Part shown: positions 1-58,808 of the stretch, one piece after another
Layout of the letters: every line of letters begins with the position of its first letter
Position numbering within the stretch: position 1 is the first letter of the stretch
From: Alphaproteobacteria bacterium
GTDB taxonomy: Bacteria > Pseudomonadota > Alphaproteobacteria > CAAHEQ01 > UBA3637
Length of the DNA: 58,808 nt
Reading direction: 5' to 3'
Assembly (NCBI GenBank): GCA_045598925.1
Contig: JAZRVC010000001.1
Location: forward strand, 1 to 58,808
The notes under the pieces: model-generated
The model's input: only the letters and a program-made list of their open reading frames with translations
The model's database searches: none
What the model was told of the DNA's origin: nothing
Program-made: the position numbers and the translations under genes

Positions 1-345
1 GATGCCACCACAGATGCCCGTGCATTAGTTCCTGCGTTTGTGGGTAAAACATACCTTAATAAGACCATGAACTGGTGGAGTGCGCATAACTGGTGTTTAG
101 CACAAGGTTATACATTGATGTCTGAATCAAGTGCGGGTACATCGGGTTCGGTTGGTTTAAAAGCGCTTGCTTATGCTGTGAATGAAAGTTCTACGAAAGG
201 TGGCGGCGTTTGGTTGGAAGACGCCAGTACAAGTTCAACTACATATTCTTGCTACGTATACTACGTGTACAGTGATGGTAGTGTGTACGTCAGCCCTCGC
301 AACGGCGACGGCGGCGGCAGCTACCGTCCTGTTTGTAGTGGGTAG
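1..345 (+). CDS. C-terminal part of a secreted protein with a C-type-lectin-fold (CTLD/DUF1566-like) domain; the 5' end lies outside the window
   Basis: Frame 1 is open from nt 1, with no stop before the GTG at 40. MNWWSAHNWCLAQGYTLMS aligns with MNWWSANNWCQAQGKHLAS of the 8706..9983 product. VWLED and the terminal Cys fit the CTLD pattern (W-x-x-A-x-x-x-C ... WIGL-like ... C). Confidence 0.6.
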   Translation, partial: DATTDARALVPAFVGKTYLNKTMNWWSAHNWCLAQGYTLMSESSAGTSGSVGLKALAYAVNESSTKGGGVWLEDASTSSTTYSCYVYYVYSDGSVYVSPRNGDGGGSYRPVCSG

Positions 346-352
346 GTTTTCT

Positions 353-428
353 CGCTTTTTCCTGTTGTTTTTTAACATTTTGGACAGGAAAACACCCCTT
401 GGATTCACCACCCAAGGGGTGGCTTTTA
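353..428. repeat. 75-nt double-hairpin module, copy 1; its second hairpin looks like a bidirectional intrinsic terminator
   Basis: Hairpin 1: TTTTCCTGT (357..365) pairs with ACAGGAAAA (384..392). Hairpin 2: CACCCCTTGG (393..402) pairs with CCAAGGGGTG (412..421), flanked by T/A runs. The module is near-identical to 10321..10397, with about 4 differences. Confidence 0.75.
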
Positions 429-437
429 CACTTCCCC

Positions 438-521
438 GTCATTCTGAAGACGACAGCCGAAGAACCCATAGATCCTTCGCGTTCGCTCAGGATGACACAA
501 AGGGGAAAAGCTCAGAATGAC
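438..521. repeat. REP/MITE-like palindromic unit (438..496, 59 nt) plus an orphan right arm (511..521)
   Basis: The unit reads GTCATTCTGAAG...CGAAGAACCC-ATA-GATCCTTCG...CTCAGGATGAC. Outer and inner arms are mutually complementary. It has the same 59-nt architecture as 8751..8809. Confidence 0.7.
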
Positions 522-529
522 GAAAACAG

Positions 530-3500
530 TTATGCTTTTTGAATATCAAAAGTAATAGCGCTGTCGCCCAGTTCTTCCGACTTTTCAAAAGGCTTATCCG
601 ATTCATCAAAACGAATCGCCAAAACCTGATCCATCATATAGGTTTTATGCTCACTTAAGGCTTGTTTGATTTGTTCGGATGTGGTTTGATAAACCAAACT
701 AATTCTATCCGATACATCAAAGTCTTTGTCTTTGCGCATTTGTTGAATCATACGCACAAAGTCGCGGGCAATCCCTTCACGTTCCAATTCCGGACGAATC
801 GTCGTATCCAACTGAACAACCGCTGTATTATCGGATAAAGGTTGTCCGGATAGACCTTCTTTCATCGTCAAACGCAATTCAAATTCATCAGCATTTAAGG
901 TTTGTCCACCGATGGCCAAAGTGCCATCAGCATTTAAAGCCCATTTTCCTTGCTTATTAGCGGCCATAATCGCACCCATGGCTGGGCCCAAGCGTTTACC
1001 AATCAGCGGGGTCTTTAAATACAAGAACTTTGTGGCCACAGATTCCACATCTGTATTTAGGACAATTTCTTTCACATTGACTTCATCTTTCATCATTTCC
1101 ATAAAGTCCGCCAAAGTGTTGGCTTTTTCGCCCGCAATCGTCATTGAGGCCAACGGCAAGCGGTTGCGCAAGTGGTGTTCTTCACGGATTGATTTGGCTG
1201 TGGATGAAATAGAACGGACAAAGTCCATTTGGGCTTTTAATTCTGTTTCGTCTTGAATAGCGCTGACATCCGGCCACAAAGCCAAATGCACGGACTTTTC
1301 ACCCGTGAGCCCCTTATAAATATAATCCGCCATAAAGGGTAAAAGTGGCGCCACAATCTTGGCTGTATCCACCAAGACCGTGTAAAGCGTATCAAAGGCC
1401 GCTTGATCTGTGCCATCCCAGAATCTTTCACGCGACCGACGAATATACCAGTTGTTCAAGATATCCAAGAAAACACCGATTTTTTCGCAAGCCGCCGGCG
1501 TATCATAGGCCAGCATTTCGGCTTTGATTTCATTGGATAAATCTTTTACTTTTGCCAAAATATAACGATCCAACACGTCCGAAGAAGTGTTTGTCATCTT
1601 GGCTTGTACCCCTTCCGCATTCGCATACAAACAGAAGAAGTAATACGCATTCCACAAAGGCATAAGGGCTTGGCGCATGGTCTTGGCCACTTCTTTACCT
1701 TGATAGTCCATACAGACGTTGCCACCATGGACAATCCCCGAAGAAACCAAAAACCAGCGCATAGCATCTGAACCTGATTGATTCAAAATCACATAAGGAT
1801 CGGGGTAGTTGCCCAACTTTTTGGACATCTTAACACCGCCTTCGGCCATGACCAAACCCGTCACCATACAATGCTTAAAGGCGGGTTTATGGTGTAAAGC
1901 CGTCCCTAACACATGCAAAGAATAGAACCAACCGCGTGTTTGGTCTACGCCTTCCACAATGAAATCAGCGGGGAAGTGATTGTCAAACCATTCTTTTTTT
2001 TCAAACGGATAGTGAATTTGGCCTTCGGGCATAGAACCTGATTCAAACCAACAATCAAACACATCCGGCACACGGCGCATCATGGTCTTGCCACTTGGGT
2101 CATCCGGGTTCGGATAGACCACTTCGTCAATCATCGGGCGATGTAAATCTTTGACATCCACACCTGAAGCCGCTTTAATTTCCGCCAAAGACCCAAAAAC
2201 GTCTGTGCGGGGGTAGGCGGGGTTATCTGATTGCCAAACAGGCAAGGGCGCTCCCCAAAAACGACTGCGTGAAATAGACCATTCACGGGCGCCTTCTAAC
2301 CACTTACCAAAGCGACCATCTTTAATATGTTCGGGTGTCCATTCAATCCCTTGGTTGAGTTTAACCAACTCATCACGGAACTTGGGCACATCCACAAACC
2401 AACCACTCATAGCTTTGTAAATCAGCGGCGTATCTGTGCGCCAACAATAAGGATAAGTGTGGGTAATTTGTTCTTTTTTCACCAACAGGCGATTTTCTTT
2501 GAGCCATTCAATTACATCTTCATTGACGTCAAAGACTTGTTTGCCTTGATACATAGGCACTTCGGCGGTAAAACAACCCGCTTCATCCACGGGACACACA
2601 ATCGGAAAGTCAGGATTGTGCGCGCGGCACACATTAAAGTCGTCCGCACCAAAGCCAGGGGCAATATGCACGATACCTGTACCGTCTTCCACAGACACAA
2701 AATCCCCCGCCAACACACGGAAACAGCCCTTATCTTTCAAATTCGCGAAGAAAGGATACATCGGGGTATAACTCATCCCCACAAACTCTTGACCTTTCAT
2801 GGTGCCAACTTGGGTCGCGTTGGTCAGTTGCTTTTCATAGCGTTTTTTCAGGGCTTCAGCCAAAACATACTTTTGCCCGTCTTCTTCCATAATCGCATAA
2901 TCAATATCCGCCCCCACAGCCAACATCAAGTTGCTGGACAATGTCCAAGGGGTAGTGGTCCATACCAACATCTTCATCCCGTTTTCCAAGGTGAACATAA
3001 TGGTGATGGCTGTATCGGTTTTATCACGATAGGCTTGCGCCACTTCAAAGTTAGATACCGTTGTTTGCGCCGCCCATGAATAAGGTTGCACACGGAAATC
3101 TTGATAGACCAGACCTTTATCATAAAGGGCTTTAAAATTATGAATCACCGCTTCCATAAAAGGTAAATCCATGGTGCGGTATTCTTGTGAATCATCAATC
3201 CAACGACCGATTCGGTGAAACAAGTTCTTAAAGACGCCGGAATATTTTAAAACGTCTTGACGACAATAGTTGTTAAAATTCGCAACGCCATATTCTTCAA
3301 TGGCTTTATGTCCCGAAACGCCCAATGCTTTTTCGGCATTCATTTCGGCAGGAAGTCCATGGCAATCCCAACCATAGGGGCGTTCCACTTTTTTACCCAA
3401 CATTGTTTGAAAACGAGCCACCGTGTCTTTGATGTAGGAAACAAAAATATGTCCATAGTGAGGTTGACCGTTAGCAAACGGAGGGCCATCATAAAAAACG

Positions 3501-3640
3501 AATTCATCTCCGTTTTTACGGGCATCTTTTACCACTTCAAAAATTCGTTCATCATCCCAAATCTTTAAAATATTTTCTTCCATTTCGGAAAAGTTCATTT
3601 TTGCGTTCAGTTCGGGATAGAATTTTTGTTTATCAGACAT
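530..3640 (-). CDS. ileS: Isoleucine--tRNA ligase, long type-2 form
   Basis: 1036-aa ORF with the class I HIGH-type motif (PHYGH), a KMSKS loop (KMSKKLGN) and a large CP1 editing insertion. There is no C-terminal Cys zinc knuckle. Confidence 0.95.
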   Translation of the reverse strand: MSDKQKFYPELNAKMNFSEMEENILKIWDDERIFEVVKDARKNGDEFVFYDGPPFANGQPHYGHIFVSYIKDTVARFQTMLGKKVERPYGWDCHGLPAEMNAEKALGVSGHKAIEEYGVANFNNYCRQDVLKYSGVFKNLFHRIGRWIDDSQEYRTMDLPFMEAVIHNFKALYDKGLVYQDFRVQPYSWAAQTTVSNFEVAQAYRDKTDTAITIMFTLENGMKMLVWTTTPWTLSSNLMLAVGADIDYAIMEEDGQKYVLAEALKKRYEKQLTNATQVGTMKGQEFVGMSYTPMYPFFANLKDKGCFRVLAGDFVSVEDGTGIVHIAPGFGADDFNVCRAHNPDFPIVCPVDEAGCFTAEVPMYQGKQVFDVNEDVIEWLKENRLLVKKEQITHTYPYCWRTDTPLIYKAMSGWFVDVPKFRDELVKLNQGIEWTPEHIKDGRFGKWLEGAREWSISRSRFWGAPLPVWQSDNPAYPRTDVFGSLAEIKAASGVDVKDLHRPMIDEVVYPNPDDPSGKTMMRRVPDVFDCWFESGSMPEGQIHYPFEKKEWFDNHFPADFIVEGVDQTRGWFYSLHVLGTALHHKPAFKHCMVTGLVMAEGGVKMSKKLGNYPDPYVILNQSGSDAMRWFLVSSGIVHGGNVCMDYQGKEVAKTMRQALMPLWNAYYFFCLYANAEGVQAKMTNTSSDVLDRYILAKVKDLSNEIKAEMLAYDTPAACEKIGVFLDILNNWYIRRSRERFWDGTDQAAFDTLYTVLVDTAKIVAPLLPFMADYIYKGLTGEKSVHLALWPDVSAIQDETELKAQMDFVRSISSTAKSIREEHHLRNRLPLASMTIAGEKANTLADFMEMMKDEVNVKEIVLNTDVESVATKFLYLKTPLIGKRLGPAMGAIMAANKQGKWALNADGTLAIGGQTLNADEFELRLTMKEGLSGQPLSDNTAVVQLDTTIRPELEREGIARDFVRMIQQMRKDKDFDVSDRISLVYQTTSEQIKQALSEHKTYMMDQVLAIRFDESDKPFEKSEELGDSAITFDIQKA

Positions 3641-3730
3641 TGTTTGTTCCTTTCATAAATAACAATGTCCTTTATTATGCCAAAAAGACCTTTAAAAATC
3701 AAGAAAAAATTGGTGGAAAACCACAGAATT

Positions 3731-4276
3731 TTAAGCCTTTAAAAGCTCAATTTTAACAAATTCAGGATTATGGGTAAGTTTTACAGACATTTTTTTCTCT
3801 TTCAATTGCCCGATAAGCCATTGTGCTTCCAGTGTTTCAACCTCAAAGGATTTGATTGTCTTTCCATTTAAAATATCTTTAATGTTTTCTTTTATTATCA
3901 AGTTATTAGACTTTAAAATTAAAGTATTATTTGAATATAAAATATCCCCACCGCCCGCCACAATTTGGATACCCAGAGCGACTAAAGACAACTCTAAACG
4001 AGTGGCTATTTTACCGGAAAAGGTTATTTCTGTTCCAAAAGTATTTAAAAAGTCATAGACAAGCCCGGAATCAATAGATTTTGTTTCAGCCCCAAACAAA
4101 GCCCGATAAAATTTTAATCGTGCCATCAACATTTGAGTGTTTTTTTTCAGCATTTTGGGGGCTTCTGAAACAAAAGAAGGGTCTATTTCCATCAGTTCGG
4201 CGGTGCTGGAAAGTGCCCCGATTCCTCCGGCTAAATCATGGGAAATTTTAACGGTAATTGCCTCTGAAAAATTCAT
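3731..4276 (-). CDS. ChpT-like histidine phosphotransferase
   Basis: KISHDLAGGIGALSSTAELMEIDP ... RLKFYRALFGAE matches the ChpT pattern (cHDxxxPxxAixxGLELL ... FxRxAFGA), with the putative phospho-His at residue 13. The ATGA overlap with the upstream sucD-like gene indicates translational coupling. Confidence 0.6.
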   Translation of the reverse strand: MNFSEAITVKISHDLAGGIGALSSTAELMEIDPSFVSEAPKMLKKNTQMLMARLKFYRALFGAETKSIDSGLVYDFLNTFGTEITFSGKIATRLELSLVALGIQIVAGGGDILYSNNTLILKSNNLIIKENIKDILNGKTIKSFEVETLEAQWLIGQLKEKKMSVKLTHNPEFVKIELLKA

Positions 4277-5145
4277 TTAGTGCCTCTCTTTATTGTGCAA
4301 CCGATTTTATCCACCGAATCAATACAAACAACACCGGCTTTTTTTAATTCGGCATTTTTTTTGCTGATAACATCCGAAAATAATACAGATTTCATCCCCA
4401 ACAACGGAAATTTATCAGACCGAACCAGCGTTTTTCCGGGAATATAAGAATAAATTTTCTTTTTCGTCCTTATTTTTTTCAGGTAAGAAGCCAAATTATA
4501 TTCCAATTGTCCATGCACTTGTCCGATAATCAAAATACGATTCGTTTTTTTATCTTTTAACAGGGCTTGAACCACAGGAATAAAATCAGTGGCAATCAAG
4601 TGATCTGTGCCCAAAGTAATACATTTAGAAATCCCAATTTTTTTTTCTTTTAATTGTTGAATGGCTTCAAAAACCAACGATCCCGAACGACCAACGATTG
4701 CTGTATCACCCGATTGAAACAGATGAGTGGGCAGGGCGCCCGTTAAAACCTCATCCACAGAAACAATACCGCTGCTGGAAGGTCCCAACAAAATGACACC
4801 ATATTTTTGGGCCTGCCATTTCATTTTTAAGGCATCATGCATGGGCACGTGTTCGGTTGTACAAATAATCAATGGAATTTTTGCTTTTGCGGCAGATACC
4901 ACATCATCCAAAGCGTGTGTCGGTGTGGAAAAAATAACACTGATTTGAGGATGATATTTTTTTATCGCTTGCGAAATATGTGCAAATACGGGAACCCCTA
5001 AAATATTTTTATGACGTGTCTGATTACTAATCCCCGCGACAATATTTGTCCCGTAATCTAATGATTTTTTCAGGTGTAATAAACCTGATTCACTGGTGAT
5101 TCCTTGAATTAAAACAGGTGTTTTTGAATCGGGAAGAATAAACAT
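4273..5145 (-). CDS. Succinyl-CoA synthetase alpha-subunit-like protein lacking the catalytic histidine (probable pseudoenzyme or neofunctionalised paralog)
   Basis: Collinear with SucD: VLIQGITSESG vs ICQGFTGSQG, GRSGSLVFE vs SRSGTLTYE, and a C-terminal AELKKAGV vs AALEAAGV. The MGHAGA phosphohistidine loop reads LGMKSV, and GIGGDP reads TLGTDH. Confidence 0.7.
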   Translation of the reverse strand: MFILPDSKTPVLIQGITSESGLLHLKKSLDYGTNIVAGISNQTRHKNILGVPVFAHISQAIKKYHPQISVIFSTPTHALDDVVSAAKAKIPLIICTTEHVPMHDALKMKWQAQKYGVILLGPSSSGIVSVDEVLTGALPTHLFQSGDTAIVGRSGSLVFEAIQQLKEKKIGISKCITLGTDHLIATDFIPVVQALLKDKKTNRILIIGQVHGQLEYNLASYLKKIRTKKKIYSYIPGKTLVRSDKFPLLGMKSVLFSDVISKKNAELKKAGVVCIDSVDKIGCTIKRGTK

Positions 5146-6284
5146 TACGATTTCTCCTTTAATTCATGTTTTAGTTCATTGACGGCCTTAGACATCTGCG
5201 ACACAATTTTAAAGGGCACCTTGGATAAAGTTAAAAGTTTTCGGCCTTCGTCAGCGTTTAATCCCGCCAGTCTCACAATCACGGGAACCCCCACAGGGAT
5301 TTCCACCGCGGCATCCAAAAGCCCTTGCGCAATAACTTTACAACTGGTGGTTCCACCAAAGATATTCACAAAAATCGCATCTACATTTGGTTCGGCCAAA
5401 GCCAAACGCATGGCAGTTATAATGGATTTGACATTGGGTTCCGTTCCGACATCTAACAAACAGGCCGCTTTTTCCCCGTGGGTTTGTAGTAAATCCACGC
5501 TAGCCCATCCCAGACCAATCCCATTGACTAAACAGGCAATATTGCCATTGAATTTGGTATAACGAAACGCATTTTTTTTCGCTAAAGCCTCGCGTTCATG
5601 ACCTAATTTAATTTCACGACAACGCACTAATTCGGGATAGCGGAATAAAACATCCGGATCAAAAATCAAACGGGCATTTTCAATAATTAAATTATTGCCC
5701 TGACGAATTACAGGATTTAATTCAATCGCCATCATTTCATATTTTTTAAACAGACGATATGTTTTATCCATTAAATTCCAAAAATTTTTATTCAATAAAG
5801 TATTTTTTAAATTTAAAATTTTATTGATGTCTTTTTTGACCTGAGTATCCAAAGTCAAATCTTGAAAAAAGAATGAAAAGATTTCATTTTTATTATTTTG
5901 TATAGACAAAGACAGACCTGATTTTTCAAAATCCACGCGTAAAGCAATAGAACAAAACAGGGGTAATTCCAAGGCCTGTTCTATATAAAGTCTTTGGATA
6001 GTTGTTGAAAATTTTTCATTTCCGTTTTCAAAGGGGAAGCCCAAAATTTCTTTGGCTTTTTGTTCCACTTCCTGCGGGGAATGAGCTAAATATTTTTCGG
6101 TCAACTCTTCATGTCGGTAGGGTTGGAAAGAGGTCATCAGTTGGGGCTTTACCCAAAAAGAATCCCCCTTGATGTCCAAAGCAATTGCACAGGCCTCTTC
6201 GTTGGTATAAGCAACCTTTCCCTTTAATACAGGGAGTCCTGCTTCTTTCAAAATGCTTTTAACATAATATTCGTGTAATTCCAT
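5145..6284 (-). CDS. Succinyl-CoA synthetase beta-subunit-like protein with a degenerate ATP-grasp region
   Basis: MELHEYYVKSILKEAGLPV matches MNLHEYQAKQLFARYGLP. GNIACLVNGIGLGWASVD and VNIFGGTTSCK match the SucC C-terminal domain. The glycine-rich AGGRGKAGGV segment is absent (VKPQLMTSFQPYRHEE). The stop overlaps the sucD-like start (TAATG). Confidence 0.7.
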   Translation of the reverse strand: MELHEYYVKSILKEAGLPVLKGKVAYTNEEACAIALDIKGDSFWVKPQLMTSFQPYRHEELTEKYLAHSPQEVEQKAKEILGFPFENGNEKFSTTIQRLYIEQALELPLFCSIALRVDFEKSGLSLSIQNNKNEIFSFFFQDLTLDTQVKKDINKILNLKNTLLNKNFWNLMDKTYRLFKKYEMMAIELNPVIRQGNNLIIENARLIFDPDVLFRYPELVRCREIKLGHEREALAKKNAFRYTKFNGNIACLVNGIGLGWASVDLLQTHGEKAACLLDVGTEPNVKSIITAMRLALAEPNVDAIFVNIFGGTTSCKVIAQGLLDAAVEIPVGVPVIVRLAGLNADEGRKLLTLSKVPFKIVSQMSKAVNELKHELKEKS

Positions 6285-6336
6285 TTTCCCCTCTTTTTTA
6301 GGGTTATATTAGCGAATACCCAAGAAACTGTCAAGA

Positions 6337-7200
6337 TTATTTTTTACCGATTTCCTTCAATCGTTGCCATAAAGATTTTGCCACTTCTTTTTTAATTAAA
6401 GGAAGTAAAAAAGTATTCAACTCTTTTTCCAATTCTGCCATATCTGTGTAGGTTTTAATTTTTCCGTTTTTAATCAAAGACACGGCACCTGTTTCTTCCG
6501 ACACGACCAGGCATAAAGCATCCACGTTTTCGGTAAGTCCGATTGCCGCCCGATGACGCGTCCCGTAATGCCAAGTAAGAGAAAGATCCTTTGACAAAGG
6601 CAGAATCAATCCGGCCGAAATAATGCGTCCGTTTTTAATCAACACAGCTCCGTCATGCAAAGGGGTATTGATGAAAAATAAATTGATTAAAAGTTCCGAA
6701 GAGAGCAGGGCGTCCAAGCGAAATCCCGCGTGCGTCACACTGGCCACAGGTTCTTGATTTTCAAAGACCAAGAGGGCCCCCGTTTTTGTCTTACGCCAAT
6801 AGGCAATTGCGGGAATCAGAATATCAATTAAATTTGCTTTGATTTTCTTTTTTTGGGGTTGGGTTAAAGACACATTATTTCCCAAGCGGGTCATCAAACG
6901 GCGCAATTCGGGTTGGAACAACACAACGCCGGACAGAATCAATAAAAGAATTAAATTCCTGATCATCGCGCTTAAAATCCGCAAGTGAATCAATGAGCAA
7001 CATTCCGCCACAATCCACAAAGAGAAGAGGAAAATAACAATGCCTTTAACTGTTTTTTCGGCGGGCGAATCTTTAATAATTTTAGTATAAAAGAACAGCA
7101 CGCAGCCGATTACAATCGTCATTTGTCCCAAAAAACTAGCCCAAGACAAACCTGTATCGCCAAAAAAGTTTTGTAAATATTGTCGTAAAGAATCAATCAT
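6337..7200 (-). CDS. cdaA: Membrane-anchored diadenylate cyclase (CdaA/DacA type, DisA_N domain)
   Basis: Three N-terminal hydrophobic helices are followed by PLHDGAVLIKNGRIISAG, GTRHRAAIGLTE and VVSEETGAVSL, the hallmark DisA_N motifs. Confidence 0.85.
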   Translation of the reverse strand: MIDSLRQYLQNFFGDTGLSWASFLGQMTIVIGCVLFFYTKIIKDSPAEKTVKGIVIFLFSLWIVAECCSLIHLRILSAMIRNLILLLILSGVVLFQPELRRLMTRLGNNVSLTQPQKKKIKANLIDILIPAIAYWRKTKTGALLVFENQEPVASVTHAGFRLDALLSSELLINLFFINTPLHDGAVLIKNGRIISAGLILPLSKDLSLTWHYGTRHRAAIGLTENVDALCLVVSEETGAVSLIKNGKIKTYTDMAELEKELNTFLLPLIKKEVAKSLWQRLKEIGKK

Positions 7201-7253
7201 GTTCTTCTCCTTTTTTTAAAAGGCTAGCGAAAAAAAATTTCTCTGTCAAGTAA

Positions 7254-8411
<1,158 letters not shown>

Positions 8412-8440
8412 GTTCAATCGTCTTCTATGTTAAAAGGGAA

Positions 8441-8467
8441 ACACCCCCACTTCGGGGGTGTTTTTTT
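8441..8467 (+). terminator. Rho-independent terminator of gap
   Basis: ACACCCCC (8441..8448) pairs with GGGGGTGT (8454..8461), followed by T7. Confidence 0.8.
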
Positions 8468-8471
8468 GTGC

Positions 8472-8500
8472 TTGAATTTTAAATTATTTTTTGCTAGGGT
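8472..8500 (+). promoter_or_regulatory. Candidate sigma70 promoter driving the structured element and the pilin-lectin gene
   Basis: TTGAAT (8472..8477), a 17-nt spacer, then TAGGGT (8495..8500). Confidence 0.4.
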
Positions 8501-8506
8501 GAAATT

Positions 8507-8688
8507 GCTTGCGGTGATTCCGCAGGTGGAGGCCTAGAAATCCTTCATTAATAGCGTCAAGAGACGAAAAATTCCAATCCGCACGGGTTGGATGGTTGCA
8601 AAATACCGGTATTTTTATACTCCAATATGCAGCGCTATTCTATTAATAGTTTTCTAGCTCCAACCGCTGCTCATCACAGCGTTTTTTT
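8507..8688 (+). ncRNA. Candidate structured RNA of about 180 nt: either a cis-acting leader/attenuator of the downstream gene or an independent sRNA (6S-like is one possibility)
   Basis: Long-range pairing is visible: 8527..8531 with 8658..8662, 8534..8540 with 8651..8657, and 8550..8556 with 8633..8639. There is an apical hairpin at 8574..8591 with a GCAC loop and a 14-nt palindrome at 8601..8614. An intrinsic terminator (CGCTG 8665..8669 pairing CAGCG 8677..8681, then T7) ends 8 nt before the GGAG of the next gene. Confidence 0.35.
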
Positions 8689-8705
8689 AGCAAAATGGAG
8701 TAAAA

Positions 8706-9983
8706 ATGAAAAAAAATAAAAATATGTTAAACGGATATACCACAACCCCCGTCATCCTGAGCGGACGCGAAGGATCCATGGATTCTTCGGCTAACGCCTT
8801 CAGAATGACAACAGAAGGGGGTCGGTCTATGGTTGAAATGCTGGGGGTACTGGCCATTATCGGATTATTGTCCAACGGGGGAATCGCGGGGTATAAGAAC
8901 GCGATGAACAAACACGCGGCGAACGAAATCATCAATGAAGTCAATAAACGGGCTGTCAGTGCCGCGGGACAATTATTGTTAGGGAAAGACTTCAATTTGG
9001 CCGAATTTGGCAACGCCACCGTAAAAGGATGTACAATTGCCAAAAAAGACGGCGTAGCGACGGGGAGTTTTGGCCTGACCGTTACAGGTATGGATAAAGG
9101 CGTATGCAAACAATTATGGGATATGTCTAAAGATTGGTCTGTTCCTGTGGATGTAATGCTCAATTCCAACGATACCTGTGGGGAAACAAACACTTTCACT
9201 TATTTGTTTGCGAACGATTTATCCAAGAATGTTGCCGAAACACCAATCAGTTATAAAACATGTGAGTCCGGTTGTGATACACGGGCGGAAACCTGCGATA
9301 CAGCCACAGGGAAATGCGTGAGTGCTTGTACTCAACCCGGTTTCTATTATAGTTCATCTGGCTGTAAGGAGGTCACGAACACGTTGAGTTGTTCCAAAGA
9401 GGGGGATACCGCTTGTCCAGGTAACTGCTGTGATACAAAGACCATGATGTGTGTCAGCGCATATTATGATGGCTCTAACTATCATTGTCAATATGATAAA
9501 ATTAAATGTAATAAGAATTCAGATTGTCATACAGGTCAATTCTGTTTGGTGAGTGGAAATTCCAATAGCCCTTCCGTTGGCCGCTGTACAGATGTATCAG
9601 AGGTTGGTGGTTATAGTATCCCAAGTGATGCGAATGCGTTTTTCAAGAATCTAGTACGTAGTCAACAACGTATGAATTGGTGGAGTGCGAACAACTGGTG
9701 TCAAGCGCAAGGCAAGCATCTGGCCAGTTTAGCGGATTTAGGCATCGTAAAACCTGGTTCTTGTTATGTCAAGGGAACCAGTTCGCCATGCGACTATACG
9801 GATAGTACGAAATGGACAGAAGCAAATTCTTATTATAATGCTTTAACGAGCGCCTTTGGTAATGAAAGTTATCTATGGACATCTGATAGCTCTTCTTCCT
9901 CCGGCGCGTCCAGCGTGGCCCTTAACTATGGTTACGTGAACGCCAGTTATCGCGAGGACATCCTCTATGCTCTGTGTAGGTAG
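8706..9983 (+). CDS. Prepilin-signal (class III) Cys-rich protein with a C-terminal C-type-lectin-fold domain; the start may instead be 8805
   Basis: G|RSMVEMLGVLAIIGLLS fits the prepilin cleavage/methylation motif (Gly at -1, Glu at +5, then a hydrophobic helix). More than 20 Cys occur in CxxxxDCxxGxFC-type modules. The C-terminus reads MNWWSANNWCQAQGKHLASLADLG...YLWTSD...YALCR. GGAG lies 5 nt upstream of the ATG at 8706. An alternative ATG at 8805 would give a 6-aa leader. Confidence 0.7.
   Translation: MKKNKNMLNGYTTTPVILSGREGSMDSSANAFRMTTEGGRSMVEMLGVLAIIGLLSNGGIAGYKNAMNKHAANEIINEVNKRAVSAAGQLLLGKDFNLAEFGNATVKGCTIAKKDGVATGSFGLTVTGMDKGVCKQLWDMSKDWSVPVDVMLNSNDTCGETNTFTYLFANDLSKNVAETPISYKTCESGCDTRAETCDTATGKCVSACTQPGFYYSSSGCKEVTNTLSCSKEGDTACPGNCCDTKTMMCVSAYYDGSNYHCQYDKIKCNKNSDCHTGQFCLVSGNSNSPSVGRCTDVSEVGGYSIPSDANAFFKNLVRSQQRMNWWSANNWCQAQGKHLASLADLGIVKPGSCYVKGTSSPCDYTDSTKWTEANSYYNALTSAFGNESYLWTSDSSSSSGASSVALNYGYVNASYREDILYALCR
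8751..8809. repeat. REP/MITE-like palindromic unit (59 nt) lying in frame within the 5' end of the 8706 ORF
   Basis: The unit reads GTCATCCTGAGCGGACG-CGAAGGATCC-ATG-GATTCTTCG-GCTAACGC-CTTCAGAATGAC. Its terminal AATGAC supplies the alternative ATG at 8805. Confidence 0.7.
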
Positions 9984-10006
9984 GGTTCCTTCGCTTCGGC
10001 TCTCTT

Positions 10007-10315
10007 GTCATTCTGAACTCGTTTCAGAATCCATTTATGGGTCAGCGTGGAGAGTTGAGACGAATTTTAATGGTTCGTGTCAACGTGCCAATGGATTCTC
10101 GGGTCAAGTCCGAGAATGACAAAGAAAGAGAATGTCATTCCTTGACGAACGATAGTGAGGAGATAAGGAATCTCAATCAGATGCCTTATTTCGCTAACGC
10201 TCAAGGCATGACAATAACCCCAACCGTCATTCTGAAGGGGCAATGCCCCGAAGAATCCATGGATCCTTCGGTCGTATAAACTCCCTCAGGATGACAATAA
10301 AAAGAGAGTCATGAC
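10007..10315. repeat. Array of at least 4 REP/MITE-like palindromic units of the same family
   Basis: Units lie at 10007..10032 and 10093..10120 (two half-units separated by about 60 nt), 10134..10212 (GTCATTCCTTGA...TCAAGGCATGAC), and 10226..10295 (GTCATTCTGAAG...CGAAGAATCC-ATG-GATCCTTCG...CTCAGGATGAC). A GTCATGAC core lies at 10308..10315. Confidence 0.75.
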
Positions 10316-10320
10316 AAAAA

Positions 10321-10397
10321 ACGCTTTTCCTGTTGTTTTTTTAACATTTTGGACAGGAAAACGCCCCTTGGATTCACCACCCAAGGGGTGCCTTTTA
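10321..10397. repeat. 75-nt double-hairpin module, copy 2; bidirectional terminator between the lectin gene and queH
   Basis: Near-identical to 353..428. The differences are T-run lengths and two substitutions. CCCCTTGG pairs with CCAAGGGG and has T-rich flanks on both strands. Confidence 0.75.
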
Positions 10398-10928
10398 TTT
10401 TGGCTTACATCCACAATAATTTTGGCGGTATAAATTTAATTCTTTGGCGAGATGTTCGCTGCGTTCCAAACGGCCTTTTTTACGCCAATTTTCGGTGTCG
10501 TAGGGGATGTTTTCTTCGGCTTGCACTTTTAATCCCGCGCGACAGACCTGATCAAAATCTTTAAACCGCGAAATACCCAAAACCGATGAAATCCGCGTAA
10601 AGCCATTTTCTTTGGCATAGCGGGCTGTTCTTTTTAAACGAAAATAAAAGCATTTATCACACCGTTTGCCTTTTTCCGGCTCATCTTCCAGACCTTTTAC
10701 AAACTCCCGCCACTTATCGGGCGTATATTCCAAATCAACAAACGGAACCCCGTATAAATCGCACACGCGCCGATTTTCCTGTAAACGCTTTTGATATTCC
10801 ACCGTGGGTTGAATGTTGGGGTTAAAAAATAACACTGTAAAATCCACCCCTTGTTTTTTTAAGCTCTCTATTACCCCGACCGAGCAGGGCGCACAGCACG
10901 ACAACAGCAACAGTTTATCTTTTTTCAT
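10395..10928 (-). CDS. queH: Epoxyqueuosine reductase QueH (DUF208 family)
   Basis: LLLSCCAPCS N-terminal Cys cluster, FFNPNIQP, KGKRCDKCFYFRL and a C-terminal YCGC. Size and motif order fit QueH. Confidence 0.8.
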   Translation of the reverse strand: MKKDKLLLLSCCAPCSVGVIESLKKQGVDFTVLFFNPNIQPTVEYQKRLQENRRVCDLYGVPFVDLEYTPDKWREFVKGLEDEPEKGKRCDKCFYFRLKRTARYAKENGFTRISSVLGISRFKDFDQVCRAGLKVQAEENIPYDTENWRKKGRLERSEHLAKELNLYRQNYCGCKPK

Positions 10929-10934
10929 ACTTTT

Positions 10935-10963
10935 ATTATATCTGATTTATTCGTAAAAGTCAA
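10935..10963 (-). promoter_or_regulatory. queH promoter; its geometry suggests a leaderless mRNA
   Basis: On the minus strand: TTGACT (10963..10958), a 17-nt spacer, TATAAT (10940..10935), then only 6 nt (AAAAGT) before the ATG at 10928. There is no Shine-Dalgarno sequence. Confidence 0.5.
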
Positions 10964-11212
10964 AAACCCAAAAAAAACATTTGACAAAAGATCTTTTTTA
11001 GAGTATCCTTTCTTTCACATAAGGAAACATTATTATGAATTTGGTACAAAATCTTTTAAAAACCGCTTTACATAACAACCGATTGTTATGCGGTTTGTTG
11101 TGCCTGTTGTTGGGGTTGCCCCCCGTCTTATTTTAATCCCCTTATTTAATCAGATTTTTCAACAATTTTAACAAGCCCGACAAAAGCCGAGCAAACACAA
11201 AGGACAATTCCT

Positions 11213-11599
11213 ATGGATAACAAAAATATACCCGATGTAAAAGCAATTATGTGCTTTATCAAAAAAAATTCTCCACGCCAAAGCAAATGCATTGATGCCG
11301 ATTTTATCAACCTGAACGGTTTAAGTGTGCTGGCGTGGGTTGTGGAAGCACCTATTTCCAACGAGCAGGGCTATCAACAAGCACTGTTTTCCACAATCAG
11401 CCAAGGGCAGTTCGGGGAAGCACAATCTTGTATGCCTTGCCGATATTATAAACAGGACGGGAAAAAGGTCTTTACTTCGGCGCCGTTTGTCGCCACTTCA
11501 GAGGCCGAAATCCCTTTAATCTCGGTCAACAACCAACGAATTTTTATTACCCTCAATTGCAAAGGAAAAGCCTTTTCCCAAGCCTGTGTTCACGAATAA
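11213..11599 (+). CDS. Hypothetical protein (128 aa, several Cys)
   Basis: The ORF has AAGGA 8 nt upstream. No family was recognised. It overlaps a shorter antisense ORF (11146..11361). Confidence 0.4.
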   Translation: MDNKNIPDVKAIMCFIKKNSPRQSKCIDADFINLNGLSVLAWVVEAPISNEQGYQQALFSTISQGQFGEAQSCMPCRYYKQDGKKVFTSAPFVATSEAEIPLISVNNQRIFITLNCKGKAFSQACVHE

Positions 11600-11623
11600 G
11601 GAATTTTTAGGCATATTTTTTGC

Positions 11624-11652
11624 TTGACTTATGAAATCCTTTGTATTATAAT
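11624..11652 (+). promoter_or_regulatory. tRNA-Val promoter
   Basis: TTGACT (11624..11629), a 17-nt spacer, then TATAAT (11647..11652), 16 nt before the tRNA 5' end. Confidence 0.65.
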
Positions 11653-11668
11653 GCTTCTCATTGAACTT

Positions 11669-11743
11669 GGGTGCGTAGCTCAGCGGGAGAGCATTACCTT
11701 CACACGGTAGGGGTCACAGGTTCAATCCCTGTCGCACCCACCA
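11669..11743 (+). tRNA. tRNA-Val (anticodon CAC), CCA encoded
   Basis: Cloverleaf folded by hand: acceptor GGGTGCG/CGCACCC, D arm GCTC/GAGC, anticodon stem TTACC/GGTAG with loop TTCACAC, T arm ACAGG-TTCAATC-CCTGT. Confidence 0.9.
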
Positions 11744-11756
11744 ATTTCTGATTAAA

Positions 11757-11780
11757 CCTTTGGCAACAAAGGCTTTTTTT
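11757..11780 (+). terminator. Terminator after tRNA-Val
   Basis: CCTTTG-GCAA-CAAAGG hairpin followed by CTTTTTTT. Confidence 0.65.
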
Positions 11781-11802
11781 ATATCTAAAATAGGGGGAAA
11801 AG

Positions 11803-12177
11803 TTAGTTTCTGGAACCATCAATCAAAATTGAAATGTCTTTCGCCCAAACATCTTTATATTTTTTATTATTCCTACGGAAAAAGCGAATCATGCTTTTCT
11901 TTTGAGCACAATTGAGCCCCGTAAACGCTTTCACTTCTTCGTTGATTTGAAAACAAATATTAGATGCCTGCACCGATTGTTGCGTCAAATGCGCTTTTTT
12001 AAGGTAGGATGTCTGAACCACTTCGCATAAAGTATCAACTTCTTCATCATATCTGGGGCCCGCCGATTGAAAATTAGCCAAGTTTTCCATGTGCCACAGG
12101 CAAGCCTCTTGTGACCGTTTGGGTAAAGATAAAATTCTTTTTTTAAGGTCTGCAATTTTATTTAATGTCTTTTTCAT
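11803..12177 (-). CDS. Hypothetical protein (124 aa)
   Basis: The ORF has AGGGAAG upstream. No family was recognised. Confidence 0.45.
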   Translation of the reverse strand: MKKTLNKIADLKKRILSLPKRSQEACLWHMENLANFQSAGPRYDEEVDTLCEVVQTSYLKKAHLTQQSVQASNICFQINEEVKAFTGLNCAQKKSMIRFFRRNNKKYKDVWAKDISILIDGSRN

Positions 12178-12190
12178 TTTCTTCCCTTTA

Positions 12191-12226
12191 AAAAGTAAAA
12201 GAAGAGGGGGTATAAAACTCCCTCTT
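12191..12226 (-). terminator. Terminator of the tRNA-Cys/tRNA-Asn transcription unit
   Basis: On the minus strand: AAGAGGGAG-TTTTATA-CCCCCTCTT hairpin followed by CTTTTACTTTTT. Confidence 0.6.
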
Positions 12227-12233
12227 TCTTAAT

Positions 12234-12308
12234 TGGCTCCAGCGGTAGGGCTCGAACCTACGACCAATCGGTTAACAGCCGATTGCTCTACCACTGAGCT
12301 ACGCTGGA
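12234..12308 (-). tRNA. tRNA-Asn (anticodon GTT), CCA encoded
   Basis: The reverse complement folds as TCCAGCG-TA-GCTC-AGTGGTA-GAGC-A-ATCGG-CTGTTAA-CCGAT-TGGTC-GTAGG-TTCGAGC-CCTAC-CGCTGGA-G-CCA. Confidence 0.9.
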
Positions 12309-12365
12309 AACAGTGGCTATTATAACAAAAAGATAAACAAAATGCAATACCTTTTTGTTAAATTT

Positions 12366-12440
12366 TGGAGGCCGGTACCGGAATCGAACCAGTATAAAAG
12401 GATTTGCAGTCCTCTGCATAAGCCATTCTGCCAACCGGCC
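12366..12440 (-). tRNA. tRNA-Cys (anticodon GCA), CCA encoded
   Basis: The reverse complement has acceptor GGCCGGT/ACCGGCC, anticodon stem GAGGA/TCCTT with loop CTGCAAA, and T loop TTCGATT. Confidence 0.9.
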
Positions 12441-12454
12441 ATCAAAACAAGGTA

Positions 12455-12483
12455 AATTTAGCGTATTTTTAAAATATTGTCAA
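12455..12483 (-). promoter_or_regulatory. Promoter of the tRNA-Cys/tRNA-Asn unit
   Basis: On the minus strand: TTGACA (12483..12478), a 17-nt spacer, then TAAATT (12460..12455), 14 nt before the tRNA-Cys 5' end. Confidence 0.55.
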
Positions 12484-12679
12484 GAAAATTCTGCACAAAA
12501 ATAAAATTTTTATTTACAAAATATGATGAAATTTGAACCATAATAAAAACAAAGATAACATATTGACAAATATGAAGAAAGTAGGTAAAAATACTTCATC
12601 AAAAGTGTCGCATAATTTATATTATGTATACTATAAGGTGTTGAAATTTCTACCGCCGGAAAGAAAAAATTATCAAATC

Positions 12680-13384
12680 TTATCTGATATTTTCTCTTTG
12701 AATTCTTGATAAAAGACTTTGAACCGGTGGTAATTGTCCGATTTTTTTGACGTATGTTTTTAATTTTTCGGAATTTACCTCAGGGAATGTTTCCAAAATT
12801 TTAGCCACTGTATTTGGATTGTCTGAATTTAAACCGTCAATCAGCATCTTATCCATCACACCTTCTATCATATAGTGTTTCTCATTGGTTTGGGCATCAT
12901 AAAAAACAGATCCGTCCTTTATAATACATAAAACACTGTTTGGGGTGCGTTTTACAGAATTTTTACAGGCAAAATGCGACCATTTATTCAAACAAGTTTC
13001 TGACCCTACTATAACCAAATGTTGCACCTGAGTATTTTGGGACAAAAAGGCCTGAGGATGACAAACGGCCACAGAATTAGAACATACTTCTATTTCATCC
13101 ACATTATTATTCGTTGCAAAAATAGCAGCAATCATTTGACCCGATTGACGTGAAAAATTTTCTTTTCCTGTTAAAATTAAATCAGGTTCAGGAAGTGTTT
13201 CTTCAGGAAGATTTAGTTGATATTCACCTTGATTATTAGCACTAAACAAAGGACGTTTTCCAGAAAAATGCAGCAACATCACCCCGCTTTTAGCCACTTC
13301 AGAAGCCCCAGAAGTTGTCAATTCGGCGGGCTCTTCCGGCTTATGTTTAATAGATTCAGCATTTTTTACAAGCGTAATAATCAT
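12680..13384 (-). CDS. Hypothetical protein (234 aa)
   Basis: The ORF has a strong AGGAGG Shine-Dalgarno sequence and its own promoter. No family was recognised. Confidence 0.6.
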   Translation of the reverse strand: MIITLVKNAESIKHKPEEPAELTTSGASEVAKSGVMLLHFSGKRPLFSANNQGEYQLNLPEETLPEPDLILTGKENFSRQSGQMIAAIFATNNNVDEIEVCSNSVAVCHPQAFLSQNTQVQHLVIVGSETCLNKWSHFACKNSVKRTPNSVLCIIKDGSVFYDAQTNEKHYMIEGVMDKMLIDGLNSDNPNTVAKILETFPEVNSEKLKTYVKKIGQLPPVQSLLSRIQRENIR

Positions 13385-13412
13385 ATGTAATCCTCCTATC
13401 TGATATAAGAGA

Positions 13413-13440
13413 ATTATAGCACGATTCTGTATTTTGTCAA
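13413..13440 (-). promoter_or_regulatory. Promoter of the 234-aa orphan gene
   Basis: On the minus strand: TTGACA (13440..13435), a 16-nt spacer, then TATAAT (13418..13413). Confidence 0.6.
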
Positions 13441-13441
13441 G

Positions 13442-13759
13442 TTATTTTGAATTTTCACTAATCCAACCGAGCAATTCGGCTTTCGTGCACGCACCGTTTT
13501 TTTGTGCAACCACCTGCCCGTTTTTGAATAAAATCAAATGAGGGATACTTTGAATTTCATATTTATCTGCCGTATTTGGGGCCTCATCCACATCCACTTT
13601 ATAGACATCCAACGAAGCGTTTAATTCGTTTGAAATTTCTTCCACAATAGGAAGCATTTGGCGACAAGGACCGCACCATGTGGCAAAAAAATCCACCAAC
13701 ACCAATTTAGGGGCCTGTAAAACCTTTGATTCAAAGTTTGTATCGTTAATAATTTCCAT
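13442..13759 (-). CDS. trxA: Thioredoxin
   Basis: 105 aa with the WCGPC active site, in the context VLVDFFATWCGPCRQ. Confidence 0.92.
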   Translation of the reverse strand: MEIINDTNFESKVLQAPKLVLVDFFATWCGPCRQMLPIVEEISNELNASLDVYKVDVDEAPNTADKYEIQSIPHLILFKNGQVVAQKNGACTKAELLGWISENSK

Positions 13760-13821
13760 TTTATTCTCCTTTTTTTAACACTCTTTATATATCTTTTTTT
13801 AAAATATCTGTCAAGCCCCAA

Positions 13822-15510
13822 TCAGTTGGAACACATTTGATAGAAAGGCCACTTGCCAGAGATCAGTTGGTCCAATGATTCCAAAGATTCTCCCATCAAT
13901 GAAGAATAGACCCAATAATTTATCAAAATTCTTTCCACAAAAGATCGGGTTTCTCGGGAAGGAATTGTTTCTAAAAACAACAATGGATCATTTTGGTATT
14001 TCATTTTCTTTTCCCATTTATGCAGGTTCCCCGGGCCCGCATTATAGGCAACCGCCAATTTTATTAAATTTCCCTGAATTAAAGGAGAATTTAATAATGT
14101 TTTTAAATAGTATTGACCCAACGCCAAATTATATTCAGGGTTTTTTAATTTTTTCGGATTATATTCGCATCGTAAGGATTTGGCCAAGGCTTTGGCGGTG
14201 GCGGGCATCAGTTGCATTAAACCGACAGCTCCTACATTACTTTGAGCGCGCACATTAAAACACGATTCTTGCCGCACAAAAGCATAAACCAAGGATTTTT
14301 CCAACTTCCAATCGGTTTCGGGGGTCCAATCCGGCAGCGGGAATCGGGTGTCGTCCCCTTCTAAATGTCCTGTTAGCCCCTTCAACACCTCACCATAGGA
14401 ATTTTCGTCTGCAATCTTCCACAAAGCCGAACGACCGGATTCGTCTGAATCAAGGTATAATTTTGTCAATTCTTCCGAAGCCCATTGTTTATACCCCATT
14501 TGATCCAACATATAAAATCTTTCTAAACCATCGGCATCCAAATCTAAATCATCATTTTCGTCAATCGTGGTGGGGTCTTGCCAGTTATGATTCAAAGTCC
14601 CACCCAACATACGTGTTGCCAAAAAGGAATAAAAATAGCGGGGGTATTGGGCTGCCATTTCCAAATATTCCCCTACTTTTTCAAAATGTCCGGCCCGCAT
14701 CAAAGATCTGACGGCCCAAAAAGCCGAACTGGTCTTTAAAGAAGGTTCTTCGGTCGTTTGAGCGGCCTGTTCAAAAAAGGTGCTCCCCTCTTCTACTTTT
14801 CCTTGTCGCCAAAAAATCATCCCCTGCAACCAATAGGCAAAAGGATGAGCCTTTTCTTTTAAAATCTTATTTAATTCAACCCGCGCTAAATCATCGCGAT
14901 TATCCAAAAAATATGAAAAAGCCAAACTGATACGGGCATAATTGGATATTGTTTGTCCCCACAATTTTTGAATTTCTTTTTGATTGAGTAAATTTTTTGC
15001 GTTTAAGGTACTGCCACGAAACAAATACCTTTTAAATTGACGCATTTGTTTTTGGGCGTTTTTTCGTTCTGATTTTTTACTGATATGCGAAAAACGCAAA
15101 CTTCTGAGCAAATCAGACGGTTCAAACCGAACAATGCGTTCACAAGCATTTGTGTTTCCACCAAAAATCCCCTTTGGACGCGGCAAAGATTTTATCTTTT
15201 TTTGGTTACCCAAAGCATACATATCCCCCGCGATAGGATAGTCAGAATAATTTTCCAACCAATTGACAATCTCGGACTTTTTTGTTTTATAATTAGAAAG
15301 AAAATAGTGTTGATAAAGCACATACCCCATCAATGTTTGATTCTGAATTTTTTCAGATAATTTCAGGGCATTTTTAAAATCACCGTTTTTTTGTAAATCA
15401 AATACTTGCTGATATAAATCAGTATCCGAAAAATCTTGAGCGCAAGGTGTCATACCGACAGATACAACACAACCGACACCCAACAAAAAAAGAGATAATT
15501 TATTCATCAA
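13822..15510 (-). CDS. Soluble lytic murein transglycosylase (Slt70-like)
   Basis: Signal peptide, a long helical repeat region, then an SLT catalytic domain (RQESCFNVRAQSNVGAVGLMQLMPATA ... AYNAGPGN). Confidence 0.85.
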   Translation of the reverse strand: MMNKLSLFLLGVGCVVSVGMTPCAQDFSDTDLYQQVFDLQKNGDFKNALKLSEKIQNQTLMGYVLYQHYFLSNYKTKKSEIVNWLENYSDYPIAGDMYALGNQKKIKSLPRPKGIFGGNTNACERIVRFEPSDLLRSLRFSHISKKSERKNAQKQMRQFKRYLFRGSTLNAKNLLNQKEIQKLWGQTISNYARISLAFSYFLDNRDDLARVELNKILKEKAHPFAYWLQGMIFWRQGKVEEGSTFFEQAAQTTEEPSLKTSSAFWAVRSLMRAGHFEKVGEYLEMAAQYPRYFYSFLATRMLGGTLNHNWQDPTTIDENDDLDLDADGLERFYMLDQMGYKQWASEELTKLYLDSDESGRSALWKIADENSYGEVLKGLTGHLEGDDTRFPLPDWTPETDWKLEKSLVYAFVRQESCFNVRAQSNVGAVGLMQLMPATAKALAKSLRCEYNPKKLKNPEYNLALGQYYLKTLLNSPLIQGNLIKLAVAYNAGPGNLHKWEKKMKYQNDPLLFLETIPSRETRSFVERILINYWVYSSLMGESLESLDQLISGKWPFYQMCSN

Positions 15511-16140
15511 TTACACACGATTTTGATTCAGATTGACCTGCGGAATAGGAATAAACTCTATTTTTTCCTTACATTTTTTATCAGGAATTCCCTTGATTTT
15601 ACAGGCTTGAATATCAACAGGGGGCACCTTAAGAATTGATTCGCAATCGGCCCCGACCATAATAAAATTCTTACCCGTGGTTTCTTTGGGGGCTACATTT
15701 TTAAAGTCAAATTTCTTTTCTGTATTCCCGATTTTTAGGGCGACACTCAATTCTTGAACAGGACGTTTTTTAAAACTGTTAAAGACCATAAAATCACCAC
15801 TGCAATAGGAAACGGATTTGACCGCCGCCACAGTCGTTTTGACATTTGTCAAAGCAATAAAGACCTTTTCTTCTTCGTTTTCCTCGTCCTCTTCATCTTC
15901 TTCCTCATCGGATTCCGCAACAACTTCTGCAGGTTGAACTTCAACGGTTGCCTCAACCAATGGCGCGGGTGCTTCAGTTTGTATTTCTTCAATAACTTTT
16001 TCTTCCGTGGCCACAAAGGTGGGGGCGTTTATTTCTTCCGCTTCCTCTTCTTGAAAATTGAGTTGAGGAAACAAAGATTCTTGAGCATACCCCGACGAAA
16101 CCAATCCCAAACAAGCAACAAAAAAGAATATATTTTTCAT
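15511..16140 (-). CDS. Secreted acidic protein, function unknown
   Basis: The likely start is MKNIFFFVACLGLVSSGYAQE (signal peptide). An E/D-rich low-complexity stretch follows. The stop abuts the start of the transglycosylase gene. Confidence 0.5.
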   Translation of the reverse strand: MKNIFFFVACLGLVSSGYAQESLFPQLNFQEEEAEEINAPTFVATEEKVIEEIQTEAPAPLVEATVEVQPAEVVAESDEEEDEEDEENEEEKVFIALTNVKTTVAAVKSVSYCSGDFMVFNSFKKRPVQELSVALKIGNTEKKFDFKNVAPKETTGKNFIMVGADCESILKVPPVDIQACKIKGIPDKKCKEKIEFIPIPQVNLNQNRV

Positions 16141-16240
16141 TTGAACTCCCTTAACGTTATTTTTTGCTAGACAAGGTCTAATAAAAAGAGTATAAAAAAA
16201 TAAAAATAAAATCAACATTTTTTTATTAAAAGGGGAAAAA

Positions 16241-17125
16241 ATGAAAAATATTGAACTGATTGCGCCCTCATCAGGGATACCGGATTTAAAAGAAACTCAA
16301 CTGAAGATTCTAAAAAAAGAACTTACGTCTTTAAATTTGAATCTTGTGTGTTCTTCTTGCCTTTTAAAAAAGTCGTTTTCTTTTTTATCGGCCCCTGATA
16401 CAGACCGTTTATCAGCCCTGGAAAACGCTTTTACGAACGACAAGACCCAAATTATTTTACCCATACGCGGGGGATATGGTTCTGCCAGATTATTGGATAA
16501 AATCAACTATCATCTGATAAAACAACACCCCAAAATGTTATTGGGTTTTTCAGATACAACCGCTTTGCAAAATGCTCTTTTTACCAAAGCGGGCTTAGTC
16601 AGTTATTCGGGATTTTTGGCCTGCTATGGATTAAAAAAGATTTCGCTCGGTTTAAAAGAAAACCTTAAAAAAACATTAGAAAACAAAAAACAGACCTTTA
16701 AAATTACTCCACTTACAAAAGGAAAAGTACAAGGCACTTTGGTCGGGGGTAATTTAAGTGTGTTTCTTTCTTTATTAAGCACCCCCTACTTTCCAAATAT
16801 GAAAGACAAGATTTTGGTTTTAGAAGAAGTCAATGAGGCCCCTTATAAAATTGACCGTATGCTCAACCAATTAAAATTAGCGGGTGTTTTTACGAAGGTT
16901 AGGGGTGTTATTTTGGGCGATATGAGTGCTAGAGTAAATCCGTCAGACAAGAAGGAAATCCATAAAATTTGCCTGTCCTATTTTGCTTCGGCCCCCTATC
17001 CTGTCGGGATTTTGTCAACTTACTCCCACGCCAAACCAACAATAATTCTACCTATCGGTGGGGAAGTTGTATTAGATACAAAAAAATCTATTTTAACTCT
17101 TGACAAAAGAAAAAAAATCAATTAA
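16241..17125 (+). CDS. ldcA: LD-carboxypeptidase (peptidase S66, LdcA-like)
   Basis: PIRGGYGSARLL and LLGFSDTTALQNALF (nucleophile Ser motif). Size and layout are typical of muramoyl-tetrapeptide carboxypeptidase. Confidence 0.8.
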   Translation: MKNIELIAPSSGIPDLKETQLKILKKELTSLNLNLVCSSCLLKKSFSFLSAPDTDRLSALENAFTNDKTQIILPIRGGYGSARLLDKINYHLIKQHPKMLLGFSDTTALQNALFTKAGLVSYSGFLACYGLKKISLGLKENLKKTLENKKQTFKITPLTKGKVQGTLVGGNLSVFLSLLSTPYFPNMKDKILVLEEVNEAPYKIDRMLNQLKLAGVFTKVRGVILGDMSARVNPSDKKEIHKICLSYFASAPYPVGILSTYSHAKPTIILPIGGEVVLDTKKSILTLDKRKKIN

Positions 17126-17155
17126 AGATGACGATACTAACAAAAGGAGAAAAAT

Positions 17156-17941
17156 ATGTTTAAAAAACTAATTAAATTTATATCAAAATCTATTTTATGG
17201 ATTTTAGCGTTCATCGTATTTGTTGTATTGGTTGCTTATTTTACGGCCAATTACTGGTTGGTTCCTGTGGTCAATAAATTTGCCCCACAAATCACACAAA
17301 CCCCGACTTCATTGTCCAGCGTGGATGTGTCTTTACTCAGTGGCAAACTGGCTTTAAAGGGTCTGAAGATCGGAAATCCGGAAGGCTTCCAAGCGGGCGA
17401 TTTATTCAAATTAGACGAAGTTTCCGTCCAATTCCAACCTAAGTCCGTTTTAACAGACAAGGTCATTGTGGATAAAGTTTTGATTAAAGGAACTCAAATT
17501 TTGGCCGAATTAAACAAAGTGGGTCAAGTGAACTTAATCGTTTTGAATCAAAATATTCAAGATTATGTGAATAAAACACCGACTCAATCGGTTAAATCCA
17601 CAACCAAAACAACGGCTCCAAAAGCCTCTTCTCAACCCAAAACAGTTGTGATTCGGGATTTACAGATTTTAGATTCTTCTATTCAACTGGGCTTTATGGG
17701 AAAGAAAAGCACCTTACAATTGCCTGATATAAAAGAACAAAATATCGGCGAAAAGAAAAAGACTTCTATCCCGGAAGCAGTCATGATGATTGTGAACAAA
17801 TTGACCGTTCAACCTTTGGAAGAAGTGAAGAAAACAGGTCAAAAGGCTTTGAATGAAACCTTGAACTACCTTTCCTCTAAAAAAGGAAGTTCTAAGGCTT
17901 TTCAATTACTGGAAACCTCGTTTTCAAACTTATTGAAATAA
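17156..17941 (+). CDS. Membrane-anchored protein, AsmA/DUF748-like N-terminal region
   Basis: A single N-terminal TM helix followed by repetitive beta-rich segments resembling AsmA-family N-termini. This is a weak, by-eye assignment. Confidence 0.4.
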   Translation: MFKKLIKFISKSILWILAFIVFVVLVAYFTANYWLVPVVNKFAPQITQTPTSLSSVDVSLLSGKLALKGLKIGNPEGFQAGDLFKLDEVSVQFQPKSVLTDKVIVDKVLIKGTQILAELNKVGQVNLIVLNQNIQDYVNKTPTQSVKSTTKTTAPKASSQPKTVVIRDLQILDSSIQLGFMGKKSTLQLPDIKEQNIGEKKKTSIPEAVMMIVNKLTVQPLEEVKKTGQKALNETLNYLSSKKGSSKAFQLLETSFSNLLK

Positions 17942-17958
17942 CTAGGTGAGTTTGAAAA

Positions 17959-17988
17959 AGAGCCCTTCAACAAGGGCTCTTTTTTTTA
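17959..17988. terminator. Bidirectional terminator between the 17156 gene and dnaG
   Basis: AAGAGCCCTT-CAAC-AAGGGCTCTT followed by T8; the upstream side is A-rich. Confidence 0.7.
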
Positions 17989-19695
17989 TTCATCTTCGTT
18001 GTCTATAAAATTTTCAATTTCCTGTCTTAAAATTTCTATTTCCTCTTTAATGGCAGGATTTTCTGTTTTTAAATATTCGGCTTGTTTTTTGGCAAAATTT
18101 TCTTTTAATTCTGATAATTTAATATGATTGATAACGTGGGTAATTTCCTGTAAAACTTCATCAGCCGTTTTAGATTTTTGGACCTTTTCTATCTGTTGCA
18201 ACAACAGTGTTTCTGTTTCGGGAATTAAAGGTTCCCCACCCTCTATGACCGCATCCACCCAAGCATTATACAAAGCCTGTTCATGCAAATCAGAAAAGAA
18301 ATTAAATTGATTTAATTCATCAACAAAACCCGATATAGCCTTGGGATAGGCATATAAATAACTTAAAAGTATTTTATCCATATCCGGCAGAGTTATCTTG
18401 ACTTTTTTACGCGGTTTAAAACGGGGATTTTTTAATTGATAAGTCAATTGTTTAAATCTGTATTTAATTTCCCTGGTATATAAGGTCTTTACCGCTTCAT
18501 TTTTAATTTTATGCACCAACTCAATCGCGTCTTGTTCTGCTTTTGCCAATTGTTCAGGCGTTTTTAACAAGTGGGTCGCCAAAATATTATTCCAAAAGAT
18601 ATCAATAAAAGAGGTCGCCTCTTGGATAATAGATTTAAACAATGTCGGATTATGGCGCATCATATCATCAGGGTCTTGCCCCGTTGGTAAAACCGCAAAC
18701 CTTAAACTTTTCCCGGGCACCAACAAAGGCAGCGCCCGATTCATCGCCCGAATCATGGCGTGCTGTCCCGCAGTATCCCCATCAAAACACATAATCGGTT
18801 CATCGCATAAATGCCACAACAGTTGTAATTGATTTTCTGTAAAAGCCGTCCCCAAAGGTGCCACCGCCTGTGTCCAACCGTTTTGATGCAACGAAATAAC
18901 ATCCATGTTGCCTTCCACGACAATGGCTTCGTTCTTTTTACGAATCGTTTCTATGGCAAAAGGCAGAGCAAAAAGTTGTTCCCCTTTATGAAATAATTCC
19001 GTTTCGGGAGAGTTTAAGTATTTGGGTTCCCCTTTTTCCAACATTCTTCCGCTAAAACCAATTACCCGTTTTTTACGGTCAAAAATAGGGAACATTACCC
19101 GATCATAAAAATAATCGTGCCACATATTTCTGGCTTGATTAAAAGCCAATAACCCCAACTTTTGTGCTTGTTTTAAATCTATTTTATTTTGTTGCAGTTT
19201 TTTAATCAATCCGTTTCCGCGGGGCGCATATCCCAAACGATATTTTTGGATTGTTTCTTCGGACAGGCCTCTTTTTAATAAATAGTCTTTAGCGATTTGT
19301 CCAGATTCCAAAGAAATTTCTTGTTCAAAATATTGACAGGCAATTTCCATAATCTGTGCCAACTGCGATTGCTTTTCTTGACGAAACTGTTCTTGCGGGT
19401 CTGTTTTTGGCAACGGAACCCCCGCCATATTCGCCAACATTTCCACCGCTTCGGGAAAAGGCATCTTATCAAAATCCACCAAAAAACGAATCGCATCCCC
19501 ATGGGCGCCACAACCGAAACAATGATAAAATCCTTTATCATCATTGATTGTAAAAGAAGGCGTCTTTTCGTGGTGAAAAGGACAAAGTCCCAACGATTCA
19601 CGTCCTTTTCGGGTCAATTTCACCCGTCGTCCTATCAGGTCTGATAGAACGATTCGTTCTCGTAAAGAATCCAAAAACTCGGGTGTAAATTGCAT
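17986..19695 (-). CDS. dnaG: DNA primase
   Basis: CPFHHEKTPSF...CFGCGAHGD zinc ribbon and a TOPRIM region (VVEGNMDVISL ... FDGDTAGQ). Confidence 0.95.
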   Translation of the reverse strand: MQFTPEFLDSLRERIVLSDLIGRRVKLTRKGRESLGLCPFHHEKTPSFTINDDKGFYHCFGCGAHGDAIRFLVDFDKMPFPEAVEMLANMAGVPLPKTDPQEQFRQEKQSQLAQIMEIACQYFEQEISLESGQIAKDYLLKRGLSEETIQKYRLGYAPRGNGLIKKLQQNKIDLKQAQKLGLLAFNQARNMWHDYFYDRVMFPIFDRKKRVIGFSGRMLEKGEPKYLNSPETELFHKGEQLFALPFAIETIRKKNEAIVVEGNMDVISLHQNGWTQAVAPLGTAFTENQLQLLWHLCDEPIMCFDGDTAGQHAMIRAMNRALPLLVPGKSLRFAVLPTGQDPDDMMRHNPTLFKSIIQEATSFIDIFWNNILATHLLKTPEQLAKAEQDAIELVHKIKNEAVKTLYTREIKYRFKQLTYQLKNPRFKPRKKVKITLPDMDKILLSYLYAYPKAISGFVDELNQFNFFSDLHEQALYNAWVDAVIEGGEPLIPETETLLLQQIEKVQKSKTADEVLQEITHVINHIKLSELKENFAKKQAEYLKTENPAIKEEIEILRQEIENFIDNEDE

Positions 19696-19697
19696 CT

Positions 19698-20156
19698 TTA
19701 TTTTGACAGTTCTTGTTTAATAATACCGGAAGCCACACCAAAATCCATTTGGCCGGCGTATTTACCACGCAAAATGCCCATGACTTTTCCCATATCTTTA
19801 ATAGAGGTTGCCCCCGCTTCTTGAATCACCTTTTGAATTTCGGCGGTCATTTCTTCCGGGGTCATTTGTTTGGGTAAAAAGGCCTGAATCACATCCACTT
19901 CACCCTGTTCATGTGCCACTAAATCCATGCGGTTTCCTTGTTGGTACATCGCAATACTTTCTTTACGTTGTTTAATCATTGTTTGCAACAAAGACAGGAT
20001 ACCCGCTTCATCAATACCGTTATAATTTCCCTTGCTTCTATCTGCAATATCTTTATCTTTAATGGCCGCATTGATCAATCTTAAAGTGGCCACTTTTTCT
20101 TTATCTTGGTTTTTCATGGCTTCAACAAGCGCTTTTTTAATTTCATCACGAATCAT
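19698..20156 (-). CDS. GatB/YqeY domain protein
   Basis: 152 aa; MKxxDKxxVxTLRLINAAIKD and a C-terminal MGKVMGxLRGKYAGxxD pattern. Confidence 0.85.
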   Translation of the reverse strand: MIRDEIKKALVEAMKNQDKEKVATLRLINAAIKDKDIADRSKGNYNGIDEAGILSLLQTMIKQRKESIAMYQQGNRMDLVAHEQGEVDVIQAFLPKQMTPEEMTAEIQKVIQEAGATSIKDMGKVMGILRGKYAGQMDFGVASGIIKQELSK

Positions 20157-20256
20157 TTTTTTCTCCTTTGTGATTAGGACTACAGTATAATCTTTTTTTT
20201 AAAAAAAATAAAGAATTTTATTGCATCTTTTCTTTTTTTGTGCATAAATAGGCTCT

Positions 20257-20955
20257 ATGGAGAAAAATATGATTATTTTTGCATTATGGGGAGTTGTTTT
20301 CGGTTTTATTCTTCCATTTATCGCGGGACGATTTGGTAAGTTGGTTCCCGCCGACCCCGGAAGTATAATTTTACGCCTGTTCCATTTTCCAAAAATCCCC
20401 GCAAAAAAAGACCTTCAACGCTATTTATTATGGCAACGGCTCAATAAAAAACTTTATTACTGGGGTGTTTTTTGGGCCATCATGTGCGCATGTCTTTTTA
20501 CAGGTGTTTATCTGGTCATTCCCCCTGTTTTACAGACTTTTTCCTGTGTTTTTATTTGGGTAGTGTGCGCTTGTATGGTCATAGATGCTCTTTATTGGCT
20601 TTTACCTGACTTTTTCACTCTCCCCCTTTTGATGTTGGGTATTTTATTTGCCACAAAATCCTCCGATTTTTCTTTGGAAATGGCCCTGACGGGTGCCATT
20701 GGCGGCTATCTAGTTTCCGTCCTATCCGTGATGGTACTGGCGTTTTCACCTCAAAAAGAACTCGGATGCGGGGATGTCAAAATGATTACGGCCTTGGGCG
20801 CGTGGTTGGGAATTGTGGGTTTAAGCATAACCCTGGTGCTGTCTTTTATCTTTTTTGTGATTTTTTCCATTTTAGATTTACATAAGAAAGGAGCCTATGG
20901 TCCGGCCTTAGGAGCAGCCGCTATCATCAGTTTTTTTCTGATACATATGAAATAA
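20257..20955 (+). CDS. Prepilin (type IV leader) peptidase, A24 family
   Basis: Polytopic membrane protein with two Asp motifs: LLPDFFTLPLL and GCGDVKMITALGAWLG. No N-terminal CxxC domain is visible. Confidence 0.8.
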   Translation: MEKNMIIFALWGVVFGFILPFIAGRFGKLVPADPGSIILRLFHFPKIPAKKDLQRYLLWQRLNKKLYYWGVFWAIMCACLFTGVYLVIPPVLQTFSCVFIWVVCACMVIDALYWLLPDFFTLPLLMLGILFATKSSDFSLEMALTGAIGGYLVSVLSVMVLAFSPQKELGCGDVKMITALGAWLGIVGLSITLVLSFIFFVIFSILDLHKKGAYGPALGAAAIISFFLIHMK

Positions 20956-20975
20956 AACTGGACAATTCATAAAAA

Positions 20976-21869
20976 ATGACTATAATACGTAAAAAAAAAC
21001 AACAAATGAAAGGGAATCTAATGCCAAAATCAAAAAAACAAAAAACAGTTCGTGCAGAGATTGACACATCAACTGAAAAAAAACGTCCGGTGGTTGTTGA
21101 AACACCTGCTGAACTTTCTTTGGGTGGGATATTGGAAACAGCCCGTAAAAAAAGAAAATTAGAAATTGAAGACGTGGCCGACATATTACGTATTAAAGGG
21201 AACTATTTGGACGCTTTGGAAAAGGGGCGTTATTATGCTTTCCCTGCCCGTAGTTATGCGATTGGTTTTTTAAGAAACTATGCGAAGTATTTAAGACTGA
21301 ATCCGGACGATTTAGTGGAACTTTTCTATAAAGAGACAAGTGATACCAAAACAGAACCTTTGGATATGTTAGTGTTGGAAAAGAAATTCCCTCTTCCCAG
21401 TTTTAAGACCTTGTGTGAGATTTTGGGAATTGTCTTGGCTATTTATATTATTTGGTATTTAATTGCCGCTTATTTATATCCGGAAGCGTTAGTATCAAAA
21501 GATAAGATAGAAGTCCCTGCCCCGGTTGTTGAGGAAGTCGCTTTGCCCGAACCTGAACCGGTCGTAGAGGAAGAAAAGAAAGCAGAACCTGAAATTGCCG
21601 AAATTTCTGAGGATGTTTTTAAGGCGCCGATTGCTTTTGTGGCCAGAGAACGTATTTGGGTCAGCATCAAAGATACGGATAACAATAAGATTCTTTTGGA
21701 TAAAGTTTTAATCAAAAATGAACATTATATCCCCAAAATTTCTTTCTCTGATATTGCTGTCAGTACAGGAAGAGCCGGTGCTTTGGATTTATATCTAGAT
21801 GGTAAAAAAGTTAAAACATTGGGAAAAGAACAAAACACTGATTTGGAAGATATTGAGGACGAAGATTAG
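20976..21869 (+). CDS. rodZ: RodZ-like cytoskeleton protein (HTH + TM + DUF4115-like C-terminus)
   Basis: LGGILETARKKRKLEIEDVADILRIKGNYLDALEKGRY is the HTH region. A single TM helix follows, then a Pro/Glu-rich linker and a beta-rich C-terminal domain. The start is uncertain; the ATG at 21021 has a better Shine-Dalgarno sequence (AAGGGA). Confidence 0.7.
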   Translation: MTIIRKKKQQMKGNLMPKSKKQKTVRAEIDTSTEKKRPVVVETPAELSLGGILETARKKRKLEIEDVADILRIKGNYLDALEKGRYYAFPARSYAIGFLRNYAKYLRLNPDDLVELFYKETSDTKTEPLDMLVLEKKFPLPSFKTLCEILGIVLAIYIIWYLIAAYLYPEALVSKDKIEVPAPVVEEVALPEPEPVVEEEKKAEPEIAEISEDVFKAPIAFVARERIWVSIKDTDNNKILLDKVLIKNEHYIPKISFSDIAVSTGRAGALDLYLDGKKVKTLGKEQNTDLEDIEDED

Positions 21870-21923
21870 TTTTTAGGGGACAAGTTTTTATAAACACCTA
21901 TTAACTTTTTTTCGGGGAATACA

Positions 21924-22991
21924 ATGAATTTTAACGAAAAATTAAAAACAATTTTGGCTCGGCACGCCGAATTGACACAATTGTTGACACAAGAACAAGA
22001 TCGGGAAACCTTTATTGCTTTGTCAAAAGAGTTGTCTGCGATGGAAGAAATTGTGCAAATCGGCCAAGAATACCTGAAGACTCAGACACAATTGGAAGAA
22101 GACAGCCAAATGATGGAAGACAACACGTTAGACCCAGAACTCAAGCAAATGGCCCATGACGAGTATTATGAATTAAAAGAAAAAATTCCACAAATGGAAC
22201 ATCAAATGCAGGTCTTACTTTTGCCCAAAGATGAAGCCGATGAACGCAACGTGATTTTAGAGGTGCGCGCGGGCACAGGTGGCGAAGAAGCCGCCCTGTT
22301 TGCCGCCGAATTGTTCCGTATGTATGAACGTTATGCGGCCTTAAAAAGATGGAAATTTGAAACTTTAGATTTAAACGAAACGGGTTTAGGGGGCTTTAAA
22401 GAAGCGGTCGCGCAAATCAGCGGTTCTTCTGTGTTTGCCAGATTAAAATACGAATCGGGTGTGCATCGCGTTCAACGTGTTCCCGAAACAGAAACTTCAG
22501 GACGTGTTCATACCTCGGCGGCTACCGTGGCTGTCTTACCGGAAGCCAAAGAAGTGGATGTACAAATCAATGAAGCAGATTTGGAAATTACGACCTGTCG
22601 CGCCAGTGGTGCGGGCGGTCAGCACGTCAATAAAACAGATAGTGCTATCCGAATCGTTCATAAACCGACAGGAATCGCGGTAGAATGCCAAGAAGAACGT
22701 TCTCAATTCAAGAACAAAGAAAAAGCCATGATGCGTTTAAGAACAGCGCTTTACGATATGGAACGCCAAAAAGCGGATAAAGAACGTTCGGCCAACAGAA
22801 AAAATCAGGTGGGGTCCGGGGATAGATCCGAACGTATTCGTACCTATAACTATCCACAAGGACGGGTAACAGACCATCGTATCAATAAAACGGTCTATCA
22901 ATTACCAACCGTGCTCAACGGTGAAGGGTTGGACGATTTTATTGATGCGTTGATTACAGAAAACCAAATGGCGCAACTAGCGGAAATTTAA
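21924..22991 (+). CDS. prfA: Peptide chain release factor 1
   Basis: [14 protein letters not shown] (GGQ motif) and the PET tripeptide of RF1 (VPETETSGR). Confidence 0.95.
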
Positions 22992-22992
22992 A

Positions 22993-23778
22993 ATGATTAC
23001 AAAACAAAATCTGATTCAGCAACTAAAAGGCATTACTGATACACCTTCTTTAGAGGCTGAATGGATTTTAGAGGAAACCTCAGACGAAAAGAAAATCCAA
23101 GAAATTATTCAAAGACGCAAAAAAGAAGAACCCCTATCTAAAATTTTGGGACATCGTTCTTTTTGGCGGGGTGATTTTTTGGTGTCTAAAGATGTTTTGG
23201 ATCCTCGCCCTGATTCGGAAACACTGATTCGCGCCGTGTTGGATTTAATTCCTGATAAAAAAAAGCCCTACTCTTTTTTGGATATTGCCACAGGCAGCGG
23301 TTGTCTTTTGGTTTCACTTTTAATGGAATATCCTAATGCTAAAGGAACGGGGTTGGATATTTCCCCAAAGGCCATTAAAATCGCCCAGAAAAACATTAAA
23401 TTAAATAAAGTGCGGGCTTTTTTACACCGCAAGGATATGCGCGTTTTAAAATTGTTGGAAGAATATGATTTTGCGGTTTCCAATCCCCCCTATATTCCCA
23501 CACAAGAGGTCAAAAAACTGAAAAAAAATGTCAGATGCTATGACCCGAAAATTGCGCTGGACGGCGGGAAAGACGGGCTGGATTACTATCGGGTGCTGGC
23601 CAAAATACAAGGGTTGCCCCTTTTGTTTTTGGAAATTGGTATCGGACAAAAAAAAGAGGTCCATCAAATCTTTTTAGCCGAACACTGGCGATTAAAAAAG
23701 ACCTATACGGACTATAACGGTATTGAACGGGTATTGGTTTTTCAAAAAAAAGTTGAAAAATACCCAAAAATCAGTTAG
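22993..23778 (+). CDS. prmC: Release-factor glutamine N5-methyltransferase
   Basis: FLDIATGSGC SAM-binding motif and the NPPYIP catalytic motif. Immediately downstream of prfA. Confidence 0.9.
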   Translation: MITKQNLIQQLKGITDTPSLEAEWILEETSDEKKIQEIIQRRKKEEPLSKILGHRSFWRGDFLVSKDVLDPRPDSETLIRAVLDLIPDKKKPYSFLDIATGSGCLLVSLLMEYPNAKGTGLDISPKAIKIAQKNIKLNKVRAFLHRKDMRVLKLLEEYDFAVSNPPYIPTQEVKKLKKNVRCYDPKIALDGGKDGLDYYRVLAKIQGLPLLFLEIGIGQKKEVHQIFLAEHWRLKKTYTDYNGIERVLVFQKKVEKYPKIS

Positions 23779-23787
23779 GATAATTTT

Positions 23788-25356
23788 ATGTCATTATTAA
23801 AATCTATTGCAACAGTAAGTGGATGCACCGCCATCAGTCGTGTGGTAGGGTTTATTCGCGATATTTTGATGGCCAGATTTTTAGGGGCCAGCATGATGGC
23901 GGACGCTTTCTTTGTGGCCTGGCGTTTTCCCAATTTATTCAGAAGCCTGTTTGCCGAAGGTGCCCTCAATGTTGCGTTTGTACCTTTATTTACAGGGCAA
24001 CTCAATAAAAAAGGCAAACAATCCGCCCTGGAATTTGCCCGATCCGTTTTCAGTTTTCTGTTTTATGTCCTATTGATTTTTACCGTCATTATGGAAATCA
24101 TTATGCCGGGGGTTATCTTTTTACTTGCCCCGGGCTTTGATAAAATTTCGGGAAAATTGGAACTGGCTTCCAGTTTAAGCCGTATTTCTTTTCCTTTCTT
24201 GCTGTTTATATCGTTGGTATCGTTGTTTTCAGGGATGCTCAATTCCGTTGGGAAATTTTGGGCGGCCGCTTTTACGCCTGTTTTACTCAACCTGACAATG
24301 ATTTTTTTCTTGCTCTGTTTAACACCCTTTTTATCGGGAGAGGCAGCCCCCGCTTATGCTTTAGCCATAGGGGTGACCGTTGCGGGTGTTTTAGAGTTTT
24401 TATTCTTATTGTGGCACATTAAAAAATCAGGTCTGATTTTTAAACTTGCGTCTCCGTTTAAAGTCTTTGGTCATCTGTCCCAAGATGTTGTGGAACTGTT
24501 AAAGAAAATGGCCCCGGGGATTTTAGGGTCTGGTGTTTATCAAATCAATTTGTTTTTGGATACCCTTTTTGTTTCTTTTGTCGGAGCGGGAGCGATTTCA
24601 TGGCTCAATTACGCTCACCACGTTTTTCAATTACCTATTGGTATTATCGGGGTCGCGATTGGAACCGCCCTGCTTCCCGTTTTATCCAAGCACGTCAAAA
24701 CAGGCGAATTAGAACAAGCCAATACCCATTTAAACAGAGGTCTGGAAATTTCTTTGGCTATGTCTGTACCTGCGGCGGTGGGGCTGTTTATGCTGTCAGT
24801 ACCTGTGATTTTTTCCCTGTTTCAATATGGGGTCTTTACCGCAGAAGATACCCTGCATACTGCCAGGGCTTTGGCAATCTTTTCTTTGGGACTGCCTGCC
24901 TATATGGCCACCAAAACTTTTGCCCCGTTCTTTTATGCCCGCGGGGATACAACAACCCCTGTTAAAATTGCCATTATCGGTGTGATTTTAAATTCTTCTT
25001 TAGCCTTAATTTTTATGCAATTTTGGGGATACGCCGGTATCGCTTTGGCGACCACCTGCAGTGTGTGGATCAACGCGGCCCAATATCTGTTCCGACTGAT
25101 TCGTCATCCCGAATTTTCTTTTGATCAGGTCTTTAAATTCAGATTTCCACGCTTGCTGTTTTCGGTTCTGATTATGGGATTGATGATTCATATCTTATTA
25201 TTATCACAAAACTATTTCTTCCCGAATATCAATCAATTCTATCAAATCATCAGTTTGGGAACAATTATTATTGTTTCGGGGACCGTTTATTTGATAACGC
25301 TGATTTTAAGTAAAGGCATCCAATTAGGTCAAATTAAATCTTTTATCAAACGATAA
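23788..25356 (+). CDS. murJ: Lipid II flippase MurJ
   Basis: 522-aa polytopic protein. The N-terminus SRVVGFIRDILMARFLGASMMADAFFVAWRFPNLFR is typical of MurJ/MviN. Confidence 0.9.
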   Translation: MSLLKSIATVSGCTAISRVVGFIRDILMARFLGASMMADAFFVAWRFPNLFRSLFAEGALNVAFVPLFTGQLNKKGKQSALEFARSVFSFLFYVLLIFTVIMEIIMPGVIFLLAPGFDKISGKLELASSLSRISFPFLLFISLVSLFSGMLNSVGKFWAAAFTPVLLNLTMIFFLLCLTPFLSGEAAPAYALAIGVTVAGVLEFLFLLWHIKKSGLIFKLASPFKVFGHLSQDVVELLKKMAPGILGSGVYQINLFLDTLFVSFVGAGAISWLNYAHHVFQLPIGIIGVAIGTALLPVLSKHVKTGELEQANTHLNRGLEISLAMSVPAAVGLFMLSVPVIFSLFQYGVFTAEDTLHTARALAIFSLGLPAYMATKTFAPFFYARGDTTTPVKIAIIGVILNSSLALIFMQFWGYAGIALATTCSVWINAAQYLFRLIRHPEFSFDQVFKFRFPRLLFSVLIMGLMIHILLLSQNYFFPNINQFYQIISLGTIIIVSGTVYLITLILSKGIQLGQIKSFIKR

Positions 25357-25365
25357 GGGGGAAAA

Positions 25366-26190
25366 ATGAAATATCTGTTTTTAATTTTGGTCGGATTCAT
25401 GTTCACTCATCCGGTTTTTGCCAAAGAAAGTAAGACGAATTTTGATACACTGTTTCCTGTTTTAACTGCCCCTGTTCAAGGGGAAGAAATCTCACCAAAA
25501 ACAACCAAAGAACTGGAAAGCCTTTTTATTTCTTCCGAAGGCACACTGCCCCGTGTTTTTATCAAACACCTGCCTGCTGATTTTAAAGACAAAGGAAATA
25601 AAGAACTGTTTTCAAAAGTCGTCGGGGCTTTAATTTTACGCGAAAATGAACAAATTTTATCCGAAAGAGTCTTGTTTAATCTTTTAAAACAAAAATATAA
25701 CAAAGGGGAAAAATGGACCCAAAAAGAACAAGCCTATTTTAATTATTTAGTGGAAAAATATGATGCGATTGTTTTAAAAACAATCCTGACCAAAATAAAT
25801 GATTTAGAATATAAAATTGATGAAATTCCCTTGTCTATGGCCATTTCTCAAGCCGCCCTGCAAACAAATTGGGGAAAAGAAAATCTTGCGTCTATTTATG
25901 CACAAAAAGGTTGGAAAGATAAAGACCATTATGACTTTGTGGAATATCCGGATATGATTGCGGCAACCTCCGCTTATGTCAAAGAAATGAACGGCACCCC
26001 CAACTATGATGAATGGCGTCGCGTCCGCACCAGACGGGAACAAAAAGATTCCCCACGTTATGCGTTAAATTTTGCCTCAGGTTTAGATGTGTATATGCCA
26101 GAAGATGTGTTTTATCCCCAAAAAATAAAAGACCTTTTAAAAGCAAATACTTTTCTGTTTAATTATGACCAAATGAAATTTAATGATTAA
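25366..26190 (+). CDS. Secreted Bax/FlgJ-type glucosaminidase-domain protein, possibly catalytically altered
   Basis: Signal peptide. IPLSMAISQAALQTNWGKE aligns with the GH73-like LAQAAxESGWG motif but has Q in place of the E. Confidence 0.6.
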   Translation: MKYLFLILVGFMFTHPVFAKESKTNFDTLFPVLTAPVQGEEISPKTTKELESLFISSEGTLPRVFIKHLPADFKDKGNKELFSKVVGALILRENEQILSERVLFNLLKQKYNKGEKWTQKEQAYFNYLVEKYDAIVLKTILTKINDLEYKIDEIPLSMAISQAALQTNWGKENLASIYAQKGWKDKDHYDFVEYPDMIAATSAYVKEMNGTPNYDEWRRVRTRREQKDSPRYALNFASGLDVYMPEDVFYPQKIKDLLKANTFLFNYDQMKFND

Positions 26191-26614
26191 AATTTTCACT
26201 TTTTTATTGTGTTGTTTTTTGGGGCTGGATGTTGGTGCCGATGTCAATTCTAGCACACAAATCAACATTCAAACAGAGGAAGGAGAAGTATCCTATCAAT
26301 TAGAGGTCGCCGATACCCCTGTTAAAAGAGAAATAGGTCTGATGAATCGTAAAAACCTGCCCCCAAATCAAGGGATGCTGTTTACGTTTTCCAGACCTCA
26401 AATCGTCAATATGTGGATGAAAAATACCTATATTCCTTTGGATATGCTGTTTATTGATAACACAAATACAATCAAGCATATTCATCAAAATGCAATCCCC
26501 CATAACCTGAATCTTATTTCCAGTCGTTATCCCATTACCAAGGTAGTGGAAATCAACGCGGGGGAAATCGCCCGCCATCAGATAAAAACAGGACAAAAAA
26601 TATCCTTTAATTAG
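26183..26614 (+). CDS. DUF192 family secreted protein
   Basis: VADTPVKREIGLMNRKNLPPNQGMLFTF ... MWMKNTYIPLDMLFID matches the DUF192 pattern. Confidence 0.7.
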   Translation: MIKIFTFLLCCFLGLDVGADVNSSTQINIQTEEGEVSYQLEVADTPVKREIGLMNRKNLPPNQGMLFTFSRPQIVNMWMKNTYIPLDMLFIDNTNTIKHIHQNAIPHNLNLISSRYPITKVVEINAGEIARHQIKTGQKISFN

Positions 26615-26624
26615 ATACTTTTTC

Positions 26625-26653
26625 TTGACATTTGGGGTATTTTATCATATCAT
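26625..26653 (+). promoter_or_regulatory. SRP RNA promoter
   Basis: TTGACA (26625..26630), a 17-nt spacer, then TATCAT (26648..26653). The predicted TSS coincides with the RNA 5' end. Confidence 0.6.
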
Positions 26654-26658
26654 AACAC

Positions 26659-26750
26659 TCGGAAGGGTGTGGGTGCTGGTTTAAAACAGCGGGTCAGGTT
26701 CGGAAGAAAGCAGCCCATTTTATCCTTTTAGCAGGTCGTATCCTTCCACC
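26659..26750 (+). ncRNA. ffs: Signal recognition particle RNA (small bacterial 4.5S type)
   Basis: GGTGCTGGTTT...GGTCAGGTTCGGAAGAAAGCAGCC matches the conserved domain IV of 4.5S RNA (GUGCUGUUU...GGUCAGGUCCGGAAGGAAGCAGCC). The 5' GGAAGG pairs with the 3' CCTTCC. It lies in the classical position upstream of dnaX. Confidence 0.8.
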
Positions 26751-26772
26751 TATAACACAAAAGGAATACACC

Positions 26773-28398
26773 ATGCCCCAAAATAATGTTGTCCTTGCCC
26801 GAAAATACAGACCTCAAATTTTTGCCGATTTACTGGGGCAAGAAGCCTTAGTTCAAACCATTACAAACGCCATACAACAAAATAAACTGGCTCAGGCTTA
26901 TCTGTTGACTGGAATTCGCGGAATCGGGAAGACAACCTCGGCCCGCATTATTGCCAAAGGATTAAACTGTATCGGGGAAGACGGGCATGGCACAATGACC
27001 CCTAACCCTTGCGGCAAATGCCGTCATTGTTTGGATATTACCAACGATTCAGACATAGACGTTATTGAAATTGATGCCGCCAGTAATACAGGCGTGGATA
27101 ACATTCGTGAAATTATTGAAGGGGCGAAATATAATCCTGTTTCGGCCAGATTTAAAATCTATATTATTGACGAAGTCCATATGTTGTCAAAGGCGGCTTT
27201 TAATGCCCTTTTAAAGACCTTAGAGGAACCACCGGAACGGGTTAAATTCATTTTTGCCACCACAGAAATTCGTAAAGTGCCCGTTACTATTGTGTCGCGT
27301 TGTCAGCGTTTTGATTTAAAAAGAATTTCAGAAAAACCATTGGCGGAATACTTACAAAAAATCGCCAAATTGGAAAATGCAGACCTTCCCTATGATGCGG
27401 CCATGTTGCTGGCTCATGCGGCCGAAGGATCTGTGCGCGATTCTCTTTCTTTGTTGGATCAAACTCTGGTTCATTTTCCAACAGACATTACGTTGGAAAA
27501 GGTGCGTCAGATGTTGGGATTGGCCGATAGGAACACCCTTTTTGCCCTTTATAAAAATATCTTAAACGGGGATGTAGCGGCGGTCTTTCAAAATTTGGAA
27601 GAACAATATAATCTGGGGGCTGAACCCTTACAAATCTTACAAGATTTAATGACTTTAATTTACGAATTGACCACCGAAAAAACATTAAAAAATACCAGTT
27701 CAAATCAATTATTAAATCCGGATGAAAAAGCAAAATTGACAGAAATGGCAAATCAAATTTCTATAGGGTCTTTAACTTTATTCTGGCAACTGTTGGCCAA
27801 GGCCACAGAGGAAATCAAAAAAGCCTCAAACCCTTTACATTCTTTGCAAATGGTCTTGGTCCGTTTGATTTACGCCTCACAAATTATGGAAACACCGGAA
27901 AAGATGCTGGCTCAAGTCAAAGAATCGGCCAAACAGGTCGTTCTGCCAAGCGTTCAAAAAAGCCCCGCTGTACAGAAGGCAGCACCCCACACAGCCCCTA
28001 TTCTCTTTCACTCTATGGCGGATTTAGCCAATTTAGCCCGTTCCAATTCGGAACAATTGTTGGCCCATTATATTGAAAGTATGATTCATCTGATTGAAAT
28101 CGGCGATAAAAAAATATCTTGTTCCTTTACACCAAATGCACCCAAAAATTTATCCGCTGATTTGGTGCGCTTTTTGGAAAAATTGACGGGGGAAAAATGG
28201 GTCTTGGATATTCAAAAATCAGGTGGCAATCCCACAGAATCCGAAAAGAAAGTTCAAAAAGAAAAATTAGCCATGGATCATTTAAAAGAAAGGTCTGATG
28301 TCAGTTCTATCTTAAAGCAATTTCCCGGTGTTAAAATAGACAAAATCAAGCCTTTGTCCACTGTATCCGAACCTGAATCAGAAGAGGAAGAAGAATAA
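26773..28398 (+). CDS. dnaX: DNA polymerase III subunit tau/gamma
   Basis: LARKYRPQIFADLLGQE, GIRGIGKTTSARI (Walker A), a CGKCRHC zinc module, IIDEVHMLS and SRCQRF. Confidence 0.95.
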   Translation: MPQNNVVLARKYRPQIFADLLGQEALVQTITNAIQQNKLAQAYLLTGIRGIGKTTSARIIAKGLNCIGEDGHGTMTPNPCGKCRHCLDITNDSDIDVIEIDAASNTGVDNIREIIEGAKYNPVSARFKIYIIDEVHMLSKAAFNALLKTLEEPPERVKFIFATTEIRKVPVTIVSRCQRFDLKRISEKPLAEYLQKIAKLENADLPYDAAMLLAHAAEGSVRDSLSLLDQTLVHFPTDITLEKVRQMLGLADRNTLFALYKNILNGDVAAVFQNLEEQYNLGAEPLQILQDLMTLIYELTTEKTLKNTSSNQLLNPDEKAKLTEMANQISIGSLTLFWQLLAKATEEIKKASNPLHSLQMVLVRLIYASQIMETPEKMLAQVKESAKQVVLPSVQKSPAVQKAAPHTAPILFHSMADLANLARSNSEQLLAHYIESMIHLIEIGDKKISCSFTPNAPKNLSADLVRFLEKLTGEKWVLDIQKSGGNPTESEKKVQKEKLAMDHLKERSDVSSILKQFPGVKIDKIKPLSTVSEPESEEEEE

Positions 28399-28403
28399 AT
28401 TCC

Positions 28404-28432
28404 TTGACAATGATATACTTTCGTCATAAAAT
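28404..28432 (+). promoter_or_regulatory. ppa promoter
   Basis: TTGACA (28404..28409), a 17-nt spacer, then TAAAAT (28427..28432). Confidence 0.55.
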
Positions 28433-28458
28433 GACCCTATTTTAAAAGGAGAATAAAA

Positions 28459-29007
28459 ATGCATCCATGGCATCAAGTTTCACTCTATCCGCAATTTCCA
28501 AAAATTATCCCCGCTATTATTGAAGTCCCCAAAGGTTCTCAATTGAAATATGAGTTGGACAAAAACAGCGGTCTGGTAAAGGTTGATCGTGTGTTATACA
28601 GTGCGGTGCACTATCCCGCTAACTATGGTTTTATTCCAAAGACCTATTGTGAAGATAACGACCCTTTGGATATTTTGGTTTTGGGACAATTTCCTGTTTC
28701 TCCTTTAACGATTATGCGGGCACGTCCCATCGGCGTGATGAAGATGATTGATAGCGGTGAACCGGACGATAAAATTATTGCCGTTCATGAAGATGATCCG
28801 GCCTATCAATGCTATGGTCATATTCGGCAACTCCCCCCGCATTTGTTAAAAATGCTGAAACGCTTTTTTGAAGACTATAAAATCTTGGAAAAAAAGCGTG
28901 TGAAGATTGATAAGTTTTTGGGCCCCGAAGAAGCCCTGAAACTGATTGAAAAAGCCCATCAATCGTATGAGGAAAACAAAGAACATCTGACAGGTTATAC
29001 AAAATAA
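28459..29007 (+). CDS. ppa: Inorganic pyrophosphatase (family I)
   Basis: [25 protein letters not shown] and DPLDILVLG are the canonical family I PPase motifs. Confidence 0.95.
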
Positions 29008-29010
29008 ATA

Positions 29011-29032
29011 AAGCCCCGATTATTCGGGGCTT
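29011..29032. terminator. Bidirectional terminator between ppa and pheT
   Basis: AAGCCCCG-ATTATT-CGGGGCTT with T-rich flanks on both strands. Confidence 0.7.
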
Positions 29033-29052
29033 CTCTTTTACCTGTTTATTTT

Positions 29053-31416
29053 TTAGGAACGTAAAACCGCGCCGGTATTTTTTGAAACAAAATTCAAAAT
29101 TTGTTGTGAAAGTGTTTCAATTTCGGCATCTGTCAAGGTCTTTTCCATAGACTGAATCACAACCTTGACCGCAATTTGTTTTTTCCCTTCGGGCAGTTTA
29201 TCGCCTTCATAAACATCAAACACAGACACAGATTGAATCAAATTCTTATCCGTGTTTTGGATACTGGCCAGCAACTTTTGTGCCTCTACAGCCTTATCCA
29301 TCACAAAGGCAAAATCACGTTCAACAGATTGATATGCGGACTTTTTAAACTCTTTTACCATTTTGTTTTCTTTTTTCTTCATCGGTGGCAAATCATCCAA
29401 ATAGACCTCACAGGCAACCACGGGTGTTTTGATGTCAAAAGCCTTTAAAATCTTCGGGTGAATTTCACCAAAGACAGCGACTTTATTCTTCCCCAATTGT
29501 AATGAGCCACTGCGTCCCGGATGATACCATGCGGGGGCATTTTTATAGACCGTTAAATTTTCGGGAGCATCCGCCGCCATTAAAGCCGTTAAAGCATCTT
29601 TTTTGGCATCAAAGACATCCACGGGTCTGGCAACATTGTTCCAAGTAGCAGGCAAATAATTTCCCGCCCGCACCGCACAAGCCACCAACTTTTGGTCGCC
29701 CGCTTTATCGGAATAAAATTCGGGTCCTACTTCAAAAAGTTGCACATCGTTTGTGCCGGTCGCTTGATTGCGTGCCACAGCAGAAAGCAGATTTCCCACC
29801 AAAGACGGACGCATTTCATCCAAATCCGAAGCAATCGGATTGGACAATTTGACACCTTTTGACCCAAAGTATTTTGCCAACTTTGAATCCATAAAAGACC
29901 AAGTAATTGCTTGATTTAACCCACGACCAGCCAACGCACGACGCACAGCCACTTCCCTTTTTTGATGTGGGAGTAATGTGCCAATCGGCAGTGTTTCGGC
30001 ACGCATTTTGGCTTCGGGCAGATTATCCAAACCATAGATACGGACAACTTCTTCCACCAAATCAGCGGGCAAAGACACATCATGCGAACGCCAAGAAGGA
30101 ACCGTAATTTTGTTTCCTTTTACTTCAAAGCCCAACTTTGTCAAGATGTTTTCCATCTCTTTTTGGGGGATTTTCATTCCAATCAAACGTTCCACTTCAT
30201 TGAAATCAAAGTCAATGACTGGTGTGCAATCGGGTTCTTTTCCCGCCACAACAATTTGACTGGCCTCACCACCACAAAGGTCTAAAATCATTTGGGTGAC
30301 GCGCGCGTTGTCATCTAAAGTACTTTTCGGGTCAATACCACGTTCATAACGTGTTCTGGAATCAGATTGAGCCCCCGTTAAAATACCCGTTTTAGCCACA
30401 TCAGCAGGATTAAAATAGGCACATTCCAAAAAGACATTTTTCGTCTCTTTGGAAACGGCAGTATCCACCCCGCCCATCACACCCGCCATACATTGCGCTT
30501 TGTTTTCATCAGCAATCACACATACATCAGGTGTCAGAGTATATTCTTTGTCATCCAAGGCTTGAATCTTTTCACCTTCTTGAGCCTGACGCACAAAGAT
30601 ATTCTCTTTCAGTTTATCCGCATCAAAAACGTGTAAAGGACGACATTCGGCGATATTTAAATAGTTCGTAATATCCACCAAAGCAGAAATAGGACGAAGC
30701 CCGACAGAAATCAGGGCTTGTTTCATCCAATCAGGACTTTCCCCATTTTGCACATTTTTGATAAAACGACCTGTATAAATCGGACAAGCAGAGGAATCAA
30801 TTTGAACAGAAACAGGCGATTCAAAAGACCCTTTTATATCAGGCACAGGACTATCCACAAATTCACCGATACCGGTGGCGGATAAATCACGGGCAATACC
30901 TTTGGCCCCATAACAATCGGGACGATTGGGGGTTACATTGACTTCAAACACAACATCAGCCTTTAACGCTTCAGCCGCGGGTGTTCCTGCTTTACAGTCT
31001 GTCTTTAAATCAATAATACCTGTGTGATCTTCCCCAATCAACAGTTCATCTTCAGCACACAACATCCCGTTGGATTCAACCCCGCGAATTTTTCCCACTT
31101 CTAATTTTTCATTAAATTTAGGAATCAAGCACCCGGGTTGTGCCAAAATAGATTTCATCCCCACTTTAACGTTCGGCGCGCCACACACGATCTGGATATT
31201 TTTTTGTCCGTCAAAGACCGTTAAAACATGAAGTCTATCAGCGTTGGGATGTTGATCAACGGTAATAATTTCCCCAACGATAAAGCCCTGTAAAGAACTG
31301 GATAAATCTTGGATTTCTTCCACTTCCAAACCGATTTGAGTCATCTTATCAGCCAGTTCCGACACAGACGCTTGAGTATTTAAATATTTTTTAAGAGTTG
31401 CTAAACCTAATCGCAT
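29053..31416 (-). CDS. pheT: Phenylalanine--tRNA ligase beta subunit
   Basis: 787 aa with an N-terminal tRNA-binding (EMAP-like) domain, B3/4 and B5 regions and a C-terminal anticodon-binding-like domain. It overlaps the pheS stop. Confidence 0.95.
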   Translation of the reverse strand: MRLGLATLKKYLNTQASVSELADKMTQIGLEVEEIQDLSSSLQGFIVGEIITVDQHPNADRLHVLTVFDGQKNIQIVCGAPNVKVGMKSILAQPGCLIPKFNEKLEVGKIRGVESNGMLCAEDELLIGEDHTGIIDLKTDCKAGTPAAEALKADVVFEVNVTPNRPDCYGAKGIARDLSATGIGEFVDSPVPDIKGSFESPVSVQIDSSACPIYTGRFIKNVQNGESPDWMKQALISVGLRPISALVDITNYLNIAECRPLHVFDADKLKENIFVRQAQEGEKIQALDDKEYTLTPDVCVIADENKAQCMAGVMGGVDTAVSKETKNVFLECAYFNPADVAKTGILTGAQSDSRTRYERGIDPKSTLDDNARVTQMILDLCGGEASQIVVAGKEPDCTPVIDFDFNEVERLIGMKIPQKEMENILTKLGFEVKGNKITVPSWRSHDVSLPADLVEEVVRIYGLDNLPEAKMRAETLPIGTLLPHQKREVAVRRALAGRGLNQAITWSFMDSKLAKYFGSKGVKLSNPIASDLDEMRPSLVGNLLSAVARNQATGTNDVQLFEVGPEFYSDKAGDQKLVACAVRAGNYLPATWNNVARPVDVFDAKKDALTALMAADAPENLTVYKNAPAWYHPGRSGSLQLGKNKVAVFGEIHPKILKAFDIKTPVVACEVYLDDLPPMKKKENKMVKEFKKSAYQSVERDFAFVMDKAVEAQKLLASIQNTDKNLIQSVSVFDVYEGDKLPEGKKQIAVKVVIQSMEKTLTDAEIETLSQQILNFVSKNTGAVLRS

Positions 31417-32477
31417 TTTTTACCTCCATTACATGAAAGACCACTGGTAATTGTCGGGATATCCAAAGGCAAAAAGCCATAATGTTTAATCCATTTCATA
31501 TCGCCTTCAAACATAGAACGCAAATCTTTAATCCCGTATTTCATCATTGCCAAACGATCCAATCCGATACCAAAAGCAAACCCTTGGTATTTTTTGGGAT
31601 CAATATGGCAATTTTCCAACACGCGCGGATCCACGATACCGCACCCCAGTAATTCCAACCATTCTTTACCCACGTTTTTGGCCATCACACCACCTAAATC
31701 CATTTCATAGGAAGGCTCTGTAAATGGGAAGTAAGAAGGTCTGAAACGCACTTTGACATCCTCGGTTTCAAAAAAGAGTTTAAAGAATTCCAATAACACG
31801 GACTTTAAGTTCGCTAAATTTGTTTTTTCATCAATTACAAGTCCTTCTATTTGATGGAACATCGGCGTATGTGTCGCATCATAATCCCGACGATAAGTGC
31901 GCCCCGGACATACAATCTTAATAGGGGGCTTTTTATTTTCCATTGTCCGAATTTGCACACCGGAAGTTTGAGTCCTGAGCATATTTTTATTATCAAAGAA
32001 GAAAGTCGCCTGCATTTGACGGGCAGGATGTTCTTTGGGCAGATTTAAGGCTTCAAAATTATGCCAATCGTCTTCAATATCTGGGCCTTCCGCCAATTCA
32101 AATCCCATTTGGGCAAAAATGGTGAGGGCTTCTTCGGTCGCCTGCGTAATCGGATGGATACGCCCCATCTGTTCAGGGCGACAAGGCAGACTCACATCCA
32201 CAGATTCGGATTGCAATTTTTGATTAAGTTCCGCCTCTTCCAAAGCGTTTTTCTTTTCTTCAATAGCCTTTATCACTTCGCCCTTAAAAAGATTCACTTG
32301 GGCACCAAAGGTCTTTTTTTCTTCAATAGAAAGACTTCCTAATTCCTTCATCAATCCTGTTAAAGAACCGCTTTTACCAACGACACCGACACGAATAGCA
32401 TCTAAATCGGCCAATGTTTTGGCGCTTTCAATGGCGGGCATCACCGTCATTTTAATTTGGGATAATTTTTCTTGCAT
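31407..32477 (-). CDS. pheS: Phenylalanine--tRNA ligase alpha subunit
   Basis: Class II motifs are present: FRPSYFPFTEPS and GFAFGIGLDRLAM. Confidence 0.95.
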   Translation of the reverse strand: MQEKLSQIKMTVMPAIESAKTLADLDAIRVGVVGKSGSLTGLMKELGSLSIEEKKTFGAQVNLFKGEVIKAIEEKKNALEEAELNQKLQSESVDVSLPCRPEQMGRIHPITQATEEALTIFAQMGFELAEGPDIEDDWHNFEALNLPKEHPARQMQATFFFDNKNMLRTQTSGVQIRTMENKKPPIKIVCPGRTYRRDYDATHTPMFHQIEGLVIDEKTNLANLKSVLLEFFKLFFETEDVKVRFRPSYFPFTEPSYEMDLGGVMAKNVGKEWLELLGCGIVDPRVLENCHIDPKKYQGFAFGIGLDRLAMMKYGIKDLRSMFEGDMKWIKHYGFLPLDIPTITSGLSCNGGKKCD

Positions 32478-32567
32478 ATCCTTCTCCTTTTAAAATAAGT
32501 ATAATTTTACTTAAAATAAGACAAAAAATCAAGAAATAATTTTTAATTCCCAGATAAAAAATACCAC

Positions 32568-32596
32568 TTGACAAGACCTTAAAAAAATATCAGAAT
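32568..32596 (+). promoter_or_regulatory. Candidate promoter of the 32618 pilin-like gene
   Basis: TTGACA (32568..32573), a 17-nt spacer, then CAGAAT (32591..32596). An AAGGAG Shine-Dalgarno sequence follows. Confidence 0.45.
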
Positions 32597-32617
32597 ACGA
32601 AAAAAAGGAGTAGATAG

Positions 32618-33274
32618 ATGACTTTTTCTAAAAAATCTTCGGAATCTGGCGCAACCAAATTAGAAGTTGTGGCAGTGTTTGGTATTGTTTTTATCTTGGC
32701 TGTCATTGCCGTTATCAGTTATTATTTGGCCCTAAATAAGCGCGCCGCGGAAAACATCCTGAACAAAGCCAACCAACGTGCCGTTACCGTTTCTGTACAA
32801 ATTCAAGACGGTAAACAAATTACCCTCAACGAATTTAAAGATAACGGCGATATCTTTTTGGGTGGAGAAAAAATCAATAAAAGTCAATTTAAACTGATTC
32901 TTTCAAAACAGGAAGAGGAAGTTTGCCAACAGATTAAGCAAATGGCGGGCTCCTATTCTTTGATACAGGGAACAAATGAAGATTGCACGGCCCTTTATTA
33001 TAATATTGATTTAAAGGTAAAAAACAGCCCGATTTGTTCTATCAGCAGTTATTTACAGGACAATAAATGCCTGCCCTGTGCTTTAGGGTCAAGAGAATGT
33101 GAATGTAAAGGCAGTAATCCTTATGCCGATGGAAAAGGCGGATGTTGCCATTATGTGCCCAACTATACGGACAGTTCTTTTACCTATTCTTTGGATGATG
33201 CTTGCTGTGGCGAAGGATTTGATATCGCTATCAATAATGACTGCGCCGATTCAAATCGTTTATATCAACGCTGA
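32618..33274 (+). CDS. Prepilin-signal protein with a Cys-rich C-terminal region
   Basis: MTFSKKSSESG|ATKLEVVAVFGIVFILAVIAVISYY has a basic leader, Gly at -1, Glu at +5 and a hydrophobic helix. The C-terminus has clustered Cys (CLPCALGSRECECKG...GGCCHY...DACCGEG...NDCAD). Confidence 0.6.
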   Translation: MTFSKKSSESGATKLEVVAVFGIVFILAVIAVISYYLALNKRAAENILNKANQRAVTVSVQIQDGKQITLNEFKDNGDIFLGGEKINKSQFKLILSKQEEEVCQQIKQMAGSYSLIQGTNEDCTALYYNIDLKVKNSPICSISSYLQDNKCLPCALGSRECECKGSNPYADGKGGCCHYVPNYTDSSFTYSLDDACCGEGFDIAINNDCADSNRLYQR

Positions 33275-34017
33275 TTTTGCCGATACTTTTCAAATAAAAG
33301 GGTCTTCTTTTTGTCAAAAGCAGAAGAAATAACGGCCCGAGAAATATCCGAAAATCTTTGTCCGTCTCCCTCTATCATAATAGGTCTTTTTTGGCCTTGT
33401 TTCTTATTCACGGCAATTTTTGAATGCTCTGTAATCATTAAGTCTAAATGCGTTTTACTGTTCACCGAACGCAGACCTAAAAATTTTTCAGGTATCGGTT
33501 TTTTTTCACCCTCTATATTCGCATAATAACCGGAACTTCCCATTGGCGTTGCCAGAATAACACCATCCCCCTCTACGGGCATTTTATACATAAAATTTTT
33601 ATCCTTTAAAGTCAAAAGTAAATGAGCCGCCTGCGGAGACTCCCTCAACACCGAAAATTCGTTGATGGCATACGCGGTCAATTTTTCCCCATTTTTAGCG
33701 GATGTAGCCGTCAATTTTAAAGGTATCATTTCTTGAGTTTGAGCGGATTGAATACGTCTTGGTAAATCGTCTAAATTCGGATGATTACACATCCGTCCGA
33801 CCGACCCGTAATTTAAAGCAAAAATCGGTAAATCTATTCCTTTTTCAATTTGTTTATGAATGGCGGATAGAACAGAACCGTCTCCCCCTAAAACCACATG
33901 GATATTAGCCTGTTCCAACTCATGTTGTCCGTAATGGGTTTGACAAAAAGAGCAAGCCTCATCGGCTTCAGGTTTTCCTGATTCAAAATGAAATTTAAAA
34001 AAAGGGCGTGTTTCCAT
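33265..34017 (-). CDS. nadK: NAD kinase
   Basis: VVLGGDGSVLSA (GGDG motif), AINEFSV and ATPMGSSGY. Confidence 0.85.
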   Translation of the reverse strand: METRPFFKFHFESGKPEADEACSFCQTHYGQHELEQANIHVVLGGDGSVLSAIHKQIEKGIDLPIFALNYGSVGRMCNHPNLDDLPRRIQSAQTQEMIPLKLTATSAKNGEKLTAYAINEFSVLRESPQAAHLLLTLKDKNFMYKMPVEGDGVILATPMGSSGYYANIEGEKKPIPEKFLGLRSVNSKTHLDLMITEHSKIAVNKKQGQKRPIMIEGDGQRFSDISRAVISSAFDKKKTLLFEKYRQNQR

Positions 34018-34070
34018 AAGAATAAATTATACACCCAAAAGCCTTTTTTGTCAAATTTACGTTTTTTTAC

Positions 34071-34099
34071 TTGACACTGATTTAAAAAAAATCTAAACT
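34071..34099 (+). promoter_or_regulatory. Promoter of the N-type ATPase operon
   Basis: TTGACA (34071..34076), a 17-nt spacer, then TAAACT (34094..34099). An AAGGGGG Shine-Dalgarno sequence precedes the ATG at 34128. Confidence 0.55.
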
Positions 34100-34118
34100 T
34101 TGAAAATGAAATATTTAA

Positions 34119-35900
<1,782 letters not shown>

Positions 35901-35908
<8 letters not shown>

Positions 35909-36215
35909 TTTAGAAAAACATCTTAAAAAAACAGCGTCTCAATTGGTGAAAAAGACAGAACATCGTCAAAGTCGTCCTTCACGCGAACTGTTTTTTAATG
36001 CTTCAGTGATCAGCATTTATGGATTACAGGTCGCTTTGCCTGTTTTAATGGGGATTTTATTGGGTGCTTTTTTAGACCATGTTTTTCCGCACGAACTGCT
36101 TTCGTGGCAACTAAACTTCATCATTTTAGGGTTTATTATCGGCCTGATTGATGCCAACATTTGGTTGAAAAATTCATTTCAACTGACAAAGGAGAAAAAT
36201 GTCCGTAAGCATTAA
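35901..36215 (+). CDS. AtpQ-like small membrane protein of N-ATPase operons (AtpI/AtpZ-like)
   Basis: 104 aa with two hydrophobic helices. The position between atpC and atpB matches the N-ATPase gene order. GTG start. Confidence 0.55.
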
Positions 36216-36480
36216 CATCTTCTTATTTGTCCTGATTGGGGCCTGTGTCGGATACCTGTATTGTTGGTCTTTATGGAAGACTTTACAAAAATTACAGACC
36301 GTACAAAAAAAAGGTCTCTTTTTACTCTTTACAACCATTTTAAGATTAGGATTATTTGTCCTGTTGACCCTGATTTTAACAGGATGCCAAACAGATAAAT
36401 TTTTGGCCTACATCCTCGGATTTATTGTCATGCGCTTTATTTTCGTGAAAAAGTTTAAAAAAGGAACCCGAAAAAAATGA
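36199..36480 (+). CDS. AtpR-like small membrane protein of N-ATPase operons
   Basis: 93 aa with three hydrophobic segments. Its position immediately upstream of atpB matches atpR. Confidence 0.55.
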   Translation: MSVSINIFLFVLIGACVGYLYCWSLWKTLQKLQTVQKKGLFLLFTTILRLGLFVLLTLILTGCQTDKFLAYILGFIVMRFIFVKKFKKGTRKK

Positions 36481-37181
36481 TAGAAAATTTGGATAAGACA
36501 GCGTTATTTTTTATTGGGTCATTGATGGTCAATGCCACAATGTTTTATACGTGGGTAGTAATGTTTTTATTGTTTGTTTTGTGTTATATTTTCACCAACA
36601 ACCTTAAAACTAAAAACCCTGGAAAAATACAGGTCTTATTGGAGATGATGATTTCGGGTATTGAAAAACAAATCAAAGATGTCGCTGAGGATTCTCCCAT
36701 CAAATATCTGGCGATTATCGGTACTTTCTTTTTGTTTATTGCTATGTGTAATTTACTTTCAATTTTTCCCTTTTTTAAATCCCCGACCAGCAGTTTGACC
36801 ACGACCGTTGCTTTTGCCAGTTGTGTGTTCTTTGCTATCCCCTACTACGGCATTAAAAACGCGGGCATTAAAGGGTATTTTAAAAAATTCATTGAACCCA
36901 CCCCCGTCATGGCCCCCATGAATATCATCAGTGATTTTTCTTCCTGTTTTTCTTTGGCTTTCCGTCTGTACGGGAATGTTTTAAGTGGAGTGGTCATTTC
37001 ATCGGTTTTAATGATGTTGGTACCTTTTATCGTTCCTATTCCTATGCAAGTATTGGGTCTGATTACGGGCACAATTCAAGCCTATATCTTTGCGCTTTTG
37101 GCTATTGTATATGTATCGGCAGTAGCCCCAAAGCCTTGTCAAACAACAAACGATACAATCAAGGAGAATTATAATGGATGA
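36477..37181 (+). CDS. atpB: ATPase Fo a subunit
   Basis: Polytopic protein. LAFRLYGNVLSG contains the essential stator Arg motif (LRLFGN). Confidence 0.9.
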   Translation: MIENLDKTALFFIGSLMVNATMFYTWVVMFLLFVLCYIFTNNLKTKNPGKIQVLLEMMISGIEKQIKDVAEDSPIKYLAIIGTFFLFIAMCNLLSIFPFFKSPTSSLTTTVAFASCVFFAIPYYGIKNAGIKGYFKKFIEPTPVMAPMNIISDFSSCFSLAFRLYGNVLSGVVISSVLMMLVPFIVPIPMQVLGLITGTIQAYIFALLAIVYVSAVAPKPCQTTNDTIKENYNG

Positions 37182-37452
37182 AATTTCTTTAATCGGTGCT
37201 GTTTCCGTTTTTTCAGCAGCTTTATGTATTTCTATCGGGGGTATTTCTGCCGGTTTAGGTGAAGGAAATGCCGCCGCGAATGCCTTAAAAGCAATGGCGC
37301 AACAACCGGATGAATCTTCCAATATCACCAGAACGCTATTTGTGGCAATGGCTATGATTGAATCAACCGCTATTTACGCTTTTGTGATTACTGTTTTGAT
37401 TTTATACGCCAATCCTTTTTGGAACTATGTCATAGAAAACACCGTAAAATAA
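37174..37452 (+). CDS. atpE: ATPase Fo c subunit with an ESTxxY Na+-type ion-binding signature
   Basis: A 92-aa helical hairpin. Helix 1 reads GLGEGNAAANA (Glu30). Helix 2 reads AMIESTAIYAFVITVLILYANPF (Glu63, Ser64, Thr65, Tyr68). It closely parallels the Ilyobacter tartaricus c subunit ([21 protein letters not shown]). Confidence 0.9.
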   Translation: MDEISLIGAVSVFSAALCISIGGISAGLGEGNAAANALKAMAQQPDESSNITRTLFVAMAMIESTAIYAFVITVLILYANPFWNYVIENTVK

Positions 37453-37461
37453 GGAGATACA

Positions 37462-38238
37462 ATGGGGATTGACCCAATGACATTTATTGCCCAAATCATC
37501 AATCTGTTTGTTTTGGTTTGGATATTAAAACGTTTTTTATATCGTCCTGTTTTACAGGTCATTGAAAAACGGCAATCTGAAATCAATCAAGAAAATCAAT
37601 CTATTTTCCAAAAAAGTAAGGAAATAGACAAAATGCACCTTGATTTACAAAAAGAAAAAGCAAAATATGAGGCTTTTGAAGAACAACAGAGAGTGGCGTT
37701 GGAAAAAGAAATACAAAAGGTCAGGACAAAAGAACTGAATCAGTTAAAAGAACAAATCAGTGTTTCTAGAGAAAAGTCCCTGAAAGCCCTTCAAGAAGAA
37801 GAAAATCAACTGAAAGCCGAAACATTACATTTGATTTGCCAAGATTTTGTGAAAGTTTCAGAAAAAATTCTGGCAAAATTGACAGAAAATACCCCGATGG
37901 ATCGTATTTTAGACCTTTTTCTTGAAAAATGTGCAACTCTTTCAAAAAAATACAAAGATAAGATAAATAATGTTTTGAAAAATCAAAAGGTTATTTTTGT
38001 TAGTTCATCCAAGAATTTAACAAATAATCAGCAAAAGAAAATATCTGTTTTTTTGAAAAAAGAGTTCCGTATTCCCCAAAAATGTCAAATTAAATACCAA
38101 ACAAAAGAAAATTTGATTTTTGGGATAGAATTACGCATTGATTCTGTGATCATAGATTGGACAATTCAAAATTATTTTGATGAATTGGAAGAAAATTTGA
38201 ATATATCCCTTCTTCAAAATGAAACTGTTAAGGAGTAA
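37462..38238 (+). CDS. atpF: ATPase Fo b subunit, long form (258 aa)
   Basis: N-terminal TM helix (IAQIINLFVLVWILKRFLY), a long charged coiled-coil region and an additional C-terminal region of about 100 aa. No separate delta gene is present in the operon. Confidence 0.7.
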   Translation: MGIDPMTFIAQIINLFVLVWILKRFLYRPVLQVIEKRQSEINQENQSIFQKSKEIDKMHLDLQKEKAKYEAFEEQQRVALEKEIQKVRTKELNQLKEQISVSREKSLKALQEEENQLKAETLHLICQDFVKVSEKILAKLTENTPMDRILDLFLEKCATLSKKYKDKINNVLKNQKVIFVSSSKNLTNNQQKKISVFLKKEFRIPQKCQIKYQTKENLIFGIELRIDSVIIDWTIQNYFDELEENLNISLLQNETVKE

Positions 38239-38240
38239 GT

Positions 38241-39764
38241 ATGGTTAGAAACGTTTCCAAAAATGCCAAAAAGATAACTCAATCCGCCCTAAAAAAGACC
38301 TCTTTTTCTTTACAGGTCAAAGAAGCCAATGAAATTCTGTCTATGTCAGCAGGAACAGCCCTTATCTCGGGCTTAAGCGAAGTCAAACTAAATGAACTCC
38401 TGCACTTTAAAAATGAGGCTATCGGTATGGTGCACACTTTAAATGAAGACAGTGTCGGGGTGGTCTTTTTGAAAAATTCCGAAGGCTTAAAAGCGGGGGA
38501 CAAAGCCATACGCACCCACCAAATTTTAAGTATTCCTGTGGGTTCGGCCCTGCTGGGACGTGTTCTGAATCCGTTGGGTGATCCTTTGGATAATAAGGGT
38601 AAGATTTTGGTAAAAGAATCCAGTCCTATTGAACACCCTGCCCCTGAAATTATGATGCGGGCACCTGTGGATGCTCCTTTACAAACGGGCATCAAAGCCA
38701 TTGACTGTTTCACCCCTATCGGTCGGGGACAGCGTGAACTGATTTTAGGGGATCGTCAAACCGGCAAAACCGCCATTGCCGTAGATACCATTTTAAATCA
38801 AAAAGGAAATGATGTTATTTGTATTTATTGTGCCATTGGTCAAAGACAAAGTGATACGGCCCGCGTCATCCATACTTTAGAAGAACACGATATGCTTTCC
38901 CAATCGATTGTTGTGATTGCCGCGGGTGATGATGAAGCGGGTATGCAATATATTGCGCCTTATTCCGCCACAACTATTGGTGAATATTTTATGAATCAAG
39001 GCAAAGATGTGTTGGTTGTGTATGACGATTTAACGGCCCATGCGCAAGCCTACCGTCAAATGTCGTTGTTATTGAGAACACCCCCAGGACGTGAAGCCTA
39101 CCCCGGCGATATTTTCTATTTACATTCCAGATTGTTGGAACGGGCCACGCATTTACGTCCCAAGTTCGGTGGCGGGTCTTTAACCGCTCTGCCTATCGTT
39201 TTGACAGAAGCAGGAAATATTTCGGCCTATATTCCCACCAACGTGATTTCAATCACAGACGGGCAAATTTACCTGTCTAACGACCTTTATCAAAAAGGGA
39301 TTATGCCTGCCATTGATACAGGGCGTTCTGTTTCCCGTGTCGGTGGGGAAGCCCAACTGCCTGCTTATCGGTCTTTAGTGGGGCCTTTAAAACTCTTTTA
39401 CGCCCAATTTGAAGAATTGGAATCCTTTTCCAAATTCGGTATGCAGATGGATAATGATACTTTAATGAAGTTAAAGAGAGGTCAAGCGATTCGTTCAGCC
39501 CTGACACAAAGACAATATGAACCCATTCCCGTTGTGGATCAAATCGGATTGTTTATCGCCCTAAATGAAGGATTATTAGACTATATGGACGATAAAGAAA
39601 TTGTCAAAGCCCAAACACTGATCCATCAAGTGATGCAGACCAGATTTGCGGATGTCGTCAAACGGATTTTAAAACGTGAAAAAGTATCAGATGAACATAA
39701 ACGTCAGATGATTACCCTTTTTCAAAAAGAATTTATTAAAAAAGGACTTCCTTTGGAAAAATGA
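38241..39764 (+). CDS. atpA: ATPase F1 alpha subunit
   Basis: GDRQTGKTAIAVDTI Walker A, VVYDDLTAHAQAYRQMSLLLRTPPGREAYPGDIFYLHSRLLERA and ITDGQIYL. Confidence 0.95.
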   Translation: MVRNVSKNAKKITQSALKKTSFSLQVKEANEILSMSAGTALISGLSEVKLNELLHFKNEAIGMVHTLNEDSVGVVFLKNSEGLKAGDKAIRTHQILSIPVGSALLGRVLNPLGDPLDNKGKILVKESSPIEHPAPEIMMRAPVDAPLQTGIKAIDCFTPIGRGQRELILGDRQTGKTAIAVDTILNQKGNDVICIYCAIGQRQSDTARVIHTLEEHDMLSQSIVVIAAGDDEAGMQYIAPYSATTIGEYFMNQGKDVLVVYDDLTAHAQAYRQMSLLLRTPPGREAYPGDIFYLHSRLLERATHLRPKFGGGSLTALPIVLTEAGNISAYIPTNVISITDGQIYLSNDLYQKGIMPAIDTGRSVSRVGGEAQLPAYRSLVGPLKLFYAQFEELESFSKFGMQMDNDTLMKLKRGQAIRSALTQRQYEPIPVVDQIGLFIALNEGLLDYMDDKEIVKAQTLIHQVMQTRFADVVKRILKREKVSDEHKRQMITLFQKEFIKKGLPLEK

Positions 39765-40651
39765 CCCAAGAAGCGCTGAAAAAAAGAATTAAAACAACAA
39801 ATGATTTATATGGTATTGTGACCACTATGAAGTTGTTGTCTTCGGTCAGTGTAGGACAATATGAAAAAGCCTTGCTTTCTTTAAATCAATATACACACAC
39901 AATCAAGTTGGCTTTTCATGGTCTGTTTCAACAAGAATTTTTCTCGCTCAACGACAGAATCAATGGACAAAAATCAGGTAAGACATTGGTCGTGGCGATT
40001 GGGTCGGATAATGGATTAGTGGGACGTTTTAATCGGGATTTAATGCAAACGATTCAACAGGAATATGCAAAATCTTCCATCAAATTGATTACGGTTGGCA
40101 AACGTATGACCACCACCTTTTTGGGTAAAAACATCAAGCCTGAATTTTCTTATTCCAATTCTAATACCTTAAATGAAATATCCTCATTAGCAGATACTCT
40201 TTTAACCAAAATCAACCAACTGATTTCTGCTGATAACTTTGAAAAAGTGGTCTTATTTTATAACCAAAAAGAAAACAATTCTTTTAAGACAGAAAAATTA
40301 CAATTGCTTCCTTTTTCTACGGATGTGTTGGAAAAATTTAAAAAAACACCTTGGTCGGGACGTATGATTCCTTTGATTTCTCCCGAAAATGAAAATTTGT
40401 TTTCGGAATTATCCCAAGAATATCTGATTGTGTTTTTGATTCGTGCTTTAACTTCCAGTCTTGCGTGCGAACATTATATTCGTATGTTGCATATGCAACA
40501 GGCCGAAAAGAATATAGAAAAGAAACTGGCTCAATTAGACCTGATTTATCAACAAGAACGTCAAAATCAAATTACCAATGAACTGATTGACATTGTGTCA
40601 GGGGCTCAAGCCATGAATTCATCACTTGACAAAACTGTAAAAAAACAATAA
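39761..40651 (+). CDS. atpG: ATPase F1 gamma subunit
   Basis: 296 aa. N-terminal LKKRIKTTNDLYGIVTTMKLLS and C-terminal ITNELIDIVSGAQA are typical gamma helices. It is the last gene of the operon. Confidence 0.85.
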   Translation: MTQEALKKRIKTTNDLYGIVTTMKLLSSVSVGQYEKALLSLNQYTHTIKLAFHGLFQQEFFSLNDRINGQKSGKTLVVAIGSDNGLVGRFNRDLMQTIQQEYAKSSIKLITVGKRMTTTFLGKNIKPEFSYSNSNTLNEISSLADTLLTKINQLISADNFEKVVLFYNQKENNSFKTEKLQLLPFSTDVLEKFKKTPWSGRMIPLISPENENLFSELSQEYLIVFLIRALTSSLACEHYIRMLHMQQAEKNIEKKLAQLDLIYQQERQNQITNELIDIVSGAQAMNSSLDKTVKKQ

Positions 40652-40675
40652 AATAACGAAAAAAAGGAGAAAAAC

Positions 40676-40954
40676 ATGATTAAATCTGAACTCGTTCATA
40701 AACTTGCCGATAAGACAGACCTCAGCCAAAGAGATGCCAAAATGGTTGTGGAAATTATCTTTGAGGAGATTAAAAATACTTTAATCAACGGGGGCCGTGT
40801 AGAGCTCAGAAATTTCGGCATTTTCTATCCCCGTGCCCGAAAAGCCAGAATGGGCAGAAATCCCAAAACAGGCGCACAAGTGCTGGTGAAAGAAAAAAAT
40901 GTTCCTTTGTTTAAAGCCGGTAAATCTGTTTTAAACGCCCTCAATAAAAAATAA
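40676..40954 (+). CDS. HU/IHF-family DNA-binding protein (IHF-beta-like)
   Basis: MIKSELVHKLA... RVELRNFGIFYPRARKARMGRNPKTGAQV ... FKAGK matches the IHF beta pattern (RGFGSF...RTGRNPKTG). Confidence 0.8.
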   Translation: MIKSELVHKLADKTDLSQRDAKMVVEIIFEEIKNTLINGGRVELRNFGIFYPRARKARMGRNPKTGAQVLVKEKNVPLFKAGKSVLNALNKK

Positions 40955-40955
40955 C

Positions 40956-41801
40956 ATGAACTGGATTAAAAATTTAAAGCGTCCTACGGTTAAAAAAGTC
41001 GGAATCAGCAAAGATATTCCCGATAATTTTTGGGATAGATGTCCCAAATGTTCCAATATGTTGTTTCACGCCGAAATCACACAAAGCCACTATGTGTGTC
41101 CCCATTGCGGTTATCACTTCACCCTGCCCGTTTTGGAACGTTTAAACCTGATTTTTGATGCAGGAAAATACACCCTGATTCAACTGCCCAAAACAGCCGA
41201 TGACCCTTTAAATTTTCGTGATATTAAAAAATATATAGACCGTTTAAAAGAATCCAGAAAAAAAACAGGGCAAAAGGATGCTGTTCAGGTTGCCTATGGA
41301 AAAATCGACGGGCATCGGGCGGTCGTAGTTATCTTTAATTTTGCTTTTATGGGGGGATCTATGGGAACAGCCGTTGGCGAAGCCTTGATTGTTGCCTCAG
41401 AACTGGCTAAAATTCAACAGGCTGGACTGATTGTGTTTCCCGCCTCAGGTGGCGCCCGAATGCAAGAAGGAATTTTGTCCTTAATGCAAATGACCCGCAC
41501 CATTTTAGCAGTCAAAGAATTAGCCAACAAAAAATTACCCTATATTGTCGTTCTGACGAATCCGACCACAGGCGGTGTGACGGCTTCTTTTGCAATGCAG
41601 GCCGATATTACTTTAGCCGAACCGGATGCTATTATCGGGTTTGCCGGGGCCCGTGTGATAGAACAAACAATTCATGAAGTTCTGCCCCCGAACTTTCAAA
41701 AATCGGAATACCTGTTTGACCACGGAATGATTGATCAAGTAGTGGAAAGAAAAGACCTGAAAACAAAAATTTCCGAAATTTTAACGCTGTTTGGTCTTTA
41801 A
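40956..41801 (+). CDS. accD: Acetyl-CoA carboxylase carboxyltransferase beta subunit
   Basis: CPKCSNMLFH...YVCPHCGYH zinc ribbon and the carboxyltransferase core (FMGGSMGTAVGE, SGGARMQEG). Confidence 0.9.
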   Translation: MNWIKNLKRPTVKKVGISKDIPDNFWDRCPKCSNMLFHAEITQSHYVCPHCGYHFTLPVLERLNLIFDAGKYTLIQLPKTADDPLNFRDIKKYIDRLKESRKKTGQKDAVQVAYGKIDGHRAVVVIFNFAFMGGSMGTAVGEALIVASELAKIQQAGLIVFPASGGARMQEGILSLMQMTRTILAVKELANKKLPYIVVLTNPTTGGVTASFAMQADITLAEPDAIIGFAGARVIEQTIHEVLPPNFQKSEYLFDHGMIDQVVERKDLKTKISEILTLFGL

Positions 41802-41841
41802 TTTTATTGAACCCCTCCTTATTTAAAAAACAGGAGGAACA

Positions 41842-42858
41842 ATGGAAAATATCTTATTTTTTGATGCGGACAAAGAAATTCGCAAGTTTGCCGTCAGTTG
41901 TCCTTGTCAAAATTGTAAGTATCTTTTTTTTACGGAACCTTTTTCAGATATTTCTTTAAAAAAGATAGAACCCTATTTAGACACACGAATTATCAGCGTT
42001 TTTACCCATTCCAGCCTATTGGATAACAAAAGATTAGCGTTATTTAAAAATCTGAAACTGATTGCCACACGCAGTACAGGTTTTAATCATATTGATTTAA
42101 ATTATTGTCAAGAAAATGGGATTTTGGTTTCCAATGTCCCCCAATACGGGGCCTGTACAGTGGCCGAATTTTCCTTTGGACTGATTTTAAATTTACAGCG
42201 CAAAATCATCCAAGCCAACCAAGATATGCGTTCTAATATCGTTCAAATGCCCGATTACACAGGCTTTGATTTATCGGGTAAAACAATCGGCATTATCGGT
42301 ACAGGGTCTATCGGACAACAGATGATTAACATTGCCCAAGGCTTTCACATGAATATCGTGGCATACGACCTTTATCATCAAAAAAATTTAGAAAAATTTT
42401 ATGTATCTGATTTAAATGAGTTATATCAGCAAAGTGATATTATTTCCCTGCATATTCCTTCCACCAAAGAAAACTATCACCTATTGGATAAAAAGGCCTT
42501 TCACAAGATGAAAACAGGTGTGTTGATTATCAACACAGCCCGCGGGGATTTAATTGATTCTATGGCCCTTTATAAAGCGATTTTAAAAGAAAAAGTCGCG
42601 GGTGCGGGTTTAGATGTCGTGGAAAATGAAGATTTTTTATTAAGGGATGAAGCCGAAACCTCCCCGAATTTAAGTAATCAAAACTTTCTTTTGACTTCAA
42701 CAATCAATTTAAAACTAATGCAATTAAAAAATGTCATTATGACGCCCCATATCGCCTTTAATTCTTTTGATGCGATACGGCGAATCAATGCCCAAACCTG
42801 TCAAAACATACAAAGTTTTTTAAAAGGAAATCCCATCAATCTTCAATCGGCTCATTAG
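41842..42858 (+). CDS. D-isomer-specific 2-hydroxyacid dehydrogenase family protein
   Basis: GIIGTGSIGQ NAD-binding fingerprint, INTARGDLID and MTPHIAFNS (catalytic His region). Confidence 0.8.
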   Translation: MENILFFDADKEIRKFAVSCPCQNCKYLFFTEPFSDISLKKIEPYLDTRIISVFTHSSLLDNKRLALFKNLKLIATRSTGFNHIDLNYCQENGILVSNVPQYGACTVAEFSFGLILNLQRKIIQANQDMRSNIVQMPDYTGFDLSGKTIGIIGTGSIGQQMINIAQGFHMNIVAYDLYHQKNLEKFYVSDLNELYQQSDIISLHIPSTKENYHLLDKKAFHKMKTGVLIINTARGDLIDSMALYKAILKEKVAGAGLDVVENEDFLLRDEAETSPNLSNQNFLLTSTINLKLMQLKNVIMTPHIAFNSFDAIRRINAQTCQNIQSFLKGNPINLQSAH

Positions 42859-43282
42859 GGTCTTCTGCGATTTCCGTTTGTTCTTCTGATTCTTGAATTA
42901 CCTCAGGAAGTTGGACCACTTCAGGTTGATTTTCTTTACACGAATCCACCCAGATATCATAGACGGGATCTTCCATGGCGGACAAAGCCGGATTAGAAGA
43001 GAACATCCATCCTTTAAAGACCTCTTTTTCTGGTGTGGCCGCATAATAAATTTTCAAAAAAGCCGCATTTTCGGGCATCTCTTCTGGGGGCTTTTTTAAA
43101 CACTTTTCCAAATGGATATCAATTTCGCCGAAATGGATTGTTTGACCAACGGCAATTTCTATTTTTTGCACACGTCCTGTCACTTTATCCATCGCCTGTA
43201 AAACAGCCTTTGGCGTGGAAATATCGGCAGACATCACCGACATTGAAAAAAGCAAAGAAATTAAAAATACAATGTTCTTCAT
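42836..43282 (-). CDS. Secreted DUF2155-like protein
   Basis: Signal peptide. LQAMDKVTGRVQKIEIAVGQTIHFGEIDIHLEKCLKKPPEEMPENAAFLKI resembles the DUF2155 pattern found next to mlaD in alphaproteobacteria. Confidence 0.55.
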   Translation of the reverse strand: MKNIVFLISLLFSMSVMSADISTPKAVLQAMDKVTGRVQKIEIAVGQTIHFGEIDIHLEKCLKKPPEEMPENAAFLKIYYAATPEKEVFKGWMFSSNPALSAMEDPVYDIWVDSCKENQPEVVQLPEVIQESEEQTEIAEDPNEPIED

Positions 43283-43288
43283 AGCACC

Positions 43289-43732
43289 CTACTTTGTTGA
43301 AAGGAAGATAAATTCAGAAATATTATCTTCTAATGATTTATAATTTTGTGTTTGTGTCAATTGTCCGTTCGGTTGGATAAATTGAGAACTTTTCCCAGGC
43401 AGCAAGCGCACATATTTCCCCCCCATCAAGCCCACATCCGCGATAGTGGCTTGGGTATCAATCGGTAATTGAACCGAAGAATCAATCGTTAAAAGAATAT
43501 CCGCTGTGTAATCTTCTTGATTTAAAGAGGTTTTCAATACCGAACCGACTTTAATTCCCGAAATGCGCACATCCGAACCAACCTCTAATCCCCCTATTTT
43601 GGAAAAATTAGCTTTGACCGTATAGCCATCTACTTTTTTGGTATCCACGCGTGAGGAAGCGTATCCCAAAAAGACCACAGCAAACGCCAAGACCAAAACA
43701 CCCAAAATCGTTTCAATCGGATTTTTCTTCAT
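43289..43732 (-). CDS. mlaD: MlaD/MCE-domain protein
   Basis: N-terminal TM helix followed by an MCE domain (VKANFSKIGGLEVGSDVRISGIKVGSV ... ATIADVGLMGGKYVRLLPG). Confidence 0.75.
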   Translation of the reverse strand: MKKNPIETILGVLVLAFAVVFLGYASSRVDTKKVDGYTVKANFSKIGGLEVGSDVRISGIKVGSVLKTSLNQEDYTADILLTIDSSVQLPIDTQATIADVGLMGGKYVRLLPGKSSQFIQPNGQLTQTQNYKSLEDNISEFIFLSTK

Positions 43733-44195
43733 CCTGAACCTCCTTTGATTTCTTTTCTTGCATATATGAATTTACTTTTGTTAAAAGTTCATCCAGTAAA
43801 ATTGTATCTTGGGTATATCCCAACACATCCCCGGATTGCAACATTTCTTCATCAGCCCCGGGCATCAATTCAATGTGTTTTGTTCCCAAAAATCCATCTG
43901 TTTCAATCGCCACAGAAGTATCCACGGGTAAGTCCAACTTTTTATCAAAAGACAGCGTCATTTTAACCTGATAGTTATCCGATAATTCTTGGCTGAACAC
44001 GTGTCCCACCGCAACCCCCGACAGACGCACCGAAGCCCCCACATCTAACCCGTCTGTTTTTGTAAAAAGCGCATATAAAATATAATCATCTTTTTTTTGG
44101 TCTTTTAAGGAAGTATGATGCAACCATCCCAATAAAAAAATGAGTATAAAGAACAATACCGCCCCTAATATCATTTTTTGTGTTTTTTCTGTCAT
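43713..44195 (-). CDS. Second MlaD/MCE-domain paralog
   Basis: TM helix followed by an MCE domain (LYALFTKTDGLDVGASVRLSGVAVGHV ... VAIETDGFLGTKHIELMPG). It overlaps the downstream mlaD by 20 nt. Confidence 0.7.
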   Translation of the reverse strand: MTEKTQKMILGAVLFFILIFLLGWLHHTSLKDQKKDDYILYALFTKTDGLDVGASVRLSGVAVGHVFSQELSDNYQVKMTLSFDKKLDLPVDTSVAIETDGFLGTKHIELMPGADEEMLQSGDVLGYTQDTILLDELLTKVNSYMQEKKSKEVQDEEKSD

Positions 44196-44470
44196 ACCTC
44201 TTCTCCAAACTTTTGATTCACCAAATTTTCCAAAGCCGTCAAAGCGGTTTCAGCATCTTCCCCTTCGGCTTCTATCAACAAACTGGTGCCCATAGGGGCG
44301 CCCAACATCAACAACCCCATAATAGATTTTCCCGAGACCTTTAAATTGTCCGAATTAGAAACAAAAATTTCACAAGAAAAAGTATCGGCCAGTTTTACAA
44401 ATTCGGCCGTAGCACGGGCGTGCAAGCCCCTGACATTATTGATTTTAACTGTTTTTTTCGCTTTTGTCAT
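44192..44470 (-). CDS. HPr-family phosphocarrier protein (NPr-like)
   Basis: VKINNVRGLHARATAEFV contains the active-site His. The GKSIMGLLMLGA region is present. 92 aa. Confidence 0.85.
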   Translation of the reverse strand: MTKAKKTVKINNVRGLHARATAEFVKLADTFSCEIFVSNSDNLKVSGKSIMGLLMLGAPMGTSLLIEAEGEDAETALTALENLVNQKFGEEV

Positions 44471-44867
44471 TCTTCTTCTCCAAAAACTTGGATGCTATCA
44501 TCATATAATGTTTTCCAGATTCAGTGGCTGTTTGCACCGCTTCGGATAAGGTCTTTTTTCTTTGACGAACCAATTTTACCAACAAAGGCACGTTCATCCC
44601 TGAAATGACCTCAACTTTTCCTTCTTTCATCAAAGAAATCGCCAGATTAGAAGGCGTTCCACCGAACATATCCGTTAAAAGAACAACCCCTTTGCCACGA
44701 TCTGCTTGTTTAATTTTTTTATCTATTTCGGCGCGTTTTAATTCAATATCATCTTCCGGCATCACATTGACACACAAAACCTCAGGTAAAGGGCCCGCCA
44801 CGTGTTCTACCACACTTTTGATGGCTTCGGCTAAAAAATTATGTGCAACAATAACAATTCCCAGCAT
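44445..44867 (-). CDS. PTS EIIA component, mannose family
   Basis: MLGIVIVAHNFLAEA (active-site His) and LLTDMFGGTPSN. The start was moved to 44867, which lies 1 nt after the hprK stop. Confidence 0.8.
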   Translation of the reverse strand: MLGIVIVAHNFLAEAIKSVVEHVAGPLPEVLCVNVMPEDDIELKRAEIDKKIKQADRGKGVVLLTDMFGGTPSNLAISLMKEGKVEVISGMNVPLLVKLVRQRKKTLSEAVQTATESGKHYMMIASKFLEKKNDKSEKNS

Positions 44868-44868
44868 T

Positions 44869-45312
44869 TTAAGACTCCTGTAATAAAGCGAGTTCCCCTT
44901 GTACAACTTTCAAGGCATATATTACCCAAAGATCAGTTGTTTCGCAAGAAAAAAAATCAAACACAGGTACTTTTTGTCCCAAAATTTCCATTTTCTGATG
45001 GGCTTTAGGCATCCTGTCCACCGGTTGAGGATGTAAGCGAATCACACACGCCAAAGGCGCCCCACGACACACGGGCATTTTTTGAAGAATCCCCAAACCT
45101 CTTAATTCAATTTTACCATAAAGTTTTTCTTGAACTTCACAAAATAACCGATTGTTTTTTAAAGTAATATTTGTTATATCATCAGAAATAAGATGATTGC
45201 CTTTTTCAATCAGTTTCAAGGCCAAAGTTGTCTTACCGACACCGGGCTCACCAAGAATCAGAACGGCCTGCCCTTTGATTTCAACACTTGTGCCTTGAAC
45301 CAATTTTTCCAT
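44869..45312 (-). CDS. hprK: Truncated HPr kinase/phosphorylase (C-terminal catalytic domain only)
   Basis: GQAVLILGEPGVGKTTLALKLIEKGNHLISDD Walker A region and IELRGLGI. The start was moved to the ATG at 45312, because the tracked N-terminal extension runs into tRNA-Arg. Confidence 0.8.
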   Translation of the reverse strand: MEKLVQGTSVEIKGQAVLILGEPGVGKTTLALKLIEKGNHLISDDITNITLKNNRLFCEVQEKLYGKIELRGLGILQKMPVCRGAPLACVIRLHPQPVDRMPKAHQKMEILGQKVPVFDFFSCETTDLWVIYALKVVQGELALLQES

Positions 45313-45320
45313 AATAATTT

Positions 45321-45397
<77 letters not shown>

Positions 45398-45407
45398 ACG
45401 AATCCCC

Positions 45408-45665
45408 TTATTTATTATTGGATGATGTCAAGTATTCGCAGAACATACGGACAATAGCAAATTCGGCACAAATGCCCAGTATCGCCAAAATAAAGGAAGA
45501 CAAATACATTTCTAATAATAATCTCAAAGCCCCTAAGGTCGCTACCGCCAAAATAATCAGAGCAATGATATAGATAATTCGGGCAAAAGGAGCCAACTTC
45601 GGTGCTAAATCCTTTGTCAAAATAGGTTTATCCAAGTTCATTAAATTTTTCAATAACTCTTTCAT
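45408..45665 (-). CDS. Small membrane protein, function unknown
   Basis: 85 aa with two hydrophobic helices and an AGGAGG-like Shine-Dalgarno sequence upstream (AAAGGAGGAAGAA). Confidence 0.45.
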   Translation of the reverse strand: MKELLKNLMNLDKPILTKDLAPKLAPFARIIYIIALIILAVATLGALRLLLEMYLSSFILAILGICAEFAIVRMFCEYLTSSNNK

Positions 45666-45683
45666 TTCTTCCTCCTTTTAAAG

Positions 45684-47162
45684 TTATTTATTTAATTTAC
45701 GCATGGTCGGGAAAGCCAACACATCACGAATAGATGTATTACCTGTCAAGAACATAATCAAGCGGTCCATCCCAATCCCCATACCTCCGGTGGGGGGAAG
45801 TCCGTGTTCCAAAGCCTCAACAAAATCTTCATCCATCATATCGGCCTCTTCATCACCGGCTTCACGGGCTTTTACCTGACCCTCAAAGCGTTCCCGTTGG
45901 TCTAATGGGTTGGTCAATTCCGTATAAGCATTGCCCATTTCTTTTCCGTTGATATAGGGTTCAAATTGTTCCACCAAACGATCATTGGTGCGGTGGGTCT
46001 TACACAAAGGATTCATAGATTTCGGATGATCCATCACAATGGTCGGTTGAATGAGATGTTCTTCACACTTATCTTCAAAGACAGCCGCCATACAGTGTCC
46101 CCAATCATCTGTTTCTTCCACATGAACACCTAATTTTTCGGCCGTCGCACGGGCTGCTTCATCCGATTCAATGGATAAGAAATCCACACCCGCATACTTT
46201 TTAATCATATCGTTCATTGTAACACGGGCAAAAGGCTTACTTAAATCAAACTTTTTGCCATCATATTCAATTTGAAGCGTCCCGTTGACATCTTGGCAAG
46301 CCTTACGGACGATTTCTTCAAATAAATCCGCCATGTCATTATAGTCTGTATAGGGTAAATACATTTCCAAACCTGTAAATTCAGGGTTGTGCGTTGTATC
46401 CATACCTTCGTTTCTAAAATTGCGGGCAAATTCAAAGACCCCGGGCATTCCGCCAACAATTAAACGCTTTAAGAAAAGTTCGGGTGCCACACGCAAGAAT
46501 AAATCCATATCCAAAGAGTTATGATGTGTAATAAAGGGTTTCGCTGTTGCCCCACCCTTAATAGATTGCAAAACGGGTGTATCCACTTCAAACAGACCTT
46601 TAGAGCGCAACAATTGCCGGATAGATTCCACAATCTGACTGCGTTTAATAAGGGTTTGAATTGTTTCGGGATTCATAATCATATCTAACTCACGATGACG
46701 ATACTTGATATCTGTATCAGTCAAGCCATGGAATTTTTCAGGAAGTGGCAACAAAGCCTTTGACAGCATTGTAATTTTTTGGGTATTGATAGACAATTCC
46801 CCGCGCTTTGTGCGGCGCACGGTCCCTTCAATCCCAATAATATCCCCAATATCCACCATATCCAACATTTCCAAAATTTCGGCAGGTGAATTTTCTTTGG
46901 ATGTATAAATTTGGACTTTTCCTGTGGTATCATAAATATCCATAAACATCCCTGAATTACGGATAGCACGCACGCGCCCCGCCACCACGGCGATATCTTC
47001 CGTTTGGGTATCTGGGGCCAAGTCAGCATACTTTTCCGACAGAGTTTTAGAGGTCGCTGTCGGCTTAAAACTATGCGGATAAGCATTGATGCCTTTTGCC
47101 TCCATTTTCTTTAATTTTTCCAAACGAATTTGACGTTGTTCGTGACCTAAATTTTCATCCAT
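45684..47162 (-). CDS. lysS: Lysine--tRNA ligase, class II
   Basis: N-terminal OB-fold anticodon-binding domain and class II motifs (FRNEGMDTTHNPEFT, GGMGIGMDRLIMFL). Confidence 0.95.
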   Translation of the reverse strand: MDENLGHEQRQIRLEKLKKMEAKGINAYPHSFKPTATSKTLSEKYADLAPDTQTEDIAVVAGRVRAIRNSGMFMDIYDTTGKVQIYTSKENSPAEILEMLDMVDIGDIIGIEGTVRRTKRGELSINTQKITMLSKALLPLPEKFHGLTDTDIKYRHRELDMIMNPETIQTLIKRSQIVESIRQLLRSKGLFEVDTPVLQSIKGGATAKPFITHHNSLDMDLFLRVAPELFLKRLIVGGMPGVFEFARNFRNEGMDTTHNPEFTGLEMYLPYTDYNDMADLFEEIVRKACQDVNGTLQIEYDGKKFDLSKPFARVTMNDMIKKYAGVDFLSIESDEAARATAEKLGVHVEETDDWGHCMAAVFEDKCEEHLIQPTIVMDHPKSMNPLCKTHRTNDRLVEQFEPYINGKEMGNAYTELTNPLDQRERFEGQVKAREAGDEEADMMDEDFVEALEHGLPPTGGMGIGMDRLIMFLTGNTSIRDVLAFPTMRKLNK

Positions 47163-47232
47163 TTTAATTTCCTTTCGTTTTGTTTGTTTTTAGAATACTT
47201 ACTTTTAAATTAAAAGTCAATGTTTATTTCCT

Positions 47233-47442
47233 TTACGGAACGGGATCATAGCCCCCTTTAGCCCAAGGATGACACCTTAAAAGTCGCCTGAAACTCAAGT
47301 AGGTCCCCTTTATCAATCCATATTTTTGAAAAGACTGACGCGCGTATTCGGAACATGTCGGTTGAAAACGGCAACAGTTTCCGACCAACGCCGAAAAAGT
47401 CAATTGATAAATTCTTATAAAAAAATCAACTATTTGCTTCAT
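47233..47442 (-). CDS. yidD: Membrane protein insertion efficiency factor YidD
   Basis: CRFQPTCSEYARQSF...KGTYLSFRRLLRCHPW is the YidD signature. Confidence 0.85.
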   Translation of the reverse strand: MKQIVDFFIRIYQLTFSALVGNCCRFQPTCSEYARQSFQKYGLIKGTYLSFRRLLRCHPWAKGGYDPVP

Positions 47443-47785
47443 CTGATGTGTCTTTGACGTGTGTTAAAAGGTATTCAAAATCAGCCGCCAATTGTTGATA
47501 GGAACGGTTCATGGCTTCAGATCTGGCAATTAAAATCAAATCGTGAGAGGGAAATTTTTCTTGTACATTTGGGGATAAGCGAACAATTTCACGCATTTGA
47601 CGACGCAACCGATTACGCACAACCGCCGACTTGGAAATAGATTTTTTTGAAACCGTAAATCCAATCCGTGTTTGGTTTTTATCATTAGGACGAATTTGCA
47701 ACACAAAAGAATGTGTAAAAGCCTTTAGGGGCGTTTGACGCATTTCCAAAAAATCAAAGTGGCGTTTAATTCTAACTAATGACAT
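47426..47785 (-). CDS. rnpA: Ribonuclease P protein component
   Basis: 119-aa basic protein. RIGFTVSKKSISKSAVVRNRLRRQMRE contains the RNR motif. It lies downstream of rpmH. Confidence 0.85.
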   Translation of the reverse strand: MSLVRIKRHFDFLEMRQTPLKAFTHSFVLQIRPNDKNQTRIGFTVSKKSISKSAVVRNRLRRQMREIVRLSPNVQEKFPSHDLILIARSEAMNRSYQQLAADFEYLLTHVKDTSDEANS

Positions 47786-47858
47786 GGTCTGTTTTTAAAA
47801 AGAAAAGCACCCGATAAAAGTTTCAGGTGCTTTTATATGAATTGATTTGATTCAACCT

Positions 47859-47999
47859 TTAAGCACTCAAAGTCTTGCGACCTTTAGCACGACGGGCATT
47901 TAATACTTTACGTCCCCCTTTTGTTTCCATACGGGCGCGGAAACCATGACGACGTGTACGGACTAATTTACCGGGTTGATATGTACGTTTTGTTGCCAT
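47859..47999 (-). CDS. rpmH: 50S ribosomal protein L34 (too short for the ORF track)
   Basis: The reverse strand translates to [46 protein letters not shown] (46 aa), a canonical L34 sequence upstream of rnpA. Confidence 0.9.
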
Positions 48000-48068
48000 T
48001 TTTGACTCCTTTTAAAAAATAATGGGTCGATTATAACCGATTTTTTTACCCTTGTCAAGAATAATTTC

Positions 48069-48095
48069 AAAAACAGCCCCCTTTTTAAGAGGGCT
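48069..48095 (-). terminator. Terminator of the hydrogenase operon
   Basis: On the minus strand: AGCCCTC-TTAAAAA-GGGGGCT followed by GTTTTTG. The U-G pair makes the hairpin better on the minus-strand transcript. Confidence 0.6.
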
Positions 48096-48107
48096 ATTCT
48101 CTAACAT

Positions 48108-49868
48108 CTATTTATTATAAAGCGGACGCGCTGTATAATGTGTATGCAATAATTCTTCTGATTTTTCGGACAAAGGCTTACCCAAAAATTCTTTATATAA
48201 CTTTTGAATATCCGGATTTTGATGAGAACAACGTAGTTTAGATTGTCTGTCATCTGCTTTTAATCCCGCTTGACGTGCTTTACGCACCGCATCAGTCACG
48301 CCCAAAGGTTGTCCGCCACCACCGATACAGCCACCGGGGCAAGCCATGACTTCAATAAAGTCATAAGGCGATTTTTCGCCATTGGCTTTGGCACGACGCA
48401 CTTTTTCCAAAACAGTCGCCACATTTTTAATTCCATGCGCTACAGCCACATGAATTTCTTTGTCGGCGATTTTAACTGTCATTTCCTTGGCGCCTTCATT
48501 CAAATTAGTAATTTGGTCAAATTCCAAATTGTCCAATTCTTTACCAGTAATCAGGTAATGGGCAGTACGCAAAGCAGCCTCCATCACACCACCGGAGAAT
48601 CCAAAGATTGTGCCGGCACCCGTATAGGCACCCAAAGGTGAATCGGCCGTTTCATCTGGAAGGGCGGTAAAATCAACACCCATTTGTTTAATCATCCGAA
48701 CCAATTCACGGGTTGTCAAAGACACATCAATGTTTTGAACACCATCGTGGAACATTTCTTTGGAACGTTTAATTTCCCATTTTTTCGCTGTACAGGGCAT
48801 AATGGACACAACGACCATATCTTCGGCCTTAACACCCACTTTATCAGCATAATAGGTCTTAGCCAAAGCGCCCAACATCGCCTGAGGTGATTTTGCCGTT
48901 GAGAAATTGTCAATCATATCATGATCCACTTTTTCCAAGTAATCCACCCAAGCAGGACAGCAACTGGTAATCAAAGGCAAGCGTTCAGGTTCAGTTGTAA
49001 AGCGTTTCACGAACTCACTGCCTTCTTCCATAATGGTCAAATCAGCCGCAAAGTTGGTATCAAAGACAGCCTTAAAGCCCATACGACGTAAAGCCGCATA
49101 GATTTTTCCTGTCACTAAATCACCGCTTTTATAACCAAAGGCTTCACCCAAAGCCACACGAACGGCTGGCGCAATCTGAACCACACAATACTTTGTGGTG
49201 TCTTGCAAATAATTCCAAACAGTGGCGGTTTCATCCACTTCGGTAATTGCCCCTGTGGGACAGTGTGCCGAACATTGCCCGCATTTAATACAGGGAGAAT
49301 CATTCAAAGGTAATCCACCCGCCGGGGCCATATGTGTATTGATACCACGTTGCAAAGAACTTAAAGCATAGACGTTTTGCACATTTTGACAAACTTCCAC
49401 ACAACGGCCACATTGAACACACTTACGCGGGTCAATTTGAATACAACCGGTGGAACTATCCACAGGCATTTCTTTTTCGGAAGGTGTAATGTTGGCAAAA
49501 GCATCTTTATCCAAAGCAAATTCTTTGGCCAAGTTTTGCAATTCGCAGTTTCCGTTTTTCAAACAGGACAAACAATCATTGGGGTGACGTGATAAAATCA
49601 ATTCCACGATTGTCTTACGGGCCTTCATAATATCGGGATCACGTGTAATGACCTGCATCCCTTCGGCCACGGGTGTACAGCACGAACGCAACATCCGTCC
49701 ATTGATTTTCACGATACAGACACCACAGGCTGCCGTTGCATCCAAATCGGGGTGCTTACACAATGTCGGCACAATGATTTGAGCCTCACGACAAGCATCC
49801 AATACACTTGTTCCTTCGGGAACTTTTACTTCCATTCCATCAATTGTTAAAGTAATCATTGTTAGCAT
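48108..49868 (-). CDS. hydA: [FeFe]-hydrogenase catalytic subunit (HydA, group A3-like)
   Basis: N-terminal 2Fe-2S and 4Fe-4S ferredoxin modules. H-cluster motifs are present: TSCCPAW (L1), MPCTAKKWE (L2) and EVMACPGGCIGGGGQP (L3). A small-subunit-like tail follows. An alternative start lies at 49859. Confidence 0.9.
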   Translation of the reverse strand: MLTMITLTIDGMEVKVPEGTSVLDACREAQIIVPTLCKHPDLDATAACGVCIVKINGRMLRSCCTPVAEGMQVITRDPDIMKARKTIVELILSRHPNDCLSCLKNGNCELQNLAKEFALDKDAFANITPSEKEMPVDSSTGCIQIDPRKCVQCGRCVEVCQNVQNVYALSSLQRGINTHMAPAGGLPLNDSPCIKCGQCSAHCPTGAITEVDETATVWNYLQDTTKYCVVQIAPAVRVALGEAFGYKSGDLVTGKIYAALRRMGFKAVFDTNFAADLTIMEEGSEFVKRFTTEPERLPLITSCCPAWVDYLEKVDHDMIDNFSTAKSPQAMLGALAKTYYADKVGVKAEDMVVVSIMPCTAKKWEIKRSKEMFHDGVQNIDVSLTTRELVRMIKQMGVDFTALPDETADSPLGAYTGAGTIFGFSGGVMEAALRTAHYLITGKELDNLEFDQITNLNEGAKEMTVKIADKEIHVAVAHGIKNVATVLEKVRRAKANGEKSPYDFIEVMACPGGCIGGGGQPLGVTDAVRKARQAGLKADDRQSKLRCSHQNPDIQKLYKEFLGKPLSEKSEELLHTHYTARPLYNK

Positions 49869-51583
49869 CCTTTCTTTTCTGTTTTATCAAGCAAGAGGGC
49901 TTCATATTCCTCAGGGAAGTACTTCATTGTTGAAAGCACCGGATTCGGGGACGTTTGTCCCAAACCGCACAGAGCCCCTTTTTGCATGGCAGAGCCAATT
50001 TCTTTAATCTTTTCCAAATCTTTATGGGTTCCTTTACCTTCGGCCACTTTGGTCAAAAGTTTCAGCATTTGATAGCCCCCTAAACGACAAGGCGCACATT
50101 TACCGCAGGATTCATCCACCGTAAAGCCCAAATAGAACTTGGCAATTTCCACCATAGAATCATCAGTATCCATTACAATCATACCACCTGATCCCATCAT
50201 TGAGCCAATCTTTTTTAATTCTTCATAACACAAAGGCAAGTTGAGTTCCTTGGCCGGAATCACACCGCCCGAAGGACCACCGGTTTGGACAGCCTTAAAC
50301 GGCTTACCTGTTGAGGTCCCACCACCGACTTCTTCCACCATTTCACGAACGGTTGTTCCCATGGGGACTTCCACCAAGCCCGAGTGCTTCACTTTACCGG
50401 TTAAGGCAAAAACTTTCGTTCCCTTACTGGTTTCAGTACCGACGGAGGAGAACCAATCCGCCCCGTTTAAGATAATTTGAGGCACATTCGCCCAAGTTTC
50501 CACGTTGTTGATAATCGTGGGCTTTTGGAATAAACCTTTTTCTGTCGGATATGGCGGACGAGGACGTGGTGTTCCTTTATTGCCTTCCAAAGACATCATG
50601 AGGGCTGTTTCTTCACCACACACAAAGGCCCCTGCCCCATAGCGCAGTTCTGCCATGAAGTTGAAGTCTGTTCCAAAAATATTTTTACCCAAGATACCGG
50701 CTTTTTTGGCTTGTTTAATGGCTAATTCCACACGTTCCAAAGCCAAAGGATATTCAGCCCGAACATAGAACCAACCCGCAGTGGCCCCTGTGGCATAAGC
50801 GGCAATCATCATCCCTTCCAACACGGCGTGAGCACCACCGCCCAAAATACAAGAATCCATATAGGCACCCGGATCGCCTTCATCCCCATTACAGATAATG
50901 AACTTTTCACCATCCACCAAGGGGGCTTTGGACAACAATTCCCACTTTTTGCCCGTGGGGAATCCGCCACCGCCACGACCACGAAGGCCCGACTTTTTAA
51001 TTTCATCCAAAACTTGTTCCGGTGTCATTTCAAACAAGCATTTCATCAACGCTTGATAACCACCGTTGGCTACATACTCGCCCAAATCTTCGGGGTCAGA
51101 ATTTCCCAAATGTTTCAACACCACACGACGTTGTTTGGTAAAGAACGGTAAATCCATTGACAATTCTTTTTCGGCTAAATGAGAGGCTAATTTAAGTTCC
51201 GCCTCAGGCTTACCCAACAAAGGTTTAATATGTTGTTCAACAATTAAATGGGCCATATCAGCCGTCATTTCTTTATACAAGAAGGGTTTACGCCCTTTTA
51301 TTTCAATACGTGTCATCGGACCCGCGGCACAAAGTCCCATACAGCCCGTGGCCACCAAACGAACTTTATCTGTCAATCCTGCGGTTTCCAAAGCAGCCTT
51401 AAAGGCTTCATAGACCGCTTGACCGCCACCCGAATGGCAACTAGTCGCATTACAGGTAAAAATAGTCGCTTCATACTGGGCATTTTTTGTTTCAAAATCC
51501 TTACCCATTTGCAAAAGTTTATCCTTTTGCATACGACCGACAGCCTTTAATTTTTCAATTTGTTCTTTTGTGAGTTCAACCAT
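49862..51583 (-). CDS. hydB: NuoF-like flavoprotein subunit of the hydrogenase (HydB)
   Basis: N-terminal thioredoxin-like 2Fe-2S region (CNATSCHSGG...GCMGLCAAGP), GRGGGGFPTGKKW FMN/NAD site and ESCGKCAPCR 4Fe-4S. The start was set at the ATG at 51583, which is preceded by AAGGAGGG and lies 1 nt after the hydC stop. Confidence 0.9.
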   Translation of the reverse strand: MVELTKEQIEKLKAVGRMQKDKLLQMGKDFETKNAQYEATIFTCNATSCHSGGGQAVYEAFKAALETAGLTDKVRLVATGCMGLCAAGPMTRIEIKGRKPFLYKEMTADMAHLIVEQHIKPLLGKPEAELKLASHLAEKELSMDLPFFTKQRRVVLKHLGNSDPEDLGEYVANGGYQALMKCLFEMTPEQVLDEIKKSGLRGRGGGGFPTGKKWELLSKAPLVDGEKFIICNGDEGDPGAYMDSCILGGGAHAVLEGMMIAAYATGATAGWFYVRAEYPLALERVELAIKQAKKAGILGKNIFGTDFNFMAELRYGAGAFVCGEETALMMSLEGNKGTPRPRPPYPTEKGLFQKPTIINNVETWANVPQIILNGADWFSSVGTETSKGTKVFALTGKVKHSGLVEVPMGTTVREMVEEVGGGTSTGKPFKAVQTGGPSGGVIPAKELNLPLCYEELKKIGSMMGSGGMIVMDTDDSMVEIAKFYLGFTVDESCGKCAPCRLGGYQMLKLLTKVAEGKGTHKDLEKIKEIGSAMQKGALCGLGQTSPNPVLSTMKYFPEEYEALLLDKTEKKGC

Positions 51584-51584
51584 C

Positions 51585-52061
51585 TTATTTACCCTCCTTT
51601 GCACGCCATTCATTGATAATGCCTTTGACCTTATCGGGCGTCATTTTACCATAGGTTGTACCATTGATCACCATCACAGGTGCCAAACCGCAACAACCCA
51701 AGCAACGCACCACTTGAATATAAAACAAACCATCATCAGTAGTTGTCCCCGCGGGCACACCCAATTCTTTTTCCAATTCGGCCAACACACTGGCGCCATC
51801 TTTAATATGACACGCTGTCCCATCACACATAGAAATAATATACTTTCCGGGGGCCTTTAATTTAAAGTAGTTATAGAACGTCAAGCATTCATAAATTTTC
51901 GCCATAGGAATCCCCAAACTTTGACCTAAATACAAGGCCTCATCCCAAGGAACATAACCAAATTGTCCCTGTAATTCATGCAACGCCATAATCAGGCAAC
52001 CACGTTTGCCTTGCCATTTGCGGATGATACCATCCACTTTTACTTTGTTTTCTTCGTTCAT
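51585..52061 (-). CDS. hydC: NuoE-like 2Fe-2S subunit of the hydrogenase (HydC)
   Basis: CLIMALHELQ...CDGTACHIKDG...VRCLGCCGLAP is the thioredoxin-like 2Fe-2S pattern. The start at 52061 is preferred (AAGGAAG Shine-Dalgarno); the alternative is 52076. Confidence 0.88.
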   Translation of the reverse strand: MNEENKVKVDGIIRKWQGKRGCLIMALHELQGQFGYVPWDEALYLGQSLGIPMAKIYECLTFYNYFKLKAPGKYIISMCDGTACHIKDGASVLAELEKELGVPAGTTTDDGLFYIQVVRCLGCCGLAPVMVINGTTYGKMTPDKVKGIINEWRAKEGK

Positions 52062-52092
52062 ATAACTTCCTTTCATAAAAAATGATTTTTGC

Positions 52093-52121
52093 AGTGTATA
52101 ACATTTTATTTAAAAAGGCAA
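52093..52121 (-). promoter_or_regulatory. Candidate promoter of hydCBA
   Basis: On the minus strand: TTGCCT (52121..52116), a 17-nt spacer, then TACACT (52098..52093). Confidence 0.4.
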
Positions 52122-52223
52122 GTAAAAATTTAATTTTTTTATCGTTTCAGATAAACAAAAGAGATGTCCCTTAAGACTTTTACCCTCTTGTCAAGTTGCC
52201 TGAAATTATGTATAATCCAAAAT

Positions 52224-52592
52224 ATGAAGAAAATAATCTTTTTACTTTGTTGCTTTTTAATGTCTTGCGGGAAAGAAAATATCACACCTGTCGGACAAAA
52301 ATTTCAATCAGACATAGAGGGAATACATACCTTATTAGCCTTTCACCCTGACGGACATTTTTACGGTCAAATGGTGAATACTTATTTTGGAATTTATGAA
52401 TTAAAAGATACCCAGATGAAACTGACCCTGCAAGGCACAAGTTTAAAATTCAGAACACCCCAACAAATGGAAGCAGAAGAAAGGTATTTTCAAAACCTAA
52501 AACGTATTACAAATTTTAAATTAGACAAAAACGTTTTAATCTTAAACGGGGATAAAATAGAATATCGTTTTCAACCGTTAAATTCTGATTAA
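52224..52592 (+). CDS. Lipoprotein, META/HslJ-domain-like
   Basis: MKKIIFLLCCFLMSCG lipobox. YFGIYELKDTQMKLTLQGTSLKFRTPQQMEAEERYFQNL...NVLILNGDKIEYRF resembles the META domain. TTGTCA-17-TATAAT lies 7 nt upstream of the ATG. Confidence 0.5.
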   Translation: MKKIIFLLCCFLMSCGKENITPVGQKFQSDIEGIHTLLAFHPDGHFYGQMVNTYFGIYELKDTQMKLTLQGTSLKFRTPQQMEAEERYFQNLKRITNFKLDKNVLILNGDKIEYRFQPLNSD

Positions 52593-54251
52593 ATGAATTT
52601 CCATCAGGGGCTTTTTCCCGAATTTTTCGTTCATAAAGGTCCGTATTGTATGGCGCATTTTATCTTTAATCAGATTATCATCTTCGGCACGGTCTGATTC
52701 TACTTCACCTAAAGCAATTTTTAAATTTTCAATCAATTCTTTTTGCAGGTCTGTGGCTTCATCCAACAATCCGAAAGTGGATAATTGCGGTTCCCCGATC
52801 AGTTGAGCTTTTTTATTCACAACCAAGGTAAGAACAACCGTTCCTTCATCCATCATTTTACGGCGTTTTTTTAATACTTCAGCGTTCAAAGCGATAATCT
52901 GTTTACCATCAACAGCCAAAACACCGCTGGGAATATTTCCCAAAATTTCGGGCTTTTCTTTTAAGATAATCACTTCACCGTCATTCAAGGTAAAAGCATA
53001 AGGAATACCCATTTCTTTGACCATTTCGGCATGGCAATTTAAATTGAGTGTATCCCCGTGAATAGGCAAAACAATATGGGGTTTCAACATGGCATACATC
53101 TTTTCCAAATCATCCCCTGCATAGTGTCCTGAAATATGCACCAAGGCATTACGTTCTGTAATAATACGAATCCCTTTGGTTTGCAAACGTTTTTGCAAAA
53201 AATCAATCGCTTTTTCATTGCCCGGAATCACACTGGACGAAAAAATCACCACATCGTCTTTACCGAAAATCACCCCGTGAGGATTCGGGCTTAAAGCCGC
53301 CAGATTATTCAACGCGGAAAAGCGTTCCCCTTGGGACCCCGTGCACATATATAAGACCTTATTAGCGGGCTTTTCCAAAGCCTCTGATTCGGATAAAAAT
53401 TCAGGAATCTCTTTAAAATATCCACAGGCCCGCGCCGCCGCATCTACACGCCACAAACTGCGCCCCAACAGGCACACTTCACGACCATTTTCATGGGCCG
53501 CCCAATAAATACTTTCCATCCGTTTCACATTACTGGCAAAACACCCGATAGCAATTTGATTGTCGGGATATTCTGACACCAATTTGGATAAAGATTTTTG
53601 CACATCCGATTCACTGGCTTGCACCTTTTCTTCTGAGGTATTGGTTGAGGTACAAACGGTCGCCAAGACCCCTTCTTTCCCCAAAGCCTTTAAGGTTTTA
53701 TAGTCGGTAAAACTTTCCTCTTTTTTATCTTCAAAGCGCCAATCACCCGTATGAACAACCATACCCTTCTCCGTCCGAATAGCCAACGCATTAGGTTCAG
53801 GAATAGAGTGTGTCATGGCAATAAATTCCACACTGAACGGATGTAAATCTACCACACCGCCTTGGGGCACTTGACACACTTCCACGCGTCCCAACAGACC
53901 TTCTTCCGTCAGTTTATTTTCAATCAATTCTTTGGCAAAAGCCGTACAATAAATCGGGCAATTTAAATCCCGCCACAAATATCCGATCGCTCCGATATGG
54001 TCTTCATGGGCATGGGTAATCACTAAACCGACAATTTCATCTTTATGTTCCCGTAAAAAAGACACATCCGGCAACAAACAATCTACCCCCGGCAAATTAT
54101 CATCAGGAAAGCCTATTCCTAAATCAACAACCAACCATTTGCCTTTATATCCATAGGCAAAACAATTCATCCCCACACCGGTCGCCCCACCGATTGGCAC
54201 AAATAAAAGTTCATTTTGCGGTAATTCTAATTTTTCAATTTCTTCTGTCAT
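52578..54251 (-). CDS. rnj: Ribonuclease J
   Basis: Metallo-beta-lactamase motif ITHAHEDHIGA, a beta-CASP region and a C-terminal domain. The 557-aa size is typical of RNase J. Confidence 0.9.
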   Translation of the reverse strand: MTEEIEKLELPQNELLFVPIGGATGVGMNCFAYGYKGKWLVVDLGIGFPDDNLPGVDCLLPDVSFLREHKDEIVGLVITHAHEDHIGAIGYLWRDLNCPIYCTAFAKELIENKLTEEGLLGRVEVCQVPQGGVVDLHPFSVEFIAMTHSIPEPNALAIRTEKGMVVHTGDWRFEDKKEESFTDYKTLKALGKEGVLATVCTSTNTSEEKVQASESDVQKSLSKLVSEYPDNQIAIGCFASNVKRMESIYWAAHENGREVCLLGRSLWRVDAAARACGYFKEIPEFLSESEALEKPANKVLYMCTGSQGERFSALNNLAALSPNPHGVIFGKDDVVIFSSSVIPGNEKAIDFLQKRLQTKGIRIITERNALVHISGHYAGDDLEKMYAMLKPHIVLPIHGDTLNLNCHAEMVKEMGIPYAFTLNDGEVIILKEKPEILGNIPSGVLAVDGKQIIALNAEVLKKRRKMMDEGTVVLTLVVNKKAQLIGEPQLSTFGLLDEATDLQKELIENLKIALGEVESDRAEDDNLIKDKMRHTIRTFMNEKFGKKPLMEIHLIRI

Positions 54252-54261
54252 TTTATATCCT

Positions 54262-54927
54262 TTAAATTAAAAATACATCCCCGACGGTAATCTTTTGTGT
54301 TTTTTTAGAGGTCTTTAATAACAAAGCCCCCGTCTTATCAATTCCTTTAAAGACACCCGTTACTTCCATATCCGGCAAGTGGATGGTCATTGTTTTCCCC
54401 AAGCCTTTGGCGGACTTCAGCCACCTTTCACGAATAGTTTTAAACCCTTTCTTTTCCAAAAGTGTCAATAGGGTATTATATTGCAACAAAATCCGTTTTG
54501 CCAACGTCATCGGACGCAAGCACCCTTCCAGATTTGTGGTGGGATACAGCACATTTTCTTCGGGATTTGAAACGATATTCACCCCAATACCTATAATCAC
54601 TTTACCCGATTGACGTTCTACCAAAATACCCGCCACTTTTTTCCCGTCCAACAACACATCATTGGGCCATTTTAAACTGACGTTAAATTCGGGCAAACTA
54701 TCCGACACCACCAAGCCCGTTAAAAAAGGAATAAAAGCCGTGTTTTTCCCCAAATCAGGCAACACCAGCGACATATATAAATTACCTTTCGGGCTTTGCC
54801 AGGTCCGACCATAGCGCCCCTTCCCCGCTGTTTGAGTTTCGGCCATAACTACCGTTCCCGGGGGACAAGAAAAAGCCGTTTGATTGGTGCTTTCCAAAGT
54901 TTCAAATTGATGTATATCCCATTTCAT
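54262..54927 (-). CDS. birA: Biotin--[acetyl-CoA-carboxylase] ligase (no HTH domain)
   Basis: QTAGKGRYGRTWQSPKGNLYMS matches GRGRxGRxWxSP. KWPNDVLLDGKKVAGILVE is present. The start was moved to the ATG at 54927. Confidence 0.85.
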   Translation of the reverse strand: MKWDIHQFETLESTNQTAFSCPPGTVVMAETQTAGKGRYGRTWQSPKGNLYMSLVLPDLGKNTAFIPFLTGLVVSDSLPEFNVSLKWPNDVLLDGKKVAGILVERQSGKVIIGIGVNIVSNPEENVLYPTTNLEGCLRPMTLAKRILLQYNTLLTLLEKKGFKTIRERWLKSAKGLGKTMTIHLPDMEVTGVFKGIDKTGALLLKTSKKTQKITVGDVFLI

Positions 54928-54971
54928 AAGGTCTATTATACCACATAGACCTGAAAAAATCAAAATAATTC

Positions 54972-55000
54972 TTGACATTTATTTCAAAAAACAGGAAAAT
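54972..55000 (+). promoter_or_regulatory. Candidate promoter of the 55031/55664 gene pair
   Basis: TTGACA (54972..54977), a 17-nt spacer, then GAAAAT (54995..55000), followed by the hairpin TTCCCC-TAAA-GGGGAA. Confidence 0.4.
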
Positions 55001-55030
55001 TCCCCTAAAGGGGAAAATAAAGAGGATAAA

Positions 55031-55639
55031 ATGGTGAAAAAACTGTTATATACTTTGGAACTGATTATTTTGGCCGTCATCTTTTTTGTATCTGGCCAGT
55101 TGCTTTCTGTCCCGAATCAACCTCTTTCAGAAGAATTGCAACTTTTAAAAATGCAAGAAGAATACAGCCTGAAAGTCAAAAAGGATTTGGAAAATACCTT
55201 GGAAACTTTGGTGGGGCCCGGAAATGTCAAAGTCTTTGTTCAAATCTATTTAAAAAAGGCGCAAACAAATATCCAAACCCAAAAAGGCACAGCCTATAAC
55301 AAAACCATTGAAACAAAGCACACACAGGCTGTTGTCGTAGATCAACAACATGTGAGTCTTATTTTAAACAATACCCCGCCCGTCAAATTGGCAACCTATA
55401 AGAATTTGACCGAATCCGCCTTGGGAATCAACAAGAATTTGGGTGATACCTTGGCAATTGAAATTTTACCGTTTTATAAACACCCCTTCTTCACTTTTGG
55501 GCTTTCTCGTCTGACTTTAATCAAGTTGGCAGGCGTTATGTTAGGGGTGTTCTTCATCCTGTGCATTTTGTTGATTTACATTTATTTAAAGGAAAGAGAT
55601 ACCTTCACCCAAAATGATTTTTTGTCCGGAAAAGAATAA
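55031..55639 (+). CDS. Bitopic membrane protein with a single FliF/YscJ-type ring-building motif
   Basis: N- and C-terminal TM helices. KKDLENTLETLVGPGNVKVFVQIY aligns with E. coli FliF ELARTIETLGPVKSARVHLA. The protein is 202 aa, against about 550 aa for FliF. Confidence 0.45.
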   Translation: MVKKLLYTLELIILAVIFFVSGQLLSVPNQPLSEELQLLKMQEEYSLKVKKDLENTLETLVGPGNVKVFVQIYLKKAQTNIQTQKGTAYNKTIETKHTQAVVVDQQHVSLILNNTPPVKLATYKNLTESALGINKNLGDTLAIEILPFYKHPFFTFGLSRLTLIKLAGVMLGVFFILCILLIYIYLKERDTFTQNDFLSGKE

Positions 55640-55663
55640 ATAAATTTCTAAGAAAGATCTGAT

Positions 55664-56290
55664 ATGCCCTTTACAACGACTTCAACTACACACATCAAAG
55701 ATTCCGATAAAAATTTTTTGTTTTTATCAGTGGATGGGGCCAATATTCTACCGATGAGTTTTTCTGTCTGCCAATTTTTAAAAGAAAACGGATATACAAC
55801 GCTCCTGATTGATGGAAATTTGGGCGTTTCAACACAAGATGAAATAGATACAGATTTAGATAAAGTCTTATCCGATAAAGCCGCTATTTCCAAAGCCATT
55901 CACACAACAAAAGGGGTATCCTATTTATCCGGGAAAGCAAGCCACCCTTTTGCCACGAAATCCAAAAATTATCAAAATCAATTTTTGGCGGATTTAAATA
56001 CCCTATCTGGCAATTTTGATAAAATATTTGCTGCCCTTTCTTCTGAAAGCAGTAATTTACAAGAACTGTGGCTTTCATGGGCAGAAAAAAAATACCTGTT
56101 TTTTCAAACAGAAAATCTCTTTTTGGAAAAAACAGCCGAATTTTTGCATAACTATCCCAATCAAATAGACGGGCTGATTTCTTTAAATAAAAATCCTCAT
56201 CTCAGTCGGCTGGCTTGGATCAGATTAAAAAAGATAATACCCGATTTACCTGAACTGATTATTGATATAAAACAAACCGTCCAAGAATAA
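55664..56290 (+). CDS. MinD/FlhG/ParA-fold protein lacking the P-loop (probable pseudo-ATPase)
   Basis: FLFLSVDGANILPMSFSVCQFLKENGYTTLLIDGNLGVSTQD aligns with MinD [43 protein letters not shown]. The KGGxGKT motif is replaced by VDGANIL. Confidence 0.45.
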   Translation: MPFTTTSTTHIKDSDKNFLFLSVDGANILPMSFSVCQFLKENGYTTLLIDGNLGVSTQDEIDTDLDKVLSDKAAISKAIHTTKGVSYLSGKASHPFATKSKNYQNQFLADLNTLSGNFDKIFAALSSESSNLQELWLSWAEKKYLFFQTENLFLEKTAEFLHNYPNQIDGLISLNKNPHLSRLAWIRLKKIIPDLPELIIDIKQTVQE

Positions 56291-56322
56291 CTCGGACGGT
56301 TTGAATAATTTGAAACATATAA

Positions 56323-56937
56323 TTACCGAGAGTAGAATTCGATAACCAAATTTGGTTCCATTTGTGCCGCATATGGAATTTCAGTAAATGTCGGAACACG
56401 AACAAAAGTGCCCTTCATTTCTTTTTCATCCAATGTCATATAATCTGGCACATTGCGATCTGTCGCCGCTAAAGCCTCAGCCACGAAAGCCATTTCTTTA
56501 GCCTTACCGTAAACAGCGATTACATCCCCAGCCTTCACCAAGTAAGAAGGAATATTCACGCGCTTACCGTTCACAGTCACATGACCATGATTCACAAATT
56601 GACGGGCCGCATACACGGAATTCACGAATTTCAAACGATACACAACGCTATCCAAACGTGTTTCCAAAATACCCACCAAGTTTTCGGAACTATCGCCTTT
56701 ACGACGCACGGCTTCAGCATAATACTTTCTTAATTGTTTTTCAGAAATGTTTCCATAAACACCTTTGAATTTTTGTTTTGCATGCAACTGAGTCCCATAG
56801 TCTGTTGATTTTTTACGATCAGCGCCATGTTGCCCAGGTCCATAGTTGCGTTTATTAAAAGAAGATTTAGCTTTACCGGATAAGTTTGCCCCTAAACGGC
56901 GTTCAATTTTAAATTTAGATTCAAGTCTTTTAGACAT
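56323..56937 (-). CDS. rpsD: 30S ribosomal protein S4
   Basis: 204 aa. YGxQLxAKQKxKxxYG, LESRLD-like ([12 protein letters not shown]) and an S4 RNA-binding domain ([22 protein letters not shown]). Confidence 0.95.
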
Positions 56938-57042
56938 TATATTTTCCTTGTTTTAAGTTGCCCCCGATAGTCTTTTACCGAATTGCAAAAGCGTGAACAG
57001 ATGGTTTTTTCCGTCTGCTCCACATTCTCAGGGAATAGACGT

Positions 57043-57071
57043 ATTATACCACACCCATTTCCAAAATGCAA
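57043..57071 (-). promoter_or_regulatory. rpsD promoter
   Basis: On the minus strand: TTGCAT (57071..57066), a 17-nt spacer, then TATAAT (57048..57043). The leader of about 100 nt contains the hairpin CAGACGG-AAAAAA-CCATCTG. Confidence 0.55.
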
Positions 57072-57157
57072 GAGAATTTATTAAAATCTTGGAACGGGTT
57101 AAGAAAGAAGAAGAAAATTCACATTCGTTTTATACTTATTGGCAGTCAAAATCTATT

Positions 57158-58808
57158 TCAACTACCACAACTATATCTTACTTCAACATTCACATCTGTA
57201 TCAAAGCTCATTCCAAAACCACTTCCTTTTTTACAATGCCCTTCACTAATCCCGTATTTTGAAATATTACTTGGATAAATTCTTATATACCGACCATCAG
57301 CCTTCTCATTAAAAACAGTTGCCCATTGACCTTTTTTTACAAGAACCCCATTAAAAGCAATATCCTTCACATCATCCGGACCACTGGTTGTATATTTAAG
57401 TTCAACTTTATACTTACCATTTTTACACAATTGATCATAATGCCAACCGCCCCCTATTCCCAATGGATACTCATTTTGGATTGGAAGTTCGATTGCATCA
57501 GGTCCACTTGTCCCTCTCGTGCTAATCGTAAGAGAATCACTCATACCGGTACAAATCGCATAATAACTTTTACTTTGGGTTCCCGCCCATTTGTAACACG
57601 ACCAACCATTATACCAGGTACATACCATCGTTCCTTCACAGGCGCAATCCCCTTGATTACAATCATCTCCTTCTTTTCCTAAACGCATAGCCACTTTCCA
57701 ATTAGTTGAATTACAAATATGGCATGAAGAATAAGGAACTTTAGATTCATCAGTAACAATTGTCCCATTATCACATTTTCCACATTCTGAAACAGTTTGT
57801 CCATGAGTATAGGTTTTTCCTGAAAATGAACAACTTTTATAAATGATACATTGATCGACGGGTTGATTTGAAGAACAAAAATTTTCTGTTACTTGCGTAC
57901 AAACACCATTTACATTTTTATTGTATGTATAAGGTTGTTTATCCCCTCCAACACATGTTCCTTGACTACATTTACCACTGCTACATTCTCCACACACAGT
58001 ATTATCGGCCAGACCTTTAAAACTCCATGTTGTGGAATCACATGCTTGGCAGGTTGGTACGGTAATGCCGGTATTCCGTATCACAGAACCATTACGACAA
58101 ATACCACAATCAGAAACTTGTTCACCTTCAGTATATTGAACCCCATTGACAATACACAAGTGTTTACAGGTATGAGTGATAGCATCACAAACATCCCCAT
58201 TCACACAATCACTTGTCTCATTACATTCTACACATGTTCCATCTGTATAACACATAGGTTTGGGTGATACACATGTTTTCGGTTTTTCTAAAACACATCC
58301 TTTGGCGTCTAATACATTAGACGTAATTGTACATTTTTCTATGGGAGTATGTTCACACAATCTACAAGTATGCGTCGTTGGATCACAATACTTTCCTTCA
58401 GTGCAATCATTTGCCTCATTACATTCTACACATGTTCCATCTGTATGACACATAGGTTTGGGTGATGCACAAGTTTTCGGTTTTTCTAAAACACACCCTT
58501 TGGCGTCCAATACATTAGACGTAATTGTACATTTTTCTATGGGAGTATGTTCACACAATCTACAAGTATGCGTCGTTGGATCACAATACTTTCCCTCAGC
58601 GCAATCACCAACTTTAATACATTCCACACATTTCTGATTGTCGGGATCCCAAACTGGTTTATCCAACGGACAAACACATTGATGATTTCTGCAAATCAGT
58701 TCGGTGGAATCGCAACCACAGGCTTCATTACATTCGCCTTCATATTGGGTGGATAATGTTTTACATTGACAGGTGGCATCACGGCACGATAATCCTGCTT
58801 CACAACAT
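57158..58808 (-). CDS. Large Cys-rich repeat protein; the N-terminus lies beyond the window end
   Basis: The reading frame stays open from the tracked TTG (58666) to nt 58808 (…CCEAGLSCRDATCQCKT…NHQCVCPLDKPVW…). It has repeated CVECN-x3-DC-x2-G-x-YCDPTTHTC modules related to those in the 8706 product, and a Cys-poor C-terminal domain of about 110 aa. Confidence 0.7.
   Translation of the reverse strand, partial: CCEAGLSCRDATCQCKTLSTQYEGECNEACGCDSTELICRNHQCVCPLDKPVWDPDNQKCVECIKVGDCAEGKYCDPTTHTCRLCEHTPIEKCTITSNVLDAKGCVLEKPKTCASPKPMCHTDGTCVECNEANDCTEGKYCDPTTHTCRLCEHTPIEKCTITSNVLDAKGCVLEKPKTCVSPKPMCYTDGTCVECNETSDCVNGDVCDAITHTCKHLCIVNGVQYTEGEQVSDCGICRNGSVIRNTGITVPTCQACDSTTWSFKGLADNTVCGECSSGKCSQGTCVGGDKQPYTYNKNVNGVCTQVTENFCSSNQPVDQCIIYKSCSFSGKTYTHGQTVSECGKCDNGTIVTDESKVPYSSCHICNSTNWKVAMRLGKEGDDCNQGDCACEGTMVCTWYNGWSCYKWAGTQSKSYYAICTGMSDSLTISTRGTSGPDAIELPIQNEYPLGIGGGWHYDQLCKNGKYKVELKYTTSGPDDVKDIAFNGVLVKKGQWATVFNEKADGRYIRIYPSNISKYGISEGHCKKGSGFGMSFDTDVNVEVRYSCGS
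58251..58646. repeat. Intragenic tandem duplication, 2 x 198 nt (66 codons)
   Basis: CACATAGGTTTGGGTGA recurs at 58251 and 58449. The cores 58251..58410 and 58449..58608 differ at only about 6 positions. Confidence 0.85.

Follow-up and report, generated by a model that had tools for sequence, protein, structure and literature searches.

A conserved operon pairing a succinyl-CoA synthetase-derived pseudo-enzyme with a predicted ChpT-family phosphotransferase: a possible, so far undescribed connection of metabolism with the cell-cycle relay

In Alphaproteobacteria the histidine phosphotransferase ChpT carries phosphate from CckA to CtrA and CpdR. Until now it has been regarded as a mere carrier between CckA and CtrA, and control of the relay has been attributed to proteolysis and, through DivL/DivK and c-di-GMP, to the kinase. 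Homologues of metabolic enzymes which regulate the cell cycle are known from Caulobacter, where KidO and GdhZ act on FtsZ or DivJ. The locus described here resembles these two in concept, as metabolic-enzyme ancestry would again couple metabolism to the cell cycle; however, KidO and GdhZ do not act on ChpT, are not coupled in an operon to a phosphorelay gene and have an unrelated fold. The closest described enzyme is succinyl-CoA synthetase (SucCD; E. coli 1SCU/2SCU, pig 2FP4) of the NDP-forming acyl-CoA synthetase superfamily, with which the first two proteins of the locus, SucC' and SucD', have in common the gene order, the gene overlap, the domain set and the beta fold (TM ~0.8). In another group of this superfamily, the ADP-forming acyl-CoA synthetases (ACD), phosphate goes from one His to a second His and then to the acyl site (PMC11494057). 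No publication describing an operon of SucC'D' and a ChpT-like protein was found. The window, i.e. the whole stretch of DNA analysed (58,808 nucleotides, 58.8 kb), contains the following features of the locus and its surroundings:

5145..6284, minus strand: sucC', succinyl-CoA synthetase beta-like pseudo-enzyme subunit, 379 aa
6105..6140, minus strand: sucC' codons 49-60, LMTSFQPYRHEE, in place of the glycine-rich ATP-grasp loop HAGGRGKAGGV (alignment with 14 canonical SucC)
5145..5147, minus strand: TAA stop of sucC', its last base doubling as the first base of the sucD' ATG (TAATG)
4273..5145, minus strand: sucD', succinyl-CoA synthetase alpha-like pseudo-enzyme subunit, 290 aa
4402..4404, minus strand: sucD' codon 248, Leu, aligned with the catalytic phosphohistidine (His246-alpha of E. 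coli)
4273..4276, minus strand: overlap ATGA of the sucD' stop (TGA) and the chpT' start (ATG), 4 nt
3731..4276, minus strand: chpT', predicted compact ChpT-family histidine phosphotransferase, 181 aa
4238..4240, minus strand: chpT' codon 13, His in ISHDLAGG, predicted phospho-accepting His
6306..6334, minus strand: predicted sigma-70-like promoter, TTGACA-17 nt-TAATAT, after the stop of cdaA and before the start of sucC'; 10/12 matches, top of the scan
6337..7200, minus strand: cdaA (diadenylate cyclase), context gene upstream; NCBIfam TIGR00159 198 bits, cutoff 189
530..3640, minus strand: ileS (isoleucyl-tRNA synthetase, 1036 aa), context gene downstream

The three open reading frames lie on the minus strand exactly where a sequence-only reading of this DNA had placed them, and the peptides which it quoted (QGITSESG, LGMKSV, LMTSFQPYRHEE, ISHDLAG and FYRALFGAE) are all found in the translations. 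The translational coupling which it proposed can be read in the DNA, as TCG TAATG TTT at 5145 for the sucC'/sucD' junction and CTA AATGA AT at 4273-4276 for the sucD'/chpT' junction, and each of the three starts is preceded by a purine run of Shine-Dalgarno-like character. Both overlaps recur in related loci. The 4-nt overlap of sucD' and chpT' is present in 17 of 21 loci (the remaining four have -14, twice, -11 and +10), and sucC' and sucD' overlap by -1 or -4 in 18 of the 20 loci where this could be measured, the other two showing +1.

Homology of the first two genes to the beta and alpha subunits of succinyl-CoA synthetase (SCS), claimed from the beginning, was confirmed by domain, profile and PDB matches, albeit below the curated cutoffs. 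The Pfam domains ATP-grasp_2 and Ligase_CoA are found in SucC', and CoA_binding (64 bits) and Succ_CoA_lig in SucD'. With about 60% of the cutoffs the equivalog level is missed by both proteins: SucC' scores 226 and 225 bits against NCBIfam NF001913 and TIGR01016 (cutoffs 370 and 376), SucD' 215 and 218 bits against NF004230 and TIGR01019 (cutoffs 336 and 353), and relatives of SucC' are labelled by PGAP as “hypothetical protein” or “ATP-grasp domain-containing protein”. SCS alpha chains of the PDB match SucD' at E 1e-44, and the top 24 PDB matches to the AF2 model of SucC' (pLDDT 88) are SCS beta chains, with TM 0.67-0.83. In basal members of the clade an insertion of alphaproteobacterial type is still present behind the Gly loop, a sign of direct descent from SucCD.

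It can be said that SucC'D' retains the SCS fold, while the canonical catalytic apparatus is lost. In HMMER alignments to 2yv2 and 2fp4, Leu248 of SucD' stands opposite the catalytic His (KFPLLG vs RMGHAG). In a MAFFT alignment of 120 sequences this column is devoid of His in all 97 clade clusters (P0001-P0097), whereas MGHAGA is kept in all 23 canonical SucD (P0098-P0120), so the phosphohistidine loop is indeed absent, as had been noticed. The last His of SucD' lies in IIGQVHGQ, therefore the final ~79 residues are His-free, which covers the ~70 residues originally reported to lack it. Glu208-alpha of the motif GEIGG, which positions and stabilises the phosphohistidine at site I, falls within IGQVHG in the window and GQxHG in the clade, its position being taken by Gln in most members and by Glu in basal members only. 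The suspected erosion of the CoA-binding glycine motif was also found, since QGxTGxxG has become QGITSxxG in the clade (QGITSESG in the window, one Gly now being Ser), although only part of the CoA motif is lost. GPNCPG is replaced by GPSSxG (GPSSSG in the window), PGK of VTPGKGG is gone and Cys123-alpha is changed, the ITE/TTE strand being retained; altogether the ligand pocket is heavily remodelled, about half of its CoA-contact motifs being changed.

In the beta-like protein, the residues TSFQPYRHEE stand opposite the Gly-rich loop in HMMER alignments to solved SCS structures, and the block 51-60 is the lowest part of the AF2 model (pLDDT 69). The reported loss of this loop holds throughout the clade, as GGRG is found in none of 120 SucC' clusters. 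DVGGG is replaced in all 120, and the ATP-grasp domain carries a deletion of ~12 aa. Glu197-beta and Asn199-beta are present in the window protein (ELNPV), Asn199 being variable across the clade, while the Mg ligand Asp213-beta is Asn in the window lineage (ENAR) and still Asp in deeper branches; these beta residue numbers are those of E. coli SCS-beta as we take its sequence to be. The ATP-grasp half of SucC' has 26% identity to canonical SucC. The C-terminal beta domain, by which site I is formed, has diverged least, with 39% identity to canonical SucC and 60% within the clade, and SucC'D' retain NIFGG, the Asn of VNGxGL and both “power helix” N-termini (GRS(G/S)SL, NGIGLG). New motifs specific to the clade are conserved in both subunits (KLGHEREALAKKNxFRYT in SucC', SDKxPLLGMKSVLF in SucD'). 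Compared with the closest relative, L086, dN/dS is 0.09 for sucC', 0.08 for sucD', 0.10 for chpT' and 0.07 for cdaA, rough values because dS is near saturation (1.4-2.0, single pairwise comparison); SucC' and SucD' are under strong purifying selection. Such selection, together with new conserved motifs near the former active site, would also be expected of a working CoA ligase with a different catalytic solution, e.g. another nucleophile or another acyl substrate. This explanation is hardly credible, because the loss of His goes together with that of its Glu partner, of the Gly loop for ATP binding and of a Mg ligand, and the equivalog scores are far under the cutoff. To our knowledge, every characterised member of the superfamily (SCS, malate-CoA ligase, citryl-CoA synthetase, ATP-citrate lyase, ACD) needs the phosphohistidine. 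SucC'D' would rather be a clear natural case of a whole heteromeric enzyme turned pseudo-enzyme, with intermediates still extant: first His was changed to Asn, then Glu208 and the nucleotide loop were lost.

The third gene had been likened to ChpT, and family-profile and fold matches point the same way, predicting a ChpT-family His phosphotransferase. The identity is weak from the single sequence, where NCBIfam NF046018/NF046025 is matched at E 1e-5 with 25 bits (cutoffs 225-240) and a Pfam search with the window protein gave no match, and it is made solid by the family profile and the fold comparison. Pfam PF10090 is matched by 14 of 23 relatives of ChpT' (best 2.5e-8), and the family profile matches Brucella ChpT 4qpj at E 8e-9 over nearly the full length. 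The AF2 model (pLDDT 92.7) has ChpT chains as all seven of its best PDB matches (E 6e-12 to 1.5e-10, TMq 0.77-0.83), while the best true kinase fold, at E ~1e-6 and TMq 0.5, scores five orders of magnitude worse. His13 (ISHDLAGGIGA) is invariant in alignments of 23 and 26 relatives and lines up with the His of the H-box (xHDxxxPxxA-like, first DHp helix) in ChpT of Brucella and Caulobacter. As in the solved proteins (Caulobacter CC_3470, 4FMT/4FPP; Brucella, 4QPJ/4QPK), a DHp-like hairpin with the H-box His is followed in the model by a CA-like alpha/beta domain of the degenerate, non-ATP-binding type. ChpT' differs from canonical ChpT by its length (174-184 aa vs ~205-250), by an identity of only 15-18% to the solved ChpTs and by being the third cistron of a sucCD-derived operon, an arrangement unseen for canonical chpT.

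Sharing of this gene order with other genomes was found as well: the trio is kept across deep divergence, with identity down to 38-40% for SucD' and ~29% for ChpT'. It is contiguous throughout, in the loci of 16 GTDB species representatives (gut and rumen Alphaproteobacteria) and in about 9 contigs from metagenomes; the carriers are uncultured bacteria of human and ruminant guts. Since more than 20 independent loci have the same arrangement, it is not due to chance. The genes on either side vary: cdaA, rho/ankyrin or metG precede the trio, and ileS or others come after it. In the most basal lineage, which still has MGNIGA and GEIGG, chpT' is already attached. Around 80 canonical sucD loci, 8 kb on either side contain no ChpT-like ORF, and no sucCD adjoins 4 canonical chpT loci or those of more distant ChpT relatives; the chpT' gene, always next to sucC'D', is linked specifically to the His-less SucD' clade. 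Where genes keep their order across deep divergence and are translationally coupled, a partnership, physical or functional, is strongly predicted. Nevertheless, the three genes may be neighbours without any partnership, SucC'D' having an unrelated residual role (CoA/dicarboxylate binding, structural) and chpT' riding on its promoter, with synteny inherited in a compact genome. The evidence of the link is entirely positional, clade genomes are gene-dense, and fusions of SucD' and ChpT' are absent among the 150 best ChpT'-like representatives (maximum length 239 aa). Moreover, the overlap of sucC and sucD is ancestral, because canonical loci share it: 1 nt was found in several canonical alphaproteobacterial sucCD loci (ORF end 8001 = sucD start 8001). 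Mere neighbourhood is still considered unlikely, as both flanks have been reshuffled repeatedly while the trio and its 4-nt overlap remained intact down to the most divergent ChpT', and as the linkage coincides with the loss of the catalytic His.

The preferred reading, given a probability of about 0.45 and thus tentative, is that SucC'D' is a repurposed pseudo-enzyme which partners with ChpT' and tunes phosphotransfer to CtrA by metabolic state. We infer the partnership from gene order. An ordinary alphaproteobacterial succinyl-CoA synthetase would be the ancestor. In a lineage of anaerobes living in the gut it presumably gave up canonical catalysis, with the phosphohistidine and Glu208-alpha as its partner, the Gly-rich loop, a Mg ligand and some of the CoA/phosphate motifs, and was retained as a folded alpha/beta pseudo-enzyme. 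SucC', SucD' and the ChpT of the lineage would be made from one transcript at a stoichiometry fixed by the stop/start overlaps, and SucC'D' may serve as an adaptor or accessory subunit bound to the dimer of ChpT. The remnant ligand pocket (the former CoA/succinate/phosphate “site I”) could then sense metabolic state, by which SucC'D' would adjust phosphotransfer to CtrA or gate it. That the operon encodes a module for metabolite sensing or scaffolding which feeds a phosphorelay is a reasonable inference from the coupled order, the purifying selection and the occurrence of a CtrA-type regulator in the clade. Such a regulator lies 3.3 kb downstream of chpT' in L086, the sole relative showing one (NCBIfam CtrA 281 bits, cutoff 350; next family 170), and the 58.8-kb window has neither a CtrA-type regulator nor CckA. 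A dedicated, conserved two-subunit partner derived from an enzyme of central metabolism would mean that the phosphotransferase is itself a site of control, and the pairing would give a direct route from carbon or CoA status to the master cell-cycle regulator. What the operon suggests is an undescribed connection of the cell-cycle relay with a onetime metabolic enzyme, in widespread uncultured Alphaproteobacteria of whose regulation almost nothing is known.

The chemistry of site I may alternatively have survived, with His supplied in trans. SucC'D' would interconvert acyl-CoA plus Pi and acyl-phosphate using His13 of ChpT' instead of the lost His of its own swinging loop, and the acyl-CoA pool would phosphorylate ChpT', feeding CtrA, or in reverse drain phosphorylated ChpT', bypassing or supplementing CckA. 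The distribution of losses fits this idea: degradation has gone furthest at the nucleotide site (site II), site I in the C-terminal beta domain is the best preserved, and the co-translated partner has an invariant, solvent-exposed, phosphorylatable His. The two-His relay of ACD (PMC11494057) makes His-to-His transfer at active sites of this superfamily chemically feasible. In ACD, however, the enzyme itself carries both His and has kept the one of the swinging loop, whereas in SucC'D' the loop His is gone and the only candidate stands on a separate signalling protein. This explanation is improbable, as the positioner Glu208-alpha is Gln in most members, Cys123-alpha and the PGK CoA-contact motif are altered and DVGGG is replaced in every member; furthermore, the His of ChpT is part of a rigid helix in a four-helix bundle and not of a flexible loop, which makes its reach to the buried site I doubtful. 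If it were true, the operon would encode a split enzyme in which substrate-level phosphorylation drives CtrA without CckA or alongside it, and the acyl-CoA (or acyl-phosphate) pool would be a new loading route of phosphorelays in bacteria, a prospect just as improbable.

Upstream of the trio, cdaA lies on the same strand at a distance of 11-54 nt in 11 of the 16 species-representative loci. This proximity, together with the remodelling of the CoA-nucleotide pocket, which is yet conserved within the clade, would agree with SucC'D' being a receptor or regulator of CdaA, its Rossmann-type former CoA pocket binding the dinucleotide c-di-AMP. Such a role is very improbable, since the deeper-branching loci (L082, L084, L097-L101, L108, L111) keep the trio without adjacent cdaA and a conserved promoter-like element separates cdaA from sucC'; we know of no c-di-AMP receptor with an SCS-type fold. 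The promoter scan alone is of little weight, because 12 sites were found vs 10.3 expected; a TTGACA -35 box stands in the same place in the loci with cdaA upstream (the window, L081, L086, L088-L095), with TTGACT in L096. Downstream, ileS follows the trio in L084, L086, L089, L097 and L108, and other loci differ. The clade genomes are gene-dense, and the window has many other short or overlapping junctions.

The operon-like arrangement of three minus-strand genes noticed in the sequence-only reading is real, all the peptides quoted there being found in the window. The genes are called here sucC', sucD' and chpT' (products SucC', SucD' and ChpT').

6284..3731, minus strand: trio found by ORF calling, encoding a 379-aa SucC-like protein (sucC', 5145..6284), a 290-aa SucD-like protein (sucD', 4273..5145) and a 181-aa protein (chpT', 3731..4276)
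52-nt gap between cdaA and sucC': promoter-like site TTGACA-17-TAATAT, the top-scoring site of a promoter scan
6337..7200, minus strand: cdaA, a CdaA-type diadenylate cyclase (c-di-AMP synthase), above the NCBIfam equivalog cutoff and directly upstream of the trio

The stop/start overlaps were borne out when the DNA was read directly: the sucC'/sucD' junction is TAATG (one-base overlap at 5145), the sucD'/chpT' junction is AATGA (four-base overlap at 4273-4276), and a purine-rich Shine-Dalgarno-like run is located 5' of each of the three starts. The promoter scan overall returned a number of sites not above chance; the site upstream of sucC' carries weight because relatives share the -35 box. 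In none of the loci do the 300 bp upstream of sucC' contain a CtrA box (TTAA-N7-TTAA).

The first two genes had been taken for homologues of the beta and alpha subunits of succinyl-CoA synthetase (SCS), and this holds by their Pfam domains (ATP-grasp_2 and Ligase_CoA in SucC', CoA_binding and Succ_CoA_lig in SucD') and by their best NCBIfam matches, which stay below the curated cutoffs at about 60% of them (SucC model, 226 bits vs 370; SucD models, 215-218 bits vs 336-353). The supposed absence of the phosphohistidine from the alpha-like protein is likewise upheld: in a HMMER alignment to solved structures Leu248 of SucD' stands opposite this residue (KFPLLG vs RMGHAG), and in a 120-sequence alignment the His is absent from 97/97 clade clusters (38-83% identical to the query) whereas all 23 canonical SucD found by the same search keep MGHAGA. 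Misalignment hiding the His is ruled out, since basal members of the clade read MGNIGAIV in perfect register with MGHAGAII. A new His in SucD' TTEHVPMHD is also excluded as a replacement nucleophile because some canonical SucD have a His there too. Further changes in SucD' are GEIGG (Glu208-alpha) to GQVHG, GPNCPG to GPSSSG and SRSGTL to GRSGSL, with loss of VTPGKGG, and the CoA-binding glycine motif is eroded as described, from QGxTGxxG to QGITSESG.

The glycine-rich ATP-grasp loop reported as missing from the beta-like protein is indeed replaced: SucC' carries LMTSFQPYRHEE in place of HAGGRGKAGGV, the ATP-grasp domain has lost about 12 residues, Asn replaces Asp213-beta and DVGGGA has become DVGTEP. 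Among 120 SucC' clade clusters neither GGRG nor DVGGG is found (0/120 each), and NxFGG is retained in 114. The residue numbers are those of E. coli SCS, and the alignment columns themselves come from database sequences. Divergence is greatest in the ATP-grasp half (26% identity to canonical SucC, 42% within the clade), and the C-terminal domain of site I, the former CoA/succinate/phosphate pocket, is best kept (39% and 60%, respectively). AF2 models SucC' with confidence (pLDDT 88.4), least so at exactly the former glycine loop, and the top 24 PDB fold matches of the model are all SCS beta chains (TM 0.67-0.83). Clade-specific motifs are conserved at the places of the old ones (SDKxPLLGMKSVLF in SucD', KLGHEREALAKKNxFRYT in SucC'). 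That SucC'D' is a still-active ligase using a different chemistry is scarcely credible. Decaying pseudogenes are ruled out, since the trio ORFs are intact in every locus examined (>20) and dN/dS against L086, the closest relative, is about 0.08-0.10 (sucC' 0.09, sucD' 0.08, chpT' 0.10; for comparison cdaA 0.07 and ileS 0.04), values that are approximate as dS is near saturation. Judged by its residues and predicted fold, SucC'D' appears to be a folded alpha/beta SCS derivative unable to run the canonical reaction.

Basal SucC' keep a recognisable insertion of about 11-12 aa (G.F.E..AG..GG.R) following the glycine loop, as canonical alphaproteobacterial SucC do. This insertion is present in 12 canonical control loci, ten of them titled Alphaproteobacteria, and none of the three loci without a class-level title belongs to a different class. 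Since the insertion is retained, the idea of an odd ligase gained by horizontal transfer is rejected. Basal SucD' read TYMGNIGAIV and keep GEIGG; a single substitution, His to Asn, sets their loop apart from the canonical one, and chpT' already follows sucD' in these lineages. Because of these basal features sucC'D' would most simply be the lineage's own sucCD, disabled first at the His, already joined to chpT at the earliest stage observed, and then progressively remodelled; the trio of the window is the most derived state.

ChpT' taken alone is marginal (NCBIfam ChpT E 1e-5; PDB 4qpj E 0.009), and the window protein on its own has no Pfam match. Its proposed identity as ChpT, the His phosphotransferase of the CckA-ChpT-CtrA relay, was nevertheless vindicated at the family level: a profile of the family aligns almost end to end with Brucella ChpT (E 8e-9) and also matches Caulobacter ChpT (E 0.007), Pfam HPTransfase matches 14/23 relatives, and His13 (ISHDLAGG) and the RLxFxRxxFG helix are invariant among them. 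ChpT chains account for all of the seven best PDB matches of the AF2 model (model pLDDT 92.7; matches at E 6e-12 to 1.5e-10, TMq 0.77-0.83), and true histidine kinases come after them (E ~1e-6, TMq about 0.5). An exhaustive HMMER search gave a size continuum from 174-184 aa (ChpT') to 200-215 aa, the canonical ChpT size, and the best 150 ChpT'-profile matches, all of at most 239 aa, include no SucD'-ChpT' (Rosetta-stone) fusion. ChpT' thus has the structure and the H box of ChpT, although it is atypically short and divergent, and is a bona fide member of the family with a His predicted to be phosphorylatable.

The gene order proved to be conserved in relatives. When species-representative genomes were scanned for ChpT' motifs, 16 loci came up, all in "Alphaproteobacteria bacterium" MAGs from the guts of human (Hadza and others), sheep, yak, buffalo and roe-deer, and sucC' and sucD' stand directly upstream of chpT' in every one (16/16). 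MAGs with the trio include CAKQBW01, JAZKXR01, JAZQUH01, DFFU01, DFKU01, JBJEXE01 and the RGIG series. The same order occurs in metagenome contigs whose SucD' is 61%, 48%, 48% and 40% identical and in the most basal lineages, and the 4-nt sucD'-chpT' overlap is identical in 17/21 loci. The flanks vary: the upstream neighbour is cdaA in 11/16 species loci, elsewhere rho/ankyrin, and in one lineage metG; ileS is downstream only in some. A genome scan using a motif from the SucD' alignment, which turned out to be common to all SucD, returned only canonical sucD loci, and these served as negative controls: the ±8 kb around 80 canonical sucD loci, of which many are alphaproteobacterial, contain no ChpT-like ORF. 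Neither is sucCD found beside four canonical chpT loci (Magnetovibrio/Rhodospirillaceae), and more distant ChpT relatives (e.g. at locus L110, 26% identity) adjoin membrane-protein or Hpt/CheA genes, not sucCD. Co-expression of the trio looks obligatory and conserved through deep divergence, and SucC'D' and ChpT' probably act together; mere co-location of sucC'D' and chpT' is rather unlikely.

All functional inference on the trio rests on sequence, predicted fold and gene order. The reading that is preferred, tentatively and with a probability of roughly 45%, is that SucC'D' would join the ChpT dimer as an accessory subunit or adaptor and would modulate phosphate flow from ChpT to CtrA/CpdR, perhaps under the control of a ligand bound in the remodelled pocket. 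Alternatively, His13 of ChpT could replace the lost swinging-loop His in trans, in which case acyl-CoA chemistry at site I would load or drain the relay. In its favour, degradation of SucC'D' has gone furthest in the nucleotide site and least far in the site-I domain, and a His-to-His relay has precedent in the acyl-CoA synthetase superfamily to which SCS belongs (PMC11494057); however, Glu208-alpha, the CoA contacts and DVGGG are all lost, and such catalysis is considered improbable. An accessory or adaptor role of SucC'D' likewise stands before a tie to c-di-AMP through the frequent cdaA neighbour, which is very doubtful; no cdaR or glmM partner is adjacent to cdaA in the window. To our knowledge, c-di-AMP signalling is unusual in Alphaproteobacteria.

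SucC' and SucD' belong to the SCS family by descent and fold, but they lack its defining catalytic features and fall below its curated thresholds, and for this reason the annotation succinate-CoA ligase should be avoided for them; PGAP labels some of these proteins hypothetical and others succinate-CoA ligase. In full-text searches no paper was found linking ChpT to SCS or to a pseudo-enzyme partner, nor anything relevant on ChpT/CckA/CtrA with a pseudoenzyme, and no genome-level description of RF32 gut Alphaproteobacteria was found in the literature. The trio is classed as a pseudo-enzyme offshoot of SCS together with a ChpT that has a partner operon of its own, and the chance that it belongs to an entirely new category is modest.

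The window holds housekeeping genes, a hydrogenase cluster and an F-type ATPase, and encodes in its 58.8 kb neither a canonical sucCD nor any response regulator or histidine kinase. A regulator is present in L086.

48108..52076, minus strand: HydABC-type (NuoE/NuoF-like plus [FeFe] hydrogenase) electron-bifurcating hydrogenase, three genes
L086, 9870-10553, plus strand (Hadza gut MAG CAKQBW01): CtrA-type response regulator, 227 aa, right after ileS and 3.3 kb downstream of chpT'

The hydrogenase cluster marks the organism as an anaerobe, and pyruvate:ferredoxin oxidoreductase is encoded near the trio in a relative; the gene content fits an anaerobic fermenter, in which the full TCA cycle may be dispensable. 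The L086 regulator scores 281 bits with NCBIfam CtrA vs 170 with the next family (curated cutoff 350), bears the signature LYGGxDEPExKxxDVFxCKxRKK...TVWGRGY and shares 45% identity with Caulobacter CtrA from end to end. As this regulator is of CtrA type, the clade is predicted to have at least a CtrA-type partner for ChpT. A genome scan with its motifs, either too specific or too generic, matched only itself and one 48% relative. In Magnetovibrio / Rhodospirillaceae MAGs (L102-L105) canonical chpT and ctrA are on opposite strands, some 5.5 kb from each other; since these marine Rhodospirillales show it, loose chpT-ctrA linkage is not unique to the gut clade.

Some minor observations were made at other loci. 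At L113 (1328-4827) the gene for a 211-aa ChpT-family protein (weak PF10090 match) immediately precedes those for an Hpt-domain protein and a CheA-type kinase, so ChpT-like proteins occur in a chemotaxis-gene context too. After the trio of a basal lineage (L111, 2854-3210) there is a 118-aa receiver-domain protein seemingly without the usual acceptor Asp (..ELVVMCYSV..), followed by a CheR-like methyltransferase (3223-3933). In a relative of this clade (L108, 8287-10611) three successive ORFs downstream of ileS carry the mTERF domain, a family typical of organelles.

At the position matching that of the L086 CtrA-type regulator, the window (1-529) has other DNA instead, with a repeat element and a C-terminal fragment that is pilin-like, which suggests local rearrangement beyond ileS.

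40..345 and 8706..9983, plus strand: two proteins with a common C-terminal "MNWWSA.NWC.AQG" domain
20257..20955: prepilin peptidase gene

In the 425-aa protein at 8706..9983 the N-terminus is hydrophobic and prepilin-like (MVEMLGVLAIIGLL); this protein also contains Cys-rich repeats and has no Pfam match at 1e-5. A 76-nt direct repeat (353-428 and 10322-10397, 89% identity) and a 59-nt unit in inverted orientation (438-496 and 8751-8809, 90%), bounded by GTCATYCTGA...TCAGRATGAC, look like REP/MITE-type intergenic repeats and flank the pilin-like genes.

Follow-up and report, generated by a model that had tools for sequence, protein, structure and literature searches.

One of the genes in the window that we analysed, a stretch of 58,808 nucleotides from an alphaproteobacterium, encodes a modular pilin. 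Its 425-residue product consists of four parts, in this order: a class III prepilin signal, a TcpA-like pilin module, a Cys-rich stalk and a C-type-lectin-like domain (CTLD). This architecture had been proposed from the sequence, and profile searches, Foldseek and an AlphaFold model now agree with it (Table 1). The pilin module at residues 40-178 and, beyond the stalk, a C-terminal module that is not pilus-specific (the CTLD at residues 297-425) place the protein among the modular pilins defined by Raynaud et al. 2021, a set of more than 1,200 proteins with 264 architectures (PMC8179133). We consider it somewhat probable that the protein is processed by an A24 peptidase and assembled into a filament, with the CTLD head acting as a ligand-binding adhesin.

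The open reading frame is a real conserved gene, as shown by 355 homologues at E<=1e-3 and, in species-representative genomes, by 576 or more related stretches. General family models hardly see it. Pfam gives zero matches at E<=10, so that the CTLD/DUF1566 signature of the original prediction stands at the level of profiles and fold and finds no counterpart in the Pfam Lectin_C and DUF1566 models. The N_methyl model is equally silent, neither the Pfam nor the TIGR prepilin N-terminal models match, and NCBIfam returns a weak match to PpdD and nothing else. The full-length model has a pTM of 0.48, with the orientation of the domains uncertain.

Table 1. Features of the window; residue numbers refer to the product of 8706..9983.
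Feature	Coordinates	Strand	Basis and remarks
Whole ORF, modular type IV pilin-like protein	8706..9983	+	425 aa plus stop; homologues and AlphaFold model
Leader region, residues 1-39, ending E37-G38-G39	8706..8822	+	K-rich start MKKNKN; GGAG Shine-Dalgarno upstream; alternative ATG at 8805 (M34)
Palindromic MITE/REP-like element, 59 nt	8751..8809	.	In frame within the leader-coding region, about residues 15-35
Predicted prepilin-peptidase site, G39 / R40-S-M-V-E44	8820..8837	+	Gly -1, Arg +1, Glu +5; E5 in register with TcpA, PilA and PilE
Pilin module, residues 40-178	8823..9239	+	AlphaFold model; Foldseek; profile against PDB; alignment with pilin-only paralogues
Cys-rich stalk, residues 179-296, 16 Cys	9240..9593	+	Cys positions; conserved knot; model
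Compact CTLD, residues 297-425	9594..9980	+	Structure search and profile searches
A24 prepilin peptidase, candidate processing enzyme	20257..20955	+	Pfam Peptidase_A24 E=8.7e-16; IDALYWLLPD (D110), GCGDVK (D173)
Paralogue, 218 aa	32618..33274	+	Divergent class III-like signal ESG/ATKLE, pilin module, short Cys-rich tail with 12 Cys; E=9e-21
3' end of another gene with related CTLD (MNWWSAHNWCLAQG...PVCSG)	1..345	+	N-terminus outside the window
Cys-rich protein, possible relative	57158..58808	-	Stalk similarity only, weak, E about 1e-5; N-terminus outside the window

The prepilin signal and the pilin module

As read in the sequence, the protein bears a class III signal, E37-G38-G39 / R40-S41-M42-V43-E44-MLGVLAIIGLLS, with the predicted Gly at -1 and Glu at +5. 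Among 67 homologues there is no variation in G, R, S, M, M, L and G and next to none in V and E. The consensus leader of the family is basic, with E/Q at -3 and G at -1. The codons used for G-R-S in 103 copies draw on all the synonymous sets (GGN, CGN/AGA and AGY plus TCN). This spread argues that the motif is translated and under selection at the protein level, rather than serving as a ribosome-binding site. An Arg at +1 is unusual among pilins.

The leader has either about 39 residues, counted from the start at 8706 with its GGAG Shine-Dalgarno sequence, or 6 residues, counted from the start at 8805. The repeat element within the longer form has further copies in the window, at 438-496 (minus strand) and 10226-10297, and its in-frame insertion is also found in homologues P0002-P0005 and P0008.

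The signal is followed by the small pilin-like globular region of the original prediction. The module comprises the hydrophobic part of the first helix (residues 40-63, in which mature positions 8 and 14 are Gly), the remainder of the helix and a four-stranded sheet. In the AlphaFold model the helix covers residues 41-91 and precedes the sheet, with a pLDDT of about 90. This is the arrangement of a type IV pilin, in which the hydrophobic N-terminal half of a long first helix is followed by an antiparallel beta-sheet. Foldseek ranks the TcpA pilus (8uhf, prob 0.99) first for the full-length model, and a profile of the module alone retrieves TcpA (5.6e-5), FimA (9.4e-4), PilA (1.2e-3), PAK pilin (2.1e-3) and CofA (0.02) from the PDB. 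The 12 best matches of this profile are all type IV pilins whose alignments start at mature residue 2 or 3, and E5 is in register in both alignments inspected. Gly8, Gly14 and Glu5 of the mature protein are typical of assembling pilins, and all three are invariant or nearly so in the family. The module holds Cys109, Cys134 and Cys158, among them a family-conserved pair (C101 and C125 in A1 numbering) that is near-invariant, also occurs in pilin-only paralogues and may form a disulfide like that of the D-region.

The stalk and the C-type-lectin-like head

Of the 23 cysteines in the protein, the pilin module has 3, the stalk 16 and the head 4. The original prediction had given more than 20 for the stalk. 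The stalk ends in a conserved knot, C-x-K/T-N-S-D-C-x-x-G-x-F/Y-C...G-x-C. It is modelled as a series of small hairpins with pLDDT values of 60-75, and relatives have EGF/EB matches in Pfam.

The assignment of the head to the C-type lectin fold was tested by a Foldseek search with the head model (pLDDT 84, pTM 0.77), and it held: all 50 of the 50 best PDB matches are CTLDs (prob 0.98-1.0, TM 0.39-0.50 normalised to the query). A profile of the head against the PDB finds PLA2R (7.7e-6), DEC-205 (1.9e-5) and langerin (5e-4), and an exhaustive profile search retrieves animal proteins with 8-12 Lectin_C domains at E-values of 1e-17 to 1e-22. When homologues of the head alone were sought by word index, there were no matches. 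Cys332 (in NWC) and Cys424 (in ALC) are invariant columns at the canonical CTLD disulfide positions, which link the first helix to the last strand; judging by position, the two would form this disulfide. Cys353 and Cys362 sit in a variable insert.

In the model, beta2, beta3 and beta4 are connected by short turns, which makes the head a compact CTLD; there is no long loop region. The sequence of the head contains none of the EPN, QPD or WND motifs. The long loop and the Ca2+/sugar motifs that mark a C-type lectin proper are thus both missing, and canonical Ca2+-dependent sugar binding is unlikely. "Lectin" is used here for the modelled fold. Similarly, the resemblance to the DUF1566/Lcl C-terminal domain (PF07603) is confined to structural similarity to 8q4e, with no Pfam match at E<=10. 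Two relatives have weak matches to Xlink, the hyaluronan-binding Link module, with no single stretch above threshold by itself.

We also considered the head as the variable protein of a DGR. This was rejected, since the window contains no template-repeat-like second copy of the 3' region of the gene. No reverse transcriptase is found among the annotated ORFs of the window.

Paralogues, peptidase and assembly genes

The gene belongs to a large family. Species-representative genomes contain no fewer than 576 copies, with 13 or more per genome, and every copy comes from a MAG of gut or rumen Alphaproteobacteria. The signal and first helix are nearly invariant throughout, and the remaining sequence is about 30% identical across hundreds of proteins. 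Some copies are pilin-only proteins of 115-156 aa (mature), often in tandem, which carry the conserved Cys pair and align over the pilin module; this shows that the module is separable. Others have swapped stalks and heads, including discoidin (F5/8 type C) heads in some. Discoidin domains often bind carbohydrate or lipid. A good example of the mosaicism is P0002, which is 99% identical to the product of 8706..9983 in the pilin module, 44% in the stalk and 60% in the head. The largest paralogues reach 984 aa and 82 Cys. The cassette of knot and CTLD is also present on ordinary Sec-signal proteins, and PGAP labels some family members "type II secretion system protein". A search of the literature for the motif GRSMVEML and for pilins of RF32/gut Alphaproteobacteria found no paper on the family.

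Three relatives had been proposed within the window itself. The protein at 32618..33274 is a family member, whereas 1..345 offers a related CTLD only and 57158..58808 a weak similarity in the stalk.

The A24 peptidase recognised in the original prediction is confirmed by its Pfam match. The Asp residues of its two motifs are presumably catalytic, and no methyltransferase domain was detected in it. The peptidase belongs to the conserved core genome of the very lineage in which the family occurs, with its synteny kept across that lineage (rpoD-dnaG-yqeY, A24, rodZ-prfA); in relatives only these housekeeping genes, and no pilus genes, adjoin it. The lack of an assembly ATPase, platform or secretin gene in the window, noted in the original prediction, agrees with the ORF annotation: all ORFs of at least 330 aa are housekeeping genes, apart from 8706..9983 itself and the truncated putative paralogue at 57158..58808.

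Assembly genes are also scarce beyond the window. Across 80 related loci, about 1.2 Mb in total, the family has no such gene linked to it, two orphan T2SSE-family ATPases of a related MAG apart. These were found with phmmer, using PilT and PilB queries, and confirmed with Pfam and the PDB. The larger (627 aa) resembles PilT/GspE/PilB and is located 5 kb away from one of the family genes, and the smaller (362 aa) is CpaF/VirB11-like. No platform (PilC/GspF-like) or secretin gene was found in the 1.2 Mb, a weak negative obtained with a PilC query. Used as the query of a metagenome scan, the 627-aa ATPase gave 3 close relatives only, again beside rimP-nusA-infB, with no family gene within 10 kb of them. 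In a conserved-neighbour analysis of the 80 loci no gene recurs beside the family genes; the commonest neighbours are heterogeneous ABC ATPases, ankyrin-repeat proteins and SSB. Serine recombinases in related loci appear to invert promoters rather than coding segments. A candidate invertible segment of 108 bp is flanked by hix-like sites in locus L015 (9740-9775 and 9884-9919), with equivalents in L023 and L030. Neither a serine recombinase nor an invertible switch adjoins 8706..9983.

The points that we count against the explanation proposed here are the missing link to assembly genes, the Arg at +1, the lack of a methyltransferase domain, the lack of an N_methyl match in Pfam, the great size of some paralogues, the missing long loop and EPN/QPD/WND motifs of the head and the pTM of 0.48.

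Known systems, proposed role and alternatives

The original prediction took the fusion of a lectin head to a pilin for an undescribed architecture, and this claim finds no support. We take IPR001304 to be the C-type lectin domain and IPR011460 to be the entry for the DUF1566/Lcl C-terminal domain. Modular pilins with lectin modules were described in 2021, and Dataset S1 of that work contains a prepilin motif joined to a C-type lectin domain (IPR012902-IPR001304) in 3 proteins, as well as IPR012902-IPR011460 in 7 proteins, plus 2 with the domain doubled (PMC8179133). The best precedents are PilB and PilC of Streptococcus sanguinis, with a vWA and a ConA-like lectin module, respectively (PMC8179133; Shahin 2023, PMC9934059). 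Like these, the protein described here has a small class III pilin module with a grafted C-terminal binding module, and adhesion from the tip is proposed. The differences are considerable. The protein comes from a Gram-negative alphaproteobacterium of the gut. Its pilin module resembles TcpA (type IVb-like) and has Arg at +1, its head is a compact CTLD rather than a ConA-like or vWA module, and in place of a short linker it has a long stalk rich in disulfides. The family consists of dozens of paralogues at dispersed sites, not of a single gene in a pil operon, and the 8706..9983 protein carries no InterPro or Pfam signature.

TcpA, one of the type IVb pilins of enteric pathogens, is the best match of the pilin module in both sequence and structure, with the strand-helix region FxIxVxGvxxxxCxxL aligned. 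T4b systems are encoded by compact operons that include their own peptidase and ATPase, and TcpA and CofA have Met at +1; in contrast, the genes studied here are scattered and the +1 residue is Arg. The thin pilus of plasmid R64 offers another parallel. Its PilV has a constant N-terminal pilin part and interchangeable C-terminal receptor-binding parts, which a site-specific tyrosine recombinase exchanges as exons within one gene (the shufflon). The family shares the constant pilin part, the exchangeable C-terminal parts and a site-specific recombinase linked to variation, but its variants reside on separate paralogous genes. Bulky minor pilins at a tip have precedents in CofB and TcpB (PMC8179133), although these lack a CTLD.

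For the head, the closest parallels are bacterial "lollipop" adhesins, in which a stalk bears a CTLD-like head devoid of Ca2+/sugar motifs, namely the C-terminal domains of Legionella Lcl (DUF1566, 8q4e) and Bdellovibrio Bd2740 (8oks). The structure search places both close to the head, at TM values of 0.43-0.45 (normalised to the query). Lcl has a collagen-like stalk, is trimeric, contains no disulfides and is exported by the type II system, and our head differs from its C-terminal domain in retaining the Cys pair at the canonical CTLD positions and in having no Pfam DUF1566 match. With animal CTLDs (Lectin_C; langerin, PLA2R, DEC-205) and Xlink the head shares its fold and homology at the profile level. 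The features in common with animal CTLDs are the helix motif W-x-x-A-x-x-x-C, the Cys pair of first helix and last strand, and a strand, W-T/I-x-D, that corresponds to WIGL. It departs from them in lacking the long loop region and the EPN/QPD/WND motifs, in the loss of the second canonical disulfide from the 8706..9983 copy and in the variable Cys-containing insert between two helices.

We propose the following role. The A24 peptidase of the window would cleave after Gly39, and the new N-terminus R-S-M-V-E with its 20-residue hydrophobic helix would carry the pilin module into a type IV filament, as it would for the pilin-only paralogues. Because of its bulk, the protein would most probably be a minor or tip subunit. 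The disulfide-rich stalk, about 115 residues with 16 Cys, may keep the head clear of the fibre; its fold is seen in the model. The head in turn would bind a ligand, most likely a glycan or a polymer resembling a glycosaminoglycan, from the host mucosa or from another microbe. With many paralogues that vary in stalk and head on a constant signal and pilin module, the result would be a repertoire of adhesins.

Display on a pilus fibre is plausible. One can also imagine that no fibre exists. The protein would then be cleaved by the A24 peptidase and remain as an inner-membrane anchor, or form no more than a short stub resembling the pseudopilus of type II secretion, with stalk and CTLD in the periplasm or envelope, or released. 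None of the more than 100 family genes is linked to an assembly operon, and these genes, the peptidase and the ATPases are all dispersed among housekeeping genes, as one would expect if no fibre were made. The PGAP label of some members points the same way, as do the very large paralogues, whose passage through a secretin would be awkward, and the knot and CTLD on Sec-signal proteins, which imply that a pilus is not required for deploying this cassette. Yet the pilin-only paralogues are of major-pilin size and often in tandem, and the nearest matches in sequence and structure are the fibre-forming major pilins TcpA, PilA and FimA, not pseudopilins. The conservation of Gly8, Gly14 and Glu5 also speaks for assembly, and an adhesin-like stalk and head are hard to reconcile with a periplasmic location. 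On balance we regard the fibre-less arrangement as rather unlikely. It is very improbable that the N-terminus is just an ordinary Sec signal or transmembrane anchor resembling a prepilin signal, with the A24 peptidase serving another substrate. The silence of the Pfam and TIGR prepilin models and the atypical Arg at +1 would fit, but G-R-S-M-V-E-M-L-G is invariant or nearly so across hundreds of proteins that are otherwise about 30% identical, and such invariance is not expected of an ordinary signal peptide. In addition, the profile alignment with type IV pilins stays in register from the start of the mature protein as far as the globular domain, and the peptidase is a core gene of precisely the lineage with the family.

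The ligand is a separate matter from the fibre. A compact CTLD might bind a protein or other non-glycan ligand, like the CTLDs of intimin/invasin, NK receptors and snake venoms, or might mainly be a variable antigenic cap; we see this as possible, if not the reading we favour. It gains from the missing long loop and EPN/QPD/WND motifs and from the many protein-binding domains among the best structural matches (snake venom proteins, NKR-P1/LLT1, CD94/NKG2A and KLRG1). The Lcl C-terminal domain cuts both ways, as it also has no sugar motifs and nevertheless binds sulphated glycosaminoglycans (PMC11162425). The sugar-binding langerin is among the strongest single-domain sequence matches, after the multi-CTLD PLA2R and DEC-205; together with the discoidin heads of other family members and the weak, sub-threshold Xlink matches of two relatives, this leads us to infer glycan binding for the head.

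Under the proposed explanation, that of a pilus-displayed adhesin, the modular-pilin principle would extend to a Gram-negative gut commensal in an extreme form, with one carrier and dozens of heads, and a bacterial CTLD family still detectably homologous to animal C-type lectin domains would be added to those known. The host Alphaproteobacteria are common, uncultured inhabitants of the human, ruminant and rabbit gut, according to record titles. The family, which escapes both Pfam and NCBIfam, probably forms their main repertoire of adhesins, and its heads are candidates for binding mucin glycans and glycosaminoglycans.

A bolder extension, which we hold to be doubtful, is that all this forms one lineage-wide, dispersed repertoire. 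Here the near-invariant prepilin signal and pilin module would carry dozens of interchangeable stalks and heads (CTLD, discoidin, EGF arrays, Hint and others) on at least 13 genes per small genome. Module exchange, hix-like invertible promoters in some copies, the core-genome A24 peptidase and scattered divergent type IV filament ATPases would make it a programmable, phase-variable "pilus-tip wardrobe" that dominates attachment to host or microbial surfaces. For curators of such genomes, the invariant GRSMVEMLGVLAIIGVLS signal provides a simple marker with which the whole family can be found and annotated.

Signal and pilin module

The forward-strand open reading frame at 8706..9983 encodes 425 aa, and the architecture originally predicted for it is real, with minor corrections: a class III signal, a pilin module, a Cys-rich stalk and a C-type-lectin-like domain (CTLD) as head. 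The signal region reads ...E37-G38-G39/R40-S-M-V-E44-M-L-G-V-L-A-I-I-G-L-L-S, which places Gly39 at -1 and Glu44 at +5. In an alignment of 67 homologues, whose overall identity is just ~30-40%, there is no variation in the G, R, S, M, M, L and G, and hardly any in the V and E. Across 103 genomic copies the leader is Lys-rich with E or Q at -3, and all synonymous codons are found for G, R and S (four GGN; CGN and AGA; both Ser codon families). It follows that this stretch is translated and under selection at the protein level, and the codon variation rules out a ribosome-binding site ahead of a shorter protein.

The signal conservation and three further lines of evidence identify the N-terminal 140 residues as a type IVb-like pilin module with something grafted on. 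When a profile built from mature residues 1-135 was compared with all PDB sequences, places 1-12 were taken by type IV pilins only (E values: TcpA 5.6e-5, D. nodosus FimA 9.4e-4, PilA 1.2e-3, PAK pilin 2.1e-3; more weakly CofA 0.02, PpdD 0.13, PilE 0.14). All of these matches begin at the second or third mature residue; Glu5 lines up in both of the alignments displayed, and the TcpA alignment extends into the globular part (FtItVe.v.e.vCk.l aligned with FAISVDGLTQAQCKTL). In the AlphaFold model (pLDDT 79), residues 41-91 form a helix and a four-stranded sheet comes next; the model's top PDB match is TcpA within the toxin-coregulated pilus (probability 0.99). The module is thus TcpA-like, but carries Arg at +1. 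Finally, the family includes pilin-only members, frequently arranged in tandem, whose 115-156 mature residues match precisely this module, conserved Cys pair included.

Between its K-rich start and the EGG/RSM site, the leader-coding region also hosts, in frame, a palindromic MITE/REP-like element; the element's ends are GTCATYCTGA/TCAGRATGAC and its centre is CGAAGGATCCATGGATYCTTCG. The same in-frame insertion, sometimes in multiple copies, is found in homologues P0002-P0005 and P0008. Such insertions may be tolerable in a leader that is cleaved off. The remaining copies lie directly 3' of the 8706 gene and of a paralogue with a related CTLD, whose 3' end occupies 1..345.

Stalk and CTLD head

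The protein has 23 Cys in total: 3 in the pilin module, 16 in the stalk (residues 179-296) and 4 in the head; more than 20 in the stalk was thus an overcount. In the AlphaFold model the stalk forms small hairpins of moderate confidence, and in relatives this region has Pfam matches to EGF, Teneurin-EGF or EB-module. Its last unit, the knot (C-x-K/T-N-S-D-C-x-x-G-x-F/Y-C...G-x-C), is conserved in the family and always precedes the head.

The predicted C-type-lectin fold of the head was borne out by structure and profile searches. A separate model of residues 292-425 (pLDDT 84, pTM 0.77) has C-type-lectin-like domains as all of its best 50 PDB matches (probability 0.98-1.0, query-normalised TM-score 0.39-0.50). 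Among them are tunicate TC14, macrophage galactose lectin, snake-venom CTLDs and NK receptors and, from bacteria, the Legionella Lcl C-terminal domain (DUF1566) and Bdellovibrio Bd2740. A head-only family profile matches PLA2R (7.7e-6), DEC-205 (1.9e-5) and langerin (5e-4) in the PDB. When 1.84 billion representative proteins were searched exhaustively with the head profile, 1,251 reached E<=1e-3, including animal proteins with 8-12 Pfam-confirmed Lectin_C domains. Two Cys are invariant, Cys332 in the helix motif WWSAxNWC and Cys424 in YALC on the last strand, and they sit where CTLDs have their canonical disulfide. The two helices are separated by an insert that varies and contains Cys. The strand YLWTSD is equivalent to WIGL and is followed by three short hairpins, making a compact domain.

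The head model has no long loop region, the head sequence lacks EPN, QPD and WND motifs, and neither Lectin_C nor DUF1566, the Pfam families first proposed, matches the single protein sequence. The head thus belongs to the CTLD superfamily and is neither a canonical Ca2+-dependent lectin nor a Pfam DUF1566 member. The structurally neighbouring Lcl head likewise lacks sugar motifs, and it nevertheless binds sulphated glycosaminoglycans (PMC11162425); by this analogy, glycan or glycosaminoglycan binding by the 8706 head is plausible.

Modular pilins, processing and assembly

The original prediction did not recognise the architecture as a described pilin class. The architecture stands, but the class is not new, as pilins bearing grafted functional modules are already described (Raynaud et al. 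2021, PMC8179133), and Dataset S1 of that paper lists, in substance, the same combination as IPR012902-IPR001304 and IPR012902-IPR011460. None of the listed proteins is characterised, the 8706 family is invisible to the signatures used for that dataset, and our literature search found no paper on the family. Particular to it, in comparison with the modular pilins, are the TcpA-like module with Arg at +1, the long disulfide-rich stalk, the compact CTLD still homologous to animal Lectin_C, and the family size, dispersal and core-genome peptidase.

We give slightly better than even chances to the reading of the 8706 product as a modular type IVb-like pilin that the A24 peptidase would cleave. The cleaved pilin would then be displayed, probably as a minor or tip subunit, and would present the stalked CTLD as an adhesin.

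The predicted A24 peptidase was confirmed; no methyltransferase domain is detectable in it. It belongs to a conserved gene of the lineage (~228 aa, 566 homologues). Its synteny, dnaG-yqeY-A24-rodZ-prfA-prmC, is kept in the window and all four related loci examined (L081-L084), three of which have rpoD ahead of dnaG; the peptidases of these relatives share only 41-44% identity. No pilus operon was found around it in the window or these loci, and from this context it looks like a core gene and not a member of a pilus operon. As originally noted, the window has no assembly ATPase, platform or secretin gene, and ~1.2 Mb around >100 family genes holds no recurrent neighbour gene. One related MAG encodes two divergent T2SSE-family ATPases, and the longer type recurs beside rimP-nusA-infB in a metagenome contig. 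With peptidase and ATPases both at housekeeping loci, type IV filament genes seem to be dispersed among such loci in this lineage. We infer that the 8706 product would be assembled into a fibre.

Features of the window and of related loci (L prefixes)
Feature	Location	Remarks
A24 prepilin peptidase	20257..20955	Peptidase_A24 E=8.7e-16; motifs IDALYWLLPD, GCGDVK
PilT/GspE/PilB-like ATPase, 627 aa	L013:16437-18320	5 kb from family gene; beside rimP-nusA-infB; Pro-rich repetitive N-terminus
CpaF/VirB11-like ATPase, 362 aa		beside lptF/G
Divergent orphan T2SSE-family ATPases	L013:16437-18320; L085:9266-10828; L015:676-1764	
Small serine recombinases	L015:8964-9956; L023:1461-2300; L030:4473-5250; L074:15316-15915	adjoin family genes
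hix-like palindromes, 36 nt	L015:9740-9775; L015:9884-9919	cores GT and AC
MITE/REP-like element, 59 nt	8751-8809	in leader-coding region
Further MITE/REP-like copies	438-496 (-); 10226-10297	partial copies 10005-10122
Fe-only hydrogenase large subunit	48108-49868	adjoins NuoF-like subunit
NuoF-like FMN subunit	49862-51613	adjoins hydrogenase
Hydrogenase region	48108-52076	
DAC, FliI-like and FliF-like features	6337-7200; 34128-36215; 55031-55639	

Family repertoire and host

The 8706 protein has 355 homologues at E<=1e-3; those named are 'MAG: Alphaproteobacteria bacterium' records, some called 'type II secretion system protein'. At least 576 related stretches turned up when one genome per species was scanned. 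The titles of 78 of the 80 loci kept denote uncultured Alphaproteobacteria from human, ruminant or rabbit gut, and the two exceptions are probably mis-binned contigs. Counting just the retrieved loci, single genomes (e.g. SIG60, SIG53) carry 13 or more copies. Mature family members are 115-984 aa long and contain up to 82 Cys, and the head is a CTLD in about a third to a half of copies, others having discoidin, Hint or EGF arrays.

Compared with its closest relative, P0002, the 8706 product is 99% identical in the pilin module, 44% in the stalk, 83% in the knot and 60% in the head. This unevenness suggests either module exchange or (strong) diversifying selection on stalk and head. In three related loci (L015, L023, L030), a family gene has a divergently oriented serine recombinase gene upstream; the L015 copy is a confirmed Pfam Resolvase match, and the remaining recombinases cluster with it by BLAST. 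In L015 the two palindromes flank 108 bp directly upstream of the family gene. As their 2-bp cores are mutually reverse-complementary, this segment would look like an invertible promoter, a candidate for phase-variable pilin expression. Nothing similar adjoins the 8706 gene in the window. That the family forms a phase-variable, module-swapping pilus-tip repertoire is a tentative idea, and to us a rather doubtful one.

The knot and CTLD also occur as a cassette on Sec-signal proteins (N-terminus AFAFGGGG...GVDSIGVH), small secreted proteins and giant proteins. The second carrier family (P0145, P0158, P0131 and ~30 others), in which the Sec signal ends ...AFAFGGGG and a conserved ...YKGGVD(S/A)IGVH motif follows, has no Pfam match. 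The giants have up to 20 tandem CTLD copies (P0121, 6368 aa).

The window has a G+C of ~40%, and its remaining content is housekeeping genes, including those for tRNA synthetases, F-ATPase subunits, DnaG, RF1 and MurJ. The Fe-only hydrogenase beside a NuoF-like subunit, possibly an electron-bifurcating complex, points to an anaerobe. Also encoded are a DAC-domain c-di-AMP cyclase and a FliI-like ATPase, and a short ORF matches the C-terminal part of FliF alone.
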